The position numbers were made by a program, and so were the translations under genes. The notes under the pieces are model-generated. The model was not told the DNA's origin, did no database searches, and saw only the letters and a list, made by a program, of their open reading frames with translations. From Octopus vulgaris (lineage: Eukaryota), in assembly GCA_951406725.2 (NCBI GenBank), contig OX597826.1, positions 78,864,001-78,928,000 of the forward strand: a DNA stretch of 64,000 nucleotides. The letters run 5' to 3'. Shown piece by piece: positions 1 through 64,000 of this stretch. Every line of letters begins with the position of its first letter. Position 1 is the stretch's first letter.

Positions 1-155
1 AAAATGGTGCTTATTTTATCGATCCCGACAAGATGAGAGGCAAAGTCGAACTTTTGAACTCAAAATGTGAAGACAGAATTTGAACTCAGAACGAAAAGGA
101 CGAACTGCCGCTAAGCATTTTATCCAGCATGCTAACCATTCTGCCAGCTCGCCAG
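1..155 (-). mobile_element. SINE family A fragment (Meta-SINE-like central domain)
   Basis: Reverse complement of the ggcgagctggcagaatcgttagc...gtcgactttgcctttcatcc...gataaaataagtacc consensus seen many times in the window. Confidence 0.75.
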
Positions 156-882
156 AAAGGATCTATTCCATCTCAATCACAGATTTTTTTAATTAATTTT
201 TTTAACTAAACAGCTTGAAACTTCGAATACTGGTAGAATTTCTCCCGTAGAACACTGTTTACTCTGAACGTTTTTGACCAAATTTCGTATTTTAGAAGTT
301 ATTTCGTGTTAAAGTTGTCGTATTTGAGTAATTTCAACCAATCAACGACGTATACTCGGTTGAAGAAAGCTGCTGCTGTTTGCAATAGTAATCGAAGAGG
401 AATAACTTCCGGGTCATCTCTACTAAATGTCATCATTCTGTTCTATTCGTACAGCGAGTGAAGACGTCACCGTTATCCTTTCTTCCTTTCTAGTCAGTAC
501 CGTGCATTCCTTACTCCATCCCTCCCTTCTACATTATCAACTAGCAACCAGCGAGCAAACTTGTCACTGCCACTACAGTGGTGGTGGTGGTGGTCGTCGT
601 CGTCGTCGTCGTGTGTTTTTCTTTTGCTTTCGCCTATAAAAGACTGCCACAAATTTCCTCGCTATCATCGTCACTACCACCACCCTCTTCAATATGACCG
701 GCACAGGTGGCACAGTTGTTGCTGTTGTTGTTGATGGTGATGGTGGTGGTGGTGGTGGTGGTAGTGTGAGTTTAGCAATTGTATAGCCGCCACCGCTGTA
801 ACAGATATTTGGAGAGAGAGGAGGCTGGAGGTGGTGGTGGCGGTGGTGGTGAAGGTGGTGGTAGTGGTGGTGGTGGTGGTGG

Positions 883-913
<31 letters not shown>

Positions 914-1278
914 GGCTGATGAGGTTTGCATACTATTTCTCCCTTCTTCTCGTTCGTTTTCTCTCTCTCTCTCTCTCCCCCCTCTCTCTCTCTCTCCCCC
1001 CTCTCTCTCTCCTTCGTTTTCGTGTATAAACACAAACGCCGCCATGTTAAAATGAATATTTTTTTTTTAAAGAAAAGCGTGTTTTTGAAAATTGGAAAGC
1101 GAAAACGACGCCCCTAAAATGGAAACTAGAAAAATTCCATACGGGAGGGGGGGCGTCGTTTATGGAAAAATAAATGCTTTGAATGGCAACAAATATACCA
1201 ATCCCACTGAGTGATAAAAGTTCGTGACACCCACTTCAGCAAATGACAACAACAACAACAATAATAATAATAATAATG

Positions 1279-1357
<79 letters not shown>

Positions 1358-1783
1358 TTATTCAGCCATGGAGAGCAATTACATACCATTTTATTCATGC
1401 ATACAAAATACGAAACGTTAAAACTAGAGGGGGGGGGCTTACCAAAAGGTTTTGAAAAGAAATAATTTGTATAAAAAAGGTTGGAGGTGTAAAAGTTTGT
1501 TTAAAACAGCGTGAAAATAATTATAATTATTTGGAATAGTTAAAAAGATTAGAGAAACTGACGATAATTAAGACAATATATGAAATAAAACAGGGAAAAA
1601 CAGGTTGACTGGCAGCTAACGTGATTTTTATCTTCAGTCGATCACGCAGAGTGTGCGACTACGTTTCCAACTCTTTCTTTGGACTCGTCAGTTGTGAGTG
1701 AATTAGGTTACGATTTCCCTTCCAAGTATGGTAAAGTGCATGTAGCTGCGACTCCTTATGAGGGATCTCCAACTTCTTTCTTA

Positions 1784-1865
<82 letters not shown>

Positions 1866-2499
1866 CTTTCGCTGCTCACTCCTTTTTTGTCTCCTCTTTC
1901 ATTTTTCAGTTCCCAATCTTCTCCCGGATCTATTTCTCCCTCATCGCTACAAGACAATAAATTGGTTCCGTTAGTCGTAGTCTCTGGTCAGTTCTTTGCC
2001 AAAGGAGAAGACCCTCTCTGCTTTCTTTTTTTGGTCGTCGAACACTTATGCTGATTACACTAAAGATGCGGATATCATTCACAGAACTACATTAGTTGCA
2101 GCCACAAAGGTCTTCTCCACATCAATAACCTGATCTCATTGTTCCTCCTGCCTCTGTTGCAGTCCGCCGATGTTTCTTCGTCTTCTGAAAAGATGTTTCT
2201 CAAATTGCATTTACTAACCAACATGTGGCATCTACACAGCTCTTCTACACAGCACCACAAGTCTAACTGACCTTCTCCCTTAATAGAACACACACCAAGA
2301 TTGCTTTGGGGTATCATTATAGTCTGCAAAGACCCCATCGGACTACATACATCGTTGCGGATCCCCTCTGAATGTGTCACATGACCGTAACATTTGGCAA
2401 AATAACCAAGGATCCAGTTCTATATAGCGTAGCGTTGATCGTGGTCCCGAGGAAGCAGAATGGATCTGACACTCGCATATGTCATAGCGATCCAAACTA

Positions 2500-2705
2500 C
2501 ACTGGTTTCAAATTTTGGCACAAGGCCAGCAATTTCGAGGAAGGAATGAGTCGACTACATCGGCCCAAGTGTTCAACAGGTGCTTATTTTATCGATCCCG
2601 AAAGGATGAATGGCAAAGTCGACCTCGGCGGAATTTGACCTCAGAACGTGAACACGGACGAAATACCGCTAAGCATTTTGTCCGGCGTGCTAACAATTCC
2701 GCCAA
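2500..2705 (-). mobile_element. SINE family A copy
   Basis: Matches family A on the minus strand (aaagtcgacctcggcggaatttga). Confidence 0.8.
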
Positions 2706-3382
2706 CCCAAACCATATTGACTGCAGGAATTCGACGTTGGACTTCAAACAGTTAGGCTTCGTCCCTCTCCAAGACACCTCAAGAAGCTGCCCATACACCA
2801 TACATACGTCTTCGTTTCTGACCAGTTTCCTAATATTTTTATTCTTGCCAGAACAAACCATGACTAGGCTCAACATTCTGAGTCTTCATAATATATTTCC
2901 AAGTTTAATTTCCTTCCCTTTGCTTCCTCTTTTTATTCCTAATATTTTTTTCGATCCTATTTTATAATCTCATAATGATTAAAGTTACTGACATAAACGG
3001 TTTTAACATAGTAAAAATAATAACGTATTTTATACGCATTTTATATAATAACGTTGTCGCTTTTTATGCTTCTTCTGATGGCATACTATTAATATTTATC
3101 TCGACTTTCCTGGCTTCGTCTGCAAAACTGAAGAAGTGTCAGAATACTACGATGAATATTAACGTGCTTACGTGCTTACTTTTCCGTTCGATTCCCCGAA
3201 TGCTTTACAACAGCTGTCAATCAAATAAACTCATCCATTGACCTTCTCCATTAGATTCGAAATTTCAGAATATATGTTTCATAATAACCCGATAAACGGT
3301 CTCTTTAAATGCTCCTGCCCGTATGTCTAACTTCCAATATATATATACTTGCTTCAGTCATTTTACTGTGGCCATGCTGGAG

Positions 3383-3469
<87 letters not shown>

Positions 3470-4494
3470 ATTATTATTAATACTGATGACGCCCAAAAAT
3501 GCAGAAATCTAAAGTTAGCATTTCCACTTTCGCTGCAGGATGCCTTCCGTCCCCTACTGATACGCTTCCGTGCTTTTTTAGCACTATACGTCTACAAGAG
3601 AGGCTTTCTTAAGGCAAATACTTCAGTTTCGAGGCTTTCTACAGCATGTTCGCCTTGAGGAGGATATACAGAATGCTATTCTGAACTAATACTGTTTCCG
3701 TCGCTATTAATGGCTGTACACACACACACATACACACATACACACATTCAAATACATACACACATATATATAGGCACAGATTTCATATATTATTCAATTA
3801 CGGTAGGAGTTGAATATTCTTAACGTAGCTTTTTTGTCGCAGTCGGCATCTTTCATAAATCTACATATATATACATATAAATAAATATATATATATATAT
3901 ACATATATATAAATATATATATGTTTGTATGTATGTATGTATGTATGTATGTATGTATGTATGTATGTATGTATGTATGTATGTATACGTATGTATGTAT
4001 GTATGTATTGTGTGTATGTCTGTATGTATGTATGTATGTATGTATTTATGTATGTGTGTGTGTATGTATATACTCACGCATTTGCTTCCGTATAATTGTT
4101 TTATAAATGCTTTCATGTCATTAACCATCGCCTGGTCGTCTTTTATGTTATTGTACTTCTATTAGCTCGACTCGTATATAGCCTATGGCAGACTTTTGCA
4201 CACACTCAATCACATATACACATACATACATACATACATACATACATACATACATACATACATGCACACATACATACATACATACATACATACACACACA
4301 TACATACATACACACATACATACATACATACATATATACATACATACATGCATACATACATACGTACATGCATATATGACTACGTACATACATGCATACA
4401 TGTACACATCCACACATCTATACACACGTGCACACACCCACGTGATTGGCGATAGTAAAGGTAGCACCTATTTTTTGTAATACTGTTATTGTTA

Positions 4495-5030
4495 TTGTTA
4501 ATATGTGGCTGGTCCTGTTTTCGCAGTAACAAGTCCTTCAATTCGTTGATCAATCGATTCTTGTAGCTTTTGAACGGTATCTAGGGGAATCTTAAGCTTA
4601 TTCTTCCGTCAACATACTCTTGAAGTCCTTGAATGACGATGGAGGCGGCGGCGGAGACCCGCTGCTGATTCTCTGTTGCAGCGAAGATGACTCATTCTTA
4701 TTGAAACCTGGCAACTAAATGTTTGATGTTTGCATCGTCTTTAGAAAATCAGTTTTTAACCATTTTAGCTGTGTGTATTGACGCAGCATCATTCCTGGGA
4801 AGTGCTTCACCTTTGGGGAATATTGTTTATATAACAGGATGCACTCGGTCTGGCAAGATGGACAAATATTCATTGGAAGTGGTTCTCTCATGCAGTGTAA
4901 CTACAGAGAAAAGTGCCAAGGTGCTGCCGACCAAACCATCGCATCTCCGCCGCCATGCTGCACCGTTAGAATCAAATACTCAGAATCAAAGATTTCTTAC
5001 GATGTTCCCAACATATAAACCAAACTAGAA
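4495..5030 (-). pseudogene. Decayed Tc1-family transposase fragment
   Basis: Minus-strand translation gives HGGGDAMVW...EYLSILPDRVHP...NDAASIHTAKMVK...LDTVQKLQESIDQRIEGLVTAKTGP, with stops and frameshifts; Tc1 DDE-region motifs. Confidence 0.75.
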
Positions 5031-5084
5031 GATGGAAATTCTGTGAATAGGAATTCTCTAAAATATTCAACCTTTATATGAAAT

Positions 5085-5312
5085 ATTGATTTCAAATTTT
5101 AGCACAAGACCAGCACTTTCTGGGGAGCGGGCTAAATCAATTACATCGACCCCAGTGCTTAACTGGTACTTATTTTATCGAAACCCCGCCTCCATCCCGA
5201 AAGGATGAAAGGCAAAGTGAATCTCGGCAGAATTTGAACTCAGAGCACAAAAACAGATGAAATGCCGCTAAACATTTTATCTGTCGAACCAACGGCTCTG
5301 CCAACTCGCTGC
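5085..5312 (-). mobile_element. SINE family A copy
   Basis: Matches family A on the minus strand. Confidence 0.75.
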
Positions 5313-5559
5313 CTTCATATCAAATATTATTCGTCCTATATATTCATTTTACCATTTTTTGTGCTTCACAATATTCCAGTTTTACAGAAAAGATTTACAA
5401 ATAGTAGTTCTTCCATAAAACCTGGAGGATATCTTTTAACGTCACTTCTGTTGCTATTTAAAAGTGATTTCAGTAACAATTTTACTAAAGTCTTTCTCAA
5501 TCTGTTCTGATCATTATGCTTCCATTTTCATCAAGGAATTTTCTTCACTGACCTTGTGT

Positions 5560-5643
<84 letters not shown>

Positions 5644-5653
5644 TGTATGTATG

Positions 5654-5696
<43 letters not shown>

Positions 5697-6294
5697 TGCA
5701 AATTGAACTGTTTCTCTGTAGATTGAAACAAAAAAATAAAGAACTTTGATCGATTTCAAACCTTGCCAGGTTCTCATCAGTGTCTGCATCACGTGACCAG
5801 ACCCAGAGAAACACGCAGCCAAGATGTTTATATACACAACAAATCCGGTAACTACACAGAGTTGGGGCTACTAATTTGCATATTATTTAGCACCTTATTT
5901 AATATGAGGGGCCGGTCAAAGGAGACCTTAGTCCACACGATATCGAGGTATGGTAGCATAAGAGTATGTAACTTACGGAATAAACTCATAAACATAGCAG
6001 ATTTAACTATTTCTGTGTTGATTGGAAACAATTATGGACAACTTTGATCAATTTTCGAACGTTATTCGATTCTCATCGGAGAGTGGCTACATCACTTGAC
6101 CAATACTAGAGAAATAAGCAGCCAATTCGATTATATATACATCAAATCCAGTCACTGCGGGACACAGGGTCAACCAATTTGTATGCTATAAATGTTTAAG
6201 ATCTCAAAAGATATCTCAGGCGACACAGCAACCTGCCAACGGAGATCTGAGTCCACACAACATCAAAATACGATATTATAATATAGGTAACCAA

Positions 6295-6900
6295 GGCGGC
6301 GAGTTGGCAGAATCGTTAGCACGCCGGACGAAATGCTTAGCTGTAATTCGTCTGCCGTTACGTTGTGAGTTCAAATTCCGCCGAGGTCGACTTTACCTTT
6401 CATCCTTTCGGGGGTCGATTAAATAAGTACCAGTTACGCACTGGGATCGATGTAATCGACTTAATCCGTTTGTCCGTCCGTGTTTGTCCTGTCTGTGTTC
6501 AGCCCCTTGTGGGCAGTAAAGAAATAGAAATAGGTATGTCGTCTGCCGCTACGTTCTGAGTTCAAATTCCACCGAGGTCGACTTTGCCTTTCATCTTTTC
6601 GGGGTCGATTAAAGAAGTACCAGTTACGCACTGGGGTCGATATAATCGACTTAATCCGTTTGTCTGTCCTTGTTTGTCCTCTCTGTGTTTAGCCCCTTGT
6701 TGGTAGTAAAGAAATAGAAGTAGGTATTTTATCTGCCGCTACGTTCTGAGTTCAAATTCCGCCGAGGTCGACTTTACCTTTCATCCTTTCGGGATCGACA
6801 AATTACGCACCAGTGAAGTACGGGACGGGAGGGGTCGATATAATCGACTATCCCCCTCTCCACAAATTCCAGGCCTTGGGCTTATAATAGAAAGGATTAT
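6295..6900 (+). mobile_element. SINE family A with internal ~190-bp unit repeated three times
   Basis: Unit tcgtctgccgttacgttctgagttcaaattccgccgaggtcgac... recurs at ~6348, ~6539 and ~6729. Confidence 0.85.
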
Positions 6901-7347
6901 AAAATATGTAACCAGACCCATAAAACTTTTGCCATTCTTCCTCGCAGAAGATCGAACAACTTGGCAGTTTTAGACTCTGAGACTTTTGCTAATGTTTTCT
7001 TCAAAACGTAACCTCTTCGAAAATGCGACAGGAGATTCCTTGCTGTAATTTAAAACTGAACTTGGTCTAAATTAGTGATAACAGCAATTAATCATATTAA
7101 ATATGGTAAATGAGAAACACAAGGAGTAAGTTTTATCAATTCTATCGAATGTTCATTTTAGGTTAATCAAGCCTTAAACTTCGCCGTGTGAAACCTGGTG
7201 ACACTATGTAGAGGGAGGAAGTGTATGAATATATGGGTGTACGTAAGTGTGTGTGTGTGAGCGTATGTAAGTGTGTGTATGTGTGTGTATGTGTGTGCGC
7301 GCGTGCGTTTATGCGAGGTAGATAAATAGTGAGGCATACCAACAATA

Positions 7348-7388
<41 letters not shown>

Positions 7389-7525
7389 GAGACGGACAGA
7401 TAGACAGACAGATAGATAGATAAATAGATAGAGAGATAGATAGAAGAAAAGAAGGAAAGTGAAAAAGTGTCTTACGTGCTTGTTTATGGGAGGATGTGAA
7501 ACAGAGGGGAGATGGGGACAGATAA

Positions 7526-7564
<39 letters not shown>

Positions 7565-7571
7565 AGTATAT

Positions 7572-7625
<54 letters not shown>

Positions 7626-7851
7626 GTGTTTGAATATGTACATACATATATATGTTTGTATGCATGCATGTATGTATGTGTGTATGTATGCATGTATATA
7701 CACTCGCACACACCTTTGTACACCTGTATGCAGTGTGGTGCAAGCGCGCTCGCACACGCGTTTGCACATCGGCAGATGAGAGTGCAGTAGGAATGAGTAA
7801 TGGCCTGACGCTCTTTCGTCTCGTGACTGCATTCTGTGTGCGTGTGCTGGA

Positions 7852-7913
<62 letters not shown>

Positions 7914-8123
7914 CGGGTGTTAGTATTTATTGAAAGGGTAGAAGTGAACAAGGTGATGACTCCGGCGAAGACGACGACGACGAAGGAGGAGAAGAAGAAG
8001 AAGAAGAAGAAGAAGAAGAAGAAGAAGAAGAAGATGATGATCAACAACAGAGACGACGACAACAATATCAACAGAGTAATATACTACTACTACTACTACT
8101 AGTACTACCAACACCACCACTAT

Positions 8124-8156
<33 letters not shown>

Positions 8157-8529
8157 CACAGCATCAGCAGCAGCAGCAGCAACAGAAACGAGAGGAAGAA
8201 GAAGAAATCTATGTTATAAACTGTAATATTTAATGTATAATATTTAACGTGGGGGGAGGGAGGGGAGGGGAGGGGGGGATAAATGGGGTTTTGTTTGTTT
8301 GTTTATTGTTTCTTTTTTAGAATCTTTCGGCGTTTTATGTGAAACAACGTCGAATAATAAATATATGGGGGGTGGGAGGAAGGAGGGGGAAGAGGGAGCG
8401 GGAGGAGCGGGTGGGGTGGTGGGGGGAGTAGGTGTGTGTAGTAAATTAATTTTACGACACACGGAGATACGACCACAGAGAGACGGAACTAAAAGGCACA
8501 AGCGATTGCAAACACGTACACAACGATGT

Positions 8530-8580
<51 letters not shown>

Positions 8581-8735
8581 TACATACAATAACATACATA
8601 CACACATACATACATATATGCATAAACAGTCACAGTGCATCACACACACCGTTACGATCAATCAGGGAAATATGTAGATACATACAAACATACATACTCC
8701 TATTCACGCACATTATATGTATATATCTGTGTATA

Positions 8736-8783
<48 letters not shown>

Positions 8784-8787
8784 ATTA

Positions 8788-8844
<57 letters not shown>

Positions 8845-9016
8845 ATAATTATAGTTTTTACGTATATAGCTATATACATAATTATATATATACCTATACT
8901 TACCTATATACACCTATACTAGTGTATATGCGTTTGTATTTATATATGTGCACGTATGTAAATGTGTATAAGCATGTATGCATGTATGTATGAATGTAAG
9001 TATGTATGTATGAGTA

Positions 9017-9098
<82 letters not shown>

Positions 9099-9115
9099 TA
9101 TATACATATACATAC

Positions 9116-9173
<58 letters not shown>

Positions 9174-9441
9174 CATATATATATATACACATATATATAT
9201 ATACACATAGATATATATATATATCAATACAACTCACAACCTTTTATCACAAATTGTTTTGTTCTTGTTGATGTTCTTGTTGTTACTCTTGGTTCATAGT
9301 GGTGCTTATGTTGTTGTTGTTGTTTTCGATATTATTTACCAAGTTGATTCATTCGTAAAGTAACATGAGATTGATGTAAAGAAATGTATATATACTAAAT
9401 GGAAGATCGCTGTTGGAAAACTGTTGCCGTTATTATTATTA

Positions 9442-9505
<64 letters not shown>

Positions 9506-9606
9506 CATCGTTGTTGTTATTATCTTTCGGGGAGAAAAAGGGAAGATTTGGTGTCATAGTGGAAAGAAATTCCTGAGAGTAAATTGCATGATGAGAGGGT
9601 GGGAGG

Positions 9607-9661
<55 letters not shown>

Positions 9662-10114
9662 AGAGGGAGTGAGTGAGTGAGTGAGGGAGTGAGGAAGGGT
9701 GGGAGTCCGTCAGAAATTATTTGTGTAATTGCTGAAATCGCTTGACAGATTTATGGCATTCAGAGTTACCTCCCTTACAATGTCGTAACTCCGTTAAATA
9801 CAATTGCGTAATTTATGTGTTTGCATGTGTGTGTATGTGTGAGTATGCGTGTGTGTGTGTGTGTGTGTGTGTATGTATGCGTGTATATGCGCATCTGTCA
9901 CGAGTGTTTGTTTTATTAGATATGTTTTCATAGGTATGTATGCGTTATATGTGTTTTATATGTGTGTGTGTATTTATGTGTGTATACATATGTGTGTGTG
10001 TTTATGTGTATACAAATATATATATATATATATATATATGTGCGTGTGTGTGTGTATGTGTGTATATGTTTACGCTTGCATGCGTATATGTATATATCAG
10101 AACTTCTATATACA

Positions 10115-10162
<48 letters not shown>

Positions 10163-10844
10163 CGCGCAGGCGTATGTGTGTATTGTAACAGTTGAGCGAA
10201 TACAGTGACACACACACACATACACACACACACACAGCGGTTGTTGTTTAACCGCGGTTCAGCCATAGTTAAGCCACAAATAACCCATAGTCAACGGTAA
10301 TCCAGCTGTGACCGTCCCGTCTTTTCGTATACGTTGCCTTTTGACTACATTGTCCAAAGTCACCTTCGTCTTTTTAAGAGAGTAGGATATGCTTTGAGGT
10401 AAATTTGGTTGTCATTTTTAGCAAATAATGCTACAACGTAGAAGCCTTGTCGTTGACTTGAGGCGAAATTGCCACTTGGATAACGCAAGAGGAAGGTTTT
10501 AAGACTAAATCCAATGGTTTTGTTGTTCCTCGCCTGAATACCTTGCTTCAGTTCACCGATTATCGGTAATTCGTTGCTAGCAGATTATCCGGGCATTCTG
10601 CCTGGGATTGGCTTCAGCTGTGTACACGGAAAGTTTAATCTCTCGTCCACATCACAGCAAAAGAAGAAAGTAAGTGACTTCTTTTAAAAACCTTTTTAAG
10701 AATTAGGATACAGATATGTGGTATTTTAACACCAGTGTATTACTGGTTCGTCTTTTAGTGTCCCTTGAGACACGAAAGACAATTGCAACCACGAGGGGCT
10801 TCAAATACTTGTGTCGTTATCAAAGATATAAAAGGCGAACCGAC

Positions 10845-11275
10845 AGACTCGATCATACGCCGGACAAAAGGCTTAGCGTCATTTCATCCGTCTTTACTTT
10901 CTGGGTTCACATTCCGCCAAGGTTGACCTTGCTTTTCATTCTTTCGGAGTCGATAAAATAAGTACCAGTTGCGTACTGGAGTCGATGTAATCGAACTTAG
11001 CGCCCCACCCCTCAAAATTTCGAGCCTTGTGCCTATAGTCGAAAGGATTATTAAGGATGAAAAAGCCGACAAGCTGGCAGAATCGTTAGCGCGTCGGATA
11101 AAATGCTTAGCAAAATTTATTCCAACCCCTTACGTTCTGAGTTCAAATCCCGCTAAGGCAGACTTTGCCTTTTATCCTTTCAGGGGTCATGAAAATAAGT
11201 ACAAGGGTTTGATGTGATCGACTACTCTACCTCCTAAAATTTCTGGCCTTGTACCAAAATTTCAAACCATTATTG
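10845..11275 (+). mobile_element. Two tandem SINE family A copies
   Basis: Family A consensus twice, head to tail. Confidence 0.75.
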
Positions 11276-11899
11276 AAAATGAACGATTTTGACTGTATTC
11301 TTAGAACTACACAATATTTCGGTCAGTTTAGTCCCTGAATATTATCAGGAGTCTTATCCCTGGATGTGGACCGATTTAGAATTTAAAATCTCCGTGTTCA
11401 ATCCCGGTCTGGCCCTATCTACTTATCTAAAATGATACTCGCCGAAGAACAAACACATCGAAATGTGGGGAAGTTATTAGCACAAGAAAACTTTTCAGTG
11501 TAAATAAAATGAGGGGAATAATCCAAAACAATTATAAACCTCGTAATTTGCAGAAGATTTGGGGGCATGGCCCTTGCTTTCGCCAATTGCATTAAGTATT
11601 CCTATAGTCGCGAGCAAGCACAGATACGTGTTTCGGACATCCCCACCACGATGGAATCTAGGATGACACAGATGAAGGAACGAGGGGTGACCAGCATTAA
11701 AATGCTACTTCACATTACAGACCACGAAAGGATAAAACATTAAAGTTAACTTCAGAGAGATTTGAACTAAGAACACCGGGATGAATATCGTGACGTCGTC
11801 TCTCCGACGCTCAAACTTTGGCCATTTATTCTATTTAATGTATTCAATTTAAAACATTGTTGTTGGCTCGGTTGAATAAGTTGTTTGAGCTTTCAAACT

Positions 11900-12338
11900 T
11901 AAGGAGTAACAGTTCATGTCCCATCTCCATGACAGGATCTACAAGTATTTCACCCAGCTGACCATTCATTAGTTAAACCTTGCAGCTACACCATGGCAAG
12001 TCTTGAAGTCTTCCACCAGAGTCTGCAAGTTCTATGGTAATCCACTGCCATCTGGTGCTGTCAGGAGATCAAGTTGCGCATTTTGCAAATAATTCAGAAG
12101 TGTCATAATACTGGAGAATACTTGCAGACATACCTGTGCAATGGAAACTGCTTCGAGCCCCAGGTGATTGTCAATGTGTTTCTTCAACTTAGCAGCCTTA
12201 GCACCTGTTCGACTCTAGTCAGCAACCATTTTAGCGTCTAGAATATTGGTCACTTCTTTGAAAAGCCCTCTAGTTATGTTGCTGAATGAACCAAAGATAT
12301 TCTTCAAAGTGACATCCTTTGGCTGCAACCCAGCATTT
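11900..12338 (-). pseudogene. Decayed hAT-like transposase fragment
   Basis: Minus-strand frame ...KDVTLKNIFGSF...QVCLQVFSSIMTLLNYLQNAQLDLLTA with an internal stop; resembles the hAT/ZMYM1-like C-terminal region. Confidence 0.4.
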
Positions 12339-12339
12339 C

Positions 12340-12920
12340 AAGTAGTTCTAATTCGGTTCCTAGACTTGGAAAATGGGTGCCTCATGAATTGTCCGAAAGC
12401 AACCGTAAATCCCGAGTAATTCGCTTTGAATTGTTACCACCTAATAATCAATGCTCAAGTCTGCTGTCAGCAATTAGAGTGTTTGAACCAAGCTTTGAAG
12501 AAAAAAACCCGCTTTAGTGAATCGAAAAGGAATGATGTTTCATCAGGACAATGCGCAACCCCACACTGCAAAAATCACATCACAGAAGATCGAAGAGCTT
12601 GGTTGGAAAAAAATTCCTAAACCACCTTATTCTCTGGACTTTGTTCCTTCAGATTATCATTTGTTTCGTAGTTTACAGAATCATTTGTGGGATATAGCTT
12701 TCGCAAGTCAGGAGGAGGTCGAAACTGACATTTCAGAGTTCTTCGCTTTGAAAGCAAAAGAGTTTTACACTGATGGGATTAAAAAGTTTGTAAATAAATG
12801 GAAGGAAGTCATAGATAACCAGAGAAAGTACATTGATAATTAAATTTCAATTAAATATAACATTTCATCACTTGTTTTCTTTATTCAAAATTCGGACAGA
12901 ACTTATAGGATGACCTGATA
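12340..12920 (+). mobile_element. Mariner element relic (internally deleted transposase, probable right terminus)
   Basis: KWVPHEL at ~12372-12392, then FHQDNAQPH and PPYSLDFVPSDYHLF (YSPDLAPSDYHLF-like) in ORF 12517-12843; mariner-like terminus cggacagaacttataggatgacctgata. Confidence 0.9.
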
Positions 12921-13177
12921 AATGAACCCAAAAACAACGCAAAATGAATTTCTTAACCCCTTACACATGCCTTTACCTGTTGTGTGTGTGTGTGTGCGTG
13001 CGTGTGGGGGGGGGTTGTTCCTTTTCGAACCATGCCTGGCTCATAAGGGCCGGTTTCCCGGTTTCCTTGGCGTAAAGGTTCCCCACCTGGACGGGACGCC
13101 GATCCGTCTCATGTGAGCACACCACAAATGCTCGATTATTTTGAGATCCAGTGATTGTGGAGGCCAATCCAAGAAGT

Positions 13178-13935
13178 CTACTTCAATTTTGTGTTCTTCG
13201 TTTTAATTTTGAATAACATCTGCAATGTAAATCGGCCATTATCGTCCTGGATGATTGCGCTACCATCAGGCAACCGTAAAATAGAAATGATAGGCCAAAG
13301 TACTCGGATAATCTTTGGCATTAATTCTGCCTGATAGAACAACTGATGGTCAAAGAGAATTCCTGATATGGCTGCACAAATCATCAAATAGCCACGTCAG
13401 TACTTCACGCTAAGGGTTTAACAGTCAGAGTTGAATGCTTTGTGGGGAGGCTGTCTATAGACATAAACTCACATTGATGAAGGCAAAGTGGAGGAATGAC
13501 AATTCTTCAGAGAAGATGACATCATTCCGTTGAACCATTGACCATTTCTGATAGTCTTAGATACCATTACTTTCAGCTTATCAATGATGGTGAGGGAAAG
13601 GTTTAGCAGTTGCAGCTCTCCCCTGCTATCCATGGAGTAAACGACGAACTGTTTTGGTTCACGAACGCTTGGCTAGATGGCGCTTTGCCTTTGCTATCAT
13701 CTTCGTGGCCGTAGTTCGATTATTTTAAGACGTTTCTGCGGTTCCTCTCAAAGAGAGGAATTATGCATGGTACAGCTAGTCTTACCTGGCATTTGGAATA
13801 GCACCATAATTTTAGAGACTCGCAAATCTCTTGAAACATTAAACAATTCTGTAGTTTTAGTGACTGAATCTCCAGTCTTTCTCGCTCCAACAATTTGTCT
13901 TCTTTGGAAGTCAGACAGGTCAGGCATTCTCACTT
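13178..13935 (-). mobile_element. Tc1-like transposase relic
   Basis: N-terminal MPDLSDFQRRQIVGAR..SVTKTTELFNVSR (HTH) and IIQDDNGRF (QDDNA-like) motifs; frameshifted. Confidence 0.8.
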
Positions 13936-14059
13936 GAAAAAATAAAGAAAAACAGAGGGTTATCTCATGAAGTACAAGCTATACATAAAGCATATGAACA
14001 TTCACACACACACAGATCCATACACAAACACATACATGCATACATAGACACATACGTAT

Positions 14060-14168
<109 letters not shown>

Positions 14169-14211
14169 GATATAGATATATAGATATAAATATATAAATA
14201 TATATATATAG

Positions 14212-14256
<45 letters not shown>

Positions 14257-14265
14257 TAGATAGAT

Positions 14266-14299
<34 letters not shown>

Positions 14300-14320
14300 T
14301 AGATAGATAGATAGATATAG

Positions 14321-14355
<35 letters not shown>

Positions 14356-14496
14356 AATCATATATATACATAAATTTATACGTACGCATGTATATGTTTG
14401 TATGTATGTATCTATGTATGTATATATGTATGTGTGTGTATGCATGTGTATATGTATGTATGTATGTGTATGTATGTATGTGTGTGTATGCATGTG

Positions 14497-14528
<32 letters not shown>

Positions 14529-15381
14529 TGTATGTATGTATGTATGTATGCATGTATGTAGGTATGTATGTATGTATGTATGCATGTATGAATGTGTGTA
14601 TGTATGTATACGTGTAAGCATATACGAGGATTATGTCGAAAATAACTTTTATAAATTGACAGAGGGCTCGAGTAAATGTTGTTGGTGTTGTTGTTATTGT
14701 TGTTTAGCCTCGAGTCAATCCAGATTAAGCTGACCTATATAAGACTGCATTTTCCAATGTGTCTTTCCGTTTTCATGACGATACAGTGTGATTTGAGGAT
14801 TATGATTTACCTACTATTTCTAGCAGCAAGAGCGACCACTTTGGTGGATCTTTAATTTGGTTAGTGTATGAGTTGTGTCCCTTGAAACGATGACCGGACT
14901 TGGAATTTCGTCTGGAGACGAGAATCGTTTTGGGCGTCAATTCTTGCATTCCAAATAAAGGTTCGATACTATTTAAGCAAAACTAGTAGTACTACTACTA
15001 CTAGAACTGCTGCTACTACTGCTACTACTACTGCTGCTGGTGCTTCGTGGGGGTTTAAAATTGCAAAGGAAAAGAAACAAACCTAACAAATTGTTTTGTT
15101 AAGGTTTAAACGGGAAAAAGAAGAGAAAGACAGAAAGAGCAGCGGACGAGATTGCATTAAAGCAGCATTTGGTTACGTTTCTGGCGATGAAGAGTTCAAA
15201 TCGTACTAACGACAACTTCATTATTTATTTATTTTATTTATGTATTTATTTATTTATCTATTTATTTATTTATCTATTTATTTATTTATTTATTTATTTA
15301 TTTATTTGTATTCGATTGAGAAGGAAGAGTGATGTCGATACGCTGGGCCCCTTAAAAGTCTACTGTCACTGCTACTGCTAT

Positions 15382-15434
<53 letters not shown>

Positions 15435-15850
15435 GTGATGGTGATGATGATGATGATGATGATGATGGTGGTGGTGATGTTGATGATGGTGATGATGATG
15501 ATGATGATTTTTCAAGGTTAAACAAATTACGAGGGAAGGAACAATATTCGATGAATTCGACTAAATTTCGGTGTGATTTGAACCAGGAACGAAGACGTGA
15601 CTAGCTTCGGAAGTGGAAGTTTAATGCCTCACTTCAATGTTCCTGCAACTCCAATAACTTTTTCATAATGAGGCAAAGGGCATTTAAAATAGCCAAAACG
15701 ACACCTGTTCGGGGCAGAGCAGGATGTTTGACCGATTCCGAATGGGAAAATAGCAGTCTCCATCTTCTATTATAATTCCATTGACGTCTAAAAGAAAAAT
15801 TCTATGAGAATATAAAATCGAACACAGTATTCAACTGGTACTTATTTCGT

Positions 15851-16222
15851 GGGGGCGCAATGGCCCAGTGGTTAAGGCAGCGGACTCGCGGTCGTAGGAT
15901 CGCGGTTTCGATTCCCAGATCGGGCGCTGCGAGTGTTTATTGAGCGAAAACATCTAAAGCTCCACGAGGCTCCAAGCAGGTGGGGGTGGCCAACCCTGCT
16001 GTACTCTTTCACCACTCTTTCTTCCTGTTTCTGTTGTACCTGTATTTCAAAGGAGCCAGCTTTGTCACACTCTGTGTCATACTGAATCTCCCCGAGAACT
16101 ACATTAAGAGTACACAAGTGTCTGTGGAGTACTCAGCCACTTGCACATTAATTTCACGAGGAAGCTGTTCCGTTGATCGGATCAACTGGAACCCTCGTCG
16201 TCGTAACCGACAGAATGCCAGA
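15851..16222 (+). mobile_element. tRNA-derived SINE family C, tail type 1
   Basis: A-box tggcccagtgg and B-box gtttcgattcc in a tRNA-like head; same head at 27661, 25574(-) and 63691(-). Confidence 0.85.
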
Positions 16223-16249
16223 AAATTTCACCAACGACTGAAGGATAAG

Positions 16250-16319
<70 letters not shown>

Positions 16320-16899
16320 GAAAAAACCAGATTAACAATATCAGTTGAATTTTTAGCCTTTCCTAGAAAAAAAAATCTTCAACTATGCGACTTTCTGCTG
16401 CAATAAAGTTCTAGAAGCTGCTAGATTCAAGGTTAATACAACCCAACCAACCCATCCACCAAAAGTATTAGGAAAAATCGTCTCCTTCCTAAATGATAAA
16501 AATAAGAATATTCCTAGTCTTAACAAATAAACTTTTCCCTGTAATCACTGACGCGGGAAGTAATTCTTTAGAAGTAATCTTAAGCTGAGTTTAACAATCG
16601 AACCCGGATGTGATTAAAAAAAAAGGAGAATTCAAGAATTCGATCGCGATTCGCTAGAATATCACCAACGTCATCAAAAATTCTGACCATTCAAAACTTC
16701 GTGTGGAACCGGATCTAACAACAATTTCATCTTTAGCGCGCTTTTTTCTGAGCAATACCACCACTATACATATTCAGCCCCTACCGACAGATGGCGGACG
16801 ACGGACCGGACACAAAGGGCAGTAGCAAAAACAGCAGCTGACCAGAGCGCTGTCACAACACAAAAGCAATTGACGGACAGCGACTATTATCATATCTAG

Positions 16900-17700
16900 T
16901 CCAAGAACAATAAGCTTCGAACTATCTCGGAAAATTTAGTAACAGGCAAACCAGCTAAATAAACCAAAGCTAACTAACTGCACGTATAGAAACACAAAAG
17001 TCATCTTAATCATACAACACCGAAACTATTTTCTACGAGGTAGTATTCATCTCCCTCAAATAAAGCTTAAATATTTTACTATGTAGGTATGGTAGAAGGC
17101 AAATTCAAACAAAGGATACTCCAACCATACTTCTCACTTTGGAAATATAGGAAAGAAGAGTGTAATGTTACTTTCCAATTACATCTGGAATTTGAAAGAA
17201 TGTGTTGTTGCATTCGAGATCAAGAGGAAGACCTTCAAAATGATGCATACTTTACAGAAAAAGCACAAAAATTTGCAGATAAGACATACTGGAAATACTT
17301 TTATATTTACGAAGCGTAGTAAATCCTCGTAGTATCTATATCCCAAATTAAGGAACTTCACCAAGTCGCTTCAATGAATATCTTCGGAAACAGCATTGGG
17401 GCCTTACATTGATTGAAGCATAAGTATCAGATTCTCCAAGTAAACTCCGAAACCTTTTTGCAAGAATACTGAACATGTATCAACATGGCAGTTCCCTACA
17501 GCTTTGGATGAAACATCGTGAGGACATGGCTGAGGACTTAAAATATGCAGTTCAACAGGCAAACTTATATATAAGTACCTCATTTTTAACTGCATATTAC
17601 CTTAATACATCTGACTAATACAGGCAGAATAAGATACTTTTATCTATAGGCTGAAACAGCTGTAAGGACCATTTTATGTGTATTATTCTTATAGTATTAT
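16900..17700 (+). mobile_element. Penelope-like element relic (GIY-YIG endonuclease C-terminal part)
   Basis: YVGMVEGKFKQR and SNYIWNLKE peptides typical of Penelope GIY-YIG domains; degenerate hammerhead-like gaaacagctgta at ~17653. Confidence 0.6.
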
Positions 17701-17832
17701 TATCTTGCATATTGATGTATATTGTTTTGTTCGATTTGGATGTTCCTATTTATATAGTTAATAAATAATATGAAATTGTAATATCTGTAAGTTGATGATT
17801 GAAATGAATTTGTTCCTCCATTTTCTTATTTG

Positions 17833-17912
<80 letters not shown>

Positions 17913-17914
17913 TT

Positions 17915-18129
17915 TTATTTGTTTATTTGTTTCAGTCGTTTGATGTGGCCACGCTGTCAAATGACAGACAAATCGACCCCAGGACTTATTCTTTGTAAGC
18001 TTAGTACTTATTCTATCGGTCTCTTTTGCCGAACTGCTAAGTCACGGGGACATAAACACACCAACATCGGCAATCAAGCGATGGTGGGCGGACAGACACA
18101 CAAACATACACACACTACAACACACACAC

Positions 18130-18130
<1 letters not shown>
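17915..18130 (-). mobile_element. SINE family B 3' part
   Basis: Reverse complement of the ...gcaaaagagaccgatagaataagtact... family B tail. Confidence 0.75.
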
Positions 18131-18165
<35 letters not shown>

Positions 18166-18295
18166 GAGTGTGTGTATGTGTGTGTACACAAATATATACA
18201 TACATGTATAAGCATATATACCTACATATATACATATATATAAGCATGTATATATCATGTATACATGTGTGGTGATTTATGCATATATATTGCCC

Positions 18296-18363
<68 letters not shown>

Positions 18364-19134
18364 CATGTGTGTGTATACAGGCGTATATATATATATATAT
18401 ATTACATACATGCACACACATACATACGCATACATATATATGTACATATATCTATACACATACATATACATTCAAGGATAATATATTTATATACTAGTAT
18501 ACACACACGCACATACATACGTATGTATTATTCCAATATGTTTTAAGACGGTAAGTTTTTGGTTTGAGGGAGATTTGGCTGAGTTGACACGCACTTGGGT
18601 AGTAGGTACGGTGCAGGGGTGATGAGGATGATGATGATGACGCAGGGGGATGATGATGATGATGATGACGATACTGGTGGTGGCGGTGGAGGAGGGGAAG
18701 GGAAGGGCGAGCGCCCCCTTGTTCGTGTGACCGCTCACACTTCATACGTGAGGAAAGATAAGCAAGCGGTCGTTTCGTACCCAAAAACTACGTTTTCTAT
18801 GACATCACCGAAGAACCGCCGACCCTCGCACCACAACTCACATCACCCTCCTCCCACCACAACCCGCAGCACGACTTCGAAACGAAGGAAGCACCAAAAG
18901 TGAGCTTTATCCCGCGTAACGACATTCATCCCAGCAAATCTCGTTCTGCTCGCCCAGATCTCTTTCCCCCGCTTCAACTAACAACTCTGGATACCCGATC
19001 AACAGCAAGTAAACTTTATCTTTTCATTACAGCTATGTTTTATGTACACACACACACACACACACACACATACACACGCGCATGAACACACACACACACA
19101 CACATTACCTGTTTATCAACATATACAAATGAGA

Positions 19135-19570
19135 AGGCAGCGAGCTGGCGGAATCGTTAGCACGCCGGGCGAAATGCGTAACCGTATTTCGTCTGCCGTT
19201 ACATTCTGAGTTCAAATTCCGCCGAGGTTGACTTTGCCTTTCATCCTTTCGGAGTTGATTAAATAAGTACCAGTTACGCACTGGGGTCGATATAATCGAC
19301 TTAATCCGTTTGTCTGTCCTTGTTTGTCCCCTCTACGTTTAGCCCCTTGTGGGCAATAAAGAAATAAGAAACGTTAGCACGCCGGACGAAATGCGTAGCC
19401 GTATTTCGTCTACCGTTACGTTCTGAGTTCAAATTCCGCCGACGTCGACTTTGCCTTTTATCCTCTCGGGGTCGGTAAATTAAGTACCAGATGCGTACTG
19501 GGGTCGATCTAATCGACTGGCCCCCCACCTCCTCAAAAATTTTGAGCCTTATGCCCAGAGTAGAAAAGAA
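19135..19570 (+). mobile_element. SINE family A with internal duplication
   Basis: Family A head, then the body repeated from cgttagcacgccgg at ~19372. Confidence 0.85.
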
Positions 19571-19864
19571 TATATATGTGTGTGTGTGTTTTATCTTTTA
19601 CTGGCGTCAGTCATTAGGCTGCGGCCATGCTGGAGCACCGCTTTGAAGATTTCAGTCTTTTTTAAGCCTGCTGCTTGTTCTATCTGTCGCTTTTGTGGGA
19701 ACGGTAATGATACAGGGACGTAAACAAACCAACACTAGTTGTCAAGCGGTGGTGCAGGACAAATACATACACTAAGACACAGATATATATATAGATAGAT
19801 TTACATGCATGCATGTATGTATGATAGATAGATAGATAGATAGATAGATAGACAGACAGACTGG

Positions 19865-19967
<103 letters not shown>

Positions 19968-20000
19968 CACACACACACACACATAATAATAATATAATGA

Positions 20001-20049
<49 letters not shown>

Positions 20050-21689
20050 TGCATGCATTCATACATATATGCATACGTACGTATATATATATACACATAA
20101 AAACATACATACATACATACATACATACATACATACATACATACATACATACATACATACATACATACATACATAACATAACATAACATAACATAACATA
20201 ACATAAAAAGAAAATATTTACATTCATACACATAATTCTCTGTCGTGTCCATTTCGTATTTTTGTACAACTGCTATTTCTAGCGAATCAAAAGACCATCT
20301 AGAGACTTCCCTGTTAGCTTGCCAATGACATGCTTCTCACTTAGGGAGCAATTTTGTTAGTTTTGCCGATTAGAAAAGAATAAGTTGTGAGTGACATTCC
20401 AAACTGTAACCGAACACTTTAAACGGGAAATTCACTTCTCTTCGTATTTGGCAGAGAGAAGTTATCTCCCTTCGACATTCTGTCTTGAAATCAGTTTTAT
20501 TCTTCGTAAAGTTGATATTATTCTGGATGGTTGTTTCAAGGCAGCGAGCTGGCAGAATCGCTAGAAGATTGGACAAAATGCTCAGTGGTATCCCTTTAAG
20601 TTCTTTAAGTTCTGAGTTCAAATTCCATCGAGATTCGCATCCGTCCTGGGATGAAGACAAAAGGTCGGTGTTTTCGACGAGTTCCTTTCTCCAAAATTCC
20701 AGGCCTTGTGCTTATTGTAAAAAGAATTATATATGGTTGTTTAGTCCCAAATTATCTTTGACCAAACAGACCAGTTCATGATCAAATGCATTCCATCCGT
20801 GACCCACCTACCTTTTATTCGGACTTTAAAACTAACACATTATTCAATGTGTCCATTTTAAAAAGAGACTAGGACGTGACTAGAGAAATATTTGGCTATT
20901 ATTTCTCGCATGTCAAGAAATCGCATAGAGGCCTTCTCGTTGTCTCATTGCTGAATGGATGTCACTGATCGAACAGGCTTTTAATTAAAGACGTTCCAGC
21001 CATAACCATTCCATCTCTTTATAAATCCAGAAATGCTTTATTTAGTGAGATGTGATTCGAGGTAACTTGGTTGATGTTTCTAAAGAATCGAAGAGGCTCC
21101 AAAGTGATCATTTAAGGGAGATTTTGGCTGACAAAGCTAGTGGCCACCACGAAGAGGACTCTTCATTGAAAAAAAAACAGTCATTTTGAAACCTGAATGT
21201 AACCCTCGTAACATTTCTGTGAGAAAGAGAATGAGAACGTCTTCAAAACAAGAAGACAAACATGTTTTCAATAAAGACAAATAATTTCTTACATTGACAC
21301 GAGGTCAGATATTTTGGCGAGAGGGATACAATCGAACAAATTTACCCCAGTACATGACTGGTACTTTATTTTATCGTCCCTGGGAGGAATGAAAGGAAAA
21401 GTTTGAAATCAGATCATTAAAACTTCGGAATAAATATCACGAAGCATTTTTGCCCAATATCCTGACAATATTACCAATTCTCTGTCAGTATTGAACAGGT
21501 TAAATAGTACCAAAAGACAGCATCAACATGTCCTGATAGACATAGCGTCTCCCTTTTAAAGCAGAAACTATCAATTCTAGTTTGGCCATTGAAGCATTTC
21601 AGAAAATATTAATGTCTGTACGTGTTAATACTTTATGGAACATGTCTAAATAGATTATAGGATATGTCACGTAGGAATTACTGCTTTGC

Positions 21690-22046
21690 ATCCTTCCATT
21701 CAACCATCTTCTCTGCCTGCTATTCCTGAGAGGGTTTGAGGCATGGAGTAAAGTCCTCAGGCATTTCGTCAGAAGCAGTCGTCACTAAACTTTCAGTCGG
21801 CGTAGCTTGAAGAATCTGTCTTGCCATACTTTCCTGTGGTGTTTTAACCATATGCCTATAGCACTAGATCTGACCGATCGCAAGTCCGTTGTACGGGAGA
21901 GTATTGCTTTGCGAATCAAAGTCATTTTTCTTTTCTAAATGTAGCGGAAATGAAACATCGGGTGGATGCTACTCTGGCCCTTGTCGCCTGTCCATAGAAA
22001 TGTTGACTTCAGCAGTTTCTGGTACACACTAAGTGGGCTGACGAAA
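21690..22046 (-). mobile_element. RTE-like LINE RT C-terminal relic
   Basis: Minus translation HMVKTPQESMARQILQATPT resembles the RTE GHVVRMPQERLARQVLLATP motif. Confidence 0.5.
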
Positions 22047-22415
22047 TCTCTATATATATAAACGGCAAAATGTCTGTCGGTGTGTGTATCCTTTATACAA
22101 ATCCACAATTTTTCAGTTAGAGGGCTCGCACTTTCTATGGTCATTCAAAACCGTCCAAGGATGGTCGTGCACATCTTTACATTTCCCCAGTCACCCCACA
22201 AAGCCATTAAAAAATCAATAGAAGTGACTTTTTTGTGAATTTTCTATCTAAAACCCAATCAAAATTCCCGAAACTTAATACGACAATTGAATGCCAGCTA
22301 GCTGTATGTGATTAGTCGGAGATTTTGGACAGTACTCGTGTGTATGTGCGCACGCACGCAGCCGTATATGCATGCACTAGCACTATGACCCGGCAAAGCT
22401 GGGTCATAGTGCTAG
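22047..22415 (+). mobile_element. Non-autonomous Helitron
   Basis: A|TC 5' end, 3' hairpin actagcactatgaccc...gggtcatagtgctagt ending CTAG|T; near-identical copy at 36238. Confidence 0.85.
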
Positions 22416-23154
22416 TATGAAATAAAGTGCCTTGCTCAAGGATACAATGTTCAGCTCGGTCCTCGCATACAACCCTAGCCTGAAAATGGTATCCCTCTCA
22501 ACCAGTTCAGACAAACGTAAAACAATTTTTTCATCTTCATTTTGAAATTCTAGGGAACCAGGTGACACGCCTTCACACGGTTTCGTGCAATTTTGTGATT
22601 GAAATATATTCATTGAAAAATGGTGTGGGTGTGTGGGTAGGTATTAATGTGTGTGTGTATTCATGTGTGTGAATACGTATTTGTAGTGTGCGTGCGTGTA
22701 TGTGGGCGGCGGTGGTGGTGACATCATAGTCGTTATTTGGCCACAATTCAATGTCCTGATTAAACAGACTGTTATGCTAAGTTGGTGGAAGGACCAAGAA
22801 CAACGTAACTGACTAATCCATGTTCCACATGTACTATTTCCCTCGTAGTTAAGGATCACACAGTGAACCACGACGTCTTGTGTGACAGTCCGGTGTCTGT
22901 TGAATTCTATTCCCTGTGCAGCAGTCTCTTCCTGTATGCCAGATGTATGATCCACAGGTCAGATCTATGACCAATTGGCCCTTTCTTTTGCTTCTAACGG
23001 TCTGCCCTTATTATTTCGACCGCTAGGTCACTTCCTCTCACATACCGCGAGACCTTACAAAAAAGGTCAAGGCCGTCCGTCCTTTATTCTTTGACTGAGG
23101 CAACAAAAAGAAAAAAACTTTTAAGGAAATTCTAATCGTGGGGCTCTTTCATCT

Positions 23155-23400
23155 TTTATTCTTTTACTTGTTTCAGTCATTGAACTGTGGCCATGCTGGA
23201 GTACCGCCTTGAAGAATTTAATCAAACAAATCGACTCCAGAACTTATTTACTAAAGTTTGGTATTTTTTCTATCGGTCTCTTTTGCCGAACCGATAAGTT
23301 GTAGGGGCAAAAACAAACCAATACCAGTTCTGAAATGGTGGTGGGGCAGACACAAATAGAAACACGAACGCGTGTTTGCATATACGACGGGCTTCCATAC
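23155..23400 (-). mobile_element. SINE family B 3' part
   Basis: Family B tail on the minus strand. Confidence 0.7.
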
Positions 23401-23510
23401 AAACAAGGACGGGTCATTCGAAGCCTTTTATCTTCAGTCTAGCGGAAGCAACAATGGCTCAAAGTCCAAGAATTTCGCGCGTTAGCACTTATCAAACATT
23501 CACACACGCT

Positions 23511-23547
<37 letters not shown>

Positions 23548-23548
23548 G

Positions 23549-23605
<57 letters not shown>

Positions 23606-23921
23606 GCATACATACGCGCGCGTAGACATATATAGGGATGTCATTAGAGTTGTCTTCCTTTGTAAATTCTGTGCTGCTTATGTATGTATGTACGCATTTG
23701 CATGCGCAGTGACCGATGGGCTGTCGCAAATTTAGAGAAAATTTTTCATGTATCGATAGGATAAGATTTGTGAATTCCGATACAGAATTATAAATCTTGG
23801 ATCGGCTTCTTGACCGGAGCCGACCTGGGACGAGACGACAATGACAAATCGTTCCCATGCTTCCATGTTTAATGTTTGTTACTGAAAATAATATTTACAG
23901 AAGATTATAAATCCACCAGAA

Positions 23922-23955
<34 letters not shown>

Positions 23956-23959
23956 ACAT

Positions 23960-25267
23960 ACGGGGTCATTTCAGAGCAATTAATTATCAGCAGCTTCCTC
24001 TGTTTAAACTAATTAAAAGGCATTTTATTTCTTTCAGATTCCCCCATGGCAGGTAAAATGGTTACACTAGAAATGAAAAGACATGCAGCCATCTTTACCA
24101 CATGTGCAGAACACGGCGAATTAAGAACTGTCAACTTTTGTACACAAAGTTTGGATGGAATTAGAAGACTGGTGGGAATATTTCAAGAGTATCGAAGAGG
24201 AAAAATATATTCTAATCATTTGGACACTATAAGGACACCGCAATTCATCCAACGGATTCGAGTTATTATCGATGATGACCCAGAAAAGCGATGAGGGACA
24301 AAGCCAAAGAACTTCAGGTGTCGGAGTGTGGTTCAAGAGGGCATTGGATACAAGTCGTATGTTCTGAGGAGAGGCTTTAGCTAAACATATACGAAGTAAA
24401 AGGTAGAATGGTGCCTTTGATTAGAAGTCTGTAGGATCAGAGATGACCAAGGGTTGTACAACAAATCCTCTACACACCTCTCAATTAAAATTGCAGTATG
24501 TGAATCCAAAAGAAAATCAAGAAATTAATCTTAGGGGTCAATTCATGCTTGCAAAGACAGAGGAAAACAGTTTCAGCCGCACTAAGCGGTTACTTGACCA
24601 AGTTAAAGGCCTTCAAAAACATAGCATGCTTTGGCTTTAGTCTGAGAAAAACTTCGATCAAGACAAAAATCTAACAGGAAACATGACAGACGGCTATGCG
24701 CAGACCCTTTTCATGTCCCGAGGGTAATGCACACAAAGTTTCTAGTGATTGTGATGGTTTTAGGAATGATGAGTGATGAAGGTCATGCCACGCCACCTCA
24801 CATCTTTCCACACGGTTTCGCCATTAATACTGCTGGATACGTTCAAGGCGCTGGAGACAGTTGTTAAGCCCTTGATGGACGAAGTATGCAGTGGTCTTCT
24901 CATAAAGTCCACGCAACCCAAGAATGGATGTAAGACAAACTTTATAACATTAAACGTAGTCTCAACATTCCAGGACGATTATGTTTAGAACATTGGTGGA
25001 AGGGAGACCAATCGACATTTTCATTGAAGGCAACCGTTGCCCGGATGATGTCCGAAATGAAGAACAACCCTTCCGTGCAGTCATGTCAACGGCTCCGGCC
25101 CCGCATTGAGGCAGCCATCGAAGCTGAAGACGGATTCCTAGAACAATTATATAAGAAAACATATTGGGGAACAAAAACACACATTTTTTTAATTTAAATA
25201 CATTAAGGTTTTTGCTTGGTTACAGTTGTTTATTTAAATTACCAAATACATCTCGCCCCTTTTGTAT
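23960..25267 (+). mobile_element. Decayed Tc1/mariner-superfamily transposon (maT/DD37D-like)
   Basis: Peptides IRTPQFIQRIRVIIDDDPEK, SEKNFDQD, VPRVMHTKF..VMVLG..SDEGH..PPHIF, LETVVKP and RPRIEAAIEAEDGFLE across frameshifts. Confidence 0.75.
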
Positions 25268-25574
25268 ACATACGTACATTTGCTTATCATTTATTTATGC
25301 GCCCTTTTCAAGCCTATCCAGGCTCATGGGTCCGGTTTCCCAGTTTCTGTGGTGTATGTGCCCCCCCCCCCCCCCAGCTGGACGGGACGCCAGTCCATCG
25401 CAACGTTACTCAAGAAACAGGAAGAGAGAAAGTTGGGGCGAAAGAGTACAACAGGGGTCACCGGAACCTCGTAGAGCTTTTAGGTGTTTTCGCTCAATAA
25501 ACACACACACAACGCCCGGTCTGGGAGTCGAAACCGCGAGTCCGCTGCCCTAACGACTGGGCCATTGCGCCTCC
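25268..25574 (-). mobile_element. tRNA-derived SINE family C, tail type 2
   Basis: Reverse complement of the 27661 copy, with small deletions. Confidence 0.8.
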
Positions 25575-25966
25575 TATGTGTGTGTGTATTAAAATGAGGT
25601 AGTTTTTGTGAAGCATTGGGGTATAATTTAAAGAATGCAGTTGTTTAAAGTCGGAACAATGCGAGACGGTACAAAGTAAAGTACAAACTGAAAAGAAAAT
25701 AGGACAAAGTTTCTCCTTGTATTTCTATATTTCGGAGTGAAGACCCCTTCTTCAGGACATTCGGGAAAACGGTGGCTGGAGGTGTATTGCTCAGAAGTGG
25801 GAGGAGGAAGGTGACATGCGCGGACGGCCGTTGCTATAGCAACCAGTCTGCTTCGTATAATCCCTTCCTGTTGTTAATGGCTGGTTTCGATTCGTTTATA
25901 AGAAGGTAAAACTTCGTTCTATTTTCTTTTCAATTTGTATGTTCCGGCTTTACACAACTACATTCT

Positions 25967-26041
<75 letters not shown>

Positions 26042-26289
26042 GTATGCATTCGTGCATGTTCACACACGTGCACTTATAACTGCATAAATTCAAATACGTA
26101 CTCATAAACACACACACACACATATATATATATGCGCATATATTTACATACATACACACATATATCCATATACACGCATGTGCACATGCATCCATGCATA
26201 CACATACATAAATACATGCTTACATATCCTCATACAGACCTCGTATTCATGTATGTATGTATATCTGAAGCAGCAACATATTATTTTTT

Positions 26290-27050
26290 ATACGTTCGCT
26301 CCCGATACTGGCATGGGTTAGACGTTTCGACATCGTGTCTTGCTGCAGGGTCTCAGTTGAGGCCTGCTTCCCACGGCAGGGTGCTCCTCCTAACACCGAC
26401 CATTCCACAGAATGTACTCAATACTTTTATGGCGACACCAGCATCAGTGAGGTTGCTGAGATGGGAGGTTCTGTTCGAGGTATGCAAATTACCAAATGTG
26501 TGCAAGAAGGCTAGAGATAAATGAAACAAATGTAGACGATGGTAAATAAGGGCGGGTGTTAGGATAGGCTCAAGGGAGAATCAGGGTGTCTGGATGAGAA
26601 GAAAAACAGGTGTAGACCCAATGAATTTTCATCTTCTCTGCGAGGTCCAACATCCTGAGATTGGCCTTCACCACCTCTTCCCGAGGTTCCGTCCACTGAA
26701 AGAGATCGACACTTCTTTATACAACACTCCCCGTCCACATTGCATCACAGCCAAATCAAACAAGTTTTCTTTTTGGCACATTAGATCCGATTTTTCTTAT
26801 ATCCAGTTTTTTCTCTCAATAAATTTGTACTTGGCCATTCATGCACAGATACTGCACTTCAGTAGCGCGTGCTTACCTCATTTCATCCGAGTTTGCTCAG
26901 GTCCCTTGATTTCACGTCCCATATTTCACTATCATGTAAATTTGCAAAGTTCATAAACGGCCATCATACAATTTGCCTTTCACCTGTGAAGCATTTTGCC
27001 ACCAAAAGAACTGGTAACTCCTTAATCTTTCTCTGGCTGCTATATTTTTA
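26290..27050 (-). mobile_element. RTE-like LINE 3' end relic
   Basis: Minus strand gives LREKLDIRKI..., CCIKKCRS and NLRMLDLAEKM peptides, followed by a tail related to family D (acccatgccagtat). Confidence 0.55.
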
Positions 27051-27173
27051 GAACATCCGCTACCGCGCTAATTAGCTACCGTCAAGTGAGCTAATTAACA
27101 CGATGGTAGGGATGGGTGGGTACTAATAGGGACTGAAAAAAATATATACATTGCATATCAATAAGCTAGCTTA

Positions 27174-27380
27174 AAGCAGCGAGCTGGCAGAACCGTTAGC
27201 GCGCCGGACAAAATGCTCAGCGACATTTCGTCCGTCTTGACGTTCTGAGTTCAATTTTGCTTTTCATCCTTTCGGGGTCGATAAAATAAGGACCAGTTGA
27301 AGACTGGGGGTGGGGGGGTGTAATCGACTTAAACCCTTCTCGGGAACTGCCGGCCTTGTGCTAAAATCTGAAACCAATAT
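27174..27380 (+). mobile_element. SINE family A copy
   Basis: Family A consensus. Confidence 0.8.
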
Positions 27381-27660
27381 TAAGCTGGCATTTTATTGCT
27401 GGGAAAACTTTATTTAATTGACACTAATGTTCACACTTTAGAGACATTATTGCAGAGTTTGAAATTTGATATTAGCAAACAAGAAAGGAGGTTAAATATC
27501 CGCGAGACACATTTTTAAATTAGGTTTGTAAGGGAATTCTGAATTCCGTTTGTCATCTGATCTTATTGCGTACGACATTGTGCATATTACGCACATACGG
27601 TTTCGTCAGACATGTGGGTGTATATATATATGTTTATGTCTCAATATATTTACGTGTTTG

Positions 27661-27978
27661 GAGGCACAATGGCCCAGTGGTTAGGACAGCAGACTCGCGA
27701 TCGGAGGATCGTAGTTTCGATTCCCAGACCGGGCGTTGTGTGTGTTTATTGAGTGAAAACACCAAAGGCTCCACGTGGTTCCGGCAGGGGGTGGTGGCGA
27801 CCCCTGTTGTACTCTTTCGCCCCAACTTTTTCTCACTCTCTCTCTCTTCCTGTTTCTTGAGTAATGCTGCGACGGACTGGCGTCCCGTCCAGCTGGGGGG
27901 AACACATACGCCACAGAAACCGGGAAACCGGGCCCATGAGCCTTGCTAGGCTTGAAAAGGGCGCATAAATAAATAAAA
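27661..27978 (+). mobile_element. tRNA-derived SINE family C, tail type 2
   Basis: tRNA-like head, gcgacggactggcgtcccgtccag domain and (taaa)n tail. Confidence 0.85.
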
Positions 27979-28224
27979 TATTTACGTGTATGTATACTTA
28001 CACTTGTATTTAGACACAGATCTACACACAGCCATGTGAAGATAAGGCAAGATGTGATCCCGCAGATCCCAACGACATCACAAGTATGGTCAAGTAGCGC
28101 TGAAAAAGAATTCTGAAAAAGACTGGATGCTCGTGTCATTGGTCATCGATACATTTTCAATCAGAGCTAACCTGACGCCTGCACGATATTTAGATTGGAT
28201 GAACCAAGGATTATTTCATTCTCC

Positions 28225-29085
28225 CTATCTTTTACTTGCTCCTTTCAGTCGGCTGCAGTCATGCTGGAGCACCGCCTAGAAGAGTTTTAGTCAAACAAAT
28301 CGACCCAGTTTAATATTTTATAAAAGCCTGGTATATATTGTCGATATATTCTTTTTTACTTGTTTCAGTCATTTGACTGTGGCCATGGTGGAGCACCGCC
28401 TTTAGTCGAGCAAATCGAGCCCCAGGACTTATTCTTTGTAAGCCTAGTACTTATTCTATCGGTATCTTTTGTCGGGGACGTAAACACACCAACATCGGTT
28501 GTCAAGCGAGTTTGGCGGGGGGAGGAGACACAGTGGCACCTGTGCAAGTGGCACGTAAAAATCACCCACTACACTCACGGAGTGGTTGGCGTTAGGAAGG
28601 GCATCCAGCTGTAGAAACACTGCCAGATCAGACTGGAGCCTGGTGCAGCCTCCTGGCTTCCCAGACCCCAGTTGAACCGTCCAACCCATGCTAGCATGGA
28701 AAACGGACGTTAAACGATGATGATATATATACGGCAGGCTTCTTTCCACTCACAAGGCTTTGGTCAGCCCGAGGCTATAGTAGAAGACACTTGCCCAAGG
28801 TGCCACGCAGTGGCACTGAACCGGAACTAAGCGGTTCGCCGAACTATTAGGTCACGGGGAGATGAACGCACCAACAGCAGTTGTAAAGCAGCAGTGGGGG
28901 ACAAAAGCAGACACAACCACCCATATATACACAACGGGCTTCTTTCAGATTCCATCTACCAACCCTCTCACAAAAGCATTAGTTGACCTGGGGCTTTGGT
29001 AGAGGACACTTACCTAAAGTGCCATGCAGTCGGACTGAACCAGGAACCCATGTGGTTAGGAAGCCGACTTCTTACCACACAGCAA
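28225..29085 (-). mobile_element. Nested SINE family B copies with a family D insert (28525-28725, plus)
   Basis: Two family B tails and two heads are interleaved; the D segment ends gttaaacgatgatgat. Confidence 0.7.
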
Positions 29086-29917
29086 GAATAATCTCAGATT
29101 CCTTATGACCAAAACACATCACCATCAACCGTGATGTGTACATCTCAGACTTGTCAATGAAACACCAGCAACCGACATTTCAGAGGTCATCACTTGTGAA
29201 GCTAAGTGGTGGTGGCTCCGAATACAAAATATTCAACAAATTAAGGAAAATTACCTAATTATTAATCAAGTTCATTTCGCAACCACGTGGTTTCGGATTC
29301 AGCCTCACTACAAGACACCTTAGGCTATAACCCTGGGTCAACTAACACCGAGTGAATTTGGACGGAAACTGTGCGGAAGCCTCCTATCGTGTGCGTTTGT
29401 CAGTTTCTTCTCCCCCCCCCCCCAACCACCTACAGCTTGACACCAGGTCAGGCAGAAGTGATGCATTCGACTAAACCCTTTAAAGCAGTGTTTCCAGCAT
29501 GGCTGCAGTCTATTGACTGAAACTAGTAAAAGATACCCCCCCCCCCAAAAAAATATGATTTGTTAGACTGGGGAAAAGGAGTATGTTTTTAAGCCCTTTT
29601 CAACCTTTGTTTTTAAGTCCCTGTGTATGCATTCAGCAGATTGTACAGAAACCCCAGATCTGTCCCCACAACTTTGAATTTGAAATTGTAGAGCAGTTTT
29701 GAAAAAAAGATTAGTTCAAGATTAATTAGAATTGCAGAAATGTTAATTAATACTCTGGTTTTAAAAGGTCAATACAGGCGTGGCTGTGTGGGAAGAAGCT
29801 TGCTTCCCAACCACACAGTTCTAGGTTCAGTCCCACTGCATGGCATCTCAGGCGTCTTCTACCATAGCCTCAGGCTGACCAAAGTCTTGGGTGGAATTGG
29901 CAGACGGAAACTGAAAG

Positions 29918-30227
29918 CCTATCATGTAGGTGTGTGTGTGTACTCCATCACTTGACAACCGCTGTTGGTGTGCTTACGTCCCTATAAATTAACAGTTCAG
30001 CAAAAGAGACCGAGAGAATAATTTCTAGGCTTACAAAGAAAATGTCCTGGGGTTGATTTCTTCAACTAAAAACCCTTAGTTGAAGAAATCAACCCCAGGA
30101 CATTTTCTTTGTAAGCCTAGAAATTATTCTCTCGGTCTCTTTTGCTGAACTGTTAATTTATAGGGACGTAAGCACACCAACAGCGGTTGTCAAGTGATGG
30201 AGTACACACACACATCTACATGATAGG
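29918..30227. repeat. Near-perfect palindrome: 152-bp arms, 6-nt loop, derived from SINE family B
   Basis: 29918-30069 is the reverse complement of 30076-30227 with one mismatch seen; loop aaaccc. Confidence 0.95.
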
Positions 30228-30259
30228 GTTGCAGGCAAACGACTGAAACAGATAAAAGG

Positions 30260-30530
30260 TTATAGGCCCTGGCCTCCGTGCCGGTGGCACATAAAAAAAC
30301 ACCATCCAAGCGTGGCCGTTCGCCAGCCTCGTCTGGCACCTGTGTCGGTGGCACATAAAAAGCACCAACTACACTCACGGAGTGGTTGGCATTAGGAAGG
30401 GCATCCAGCTGTAGAAACACTGCCAGATCTGACTGGCCTGGTGCAGCCTTCTGGCTTCCCAGACCCCAGTTGAACCGTCCAACCCATGCTAGCATGGAAA
30501 GCAGACGCTAAACGATGGTGATGATGATTA
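30260..30530 (+). mobile_element. Family D element (RTE-tail-like short retroposon)
   Basis: ggagtggttggcattaggaagggcatccagctgtagaaac...ccaacccatgctagcatggaaa..(gat)n, shared with copies at 28525, 42200, 56580, 61740 and 62970. Confidence 0.75.
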
Positions 30531-33500
30531 AAAGGGAGCACTGATAACAAGCTGACACTGATCTCCCAGCACAAGATGTGAAATGGGATTTGTCACAAAA
30601 GTGTATCAGGAGTTTTGCTCTGGCACATGCCGAGGGGCCTTTCAGAAAGTCCATTCTCTTTGGCTAATTTCCAATCATCAACCAATGAGCAATACTTTGG
30701 CATTCAGCTGTCTTTGAGATTTTTGTCTTACTCATTTTCGCCTTCTCTTTGTTGCATGGTATGTTGTTTTAGATTTTGCCAATATTTGTAACAGATCTCC
30801 AGTCAGAATTATAACCTATTCCTTGTATTACAGAGGACTGAGAAATAATCAATTGAGCAAATTCCTTCTTGCACGTGTAACATTAACTTGCCAAGGTGCC
30901 ATGCACTGGGACTGAACCTGAAACCACATTGCTGTGAAGCAAGCTTCTTACTTACACAGCCAAGCCTAGATGGGAGGTGTGGTACAGAGAAAGACAGGAA
31001 GCCAAGCATGAAGTTGATCAGGTTTCATAGCATGACCAATAAGCGTGACAGATTCAGCTGTGGGGATATCATTACAAATATACTGAACCATTTCACTTCA
31101 AAAGGGAAAATAATCCAATTTACTGCAGCAAAAATAGATTTCAGCAACACTGACCAATGGAATAAAACATTTGTTTCTTCGAAAAGTTCTTGAGTTTTAA
31201 GTTACCAATTCTAAATATTATCGTCCAACCCATGCTAGCATGGAAAGCGGACGTTAAACGATGATGATGGACTTTAATTTTGCTTATACAGCACACCTTT
31301 ATATGCTGTATCTACTTGTACACTTAAGGACCGCAATTACACCTTACAATTTTGACACCATAAAAACTAAACCCATTCTTGGCTATATTTTCAAGCCCAA
31401 TTCCAAGTAAACCCGCTTTGCAGTATCCAATCCATTTATCTATTTCGAAAGTAAAACAACTTTATCAAAACGATGACACTGTCAATTAGCTGCTTTCAGT
31501 ATAAACTACAGAGCACTGCATAAGAAGCCTACAGTTAATTAGAAGACAATGTAAAATCGATTTTACACACTACTTTTTCAGGAGCTTTCTTGCAGCAGAT
31601 CTTAATCAGCCAGCAGCACACCCCTCTCCCCCTCCTGACAGCCAGTTTTATATCCTGTCGACAACTTGTCTTGGCATGCCTCAAATTTTCTGGAAAGTAA
31701 TCTTCAATAACTGCAGAGCATTAATGGACCTTGAATCTTTTGCGGTCAGATTACTCTGCCAAATATAATACTTTTTTCATTCAAATTGTTTTAAAATCAT
31801 TATGCATTATTTTGTAGCTTCAAAATTTATGTGATTGTATATTTCAGAATGGCATTGAAGGATAGGTGTGATAAGCAGGATCTGGCAGGTTAGACCATAA
31901 AACAGGAAGCATATTTGGGTGGGATATACCCAGTTTAAATGCTAGAGAGTTAATATTCAAAGCAGGCCCAATTGACTTAAGCTTGACAAGTTCTTGACAG
32001 AAACTAAAACAAAAACCTCACACAGGTCTCAGTGCTGTCTCCTGTAACACTAAAATGGGGATCTTTTAGCTCTGATATAATGGAACCATACAAAATAGGA
32101 AAGTTTTTTTTATCCTTGCTTCACATTTTCCCATTCTCAGGCCAGAGATTTTGCGGCATAATTAGCCTGAATCAGATGTAGCTACATCAACTGACCTCAG
32201 CTCACATACTGAAAAAACCAGATTAATAATTACCTTCTATCAAAATAAATCAATTAATTAATTTACAGCTAATAGAACAAATTTAATGAGCACCCTAGAA
32301 TAGAACTAAGGCTCCATAATGTAAGGTGTAACCAGCAATCCATAACTTCAACAGGTAAACAGATCAGACTATAAAAGGAAAGACAAGATCTCCAAAGGTG
32401 AAACTGCCAAACAGTATGATTAGAATCAATGCCCCAAGAATGGGTCCAACTTTTTAAGAAATCGAAATGCATTTGGCCAGTGTAATCCAAATTCTGAAGT
32501 TTACCAAAATCAAAAAAAAGAAAAAAAAAAGTTCGGTTCCACTGATTTTAACAAAAATAAAGCAATCAGTATTTTAAATATTTAAAATAATCAAGAATTT
32601 GAAAGGTTTAGCAAAATATTTTTATTATTATTTTTTTTATTGGTAATATTAAGCTGGTGTTTGGAATACAACTTAATAAAATAAAAGATTCTTACATAAG
32701 CCTTTATCTACTAAAATCTTGGTGATATTTCGAATTCTTGACCAATATCTTATATTACATGAAAGATAGCAATTTAAAATGAGCAGTCTGGGGTCGGATA
32801 GTAAACATGAGGGGGCTGGTATCAAAAGGGTTAAGAAGAAGAAACAAAATACATGTCACCGACAGAATTGCAGGGTGGTATGATGAATAGAGTTGTGGCT
32901 TCATTTAAAAAGATCCCTGCTAAGCAATGAAAAGCTGAATCAGCCGATTTACAGATAAGGTACTGGAAGCAGTAGGAACTTGGTGGAATCCACCTTCGAT
33001 ATAAATTAATCAAATACCCGCATTAGTTAAGATGATAAACAGGAAAAGCACTGGAGTCGTTTTTTCTATCACCTTAAAACCATTTATGAAGTAATTAAGG
33101 CCTTCCATTTGGCTCCCAGTAAGTTACTGTATATTACTTTACCTTACATGTTTCTGGACATCCAATGCTAAAAATCAGAAATGGATCAAAACATCTGCTT
33201 TTATAATTTATTCTAAATTTCCTAAGCGAAGCAAAGCCTCTTAATTTCATAACTCCTTTCAACACAACCAGTCACTGAATCTCAAAACAGATTACTTTTA
33301 GAATTACATGGTTTCCATTTTAAGGGGAGGGTGGCTTTCTTTTGTTCCAATTCGGCATATGGTATTACATCTTGACCAGTAACCGTGGTATGTTGAGAAG
33401 TTCACTTTTATTTTTTTCTGACAAGCAAAGCAGTGTCAAATGTTATTGGCTCCAACCAAGATGTTACCACTGGATTTACAGGAATTAAATGCAACAAACA

Positions 33501-34504
33501 TTTAATTAAGAAACGGCTGCTAAAATTTAGCAAACAGTTGAGTTATTTTAGAATCAGAGTGCCTGGGCCTGCACTCGCATTTACTGCCAAATATGCAAGA
33601 AAAAGACAAAATATACAACTAACCTCTTCATTTGAACTAACTCAAATGCAAGCCAACGAGGGAAGCTCCACATATCACTTGGCTTGCTAGATACAGTCCC
33701 ACCATCTTAAGGGGCATTGAACAATTGTAATCTGATATGAAAAAAAGACAAGATGGTCATGGCTGGAATGCCTTTCGTTCATGTCAGTTGCGTCAGGGTT
33801 GGAATGAATAAAAGAGTAGCACAAAAACAAGTGTCATCAGATGGAGAAACATTTCAGAGCTGATATTGAGAAGAGCCCAAAGTTTACTTGAAGAGCAAAA
33901 ACTAGGAACAGAAGACTAGGGCAGTCGATTCAGAGCTTCAAACGGAAGGTTGTGTTTTGGCAGGTTTACTTTGGGGTCAGTGTAAAGTGTGGACAGTGAA
34001 GAGTAGTAATGCACTGACCATGGACACTTATAAAACTGACGAAGAGAGAGTAAAAAGGTGATGGGGAGAGGGAGAGAAGATGGAGAGAGAGCGCATCCAT
34101 GTATTAAGTGGCAGAAGTCGACTAAAAGAGAGCAAAATATGTTTGCAATAATTGTAAAAGAAGCAGAAAATGCAACTCTCTGAAAACATCTAGTTTTCAA
34201 TATTAGTTTCAAACCTTGGCACAAGGCCAGCAATTTCTTTTGAGTGGGGCCAGGGAGTCGATTACATCAGCCCCAGTATTCAACTGGTACTTATTTTTAT
34301 CAACCCAAAAAGGAAAGAAAGGCAAAGTCAACCTCATGTTTTTAATATTGTTGGCAATGGTTTTACAGGTAAACAGCTATTGCTCCTCTAACACACCGAC
34401 ATAAAACCATCAGGGCACCAAGGTAGCTTCAGTTTCATTTCAAACCCCACACACGTGAATACCAGTAAGCTACTAAGGTCAGTTACAACTATCCATCCCC
34501 ACTC

Positions 34505-35831
34505 TTTATTGAAGTCACACTACACGCCAAAGAAACCCGAATGTCACGTACCAAATAACATCATTACAGGCAGTGGGTTCAGTACGAAGTTCTCAATAAA
34601 CTTGAATTACTCTACACATCTTGATGCTAATATCTGAAAAAACTGATGCCACAGCTGTTGTTGCTTTGCAGTGACATCAATCACCCCAAGACTGAACCCA
34701 CTGTACTGCGCCTTGGGCATTGCCTGCGGTCTCGGATCAACCAAGATAGCCCAGCTGAAATTTGATGGATTGAAAACCTGGTAGGGTGTACACATGTGGC
34801 TTTGGACTGACAATAAAATGGGGTATTGGGGGGGGGGGGGGGGCACTGGTCGGAAATGGCCAATTGAGGTTTTGCTCTGCCTCAGATGCTTTGCTGTCCA
34901 TCTGGGTGACCTTGTTACATGAACACCACCAGAAGACAAAAAGCAAAGTTGATAGTGCTGCCCCAACATGGCCACATACTTAAAATTCAAAAAGACAAAG
35001 TACAACACACACACACAGAGTAAACGAACAGGTTCTGTCACGTATATATATATATATATATATACCTGGTCCTCTTACCGACGACAGAGAGCCAGTAACT
35101 TTACATACCACCCAGATCTCTGAACCTTTTTGATACCAAATAGAAAAGAAATGATGAATGACAAATGTGCCAAGTGATGACAAAACTAAAATGGAGAATA
35201 TATAAACAAGACAATATCTAAAATGTTAAAGACCTGAAGACAAAAGCAAGGGAACATTAATCAGATTTTATTTTGTGGAAAAATGATTAGAAAGTACATA
35301 TATGAGAGTAGCTTAAAATGATTCTAAAATGACTAAATGAAAGTGGTGCTGTGGTGGTTTGGTTGGGTTTTCCATTTTGTTTTTCTTTCTTTCCCATTTC
35401 ATTGTCCTTAATGTATGTTGTGTATGCATGTGGGTGTGGGTGTGTGTGTGTGTGCTTGTGGGTGTGTGGTGTGTGTGAGTGTGTGTTCAGTTTTGAAATT
35501 TTTTTTTTGTCTTTTTTTTACTTTTACACCAAAGTGGTGCCGTATATTAACCGGCAGTTCATGGATGCTAATCACTGTGTCGCCAGCAGACAGAGACAAA
35601 CACGAAAAAACAAAGTGACAAGAGAACGAGGGAGGGAGAGAGAGAGAGAGAGAAAAGAGACAAAACAATGACTAGCAACAATAATAGCGGCTTCCCATTC
35701 GAAAAAAAAAAAAAGGAAAAAAAAAGGAACAAAGATGGGCTGCCGGCACAGTGGAGGAGGAGGAGGTGGTGGAGGAGAAGGAGCCAAGAGAGAACTCAAC
35801 AAGTACAGAATGATGAAACATGACCACTAGT
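34505..35831 (-). other. Putative SUMO 3' UTR with candidate poly(A) signals AATAAA at 35267-35272 and 34505-34510
   Basis: Follows the stop codon and lacks recognisable SINEs. Two minus-strand AATAAA hexamers; the distal one is followed by a GU-rich tract. Confidence 0.45.
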
Positions 35832-35900
35832 TCAGCAATCTGTCCCACCACCGGTCTGTTGCTGGAACACATCTATTGTGTCATTATCTTCCATTTCCAA
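35832..35900 (-). CDS. SUMO: SUMO coding exon 4 (LEMEDNDTIDVFQQQTGGGTDC*)
   Basis: ttttcag|TTG acceptor; QQQTGG di-glycine motif plus 4-residue extension; TGA at 35834-35832. Confidence 0.96.
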   Translation of the reverse strand: MEMEDNDTIDVFQQQTGGGTDC

Positions 35901-35944
35901 CTGAAAACAAGACAAAAAAAATACATTTATTTTTCTTTCGATAC

Positions 35945-36061
<117 letters not shown>

Positions 36062-36237
36062 AAAATAAAATTAAAACTGCCTCGGTTATTTTTTGCTTTT
36101 TTTTTTTTACATTGATTGCATGTAATAATTTCATAAAATTATCTTCATATTACATTAACAGGTATTTGCCTCCAGCCATGACCAACAACTCAGAACATTG
36201 TAAACTAGTCAACCTGACAGTCACTCGATGGAATAAA

Positions 36238-36581
36238 TCTCTCTATATATATATATATAAAACAGCAAAATGTGAGCGTGTGTCCTTTATACAAATCCAC
36301 AATTTTTTAGTTAGAGGGCTCGCACTTTCTATGGTCATTCAAAACCGTCCAAGGGTGGTCGTGCACATCTTTACATTTCCCCAGTCACCCCACAAAGCCA
36401 TTAAAAAAAATCAATAGAAGTGACTTTTTTGTGAATTTTCTATCCAAAACCCAATCAAAATGACCGAAAGTTGATATGCCAATTGAATGCCAGCTAGCTG
36501 TATGTGATTCGTCGGAGATTTGGACAGTACTCGCATGTATGTGCACACGCACGCAGCTGTATATGCATGCACTAGCACTAG
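36238..36581 (+). mobile_element. Non-autonomous Helitron in SUMO intron 3 (3' hairpin deleted)
   Basis: Same body as 22047-22415; A|TC start; ends gcactagcactag|t. Confidence 0.8.
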
Positions 36582-37092
36582 TGATAGTATTAAATACACC
36601 AATAATTAGCAGAAAAGGAAAATTATAAACAGGCTTGAAACCCTCAACTAAGGCACTTCATAACAAAAATGTCTTATTTCTTTATTTCTTATTGCATAAC
36701 AAAAATGTCTGCATGTCTGTCTATCTTGCAGACATACATCAACACCAGAATTTTTTTTTTCTTCTTTTAAATCTGCAGTAAACAACCACAAACCTGACAT
36801 GTAAATAATTTTGCTGTCAAACTTGACAAAACAACCTAGCAGGTAACAACCATAGCTTTTGAGAAAATTCCTACAAATTTAAAGAAAGCCATTGTTTGAT
36901 CATCTTATGTAAAGCACACTACCATAAGCTTACATTATTTATGAGGCTGACTCAGACTTGAAGAACTATCATCCAGACTTGTGGTTTAGCAAGCTATAAA
37001 ATTACAAGCTACATCAATACAGAAATATATGGATTTACAAAGATGACTAAATTAAACAAGTTGCCTTCAAAGTAATTTAATAATTCATTTAC

Positions 37093-37164
37093 CTGTGAAG
37101 GTGTGTCTTTCTCTCCGATTGCCTGCCCATCAAACATGAACCGCACCGAACCTGGCCGAACACC
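37093..37164 (-). CDS. SUMO: SUMO coding exon 3 (GVRPGSVRFMFDGQAIGEKDTPSQ)
   Basis: tttccag|GGT acceptor and CAG|gtaaat donor; 72 bp; RFxFDG...DTP SUMO motif. Confidence 0.96.
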
Positions 37165-37655
37165 CTGGAAACAGTAGAAAAAAAAATTAATATTAATAAC
37201 ACATTGAAAGCAACCCACTTCTTCCCAGCTATATATGCTTAATACACCAAAGCCAAAGAAAGCCACCCTCTCAACACTTGGCCATCAAAGTTGCAGATAC
37301 TCAGCCATTTCTACCCAATTTTGAAGTAAAGGTAGTAAGTAGCTATCGATCTGAGTGATTATAATCATTGTAGATGACTCTCTCCAGATCAGCCCTAATC
37401 AAGGGACACAGATACACAGTGAGGACATGAAATGTAAGGTAGCCGGAGGAGGGGGGGTATGTGGCATAATGTGAAGGTGATTGAAGAAGCAGACATTTCA
37501 TCAAAACAAGTCAGAATCAAAGTGGCCTGCAATTTGCAGAATGGTACTTCTTCCATAAGACAATGCAGACTAATTAATCCATAGCATTTTTAGAAGTAAG
37601 CACAATCAGCAGATCAACAGGTATGAATCATCACAAAATAAAATTTATAGATTAA

Positions 37656-37875
37656 CCCTTTCGTTACCAACGCAGCTGAAACAGGCTCTGGATCCGAGTA
37701 CAAATGTCTTGTTTTCATAAATTTTGAATTAAAATCTTCCACCAAACCTTAGTCACAATTTATGTTCCTAACACTAGCTTAATGATAACTAAGTTATTTT
37801 ACTAAATTCTTTGTTATATCTAAAATAATTGAAAGAAACATAGAGCATCTCAAAATAAATACTGTAATGAAAGGG
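37656..37875. mobile_element. piggyBac-type MITE
   Basis: TTAA|CCCTTTCGTTAC...GTAATGAAAGGG|TTAA: TTAA target duplication and CCC/GGG termini. Confidence 0.85.
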
Positions 37876-38196
37876 TTAATTTGAAAAGATTAAAAATGTC
37901 ACATGTTAACATTTCTACATGAGGTGGACCAAGCAACAAACTGCAGGAAGGGGTCGGGATTACAAATAAACGATTTTTAGGAATAGAAAGAAATTACTGA
38001 TATTCTATTTATTCAACATGAACTAAGCTCTGCAACCAAATTCCAAACTAAACTGTATCTTTTAGAGATGCTGCCAATTACAATTATTTTAAGTTGGATT
38101 GTTTCAGATGGGCAAATTATCAGGTTTTATTAATTACTGAAATGACAACTATTTCAAGTGAAGACTAGGGACTGAGAGTTATGAATATATATTTAA

Positions 38197-38360
38197 CCCT
38201 TTAGCATCCAGATTATTCTGTCAAATGTAAGGCTTATTTATCCACATTGTCTGGAATTTATCATGCATTGTCTTGTAGCTTTGAGATTTCAATGATGACA
38301 TCTGAACATACAACAGGAAGAATATTTTGGCCAGACACAGTTGGTTTAAATGCTAAACGG
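38197..38360. mobile_element. piggyBac-type MITE (second family)
   Basis: TTAA|CCCTTTAGCAT...ATGCTAAACGG|TTAA; related decayed copy at ~31735-31953. Confidence 0.75.
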
Positions 38361-38744
38361 TTAAACTGGTTTTTTTCCAGCATTTTCTTGAAGTAATATC
38401 CACTTGTTCTTAAAATTACTAATTTCAGTTTAATTAAAAATATAATTATAGCAAAACCACCCAGATTCTCACATAATACCATAAGGATATAACTGTATAA
38501 GTAACCACAACTGTTGCTGTGTCTTTAAACCACATCGTATCACAGGTATTGGTTAAGGGTATTAAAAAATTTAAGAACTAGACACCATTCTGTACAAGAA
38601 ATAAAGTTTAGCATCATTTCAGAAAGGACTGTCAAAAGCCTTCCTGTTTTAACCAAGTGTTTTTTGGGGTTTTTTTTCCAAAACATCATAGCAATTAATA
38701 CCTTAAGTGGAGAATTAAGATTCGGTAATGTCATTAATAAAATT

Positions 38745-39150
38745 AAGGTGACAAACTGGTAGAATCATTAGTGCAGACAAAATGCTTAGCTACATTTCAT
38801 ATATCTTCAAATTCCACCAAGGTCAACTTTGCTTTTCATGCTTTCATGCTTGATACAAAATTAGTACAAGTCATGTACTGGAGGTCAAAGTAATTGACTT
38901 ATCCACAACCCCCCGCTCTCCTGAACTTGCTGGTCTGGTGCCAAGATTTTGAAACCATTATTTATGAAAATAATGGTAGCAAGCTGGCAGAATCATTGGT
39001 GAACCAGGTAAAATGCTTAGCGACATTTCATCCATCTTGATAATCTGAACTCAAATACCACCAAGGTTGACTTTGCCTTTCAAAGTCAGTAAACAAAGTA
39101 CCAGTTGAACAAGGGGTGGGGGTTCAATGTAATCAAATTCCCCCTCCCCA
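38745..39150 (+). mobile_element. Two CpG-decayed SINE family A copies
   Basis: Family A consensus with CG changed to TG/CA (ttccaccaaggtcaactttgc). Confidence 0.7.
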
Positions 39151-39702
39151 CAAAATTTTTTAAATCATTTATTAAATGAAAATAATCAGTGATATTTCAG
39201 TGTCACCTGTACACACCAGCTGTATGATGCTGGGATTTATCAAGTGTTGGCAGAAAGGGAAGATACGTAGTTGATAATAGCACTGATGTTTTTGTTAGTG
39301 ATGTAGACCCTGCAAAAAAGGTTTTGACACAGGATGAGCACTGAGACCTCAAGTTATGCACATTAAAAGGGTAACGCTATCTTCATGCAATGAGAGTCAG
39401 AGACAACTGGAACAGAATTTCAGCTCCTAAACAGGATATCTAAGCCCAGGAACCAAAGCCTTGTACATTTATGTGAAACACCTACAATGTAATCAAATTA
39501 CAGCATTCATCCTGCCTGGGTAGGTGAAAATGACAAATATTTTCACCATATACACCAGCAATTGAATTGTTTCAAAAAGTTTTATCTAAATTCAAGAAAT
39601 AGTTTAAATTTTCATTAATATTTTGAAGATTTATACACTAGTCTAACAGTATTTTATGAAAATTTCTACAGAGAAAGCACTATAGAAATTCTCAAAGTTA
39701 AG

Positions 39703-40842
39703 GATTCACCAAGTCTGACATTCAACAGTCCAGTTTATTACAAAGATAAAGGACTCAAAAACAAATATTCAACAAAGTCTGAGTTACCTAAATACTAAAA
39801 TAGGTACGGTTAGATTTATGTGTAAATCTAGCATATATTTCCATATTGTCTTAAAGACAATATCTAAAATATCAGGAAACAAAAACCAAAATCTTTCTTT
39901 TATATGAAAATTAGTCTACAAGGTAGCTAATAGTTTTCTACAGTTCAATTTTCTTTTAGCTCAACTCCCCACAGCCTAGATTTACACATGGGAATCTAGT
40001 ATTTCCATAATTGTCTGGATTGATTCACTAACATTTTCAGATTTGATATTCTTATGGCAAAAAAAAAAAAAAGTATTTCGAAAAATGAAATTATTCAAGA
40101 ATTAAACAATTTTAAGCCATTAATTTTATACATTAAAACAGTAACTATATAATTGATATTTTCTAAATAGCTGCACAAAGTAATGAGGGAATATATCAGC
40201 TTGAATATGTTCAGGACATCTTTGAGTCTGCAGAAGCCTTTTCACATCAGCTTAGTGTGGAGACAAAAAAAAAAAAACTCTTGCTTTAGTTAAAAAGATG
40301 TCAACCTAAAGCAAGAATTTTTCTCTGGCAAACAGCAGTGAAAAAGTCTTTACAGGTTTTTGTGTCACAAACACAGCTGAACTTACCTAAAGACGGTGCT
40401 TATTACAAACTTAATTAAAAAAAAACATTGATTTCTTGACCTAAATCTCCATTTTTTTCTGGCACTGATTAAAAAAAAAAAAACCAGGAGTGACAAAATT
40501 TCAAACCAACTCCTTTAGTTATGCTATAAACGTACAAAAACATTTATTTTACTTCTAGAAATTGGAACTAATCTGCACACAAAACACTAATTTTCTTGCT
40601 TAGAACTCCTTTCTCCATGCTAGAGTTATTTTTCTTCTTACAAGTATAATTGCATAATATTTAAAAAAAAAAAAAAAAAAAACATTCTGTTCAGAATCCC
40701 ATGCTGACTCAACTAGAAAGTAAGGGACATTTTAACATTTCATGTTCGTTCAGCACTAGATGACAGCAAAGTTATTATACTCAAAACCAGGTGCACTTTA
40801 CTCTGAGAACACATGTTTAACATTTTCAAGATTTGAACTCAC
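39703..40842 (+). repeat. Arm 1 of a ~1.14 kb inverted duplication (in SUMO intron 2)
   Basis: Reverse complement aligns along its length with 55411-56545. Confidence 0.93.
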
Positions 40843-42199
40843 CATTAATCAAAGACTAAAAAAAAAAATTCAAAACAATACTGCAGAATTTTAGACAATG
40901 GTACCACTCTGCCAGTGAAAGAGTGTAAAATATTACTGGTACAAAACAGTGACTCCCAACCAGGGTCCATAAGATTTAGTCGTTAAAAATTATTTGCAAT
41001 AAATAAGTTATACTTCTACAATACAATGTTTGAATTTTTTATGTAAATCCTAATATATTTAATTATAGAAATATAATGGGGCTTTTTTAAACTTCAAATG
41101 GCTCTGGGGATCCATTAGAGTGAAACAGGAACCAAAGGAATCCAGAGGCAGGAACAAAACAGCTAAGACCCACTGGTTGATGTTACTTTAGCACCCAATA
41201 TTTTATGAGCTATGAAATTACCCAATCTGAGTTAGGGTCACATTGCACAGGAAGTGACCAGGAAGACCACACAGTTAGTGACCCATAATATTGTCTAGTA
41301 GGAAGATGGATGAACAAAGTTGATCTTAACAGAATGAAAAGCATGGCTAAATAATAGCAGCATTCTTTTAGGGGTTTCAGTCATTGAACAGCTATGTTGG
41401 GACACTGCTTTCAATGGGTTTAGTCATTTCGATTGATCCCAATATTTTGTGTGGTACTTATTTTACCCAGCCCTACACTGCATGGTACCTTTGGACAAGT
41501 GTCCCCTACAGCCTCAAGTTGACCTGTACCACGAATAAAATTTGGTCAGAAACTATGCAGAAGTTGTGTGTCCATCCATTTACACCAATCTAAAAAGAAA
41601 AAAAGAACAATGCTTACGCTGTGCCTCTTTATGTCCAATAACTTTGCAGTTCAACAAAGCGATGAAGAAAATAAGGGCAACATAGAAATAAGTTGTAGGG
41701 CCAACACAACTGGATTCATGGAAGCTGGCACTGCAGCACCTCTGCAGTCCAATGACAACCAGTTTGGGACTAGAAGTCATTATAATTTGATACTGAAAGG
41801 AGTCAACTATTTTATTAATCTTGAAGGCAAACACACCGTGGGACATTAGCAATCAAATCAAGATGTTCTGGGTACTAATGACTAGCAATAAGGAAGGTTT
41901 CTGGGAATAAGATATATTAGTCAGTGCTATGGTTGATACAAGTAGCCAATCGGTTGCGATAATACTGATTATCCCATCTTTGCTACTATTTCTAGTAATT
42001 TGAGAATCATGTAGAGCAGGCATGGGGAACCTTTCAAAAGGAGCAGATTGGCAGGAGACATTGTTCATCATCAGGTGGGTGGAGCCACACTACTAAAAGA
42101 TCCAAGGTAAAATCTTCATTAGGCACCATTCAGAAAGTTCTGTGGGTCACGTTTGACATGAAGGGACAGACAGGCTCCATCATAAACATTCATTTATGT

Positions 42200-42400
42200 A
42201 AAAAGCACCAATCCGATCGTGGCTGTTGCCAGCCTCGCCTGGTCCCTGTGCTGGTGGCACTTTAAAAGCACCCACTACGGAGTGGTTGGCGTTAGGAAGG
42301 GCATCCAGCTGTAGAAACCGTGCCAGATCAGACTGGAGCCTGGTGTAGCCTCCTGGCTTCCCAGACCCCGGTTGAACCGTCCAACCTGTGCTAAACGATA
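42200..42400 (+). mobile_element. Family D element
   Basis: Family D consensus. Confidence 0.75.
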
Positions 42401-42496
42401 AGATCTTGTGAAGATATATTTCAGCATGGCATTTAAAACAGCTTTAAATCAAGAAAGAAAATAAAAAGAGAAAGTGTTAAAACCAAAAATGCTTAC

Positions 42497-42628
42497 GGCT
42501 CTTTCCACATAGGCGCTCATTAACTTCTTTAACGCTGTGTGCTTTCTGATTTTAAAATGAACTACACTACCATCCTGGCCAACCACTTTCAAATTGACAT
42601 GTTCACTGTCCATTTTTACCTCATCAAC
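42497..42628 (-). CDS. SUMO: SUMO coding exon 2 ([44 protein letters not shown])
   Basis: ctttccag|GTT acceptor and GCC|gtaagc donor; 132 bp, phase 0; clear SUMO2/3 similarity (INLKVAGQDGSVVQFKIK). Confidence 0.96.
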
Positions 42629-43174
42629 CTGGAAAGACAAAGAGAAAAACAAAAAAAAAACTGAGACTAAACTTTAACCAATAAAAGTCAATTTCATTAT
42701 ACACTTATTACTAAACTAACAAAAGATTTGCACCAATCTGCATTGCCAGCAATCGGATTGCCTACCGGTTTTTTTTTTTAGTAAACAAAGCCATTGGAAT
42801 ATGCCAAATGTGAAGACAGCTCAAAACATTCCAACTACTTAAGAGACGGCCTAAAACATGAAAAAGCTCTTTTAATTCATCACCATCTAGAAATAAAAAA
42901 AAAATTGTAATATCAAAGCTAAACAGTTTGGATGGAGAGAATGCAGTGCACTGTCACGAGACCAGGAGATATTGAAGATTCTTGACAATTTTTGTACAAA
43001 TAAAAGCAGAGAGAAAAAGCATCAAGAGAATCTCTCTTTATGACCAAAATATTTAAGAGATCAGATTTGAAAGAGGTTAAAAGGTTTTTGTAATGGGAAT
43101 ATATAAACTAGTTTCCTAACATGCAAGTTATATATATGTATGGGGTGACACCACTAAGCAGTGACGTGTATCAA

Positions 43175-43515
43175 TATAAACTGTTGCCAGTTCAAATGTG
43201 CTGGAGGCATATTCGAACCTGCAAAGGAAGCCCCATTCTTTGTATTTTGTCTTGGAGAAAATTTCCTGCTGTAGACAAGTAGGAGTATATACACTGAGTC
43301 AGCATCTACCTTTCTCATCTCTGTAGTTGAAGAGGAGATGACCATTGTGAAATGCAAGCATCCCAGCCTGGTGAGAGAACACTGCGAGCTGACTTGTGTG
43401 GTTACACCTATTTGTCGACAGGGAGAAATTTCCATCACGTCAAAAGACAGTGAATGGCTTTTCTTGGAGGTTCGAATATGCCTGAAGCATATTTTGAACT
43501 GGTAACAGGTTTGTA
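43175..43515 (+). repeat. Long imperfect inverted repeat (rod-like hairpin)
   Basis: Perfect 16-bp core aggcatattcgaacct (43205-43220) with aggttcgaatatgcct (43468-43483), plus collinear helices over ~145 nt per arm. Confidence 0.9.
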
Positions 43516-46500
43516 AAAGTTATTGTAGGCTGTCCCAGTCTTGGAGATGGTCCCTAAAATATTCCATAGTAATCTTTTTATTATTAGACATGCCATGTTC
43601 TATTCTTCTGGAACAGATTTCTATTACTTTATTGCACTGGGAGAGGGTAGGTGAGGGCAAAACAGGTTTAATGAATGAAAACCTCCAATGAACCGCAATC
43701 TTAATGATCCAAAGAAAACTGAATCAAATGAAGATAAAAACTAATACAATAAAACAATGCAAATACTACAACAGAAACAACAATATAGTAGAATGGTACC
43801 AGCCATATTATTCCTAAACAGTCATTTTGCAGATGTATTCCAAAGAGCCAAGAACCGATTTAGAAAAAAGATCTCCCAGTGCTCAATTTTATATTTACAA
43901 ATCTTCACATACCACAACAAATTTGAAAATCCTCGACCTACAGAATAAAGCAAGCCTTTATTTGTGCACACACTCCAACTACATAAAAAAATCTTCAGAC
44001 AGTAAACACAAGTTTCACTAATAGGTTATCAAAGCAAAGTACCCTAACAGTTGCCTGAAGTAAAAAATAGTGCTCTCATAATCATTATTAATGGCCCTTA
44101 ATATAGACAGAAGAGATAACCAAATACTAAAAACATCTACACCCCATGATAGAAACTTTGGTGATAGAGATCTATATATGCTTAACTACAAAAGAAATAA
44201 GATTTCTAATATTCCTACACCAAACATTGGACTTGCCAAAGCAAAGTTGCTAACAATACCAGTTATGTTAAGGAATTCAAATATTCTAAGCAAATTATAC
44301 CCCAAAATGATCAAGATCGAAGTAACACTTCAAATGGGACAGTTCTACATGTCCTCACTGGTGGCATTTCTACTTCGGCCCTACTTGATCACTGAAGTGG
44401 AACAAGCAGAGTTATGTACCTTGCACTTCAACTGGTACAATGGATTTTAGTGAAGTCTCAACTAATGACCTATGTATAGTAGTCAATCTAGAATTTGACC
44501 TAAAAGTCTGCTTACATGATTCTTTCGTGTGTATTAGCCAAAAAGTTCTGCAGTAGTACTGCTTACTGTGTTGGATTGGGAGGAGTTTTAAGCAATCAGT
44601 TTAAGTAATGGACTGAAATGAGAAACTGCTACAAAACTTGATAGAAATTTTTTTTTTAATTATGAATGGCTTAATTGACATTTCTGATGTCTTTAGCAAT
44701 ATTTCTGTTATTAACAAATACTGATGGATTATATAATCCAAATCGATCTTTTTTATATACGACAATCCAACAAAGCACCTTTTCTGCAAGACTAAAACTG
44801 GTGGAAACTATTTTATAAACCACTAAAGGGAACCTAATCAGAATGATATAAACCTTTGCCAACATTAAAAATCTACCAACTTAGTATTTACTCAATCCAC
44901 CTGGCCTGGATTAACACCACACATCGCCACCTGGCCTCCTTGGATGGAGTTCACTGTTGCAAGGATTCGGGTCAAGTGTCCAGTTTGAGGAGATCATCCT
45001 CCCTCTATCCTGATTAGGAAGATAAAAAAATCTAATACAGGTATTAGAAAAAATTAGACCCAATAAGTCAAAGATTTTGATAAAGATCAACCCTTAACAA
45101 TGGACCAGAGTGCGGAACCGACTGAAACAATGATTTATTAGCAAACCTAAAAGAAAATCCGAAATTAGCATCAAAGAAATCACAAAAAAAAAATTAATAC
45201 ACAATGGAACCAACAAAAACAGCATATTTGGACCAACACAACAGACGACGACGGCAAACTATTTAAATCCTATAAGATGTTTATAGAGTTTTAGGCGGGT
45301 TGAGGAGAGGAAGGGATTCCTAACAATATTAAGGGATCTGCTAACGGAAAGACAATATCAAAAATTTTTCATTCATACAAAAAAAAAAAAAAACCAAGCC
45401 CTACAAATTAACCATCAAATGAGAAATATGACCACCACCACCACCAGCAAAGCACTTTAGAAAACTCCTACAAGTTAGACCAATTGTCCAAATCAAAACC
45501 TATGACTGGGTAAGATGGAAATAAAATAGGAAAAAAGTCAATGTAGAGTTGGCCATCTAACAGATTTTACAAATGAAAGCTCAGGTATAATTTATCATGC
45601 AAACAATATATATGAGAAATTAGAAAATTTAATGAATGTAAAAATTATATTCATATTTGTACAGTTTCTAGAATATGCCTTAGCTAAATTCATAGTTTAA
45701 GCAGACTTTACAAAGCAAAAATAATTTTAAAATTAAAAAAACACTTTATTAAAAAAAAAATAACAAACATATACCAGAATGAAATATTCAAATCTGCTTT
45801 TGAACTTACAGCAATATATTACAGCATAAGGATTTTGGATGGACAGGGGAATTTCAGAAACGGAAATACTTGCTAATTCTTTAGGTAGGCCAAAGCGGGG
45901 TCACTGACAGCAACTCTAGATTCAACGAGAAAGTTACACAATATGGATTAGGGTAAAAATTCCAACTATATATTGGAAAAAATATATTTAAATGTAAAAA
46001 AAAAAAAAGACAAAAACACATATAATATATAAACACACGTACAACTAACCTCCTGAAAGTCAAATGATAAAATAAACCGGACCAAGACTTATTCTATCAC
46101 CACAAACAGGCAGAGAGAGACGAAAGGAAATCTAGTCTAGTGACAATTTCCAAAGATTTATTTCTCACTAGAATCAAATTTAGTCGATTTAATATCACAG
46201 AGACACAAATTGAATGTTAAATTAGATTAATAGATGTAGAGAACACAAGATTACATGATAATACTATACTAACTTTGATACCTATTAAATTTAGAATACT
46301 ATAAAAGTAGAACTGGTCACTTTACGTAGGATGGAATAAACACGGTGGTAATAAGTAATAGTTCAATATTAAATACAAGAAACGGCGCCAACTGTTGTTA
46401 CGATGTGGCAATGGACTGGAAAAAACCTCTGAAGAGAGTTGAAACGGTTTCGGTTCTTCCTTAAGAAATTTAAAAGTCTAAGACATCTCGATAAAAACAA

Positions 46501-49500
46501 TTCTTACTGCTTCTAGTCTAGATACATCTAAACTTAGCGGACATAAATAATAATAACCAAGAAAAGTGAAAGCATGAATGACGATTCGTAAGGGAAGACA
46601 AAAAAGATCGCATTCACGGTTGATCGAGGAATTGGAGAGAAAAGAAAAGAAAAAGAGGAATTCTTGAAGGAAATAAATTGAAATCAAATACGTACAAGGA
46701 AGGAAGGAAGCAATGGGAAATGTCAAATCAGAGCCTTTCAAAGAACTAAAGGAAAAGGGAGCTATTTCTAGTAAGATGTGAAAAGCAGTCGATTATCTTT
46801 AAAACAAAACTATTGCCAGGCTAAAAGCTACAATAAAAAGGTGTAAATGTGATCAATATTTTTAATACCAGTAAAATATAAGGAAAAGACAAAAAAACAT
46901 TAGCGTGTCCCAGTATGGCCACAGACGAATGGCATTTTTTTTACCCTGTCCACACATGCAATCAAATGTACTTTTATCAGATATTTTATACACACGCCAA
47001 CATAAAAAAAAAGGGGCCGTGAAACATAAGACAAAAAAGCTTTTGAGTACAAGGGGACAGAAAGTGTTTTTGGGACGGCACGTGTTTGTACCAAGTAGTC
47101 GTAGGAGGGGGGAAAAATAATAAAAGGGGTCGACTCCATAGTTGCTGCCGGTTCCTTTAAAACATTTCAGACTGGCTGTGGTGAGGGTGCTTTGGCTGCC
47201 AAGTCGACTGGAGAAAACCTTTCGGTACCACCAAATGTTTACCTCTCTTACACACGCACATTGATAAAACGGGGTGAGGGGAGAAAGGGTCGAGGAAAGA
47301 CACACGGGAAAAACTGTAAAATAAAAATTGAAAAAAGCTAAATGTTTAATAATGAAAAGAAATATAAGTGGCAGTGTATAATAATAATGGTGGTGAAAAT
47401 ACAAGGAAAAGGCGGGAGAAAGAGAGAGAGAGAGAGAAGGTGGGATGGATATTTTTGCATCCAGCAACATTGGAGTGTAATTGAGAGCGACATGACCAGA
47501 GTAGAGAGAGAGAGAGAGTAGTGTGGGGAGGAGGAGGAGAGTAAAAGTTGTGAGAGAGGAAGTTGGAGAAAATAAATAAGAGAGGATGTAGAAAGATAAT
47601 AACGGCTGAGAGAGGAGGACAAAGACATAAAGAAAGAGGGGGAGAGAGAATGAGAGTGCAGGCCGACAGGCAGGCAGGCATGGATTGGGGAAGGTAAGAT
47701 ATATGTGGACAAGGGTGTGTGAGTACAGTGGACAGTGAAGGGGAGGAAGGAAGGCAGAGACAAAGAAACGGAGGAGTGGGTAGAAAAAGAGACAAGGAAG
47801 GAGAGAGGGGGAAAGAAAGGAGAAAAATGTAAGCGGGAGAGAAAGAGAATAGGAGGAAGAGAAAGTAGGAAGCCGGTTGTGGAGTCGAGTTGAAGTGATA
47901 TTAGATGAGTGATGGGAGGAGTTGAGTGGGAATGTGAGTAGGAGGTTGAGCGAAAGGATATTTTGGAAAGAAAATGGGGGCAACAAGAGAGGAGGAGGAA
48001 GAGATTCGAGTGTGAGTACAAGTAGAAGAGGAAGTGAGGAAGAGAAAAAAGTGAATCGCTGAGGTTGGATCTCAATGGAATCTCCAATGTTGGAAATAAA
48101 AGACAAAAGCCGCCGCCAAGACAGCAGGAAGAAACGACATTGAGGTGTCGTGGTGGTGGTGGTGATGGTGGTGGTTTGTAGACAAATAAAAGAACTCCCG
48201 TAGCTACTACCGGTTCCTTTTCAAAAGGAAGAGAGTAGGAGCCATGCCACACTCCTTTTTTTCTCCTTCTTTCCTCCTCGTTCATGTTTAGTCACACCGA
48301 CTCAAAAATTCTTAATATCATAATTAGTCATTGGAAATTTCACAAATAGGATTTTCTTTTTTTTTAAATATATATACATATATAAAGTAGCATTTCCTCT
48401 TATTCAGGGGGGTGAAAAAAATGTCAGGAAAACGATGTGTAATAATAATATATGTATATGCCTATCGTTTTATAATTAAAAATCGAGACAAAGGCAGAAA
48501 CTGGATGGATATGTGTGTAGGAAAATATATAGAAAGTGAAGCAATTAGATGGTTGGTTTCTAATTAAATTAAGCAGTGCAGAAAGAGATTAGGCATCAAA
48601 TATTTTTGCTTTGTTTGAAGCGCAAGTCTGGGGGACGTTAGCGATTTATTTAAATCTAAAAAGGTGGAGAAATACAGAGAAGAATGTGTGTCAGAAAGAG
48701 AGAAAATCACCAAAGACTCCATTGGAAGAATTGGATGAAGCTCAACACTTTTCTCTCGTGTTTACAGCTTTTTTTTTTTTTTTTTTGGCTTTTCTTTGCT
48801 TTTTTTTTTTTTTTTTGATTTTGCTGTCATTTAAAAATACAAAAATTAAGGATTATTTTTTTTTTTAAATGTCGAAATGACCAAACACGATTTACAGGTG
48901 GAAACATTAAATATGTGTGTATTGTGTATATATATATATATCTGTTAATAGTCCGGGTACTATTTAATACTAATAGAAATTATTCATCATCCACCAATGC
49001 GGTGTTGATAACTCATTCTTTAGTTCGTTATTCTGTGTGTGTGTGTATGTATATATATGTGTATGTGTGTGTATATATTTGTATGTGTGTATGTATATAT
49101 ATATGTGTGTGTATGTGTATATATATGTATGTATGAATGTATATATATATGTGTGTGTGTATATATATATGTATGTATGTGTGTATATATTTGTATGTGT
49201 GTATATATTTGTATGTGTGTATATATTTGTATGTGTGTGTATATGTATGTATGTGTATATGTATATATGTGTGTATTTATATATATGTATGTGTATTTAT
49301 ATATATTTATATATATATATATATATATATAAAGCATAAAAGTGGCACATTTAATTGGAATTATTCTAACATAAATACAGCTCGAAAATAGATAATTTGT
49401 GGAGGGTAATAAATAGATTTGTGTCAGGCAAAACGGAGAGAAACAAATTAATGTGGTTCAAAACTGAAAAAAATTTGAATGTTTCGCTAAGCTTTTTTTT

Positions 49501-49851
49501 TTTTTCCTTCTCCTTCTTCGGCCAAGAAAAGAGAGGAGAAACCGGGGGAGACTTTTTATACGACCCACGATGAAGAAAAGAGGCACTTAGACACACAGAA
49601 ATGTATGTGATTTAAAGAGTGTACATACAAACGAGTGTGTGGTTCAAAACGATTGTATATATACACACATATATAGCCTATATACACACATCTATGTATA
49701 TATTTGTGTGGCTGTGTATACACAGACACACGCGGCTACACTTCTGTACAGACTCAGATATCATCGATAGACAAAGAGATTATCGGTTTTTTTATGAAGA
49801 CGAGGGTATAAGGAATAGAAGAGGGTTAAGACGAAGCCTGCATATATCTAC

Positions 49852-49869
49852 CTTCTTGTCATCAGGCAT
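49852..49869 (-). CDS. SUMO: SUMO coding exon 1 (MPDDKK)
   Basis: Minus strand reads gcatcATG CCT GAT GAC AAG AAG|gtagat. A at -3, phase-0 GT donor, peptide resembles the Smt3/SUMO N-terminus (MSDEKK), and it lies just downstream of CCAAT/YY1-like motifs. Confidence 0.8.
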
Positions 49870-49929
49870 GATGCACCACCAGCAATGGGTTTGGCGGATG
49901 AAACTTCTTTTTTCTCTTAGGACAGACGG

Positions 49930-50200
49930 CGTACAAAAATGGCGCACTCTACTTACTGTTGTTCTCCTGCCCGACACTCCGATGTCAACTCGACGCTGAT
50001 TGGTCCGCTCGCTTGACCTTAAACTGCCCTTTTAAAATGTGGCTATTCGAATTTTTAAAAACAAGCACTTCATAAAATAGATATTATATATTTAATAGCG
50101 TGGCTGTGTTCTTCCAACAGATTACAGCGATTCGAAATTTATTGAGTTCTCTAAATTCACTGCTGATTGCTGGGGGTCATATATCCAATCAACGTGCGCC
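49930..50200 (-). promoter_or_regulatory. SUMO core promoter: YY1-like AAAATGGCG (49936-49944), CCAAT box CCAATCAG (49996-50003, minus), second CCAAT (~50185)
   Basis: Motifs read directly; locally CpG-rich, repeat-free segment immediately 5' of the start codon. Confidence 0.6.
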
Positions 50201-50519
50201 TTATGGCCTCCATTCAGTTGGAAACGGAAAATCGAAGAAAATTACAAAATCTTTCAAATTTTTCAACATCTTTCTTATTTGTCTTCTTTGAACGAAATCG
50301 CTTAATTTCATAAAGTAATTATCATATAAGCAATGACTATTTTTAAAATATACGTAATTTAAAATTAGTCCGCTATTATTTTTAGGGTTTAATTTTTTTT
50401 TTAATACTTTATGAATAAATAAAACACTACAAAAAAAAATTAAAATATAAATATTTATTGTAATTGTGGAGAGGAAGAAGGAAAATTTATATCAATAATT
50501 TATTTTAAAAGTAAACATG

Positions 50520-50790
50520 CCCCGGGCCGACCAAGAACCTGTGAGTAGATTTGGTTAGACGGAAACTGAGGGAAGCATATCGTGTGTGCGTGTGTTACCA
50601 CATTCACACCGCTTGACAACCGGTGTTGGTTTGTTTACGTCCCCGTAACCTAGCGGTTCGGCTACTGAGACCAATAGAATAAGTACCAGACTTTAAAAAC
50701 GCACAAATACTGGTAATAGATTTGTTCGGCTGAATGCTAAGGCGGTGCCCCAGCGTGGCCGCGGTCCGCTCGCTGGCTGAAACAAATAAA
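50520..50790 (+). mobile_element. SINE family B copy (5' truncated)
   Basis: Family B body and tail. Confidence 0.75.
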
Positions 50791-51161
50791 ACATTGATGA
50801 TGTCTGAGCGAAGGAGAAGAGTTGATTCATCGTTTAGTTATTTTAATTATCCAGTTTGTTAGATGTGAGAATTAAAATATTAGAATTCCACAACAATTTG
50901 CAGTTGACAACAACGACAATAAAATTATTTACAGTTATTCAGTGGGGTGACACCTTTTCATAATTTTGTTTTATTGTTTATAGTAATTATTAATTAACTG
51001 GTTGAACTCAAAATTAAAATTAATAAGACCCACTTAAATACTGATTGAGATATCAATTAAAGGATGTGATTCTAAAAAGGGACTGGGGTGAATATAATCC
51101 TTAATTACGCAATAATATTTTACATAAGAATCCATTAAAAATATATAATGTCTATTGAAGG

Positions 51162-51471
51162 TTATCTCCCTTAGCTGGTAGTAGCCATATAAATATTAAA
51201 GTATATAAGGTAGGGGCAGTATAATAGATTGATTCCCATTTTTGGCACAAGGCCCGCAGTTTTGAGGGGAGGGGTAAGTCGATTATATTGACCCCAATGC
51301 TTAACCGGTACTTATTTTATCTCCCTTAGCTGGTAGTAGCCATATAAATATTAAAGTACATAAGGTAGGGACAGTATAATAGATTGATTCCCGGTTTGGC
51401 ACGAGGCCCGCAGTTTTGAGGGGAGGGGTAAGTCGATTATATTGACCCCAGTGCTCAACCGGTCCTTATTT
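51162..51471 (+). repeat. 155-bp tandem duplication including part of a family A SINE
   Basis: ttatctcccttagctggtagtagcc... starts at 51162 and again at 51317. Confidence 0.9.
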
Positions 51472-53037
51472 TATCGATCCTGAAAGAATAAAAAGGCAAA
51501 GTCAACTTCGGTGGCATTTGAATCAAGAATATAAGGAGCCTGAAGAAATGTCGCAAAACATTTTTGTCCGACGCGGTTCTGTCGATTCTGCCAGCTCGCT
51601 GCTTTAGGAACAGTATAATGTTTGATTCTGACTTCTCTCTAGTCTATGCCTAATGAAAAAGGATAAAGCCTAAGTTTATTAAACGTCTAACAATAGCAGA
51701 TAAATCTCCCTCAAACCACACCCAAGTGTAATAAAGAAGAAGAATATATACTGGACAATCAAGGCTTAGGAATTTTATGGCTGGAATAAAAAGGTGGGTG
51801 GGACAGATACGGTTACGTGGAATGCCTTTGATCAGACGTCTGTTCGATCAGGGCTACAGAGCAACGTAAGCAACACCCCTACAATACAGAGAAATGTAAG
51901 GGTCCAGACCCCAGAGAACTGATTTAGCGACTTTGTGTTGAGCTAACGATGGGGAACGTCACTGTACCTGCTAGAAATAGCAGCCAAACACCCTAAATCA
52001 CATCCTACCACCTTTAATCAAGGGGGGGGGGAAACATACATTCTACAGTGTAGCTCTGTTGTACTATAAAACGGGATCGCTCATTGCTTTTAATCATATA
52101 TTAACTGCTGCTGCTATCAGGGCTGATCTGGGACTAAACAACAACTTGGAGTCGATTCGCTGTTAAATTTATTTCCCGTCACTTTACGGCACATTAGGGA
52201 GTGTCTTTAACTTCCTACGATTTCATATTTTCTCATTCTCTAAAGAACTCCATCAATTATTGATATAAGGCATGTTGATCACTCAAGCAAACATCTGAGA
52301 TAATATATCTATCCTAAGTGTGTGTGTATGCAAAAGAAATTGATCGTTAAATGTGTAATCCTATGAAAAGCCTCCTCGTTTTATTGCACGCCGCGGATGA
52401 ATGAATGAAAAGCTAAAACCCATCTTTTCATACTTCAATGAGAATAGACTTTAAAATGTATTATCGCAACTTAGATTATATTAATGAGGAAATAAATAAA
52501 AATATATCAGTTTTCTTGTTTTTTTTTTGTTTTTTTTCTAATCAATGGATTATCTTACTTGTCGCAGTTCTTAACTTCTAAATTAATAAAAAAAACTATT
52601 CTTAATATTTTAATGACTGCGTTTTGGATTTCTTTATGTTTATTCCATTATTTACCCAATTTCATCATCAAAATTCTACAGAAAAATGCATGAACATCAC
52701 AACGGTCTATTTCTCATTATCGACATTTTTTTTTTTTTAATTGTTATTTTGTTGCACTTCTCAAAAACAATTAACTCCAACATTGAAAGGGTGGATGAAT
52801 TTTTTTTTTTTTTTCTTTTTTTTGCGGAAAATGAATTTTTCTGGGCTGAACTTTTGCGACCGACGTGATTTACGATTTCGATGGGATTATTATTCAGTTT
52901 GGGATCACTTGACAGAGTAAATCTGAAAAAGAATAATTTCTAGTTGCGATGATGAGTCATGAGAAAAACGAAATTAAAGATCAGAAAAAGGCCGAATTAT
53001 ATGTATGCGTGTGTGTGTGTGTTCATATTATTATTAT

Positions 53038-53078
<41 letters not shown>

Positions 53079-53084
53079 TTATTA

Positions 53085-53125
<41 letters not shown>

Positions 53126-53292
53126 AATTCCATGAAATTTAATTTGATGCATCCTTGTTTATATTCATACTTTGAAATTTTTGCTAGACTTGTTTTGTTT
53201 AATCACACGCAAAACTATAAAATAGAAAAAAAGTTAACATACGTTTTCGGAAATACATTAAATGTGTGTGCGTGAATGTATGTATGTATGTA

Positions 53293-53340
<48 letters not shown>

Positions 53341-53363
53341 CATGTATAGATAGATAGATATAC

Positions 53364-53398
<35 letters not shown>

Positions 53399-53406
53399 CA
53401 CACATA

Positions 53407-53452
<46 letters not shown>

Positions 53453-53957
53453 AACACACACACACATACAAACACACACACACACACACATACAAACACA
53501 CACACACACACACACACATACAAACACACACTCACACTTGACAACTACAATTGTTTCATCACATTTTGTCTTCCTCTCACACCTCTCTTTCTCCCTCTAT
53601 CTCTTCCTCTCTCTCCCTCTCTTCCACTCCCTCTCCCTCTCTCTATAAAGCCATATACACACATACATACAGAAAGAGTGAGTTTTATTGAAGCTGAAAA
53701 CTTTTCAACCCTTGCTGTCTTCTCTAAAAGTTCCTTTTTGTCTGATACCAAGAAACTCAGAGTAGTAGATTGGGAAGTTTTCAACTCCAGTAATACACAA
53801 TATTTTAATATTTTCCAATGCTACTGGTGTTCAAGAGCTATTTTCTCCCATTTATTTTCCACAAAAACATATACAGATATATAATTGATAATGCATGTAT
53901 TGCCTATATGTATATTTTATCTGACTATACTTATATATATATATAGTTATACAGGTA

Positions 53958-54250
53958 TCAATATATATATATATAAAACTAAGAATGTGTCTGTCTGTGT
54001 GAATCCCTAAAACTTGAGAACTACACAACCAATTTCATTCAAATTTTACACATGCCATACTTAGGGTCCATGTAGTGTCATGGGCAAAAAAGAAAATTTT
54101 AACTTCTTGCCTAGGGCGAGCCCACACCAATATCATAGCTTCTCCACTATTTCAGTATTATATGTTAAAAGTGAAACAAAAACATCTCTCCATTGTCATG
54201 TCAAATGCTTTCACTTTAATACTTTCACTTTATACTGAAACTATTAAAGT
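53958..54250 (+). mobile_element. Helitron-like 5' segment
   Basis: A|TC(AT)n-aaaactaagaatgtgtctgtctgtg start, like the other Helitron 5' ends in the window; no 3' end found. Confidence 0.5.
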
Positions 54251-54259
54251 GAAACAATT

Positions 54260-54400
54260 ATATAAGTGGGATGGACTGCTAAGTGGACATCCATTTTGCC
54301 AGATCCGCTATGGTCTTACCACTAACAAAGGAATTGTAAGACCATAGCGGATCTTCTTCTAGCATAATGGATGTCCACTTACAGGTCATCCCTCTTATAT
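54260..54400. repeat. Palindromic MITE-like hairpin (~60-bp arms, 16-nt loop)
   Basis: agatccgctatggtcttac / gtaagaccatagcggatct (19 bp perfect) and taagtggacatccatt / aatggatgtccactta; TA-rich ends. Confidence 0.85.
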
Positions 54401-54537
54401 GTATGTAATATCATTTTTTCTGAAACTTCAGAATATTTCAATATGCTACACCACTGGTTTTAAATTGATATTAATCAAATTAATATTCAATTTTTCACCC
54501 TTATTATTTTAAATTTAAATTTACATGTATATATAGA

Positions 54538-54584
<47 letters not shown>

Positions 54585-54592
54585 GTGTACAT

Positions 54593-54925
54593 ATGTGGCT
54601 GTGTGGTAAGTAGCTTGTCTACCAACCACATGGTTCCGGGTTCAGTCCCACTGTCTGGCACCTTGGGCAAGTGTCTTCTACTATAGCCTCGGGCCGACCA
54701 AAGCCTTGTGAGTGTTTGTGTGTCTGTGTTTGTCCCCCTAGCATTGCTTGACAACCGATACTGGTGTGTTTATGTCCCCGTTACTTGGCGGTTCGGCAAA
54801 AGAGACCGATAGAATAAGTACTGGGCTTACAAAAGAATAAGTCCCGGGGTCGAGTTGCTCGATTAAAGGCGGTGCTCCAGCATGGCCGCAGTCAAATGAC
54901 TGAAACAAGTAAAAGAGTAAAAGAG
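54593..54925 (+). mobile_element. SINE family B, near full length
   Basis: gtggctgtgtggtaagtagc...ggttcagtcccactg...accttgggcaagtg...gcatggccgcagtcaaatgactgaaacaagtaaaagag. Confidence 0.88.
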
Positions 54926-54984
54926 ATATATATATATGTACATGTATATATATACATGTATATATACATAGATTTATATGTATA

Positions 54985-55381
54985 CTAGCAGTATCGCCCG
55001 GCGTTGCTCGGGTTTGTAATGGAAATAACTATATAAGCATTTTTAGAGATGTAAAGTATAATAGCCATCTCAATATGGCTAACCACAAAGGTGGGGGGTG
55101 TTACTGTAACTTTTTACGTTCTGAGATTTAATAATAAATTTTTAGAGAGTTACTTCCCTTATATATGCCAAAAATGCATTAAAAATGGGAAAAATTGATG
55201 GTAAATTTTTTTTTAATCGTAGACTCATCGTAGACGTGCGCTAATACCCAGAAGGGCTCGATATGAATCACAACTATAAGATACCCGGTTTTGGTTAAAC
55301 TGCACCGCAAAATGTGGGAGTAGTTAGGAATCTAAATCGTAGGAAACAGACAGTACACAACCTCACTTTTATATATAAAGA
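54985..55381 (-). mobile_element. Non-autonomous Helitron
   Basis: Minus strand A|TC start at 55381, 3' hairpin cccgagcaacgccggg, and CTAG|T end at 54985. Confidence 0.8.
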
Positions 55382-55410
55382 TTTGTATAGCTGAAGACCC
55401 GACAAATGAA

Positions 55411-56545
55411 GTGAGTTCAAATCTTGAAAATGTTAAACATGTGTTCTCAGATTAAAGAGCACCTGGTTTTGAGTATAATAACTTTGCTGTCATCTAGTGC
55501 TGAACGAACATGAAGTATTAAAATGTCTCTCACTTTCTAGTTGAGTCGGCATGGGATTCTGAACGGAATGTTGTTTTTTTTTATATTTATGCAATTAAGA
55601 AGAAAAATAACTCTAGCATGGAGAAAGGGGTACTAAGCAAGAAAATTAGTGTTTTGTGTGCAGATTAGTTCCAATTTCTAGAAGTAAAATAAATGTTTTT
55701 GTACGTTTATAGCATAACTAAAGGAGTTGGTTTGAAATTTTGTCACTCCTGGTTTTTTTTTTTTTTTTAATCAGTGCCAGAAAAAAAAGGAGATTTAGGT
55801 CAAGAAATCAATGTTTATTGAATTAAGTTTGTAATAAGTACGTTGTCTTTAGGTAAGTTCAGTTGTGTTTGTGACACAAAAACCTGTAAAGATTTTTTCA
55901 CTGCTGTTTGCCAGAGAAAAATTCTTGCTTTAGGTTGACATCTTTTTAACTAAAGCAAGTTTTTTTTTGTTTTTGTCTCCACACTAAGCTGATGTGAAAA
56001 GGCTTCTGCAGACTCAAAGATGTGCTGAACATATTCAAGCTGATATATTCCCTCATTACTTTGTGCAACTATTTAGAAAATATCAATTATATAGTTACTG
56101 TTTTTTAATGTACAAAATTAATGGCTTAAAATTGTTTAATTCTTGAATAATTTCATTTTTCGAAATACTTTTTTTCTTGCCATAAGAATATCAAATCTGA
56201 AAATTTTAGTGAATCAATCAAGACAAGTATGGAAATACTAGATTCCCATGTGTAAATCTTGGCTGTGGGGAGTTGAGCTGAAACAAAATTGAACTGTAGA
56301 AAACTATTAGCTACCTTGTAGACTAATTTTCATATAAAAGAAAGATTTTGGTTTTTGTTTCCTGATATTTTAGATATTGTCTTGAATTGATTAAGACAAG
56401 TATGGAAATATATGCTAGATTTACACATGTAAATCTAACCTTACCTATTTTAGTATTTAGGTAACTCAAACTTTGTTGAATATTTGTTTTTGAGTCCTTT
56501 ATCTTTGTAATAAACTGGACTGTTGAATGTCAGACTTGGTGAATC
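55411..56545 (-). repeat. Arm 2 of the ~1.14 kb inverted duplication (upstream of the SUMO promoter)
   Basis: gtgagttcaaatcttgaaaatg...cagacttggtgaatc is the reverse complement of 39703-40842, with few substitutions and indels. Confidence 0.93.
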
Positions 56546-56579
56546 AACATCAAAAATTCGAATGGAAATTGTAATTAAG

Positions 56580-56901
56580 ACACCCGTGCTGGTGACATGT
56601 AAAAGCACCGTTCAAATGTGGCAATTACTAGCATCGCCTGATTGGCGTTTGTGTCGGTGGCACGTAAAAGCACCAACCAATCATGGCCGGTTGCCAGCCT
56701 GCTCTGGCTCCTGTGCCAGTGGCACGTAAAAAATACCCTTTACACTCATGGAGTAGTTGGCATTAGGAAGGGCATCCAGCTGTAGAAACACTGCCAAATC
56801 AGACTGGAGCCTGGTGCAGCCTCCATGGCTTACCAGACCCCGGTCAAACTGACCAACCAATGCTAGCATGGAAAACGGACGTTAAATGATGATGATGATG
56901 A

Positions 56902-56905
<4 letters not shown>
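56580..56905 (+). mobile_element. Family D element with (gat)n tail
   Basis: Family D consensus. Confidence 0.75.
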
Positions 56906-56972
<67 letters not shown>

Positions 56973-57231
56973 GATGTACATGTAATATGTACACATATAT
57001 ATACACATATATATACATGCATACATAGGTGCAGGTGCGGCTGTGTGGTAACAAACTTCATTCCTAAACACATGGTCCTGGGTTCAGTCCCACTGTGTGG
57101 TGACTTGGCACGTGTCTTCTGCTAAAGCCTCAGACCAACCAAAGCCTTGTCAGTGGATTTTGTAGACTGAAACTAAAAGAAATCAATCATATATATGTGT
57201 ATGTATATATGTAAGTCTATGTGTGTGTCTT

Positions 57232-57729
57232 TGTGTTTCTCCCTCATCACTGCTTCACAACTGCTGTTCATTTATTTACAGCCCCATAACTTACTGGTTT
57301 CACAAGAAGAAACTAATAGAATAAGTAACAGGCTTATCAACATAAAAAAAGCACTAGGCTGTGTCTCATATTTTTCTTTGCCCACTCAGTTATATCTATC
57401 AATTTATCTTTGTGTGTGTATATGTATATATAAATATATATAATACAAATAAGAAAATGGAGAAACAATTTAGTTTGTTCATCTGTGTTTCGCCTCATTA
57501 CTGCTTCACAACTGCTGTTTATTTATTTACATCCCCATAACTTACTGGTTTCAGAAGAAACTTATAGAATAAGTAACAGGCTTATCAACATAAAAAGCAC
57601 TAGGCTGTGTCTCATATTTTTCTTTGCCCACTCAGTTATATCTATCAATTTATCTTTGTGTGTGTATATGTATATATAAATATATATAATACAAATAAGA
57701 AAATGGAGAAACAATTTAGTTTGTTCATC
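57232..57729 (+). repeat. ~250-bp tandem duplication
   Basis: tgtgtttc..cctcat.actgcttcacaactgctg...tttgttcatc occurs at 57232-57483 and 57485-57729. Confidence 0.9.
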
Positions 57730-57786
57730 AACTTTCGGATATTAGAATGTTGAATTATTTATTCATTTAACAAAAATAAGAACCTT

Positions 57787-57817
<31 letters not shown>

Positions 57818-57843
57818 CATGTATGTATATGTGCACATTCATA

Positions 57844-58450
57844 TCTATTATATCAAAGTCAATGTCTTTATGTGTTCGTGTGTTACTTATACATTCAAAA
57901 ACTGCTGCACCGATCCTAATGAAATTTGGAACACAAAATCCAAGCCTAGGGAGAAGGGTAATGCTGTATGTTTCATACAATTTCATGGACCAAAATTACT
58001 GAATGGATCCTTATGATATTTGAAACTTAGATTCAATACATAAGGGTGGGTACAATGCAATATGTTTGGTTTGAATTTCAGATGGCTTAAAGGGGGCAGA
58101 ACCCTTATGAAAATTCATAAACTTTCGATGTTGATGAAATTTCAACCATGGGTAATTGACACACACCAAGAAGTATTCTCAAAGTTTCCACTTCACATGA
58201 GGATTCTAAGACACCTTAATGGGGGTCTTAACTCCCAAATTTTTAATCATTTCTTTTATGATCCAAAACTATGTCAAATATACTTTATGAATCTTTAGGA
58301 AATTTGGAAATTATATTCTATGCATAAGGGCCATAACCCCCATGACAATTCATATATTTTTACTGTTGATGAAATTTTAACCATACATATTAGATACAAA
58401 TGAAGTAATATTTATAAATTTTCATCTTCTTACAAGTTAGAAAGACCCCT
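57844..58450 (+). mobile_element. Helitron-like 5' segment
   Basis: A|TCTATTATATC start followed by gcaccgatcctaatgaaatttggaacac, typical of non-autonomous Helitron bodies; 3' end not seen. Confidence 0.45.
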
Positions 58451-59511
58451 TCAGTAAGGCAACGCTGGTAACGATCGCGCTCGATTGGTGCTTTTTACTT
58501 GCCTCCGTCACAGAAGCCAGTTTGCTGCTCTGGCAACAATCACGTTCGGATGGTGCTCTTAGCACTCCACTAGCATGGATGCCAGTCATCAAATTTGATT
58601 TCGATACATATGTAAATTAGATATTTACACAGATACTTGAAAAGGTATGCACCAGGTAGATTTGGCTAATCTCTGTGGTTCCAGCCTATGGTTGGTGAGA
58701 GTCAAAATATCAGATAGAATATTTTGGTTGTGTACATTGAGAAAACCAACTCTATGAATATTTACCACCTAAGGGGCTATTCCAAATCACGTGTTACTTT
58801 GAATAGTATGTTGTTGGTATACTCTAAGGCATCTGACAAGTCATAAGTTCCCTTAGTGTATTATAATCAATCATTTGTTTTATATGTTAAGAGGGAGTGA
58901 AAGTGCCATAACATTTTGAAGTAATCCTAATAGTTCTTCATAATTATGTTTACAGCACTAATTAATAATTCATCATAATAAAGTGCCCATCAATTAATTT
59001 CAATTATCTACTTACTGATATGTTGTAAAGTCCAACCGCCTATTGTCTGTAATGGGATTGACCAAAGTCCAGTGTTCGATATAATTGGTCAGATAGATTT
59101 TAAAACAAAAGGCAAGCTATTAAGACCATTATACGGGTCAGTATAAATAAATAAATAAATAAATAAAAGTATGGAAAAGTAGTACATATTGTAAGGGGCC
59201 TGAAAACCACTTGGAAAACTTCACCAAAACAAGCAAGGATAGAAAAATTTTTCAAATGATTTGAAGCAGCTTTACTTTTCCATGTTTAATAATAAAACAT
59301 ATTATTATACTTGTGTTTGTTTTGATATTAAGATTGAAGAAAATTGGCTTTGTTTGTAAAAGATTTTGGACCTAAGTTTGCACCCTGTAAACAGATTTCA
59401 TTCCCAGGCCATTGTATATAAAAAAAATAGACAAACATGTAGTATAATGGATATTTTTATCCCTTAGACAGTTATTCCAATCTTTAACTCAACTAACCTT
59501 ATATATATAAG

Positions 59512-59668
59512 AGTGGCTGTGTGGTAAGTAGGTTGCTAACCAACCACATGGTTCCGGGTTCAGTCCCACTGCGTGGTACCTTGGGCAAGTGTCTTCTGCT
59601 ATAGTCTCAGGCCGACCAAAGCCTTGTGAGTGGATTTGGTAGACGGAAACTGAAAGAAGCCTGTCGTA

Positions 59669-59719
<51 letters not shown>

Positions 59720-59945
59720 TTGTTTGTGTGTCTGTGTTTGTCCCCCTAGCATTGCTTGACAACCGATGCTGGTGTGTTTACGTCCCCGTCACTTAGTGGT
59801 TCGGCAAAAAGAGACCGATAGAATAAGTACTGGGCTTACAAAAAAAGAATAAGTCCCGGGGTCAAGTTGCTTGACTAAAGGCGGTGATCCAGCATGGCCG
59901 CAGTCGAATGACTGAAACAAGTAAAAGAGTAAAGAGTAAAAGAGA
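59512..59945 (+). mobile_element. SINE family B, full length with internal (TA)n
   Basis: Family B consensus end to end. Confidence 0.88.
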
Positions 59946-59961
59946 TATATATATATACATA

Positions 59962-60408
59962 CTAGCAATATGGACCAGCATTGCTCAGGTTTGTTTTTTA
60001 GTTGCACTTAAAACGGTAGACTTTGATGCCACGTTAACAAAGTTTTGACATAGTTTCAATTTTTCTTGAAAAGTAAAAATTTAGCATTATGTAGCTTGTT
60101 ATTCCCTTTAAGAGAACATTTTTCTGGTTGAAATACACCGAAAAATGGCGACACAGCAGTAAAAAAATCGTAAAAAATAGGGATTTTCATAGAGAAAAAG
60201 CACCTTTTTGATGTAAATAAATTTTGGTCTTAACATGGTTCGATTTGAATTTTTTCTTCTACAGAATGAAGAGCAAGCATTCTTCTATCATACTCTCAAT
60301 TTTGGTCAACTTGCACTGCAGGGTCTCGGAGGAGATAATGTTAGTTGAAGGCTACCAAACCTGCCACACACACACACACACAGACAACTTCAGCTTTATA
60401 TATGTAGA
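59962..60408 (-). mobile_element. Non-autonomous Helitron
   Basis: 3' end actagcaatatggaccagcattgctcagg is homologous to the 54985 element; A|TC 5' end at 60408. Confidence 0.7.
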
Positions 60409-61049
60409 TATATATATATATATATATATATATAATGTTAAGATCTAAGGCTCTTAAATATATTTTTTTAAAATTCCGTCTAATGATATAATGTAATACA
60501 TATATACTATAAATGCTCAGGTTGGTTTACCACTAAAACTCTGGTTTGAACAGCAGCTGAAACAAAGGTGGCTATAAGTTGTTTATCATTGAGCAGGCAA
60601 ATATATATTAGAAAGAGAGGTGAACAAGTAAAACATGTGGTATCACTTTAGAGCATGTAATTTATAATTCAAACAATTCCTGAGTGATTGTAGTAAATAA
60701 GGAATTAAGAAATAATATGTAAATTTCTCACAGATGTTTCTAGAGTATTTGAGCAAATGGATCATATGTCATTGAGCAAAGATTTCCATGTAAGACAATT
60801 ATTCCATCTTTGGAGAGAAAGAAATAAGGGATATCTTTAATAAATGACACAAGTAGTTACCAGTTCATCAAAGGGCTAAAGAACATCCTTAGTGAAAGGT
60901 AATAAGGGTTAGCACTTTCATGGTAAGAGAATTAAGGAATCCTTAGTAAAAGATATTAGCAGTTTGCAGTTCCATTGTTGAAGGATCAAGGAATGTCCTT
61001 AGTAAAAGATAAAAGAAGTTACAAGTTCCATCTTCAAAGGGAAAGGTAA

Positions 61050-61600
61050 CACGTGTCACAGGAAACTTTGTAAATCTCATAAAGAACTTGCAGAAGAATG
61101 TGGTGCGGCTTAAATGAAGGGTTAATCTACAATGTGATACTGTAAAAAATTAAATCATAGAAGCATATGCTCATAACACCCTACATGAGATCAGAAAAAT
61201 GGTTGAAGATTCCATATTTATTGGTATTATGGTATGGAACAAGAATCAATTATCGTTGTTATGTTTCTGAAAGCCAGGATGTCCATGAAGATTTTCTCCT
61301 GACTACACTCTGGAGACACTAACTAAGGTTATTCTGGATGTTTTTTGTTGCCTAAAACATTGAACTGGACTCAAAATTATGCTGCTTTTACCTTTGATGG
61401 TACATGTACCATGAGCAGAAACATTTCAGGCTTACAAAAGAGATTAAAAGACATGTTTCCTGCTACATATTTTGTACTCTGTGGAAACCACTCTCTGGAG
61501 CATGTCCTCCAAGAAGTTGGATCTACGGTTGTCATCGTCACTAATACATTGAACTTTGTCCACCAATCTACCATTCTTCTGAATGTGCTATGTTCAAACG
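61050..61600 (+). pseudogene. Decayed hAT (ZMYM1/DUF4371-like) transposase fragment
   Basis: FTFDGTCTMSRNISGLQKRLKDMFPATYFVLCGNHSLEHVL matches the hAT YDGAxxMSG...HCxxHxLNL pattern. Confidence 0.75.
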
Positions 61601-61739
61601 TTTGTAATGAGAATGTCATCATAGTGCAAGTTTGTATCTGTTGCACCAAACGAAAGAATCTTCAGTACACTTTACCGTTTAAAGACCTGACTCCGTACCA
61701 CAATGAAACCAAACCATCTGATACACTGCTACAATGCAT

Positions 61740-62220
61740 CATCATCATCATCATCGTTTAACGTCCGCTTTCCATGCTAGCATGGGTTGGACGATTTTGA
61801 CTGAGGGCTGGCGAACCAGATGGCTGCACCAGGCCCCAATCTTGATCTGGCAATGTTTCTACAGCTGGATGCCCTTCCTAATGCCAACCACTCTAAGAGT
61901 GTAGTAGGTGCTTTTTATGTGCCACCGGCATGAGGGCCAGTCAGGCGGTACTGGCAATGACCTTGCTCAAATCTTTTTACACATGCCACCGGCACAGGTG
62001 CCAGTAAGGTGACGTTGGTAACGATCACACTTGAATGGTGCCCTCTTACGTGCCACCGGCACAGAAGCCAGTTGGCTGCTCTGGCAACGATCACGCTCGG
62101 ATAGTGCTCTTGGCACCCCTACAAGCACGGGCACAAGTGCCAGTAAGGCAACGCTGGTAATGATCACACTCGTATGGTGCTCTTTGCACCCCGCTAGTCA
62201 TTGAATGCCAGTCATCGAAT
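61740..62220 (-). mobile_element. Family D element with internal subrepeats
   Basis: Family D tail on the minus strand plus repeated gtgccaccggcac / gccagtaagg units. Confidence 0.75.
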
Positions 62221-63315
62221 TGGTACATAAAAACTTGTGCAATGAAAATACTTTGGACATCCTCTTGGAAAACTTCATCACCAAAACAAGCAAGGATAGA
62301 AAAATGTTTCAAATGATTTGAAGCATTACTTTTCCATGTTTAATAATAAAACATATTATTATACTTGTGTTTGTTTTGATATTAAGATTGAAGAAAATTG
62401 GCTTTGTTTGTAAAAAATTTTGGACCTAAGTTTGCATCCTGTAAACAGATTTCATTCCCAGGCCACTGGCCACCTGATACCTATTATGCTGGGGACCTCA
62501 CAAGTTAGGTAGATTTATGAGACAGAGAACTGGTTATAAATGTCAAGTTTTTTCCTTGTAAGACTTGGGATTAGTCAACAGGTGACTGAAAGGGAGGACA
62601 CGAGACTAATAGAGAATAATTGGGAGTTCCACTGAGACAATTTGCAGAAAGCTACAGACCCAATCTGTGGTCACAGACCTTGACCAGATATTAGATTCAA
62701 ATTTTGGTACAAGGCCAGCAATGTTAGGGCAGTGGGGTGGGAGTCGATTACGTTAACCCCAGACTTCAAATGGTACTTATTTGATTAATCCCAAAAGAAA
62801 TGAAAGATAAAGTCGACCTCAGTGGAATTTCAACTCAGAACAAAAAAAAAATGGCCAAAGCTGCCAAGTATTTTGCCTGGTACACTAACACAGTTCCACA
62901 AGCTTGCCTCCTTAGACCATGACTAGATATTGCCAGAAGGAAGGTGACTTCACCATCAACATCATCATCATCATCATAATCATCGTCACCATTTAGCAGC
63001 CGTTTTCCATGCTGGCATGGGTTGGATGGTTTGACTGGAGCTGGCAAGCTGGAGAGCAGCACAAAGTTTCAGTCTGTTTTGGTTTGGTTCCTACAGCTGG
63101 ATGCCCTTCCTAACACCCACCACTCCACAGAGTGTAGTCAGTACCTTTTATGTGTCACTAGCACGGGTGCCTCTTATGTGTCACTGGCATGAGTGCCTTT
63201 TACACATCACCAGCACAGGCCACGACTACAATTTCCTTTGGCTTGACATATTTTCTCAAGCACAGCAAATCTCCAAAGATCTCAATCACTTGTCATTGCC
63301 TCCATGTGGAAGCAC

Positions 63316-63691
63316 TCCGTCAGTTACGATGATGAGGCTTCCGGTTGATCTGAATCAACGGAACAGCCTGCTCGTGAAATTAACGTGTAAGTGGCTGAGC
63401 ACTCCACAGACACGTGTACCCTTAACGTAGTTCTCGGGGATATTCAGCGTGACACAGAGAGTGACAAGGCCGGCCCTTTGAAATACAGGTACAACAGAAA
63501 CAGGAAGTAAGAGTGAGAGAAAGTTGTGGTGAAAGAGTACAGCAGGGATCACCACCATCCCCTGCCGGAAGCCTCGTGGAGCTTTTAGGTGTTTTCGCTC
63601 TATAAACACTCACAACGCCCGGTCTGGGAATCGAAACCGCGATCTTATGACCGCGAGTCCGCTGCCCTAACCACTGGGCCATTGCGCCTCC
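63316..63691 (-). mobile_element. tRNA-derived SINE family C, tail type 1
   Basis: Reverse complement of the 15851-16222 copy. Confidence 0.85.
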
Positions 63692-64000
63692 ACTATTGCC
63701 TCCATGAGACTCAACATTAAATGGTGGGAAAGTACCCCTGTACATTACAGCCATAAAAACAAAGAGACAGACCTGAAATGACAAGGAAAAAATGGGCTAC
63801 ATCAACAAAACCATGTGGCAGAAGGAAAGCTGAACATCAGGTGCACTTAGCAAATAGAGACACAGAATGTAAAAGGTTTACCAATTTCTTGTAGTAAGAG
63901 GATTGGCAGCATGAAGGGTTTTGGGTTGCAAAACAATGTGCTAGAGTGAAGATGTTGTTGGGAGAGAAGTGGGTTCAAAATGATAATGGTACGATTGCTG

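Follow-up and report, generated by a model that had tools for sequence, protein, structure and literature searches.

The sequence analysed here (the window) is a 64,000-nucleotide stretch of Octopus vulgaris contig OX597826.1. It carries a SUMO gene on its minus strand, so the plus strand of the hairpin considered below is antisense to SUMO, just as the initial annotation had it. Spliced contigs link the SUMO coding exon downstream to about 37163 and upstream to 45810. The hairpin element lies in the upstream intron and ends about 510 nt upstream of its 3' splice site. A contig from organism D differs from the locus at only 7 of 1148 bases. In one run (X14) there is an in-frame stop in the upstream exon just before the junction (window 45810-45830, minus strand). 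The upstream exon is therefore untranslated in that isoform, and the start codon lies in the 42497-42628 exon. One contig of another run (X20) has a joint that skips 166 bases over the SUMO exon (42466-42633), with 21 letters on its short side. This skip is possibly a repeat artefact.

Table 1. Features of the SUMO intron hairpin and its surroundings (positions in the window)
Feature	Position	Strand	Basis
SUMO coding exon, downstream of host intron	42497..42628	-	Pfam Rad60-SLD, E 1.6e-6; spliced contigs
Host intron	42629..45809	-	X14 contig links 42628 to 45810; GT donor, AG acceptor
Inverted 5'-truncated repeat part (unit 185-344), left arm	43139..43302	-	BLAST 85% over 166 columns
34-bp terminal tail, left end only, bordering TA-rich run	43141..43174	-	Alignment to the tail scores 50 at this end
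Left strand of perfect 16-bp helix	43205..43220		Sequence; partner 43468-43483; holds candidate edited site 43212
Sense repeat part (unit 94-310), without tail at its end; ribozyme remnant and right arm	43300..43515	+	BLAST 83% over 219 columns
Decayed type I hammerhead motif	43321..43366	+	Alignment A1, core columns, pairwise alignment; C3 -> U, stem II broken, 2-nt stem I deletion
Candidate A-to-I site, A-C mismatch	43411..43411	-	T>C on plus, X1 only; unpaired, neighbours paired (P 0.90, 0.96); opposite 43279
Candidate A-to-I site, A-U pair in 16-bp helix	43477..43477	-	T>C on plus, X1 only; paired with 43211 (P 1.0)
Candidate A-to-I site, A-C mismatch	43490..43490	-	T>C on plus, X1 only; unpaired; opposite 43198

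The rod-like hairpin claimed for this intron is real. The plus strand folds to -168 kcal/mol (z -9.72) and the minus strand to -140.4 kcal/mol (z -7.83). Both are far below their shuffled controls, and for neither strand did any of 100 shuffles do as well. The perfect 16-bp helix is confirmed and can be placed at 43205-43220 and 43468-43483. Two homologous arms do exist, but their limits must be corrected to 43175-43305 and 43386-43515. When the first is aligned to the reverse complement of the second, 99 of 133 columns are Watson-Crick; transversions account for 14 columns and gaps for 5. What pairs further in is the long stem that the repeat itself forms around a hammerhead motif, and the catt/gtga/aatg "tip" described earlier is the broken ribozyme at 43321-43366. 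The outer helix said to form only on the plus strand is due to chance. It is the element's 34-bp tail pairing with unrelated flank, and 38% of 2968 random 40-mers from the window align to the tail as well as the right flank does. The window holds no second copy of the hairpin sequence, as was first reported.

The sequence belongs to a dispersed repeat family. A genome search with the hairpin sequence returned 989 first-look candidates, and all 40 of those that were scored match. An exact 23-mer of the repeat occurs 54 times in the genome while its reversed control occurs 0 times. Judging by these search counts, the family probably has hundreds to low thousands of copies. The oriented and aligned loci give a unit of 344 bp (GC 0.442) that continues head to tail; four rows were dropped, namely L022 (not oriented), L046 and L049 (duplicates) and L003 (overlaps L012). 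Sixteen fragments are longer than one unit, and 2 of these have two hammerheads. Among fragments of at least 100 columns the median divergence from the column majority is 15% (n=81, range 7-24%). The window copy has diverged at 21 of 160 positions in its left part and 33 of 214 in its right part (about 13% and 15%). As a circle the unit folds to -111.4 kcal/mol, against -83.5 +/- 5.0 kcal/mol in 60 shuffles. No description of a 344-bp hammerhead family was found in the portion of the Penelope, octopus and hammerhead literature that our search covered, and the family may already be catalogued in a repeat database such as Repbase or Dfam.

The majority unit contains a type I hammerhead motif. 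Its core consists of CUGA-N-GA and GAAA with a UC cleavage triplet end. Stem II is 4 bp, stem III is 3 bp with a palindromic tetraloop, and stem I is about 35 bp. Core positions (e.g. C3) are named by hammerhead numbering. The full descriptor matches once in the column-majority unit and in 0 of 3000 shuffles. In the alignment A1 of 57 copies, 13 of which were chosen by their core pattern, 85.6% of the stem cells are paired, compared to 27-60% in slid controls. Two of the 59 hammerhead regions (L044 and L048) are short and were left out of it. Double-sided stem changes number 29 versus 15.7 in shuffles, with 0 of 500 shuffles as high, though relatedness can inflate such counts. Stem I of the motif covaries across the family copies. 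The number of pairs with a double change is not above shuffles (234 of 500). The whole descriptor is intact in only 4 of the 57 aligned copies.

In 20 loci, in the intact-core copy L068 (1450-1600) and in the window at 43100-43560, Rfam matched neither a hammerhead nor any other family of relevance. Its miRNA matches were to simple repeats with scores below gathering and were rejected. A genome scan with RF00163 gave 6 matches among the 73 scored, none homologous to the 344-bp unit. This is a hammerhead repeat family that Rfam misses. In the window copy C3 has changed, stem II is broken and 2 nt are deleted, so its ribozyme is predicted to be dead.

The copies carry distinctive insertion marks. 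There are 20 head-to-head junctions in 19 of the 70 loci. Half of the inverted (left) parts (10 of 20) end at unit position 179-196, the site of an inverted repeat internal to the unit. The two parts of the window copy overlap by 3 nt at their junction. The 3' ends fall into two groups, counted in loci drawn by queries covering that end and so not an unbiased census. The commonest is at unit 301-320 (40 of 94 fragments), which is also where the window's sense part ends. The second is at unit 331-20 (30 of 94), about 34 bp further. This 34-bp tail is at one end only in 10 of the 13 hairpins with both ends classifiable, at both ends in 2 and at neither in 1; the remaining 7 of the 20 hairpins were not classifiable. 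Of the 51 3' ends compared, 13 border a microsatellite; in the 51 controls 4 do. We considered a decayed right-hand tail in the window copy, but rejected it since the tail alignment at the right flank scores -0.5, which is at chance level. In non-LTR retrozymes a target-site duplication, when there is one, exceeds 4 bp; none is visible at the window copy, which has a TA-rich run on its left. Hairpins made in a single step account for roughly one in four sampled loci and may feed repeat-directed editing of introns. One locus (L002, oriented 1497-1858 and 2126-2312) has two head-to-head copies about 270 bases apart with an identical junction, which is probably a local duplication. Another (L016:1457-1808) has 11 derived changes common to both arms where 2.0 are expected, which suggests a subfamily template or conversion between arms.

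Non-LTR retrozymes are defined in PMC7229834. The octopus repeat has a type I hammerhead, a tandem unit within 150-450 bp, GC under 50%, no ORF and a self-paired monomer. In these respects its 344-bp, 44% GC tandem is like the metazoan retrozymes covered there (Mytilus at 350-390 bp, axolotl Rtz331/353). Its short helix III closed by a palindromic tetraloop is like that of the axolotl HHR_Amex1 (PMC7229834). Penelope-like elements are described as having partial tandems, an adjacent inverted truncated copy arranged head-to-head and a 30-40-bp tail on one end (PMC8557442, PMC3846280). The octopus copies have the head-to-head inverted 5'-truncated part and a tail of that length at one end only. 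They also share with those elements the partial tandems, the hammerhead near the 3' end and the microsatellite flanks. The hammerhead, the tandem unit, the lack of an ORF and the Penelope marks together fit a non-LTR retrozyme (PMC7229834) of Penelope origin. We argue from the sequence that this is likely what the family is. The initial annotation had raised a retro-inserted structured RNA as a side option, and that option holds, because this is a hammerhead-bearing repeat with retroelement insertion marks.

There are differences from the retrozymes of PMC7229834 as well. The octopus copies are mostly dispersed, truncated to 1-2 units and about 15% diverged. They have frequent head-to-head inversions and a one-sided tail, and the word "inverted" appears 0 times in the main text of that paper. 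The octopus family is known here from sequence, and its cleavage and circular RNA are predictions. A recent preprint, concerned mainly with vertebrates, reads retrozymes as non-autonomous Penelope derivatives but leaves the movement of the non-LTR retrozymes open (bioRxiv 10.64898/2026.07.22.740005). The one-sided tail and the head-to-head junctions bear on that mode of movement. In the giant squid 235 Rfam hammerheads have been reported (PMC6962438).

It could be argued that the copies are instead pseudo-LTRs, left by 5' truncation of an autonomous Penelope-like element, and not an ORF-less retrozyme at all. The tail, the head-to-head inversion and the 5' truncation are all Penelope marks (PMC8557442), and the loci examined are 70 with flanks of only 1.5 kb. 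However, the sequence beyond the tail enters the next 344-bp unit and not an ORF. Across 71 oriented loci, taken with 1.5 kb of flank, the unit has no Penelope-type ORF next to it. The genome does contain RT plus GIY-YIG ORFs. The unit was found in 0 of the best 30 of 148 GIY-YIG loci, where there were only two chance matches of 25-27 nt, and in 0 of 29 other L028-like loci. Unlike Penelope-like elements, then, the octopus unit has no RT or GIY-YIG ORF in it or linked to it in the loci examined, as an autonomous element would. We consider this scenario unlikely. An upstream frame at L028 resembling Cys-Pro-Leu-Asn-Gly was tried as a partner and rejected, since it belongs to another repeat and 0 of 29 other loci have the unit. 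There is also a young RT plus GIY-YIG Penelope-like family (e.g. L081, L086) that makes up 16 of the 148 GIY-YIG matches, in 781-aa open frames, and is unlinked to the 344-bp unit.

The next line of evidence is transcription. Four runs (X1, X14, X19 and X20) were compared over 42440-44000, all as contigs, a form of data blind to strand and to small RNAs. No run is catalogued as RNA; we take X1 and X14 as such because their contigs are spliced. In X1 one 2319-nt contig spans 44000 to 42496 and then enters the next SUMO exon, and from this splicing we infer that it is SUMO sense-strand RNA. A long duplex in transcribed RNA, which is what ADAR acts on, is thus present: the minus strand folds well below its controls and a spliced SUMO contig runs across the hairpin. 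That contig has four substitutions, of which 43634 is common to all four runs. The other three are private to X1, are T>C on the plus strand (A>G on the sense strand) and all fall in the right arm. They are absent from the X19 and X20 locus contigs, and the contigs come from other individuals than the reference DNA. Among the 9 listed differences of the X19 and X20 locus contigs there are 0 T>C. X14 has no locus contig over 43317-43526, an absence of no evidential weight; where it does have one, it adds a fourth candidate. This is a T>C on the plus strand at 43212, in the left arm and the 16-bp helix. Contigs of other copies in X19 and X20 also have C at that position, near contig ends.

Two of the four candidate sites are at A-C mismatches and two are in the 16-bp helix. 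The probability that all 3 X1 changes would fall in the arms is 0.007. The probability that at least 2 would fall at A-C mismatches is 0.056, a marginal enrichment. With the three X1 changes the fold becomes more stable, going from -153.2 to -165.0. Reads from paralogues are an unlikely source for them, as 65 of 74, 86 of 94 and 95 of 101 family copies have T in the respective columns. The 5' neighbours of the four sites are A, U, U and A, and the 3' neighbour is U in all four. ADAR is described as preferring a 5' U or A and not G, with a 3' G favoured and U disfavoured in most species (PMC9989829), so the 3' U at every site is a point against editing. An ADAR substrate was among the options of the initial annotation, and it fares well in part. 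Sense-strand A>G changes do occur in an RNA contig, two of them at A-C mismatches, but the three sites come from one run and the 3' U is found throughout. We conclude that the SUMO transcript is probably A-to-I edited in the hairpin, on the basis of contig-versus-reference differences between unmatched individuals.

Inverted Alu pairs direct A-to-I editing of introns in primates. Ubiquitous editing in squid is reported to be mainly in introns and 3' UTRs that overlap repeats (PMC9068888), so editing of the SUMO intron would be ordinary. The octopus hairpin resembles repeat-directed intronic editing as described in PMC9068888 and PMC9989829 in its long, imperfect, repeat-derived duplex, its clustered sense-strand A>G changes and their 5' U or A. 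It differs from those cases and from Alu in that the duplex comes from one insertion and not from two neighbouring copies, and in the 3' U at 4 of 4 candidate sites. The part of the literature on retrozymes and ADAR that was covered has nothing beyond a cancer review.

Taking the copy number, unit structure, hammerhead motif, inverted part, one-sided tail, decay and the RNA-versus-DNA differences of one run as the observations, we argue for the following scenario and hold it to be probable. The hairpin is one old copy of the dispersed 344-bp repeat, inserted head-to-head in the SUMO intron. The repeat is likely a non-LTR retrozyme derived from Penelope, and the hairpin is likely edited by ADAR as a by-product. 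The hammerhead would cleave the transcripts of tandem units. Acting in trans, the reverse transcriptase and GIY-YIG nuclease of a Penelope element would then insert a copy of this RNA at a TA-rich site. The inverted left part would stem from priming or template switching within the inverted repeat that the unit itself contains (88-101 with 178-191), which means both arms would come from one event. Each arm would then decay independently by about 13-15%, killing the ribozyme. The arms of the SUMO pre-mRNA would form a duplex in which ADAR edits A-C mismatches, and we see no evidence of a selected function.

A bolder version of this scenario would treat a retrozyme with a Penelope tail and junction as direct structural evidence of Penelope mobilisation. 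It would have such insertions supply the genome with hundreds of one-step ADAR duplexes, and it would have the SUMO copy co-opted so that its editing tunes intron retention or splicing. In that full form we think it unlikely. One can also propose co-option by itself, with selection maintaining an edited duplex that controls splicing, intron retention or nuclear retention of SUMO. The X1 contig retains part of the intron although its downstream junction is spliced, and its majority path carries the change at three sites. The 16-bp helix is also intact, and the element lies near the acceptor (about 510 nt). However, contig depth cannot reveal a retained isoform. The arms have decayed like those of sister copies (13% and 15% against the median of 15%), with 14 transversions and 5 gaps between them. 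Over 123 columns the arms have 0 derived changes in common versus 2.0 expected by chance, so compensatory change is not seen. There is no sign of selection on pairing on either strand, and co-option is quite unlikely.

The initial annotation proposed a selected structured RNA antisense to SUMO, either a hairpin or an endo-siRNA precursor, based on a strand bias in G-U pairing. The count itself is correct. There are 12 G-U versus 3 A-C transition mismatches on the plus strand (nominal two-sided p = 0.035), which supersedes a pairwise count of 25:14 that ran into the unrelated right flank. The plus strand also folds better by 28 kcal/mol, and in the right part it reads in the repeat's sense orientation. 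However, the sister hairpins scatter both ways, from 10:4 to 2:12. Transition mismatches are present in 18 of the 20 junctions, and p<0.05 is reached in two: the window copy (12:3) and L007 (2:12). The other hairpin copies pooled, with the sense part on the right, give 96:133 (p 0.017), opposite to the window copy. When the window locus is polarised against the column majority, 19 of its changes create G-U and 15 create A-C (p 0.61), and a polarised bias with p<0.05 is found in 1 of 61 loci. Plus-strand A>G is absent in two RNA-like runs, and the outer plus-only helix is the chance pairing described above. The finding as first proposed does not stand since the sequence is multicopy, the bias scatters both ways, the polarised count is 19:15 and the arms have 0 changes in common. 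We regard a selected antisense RNA as highly improbable. A G-U strand bias seen in one decayed repeat says little about selection. We also considered, and rejected, an editing signature fixed in the sequence of the family. On the unit sense strand in non-CpG columns A>G is 5.3% versus 5.4% for T>C, and C>T is 12.3% versus 11.7% for G>A.

The initial annotation had also held that many genomic copies would point to an ordinary MITE; the many copies are there, but the family is not a MITE. A foldback DNA transposon, bounded by long terminal inverted repeats and a duplicated TA, would match the multiple copies, the inverted arms and the TA at both ends, but it is scarcely credible given that an adjacent inverted junction is missing from 51 of 70 loci, copies differ in junction and length, most copies are in one orientation, the ends are asymmetric by the 34-bp tail, and the family has direct tandems and a covarying hammerhead motif. 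The Tc1/mariner type would have symmetric TIRs, uniform length and a TA duplication, a combination that this family does not show.

Other repeats with hammerheads came up in the same searches. The six Rfam Hammerhead_1 matches unrelated to the 344-bp unit are L135-L140. Three of them have a common long stem II insert, which implies that there are further hammerhead repeat families in the genome. A second dispersed repeat (L105-L134, with the match at about 1500-1760, and the upstream part of L028) gave 464 candidates, of which 40 were scored. Several of its copies are close to contig ends. On its opposite strand there is, by eye, a candidate decayed type I hammerhead.
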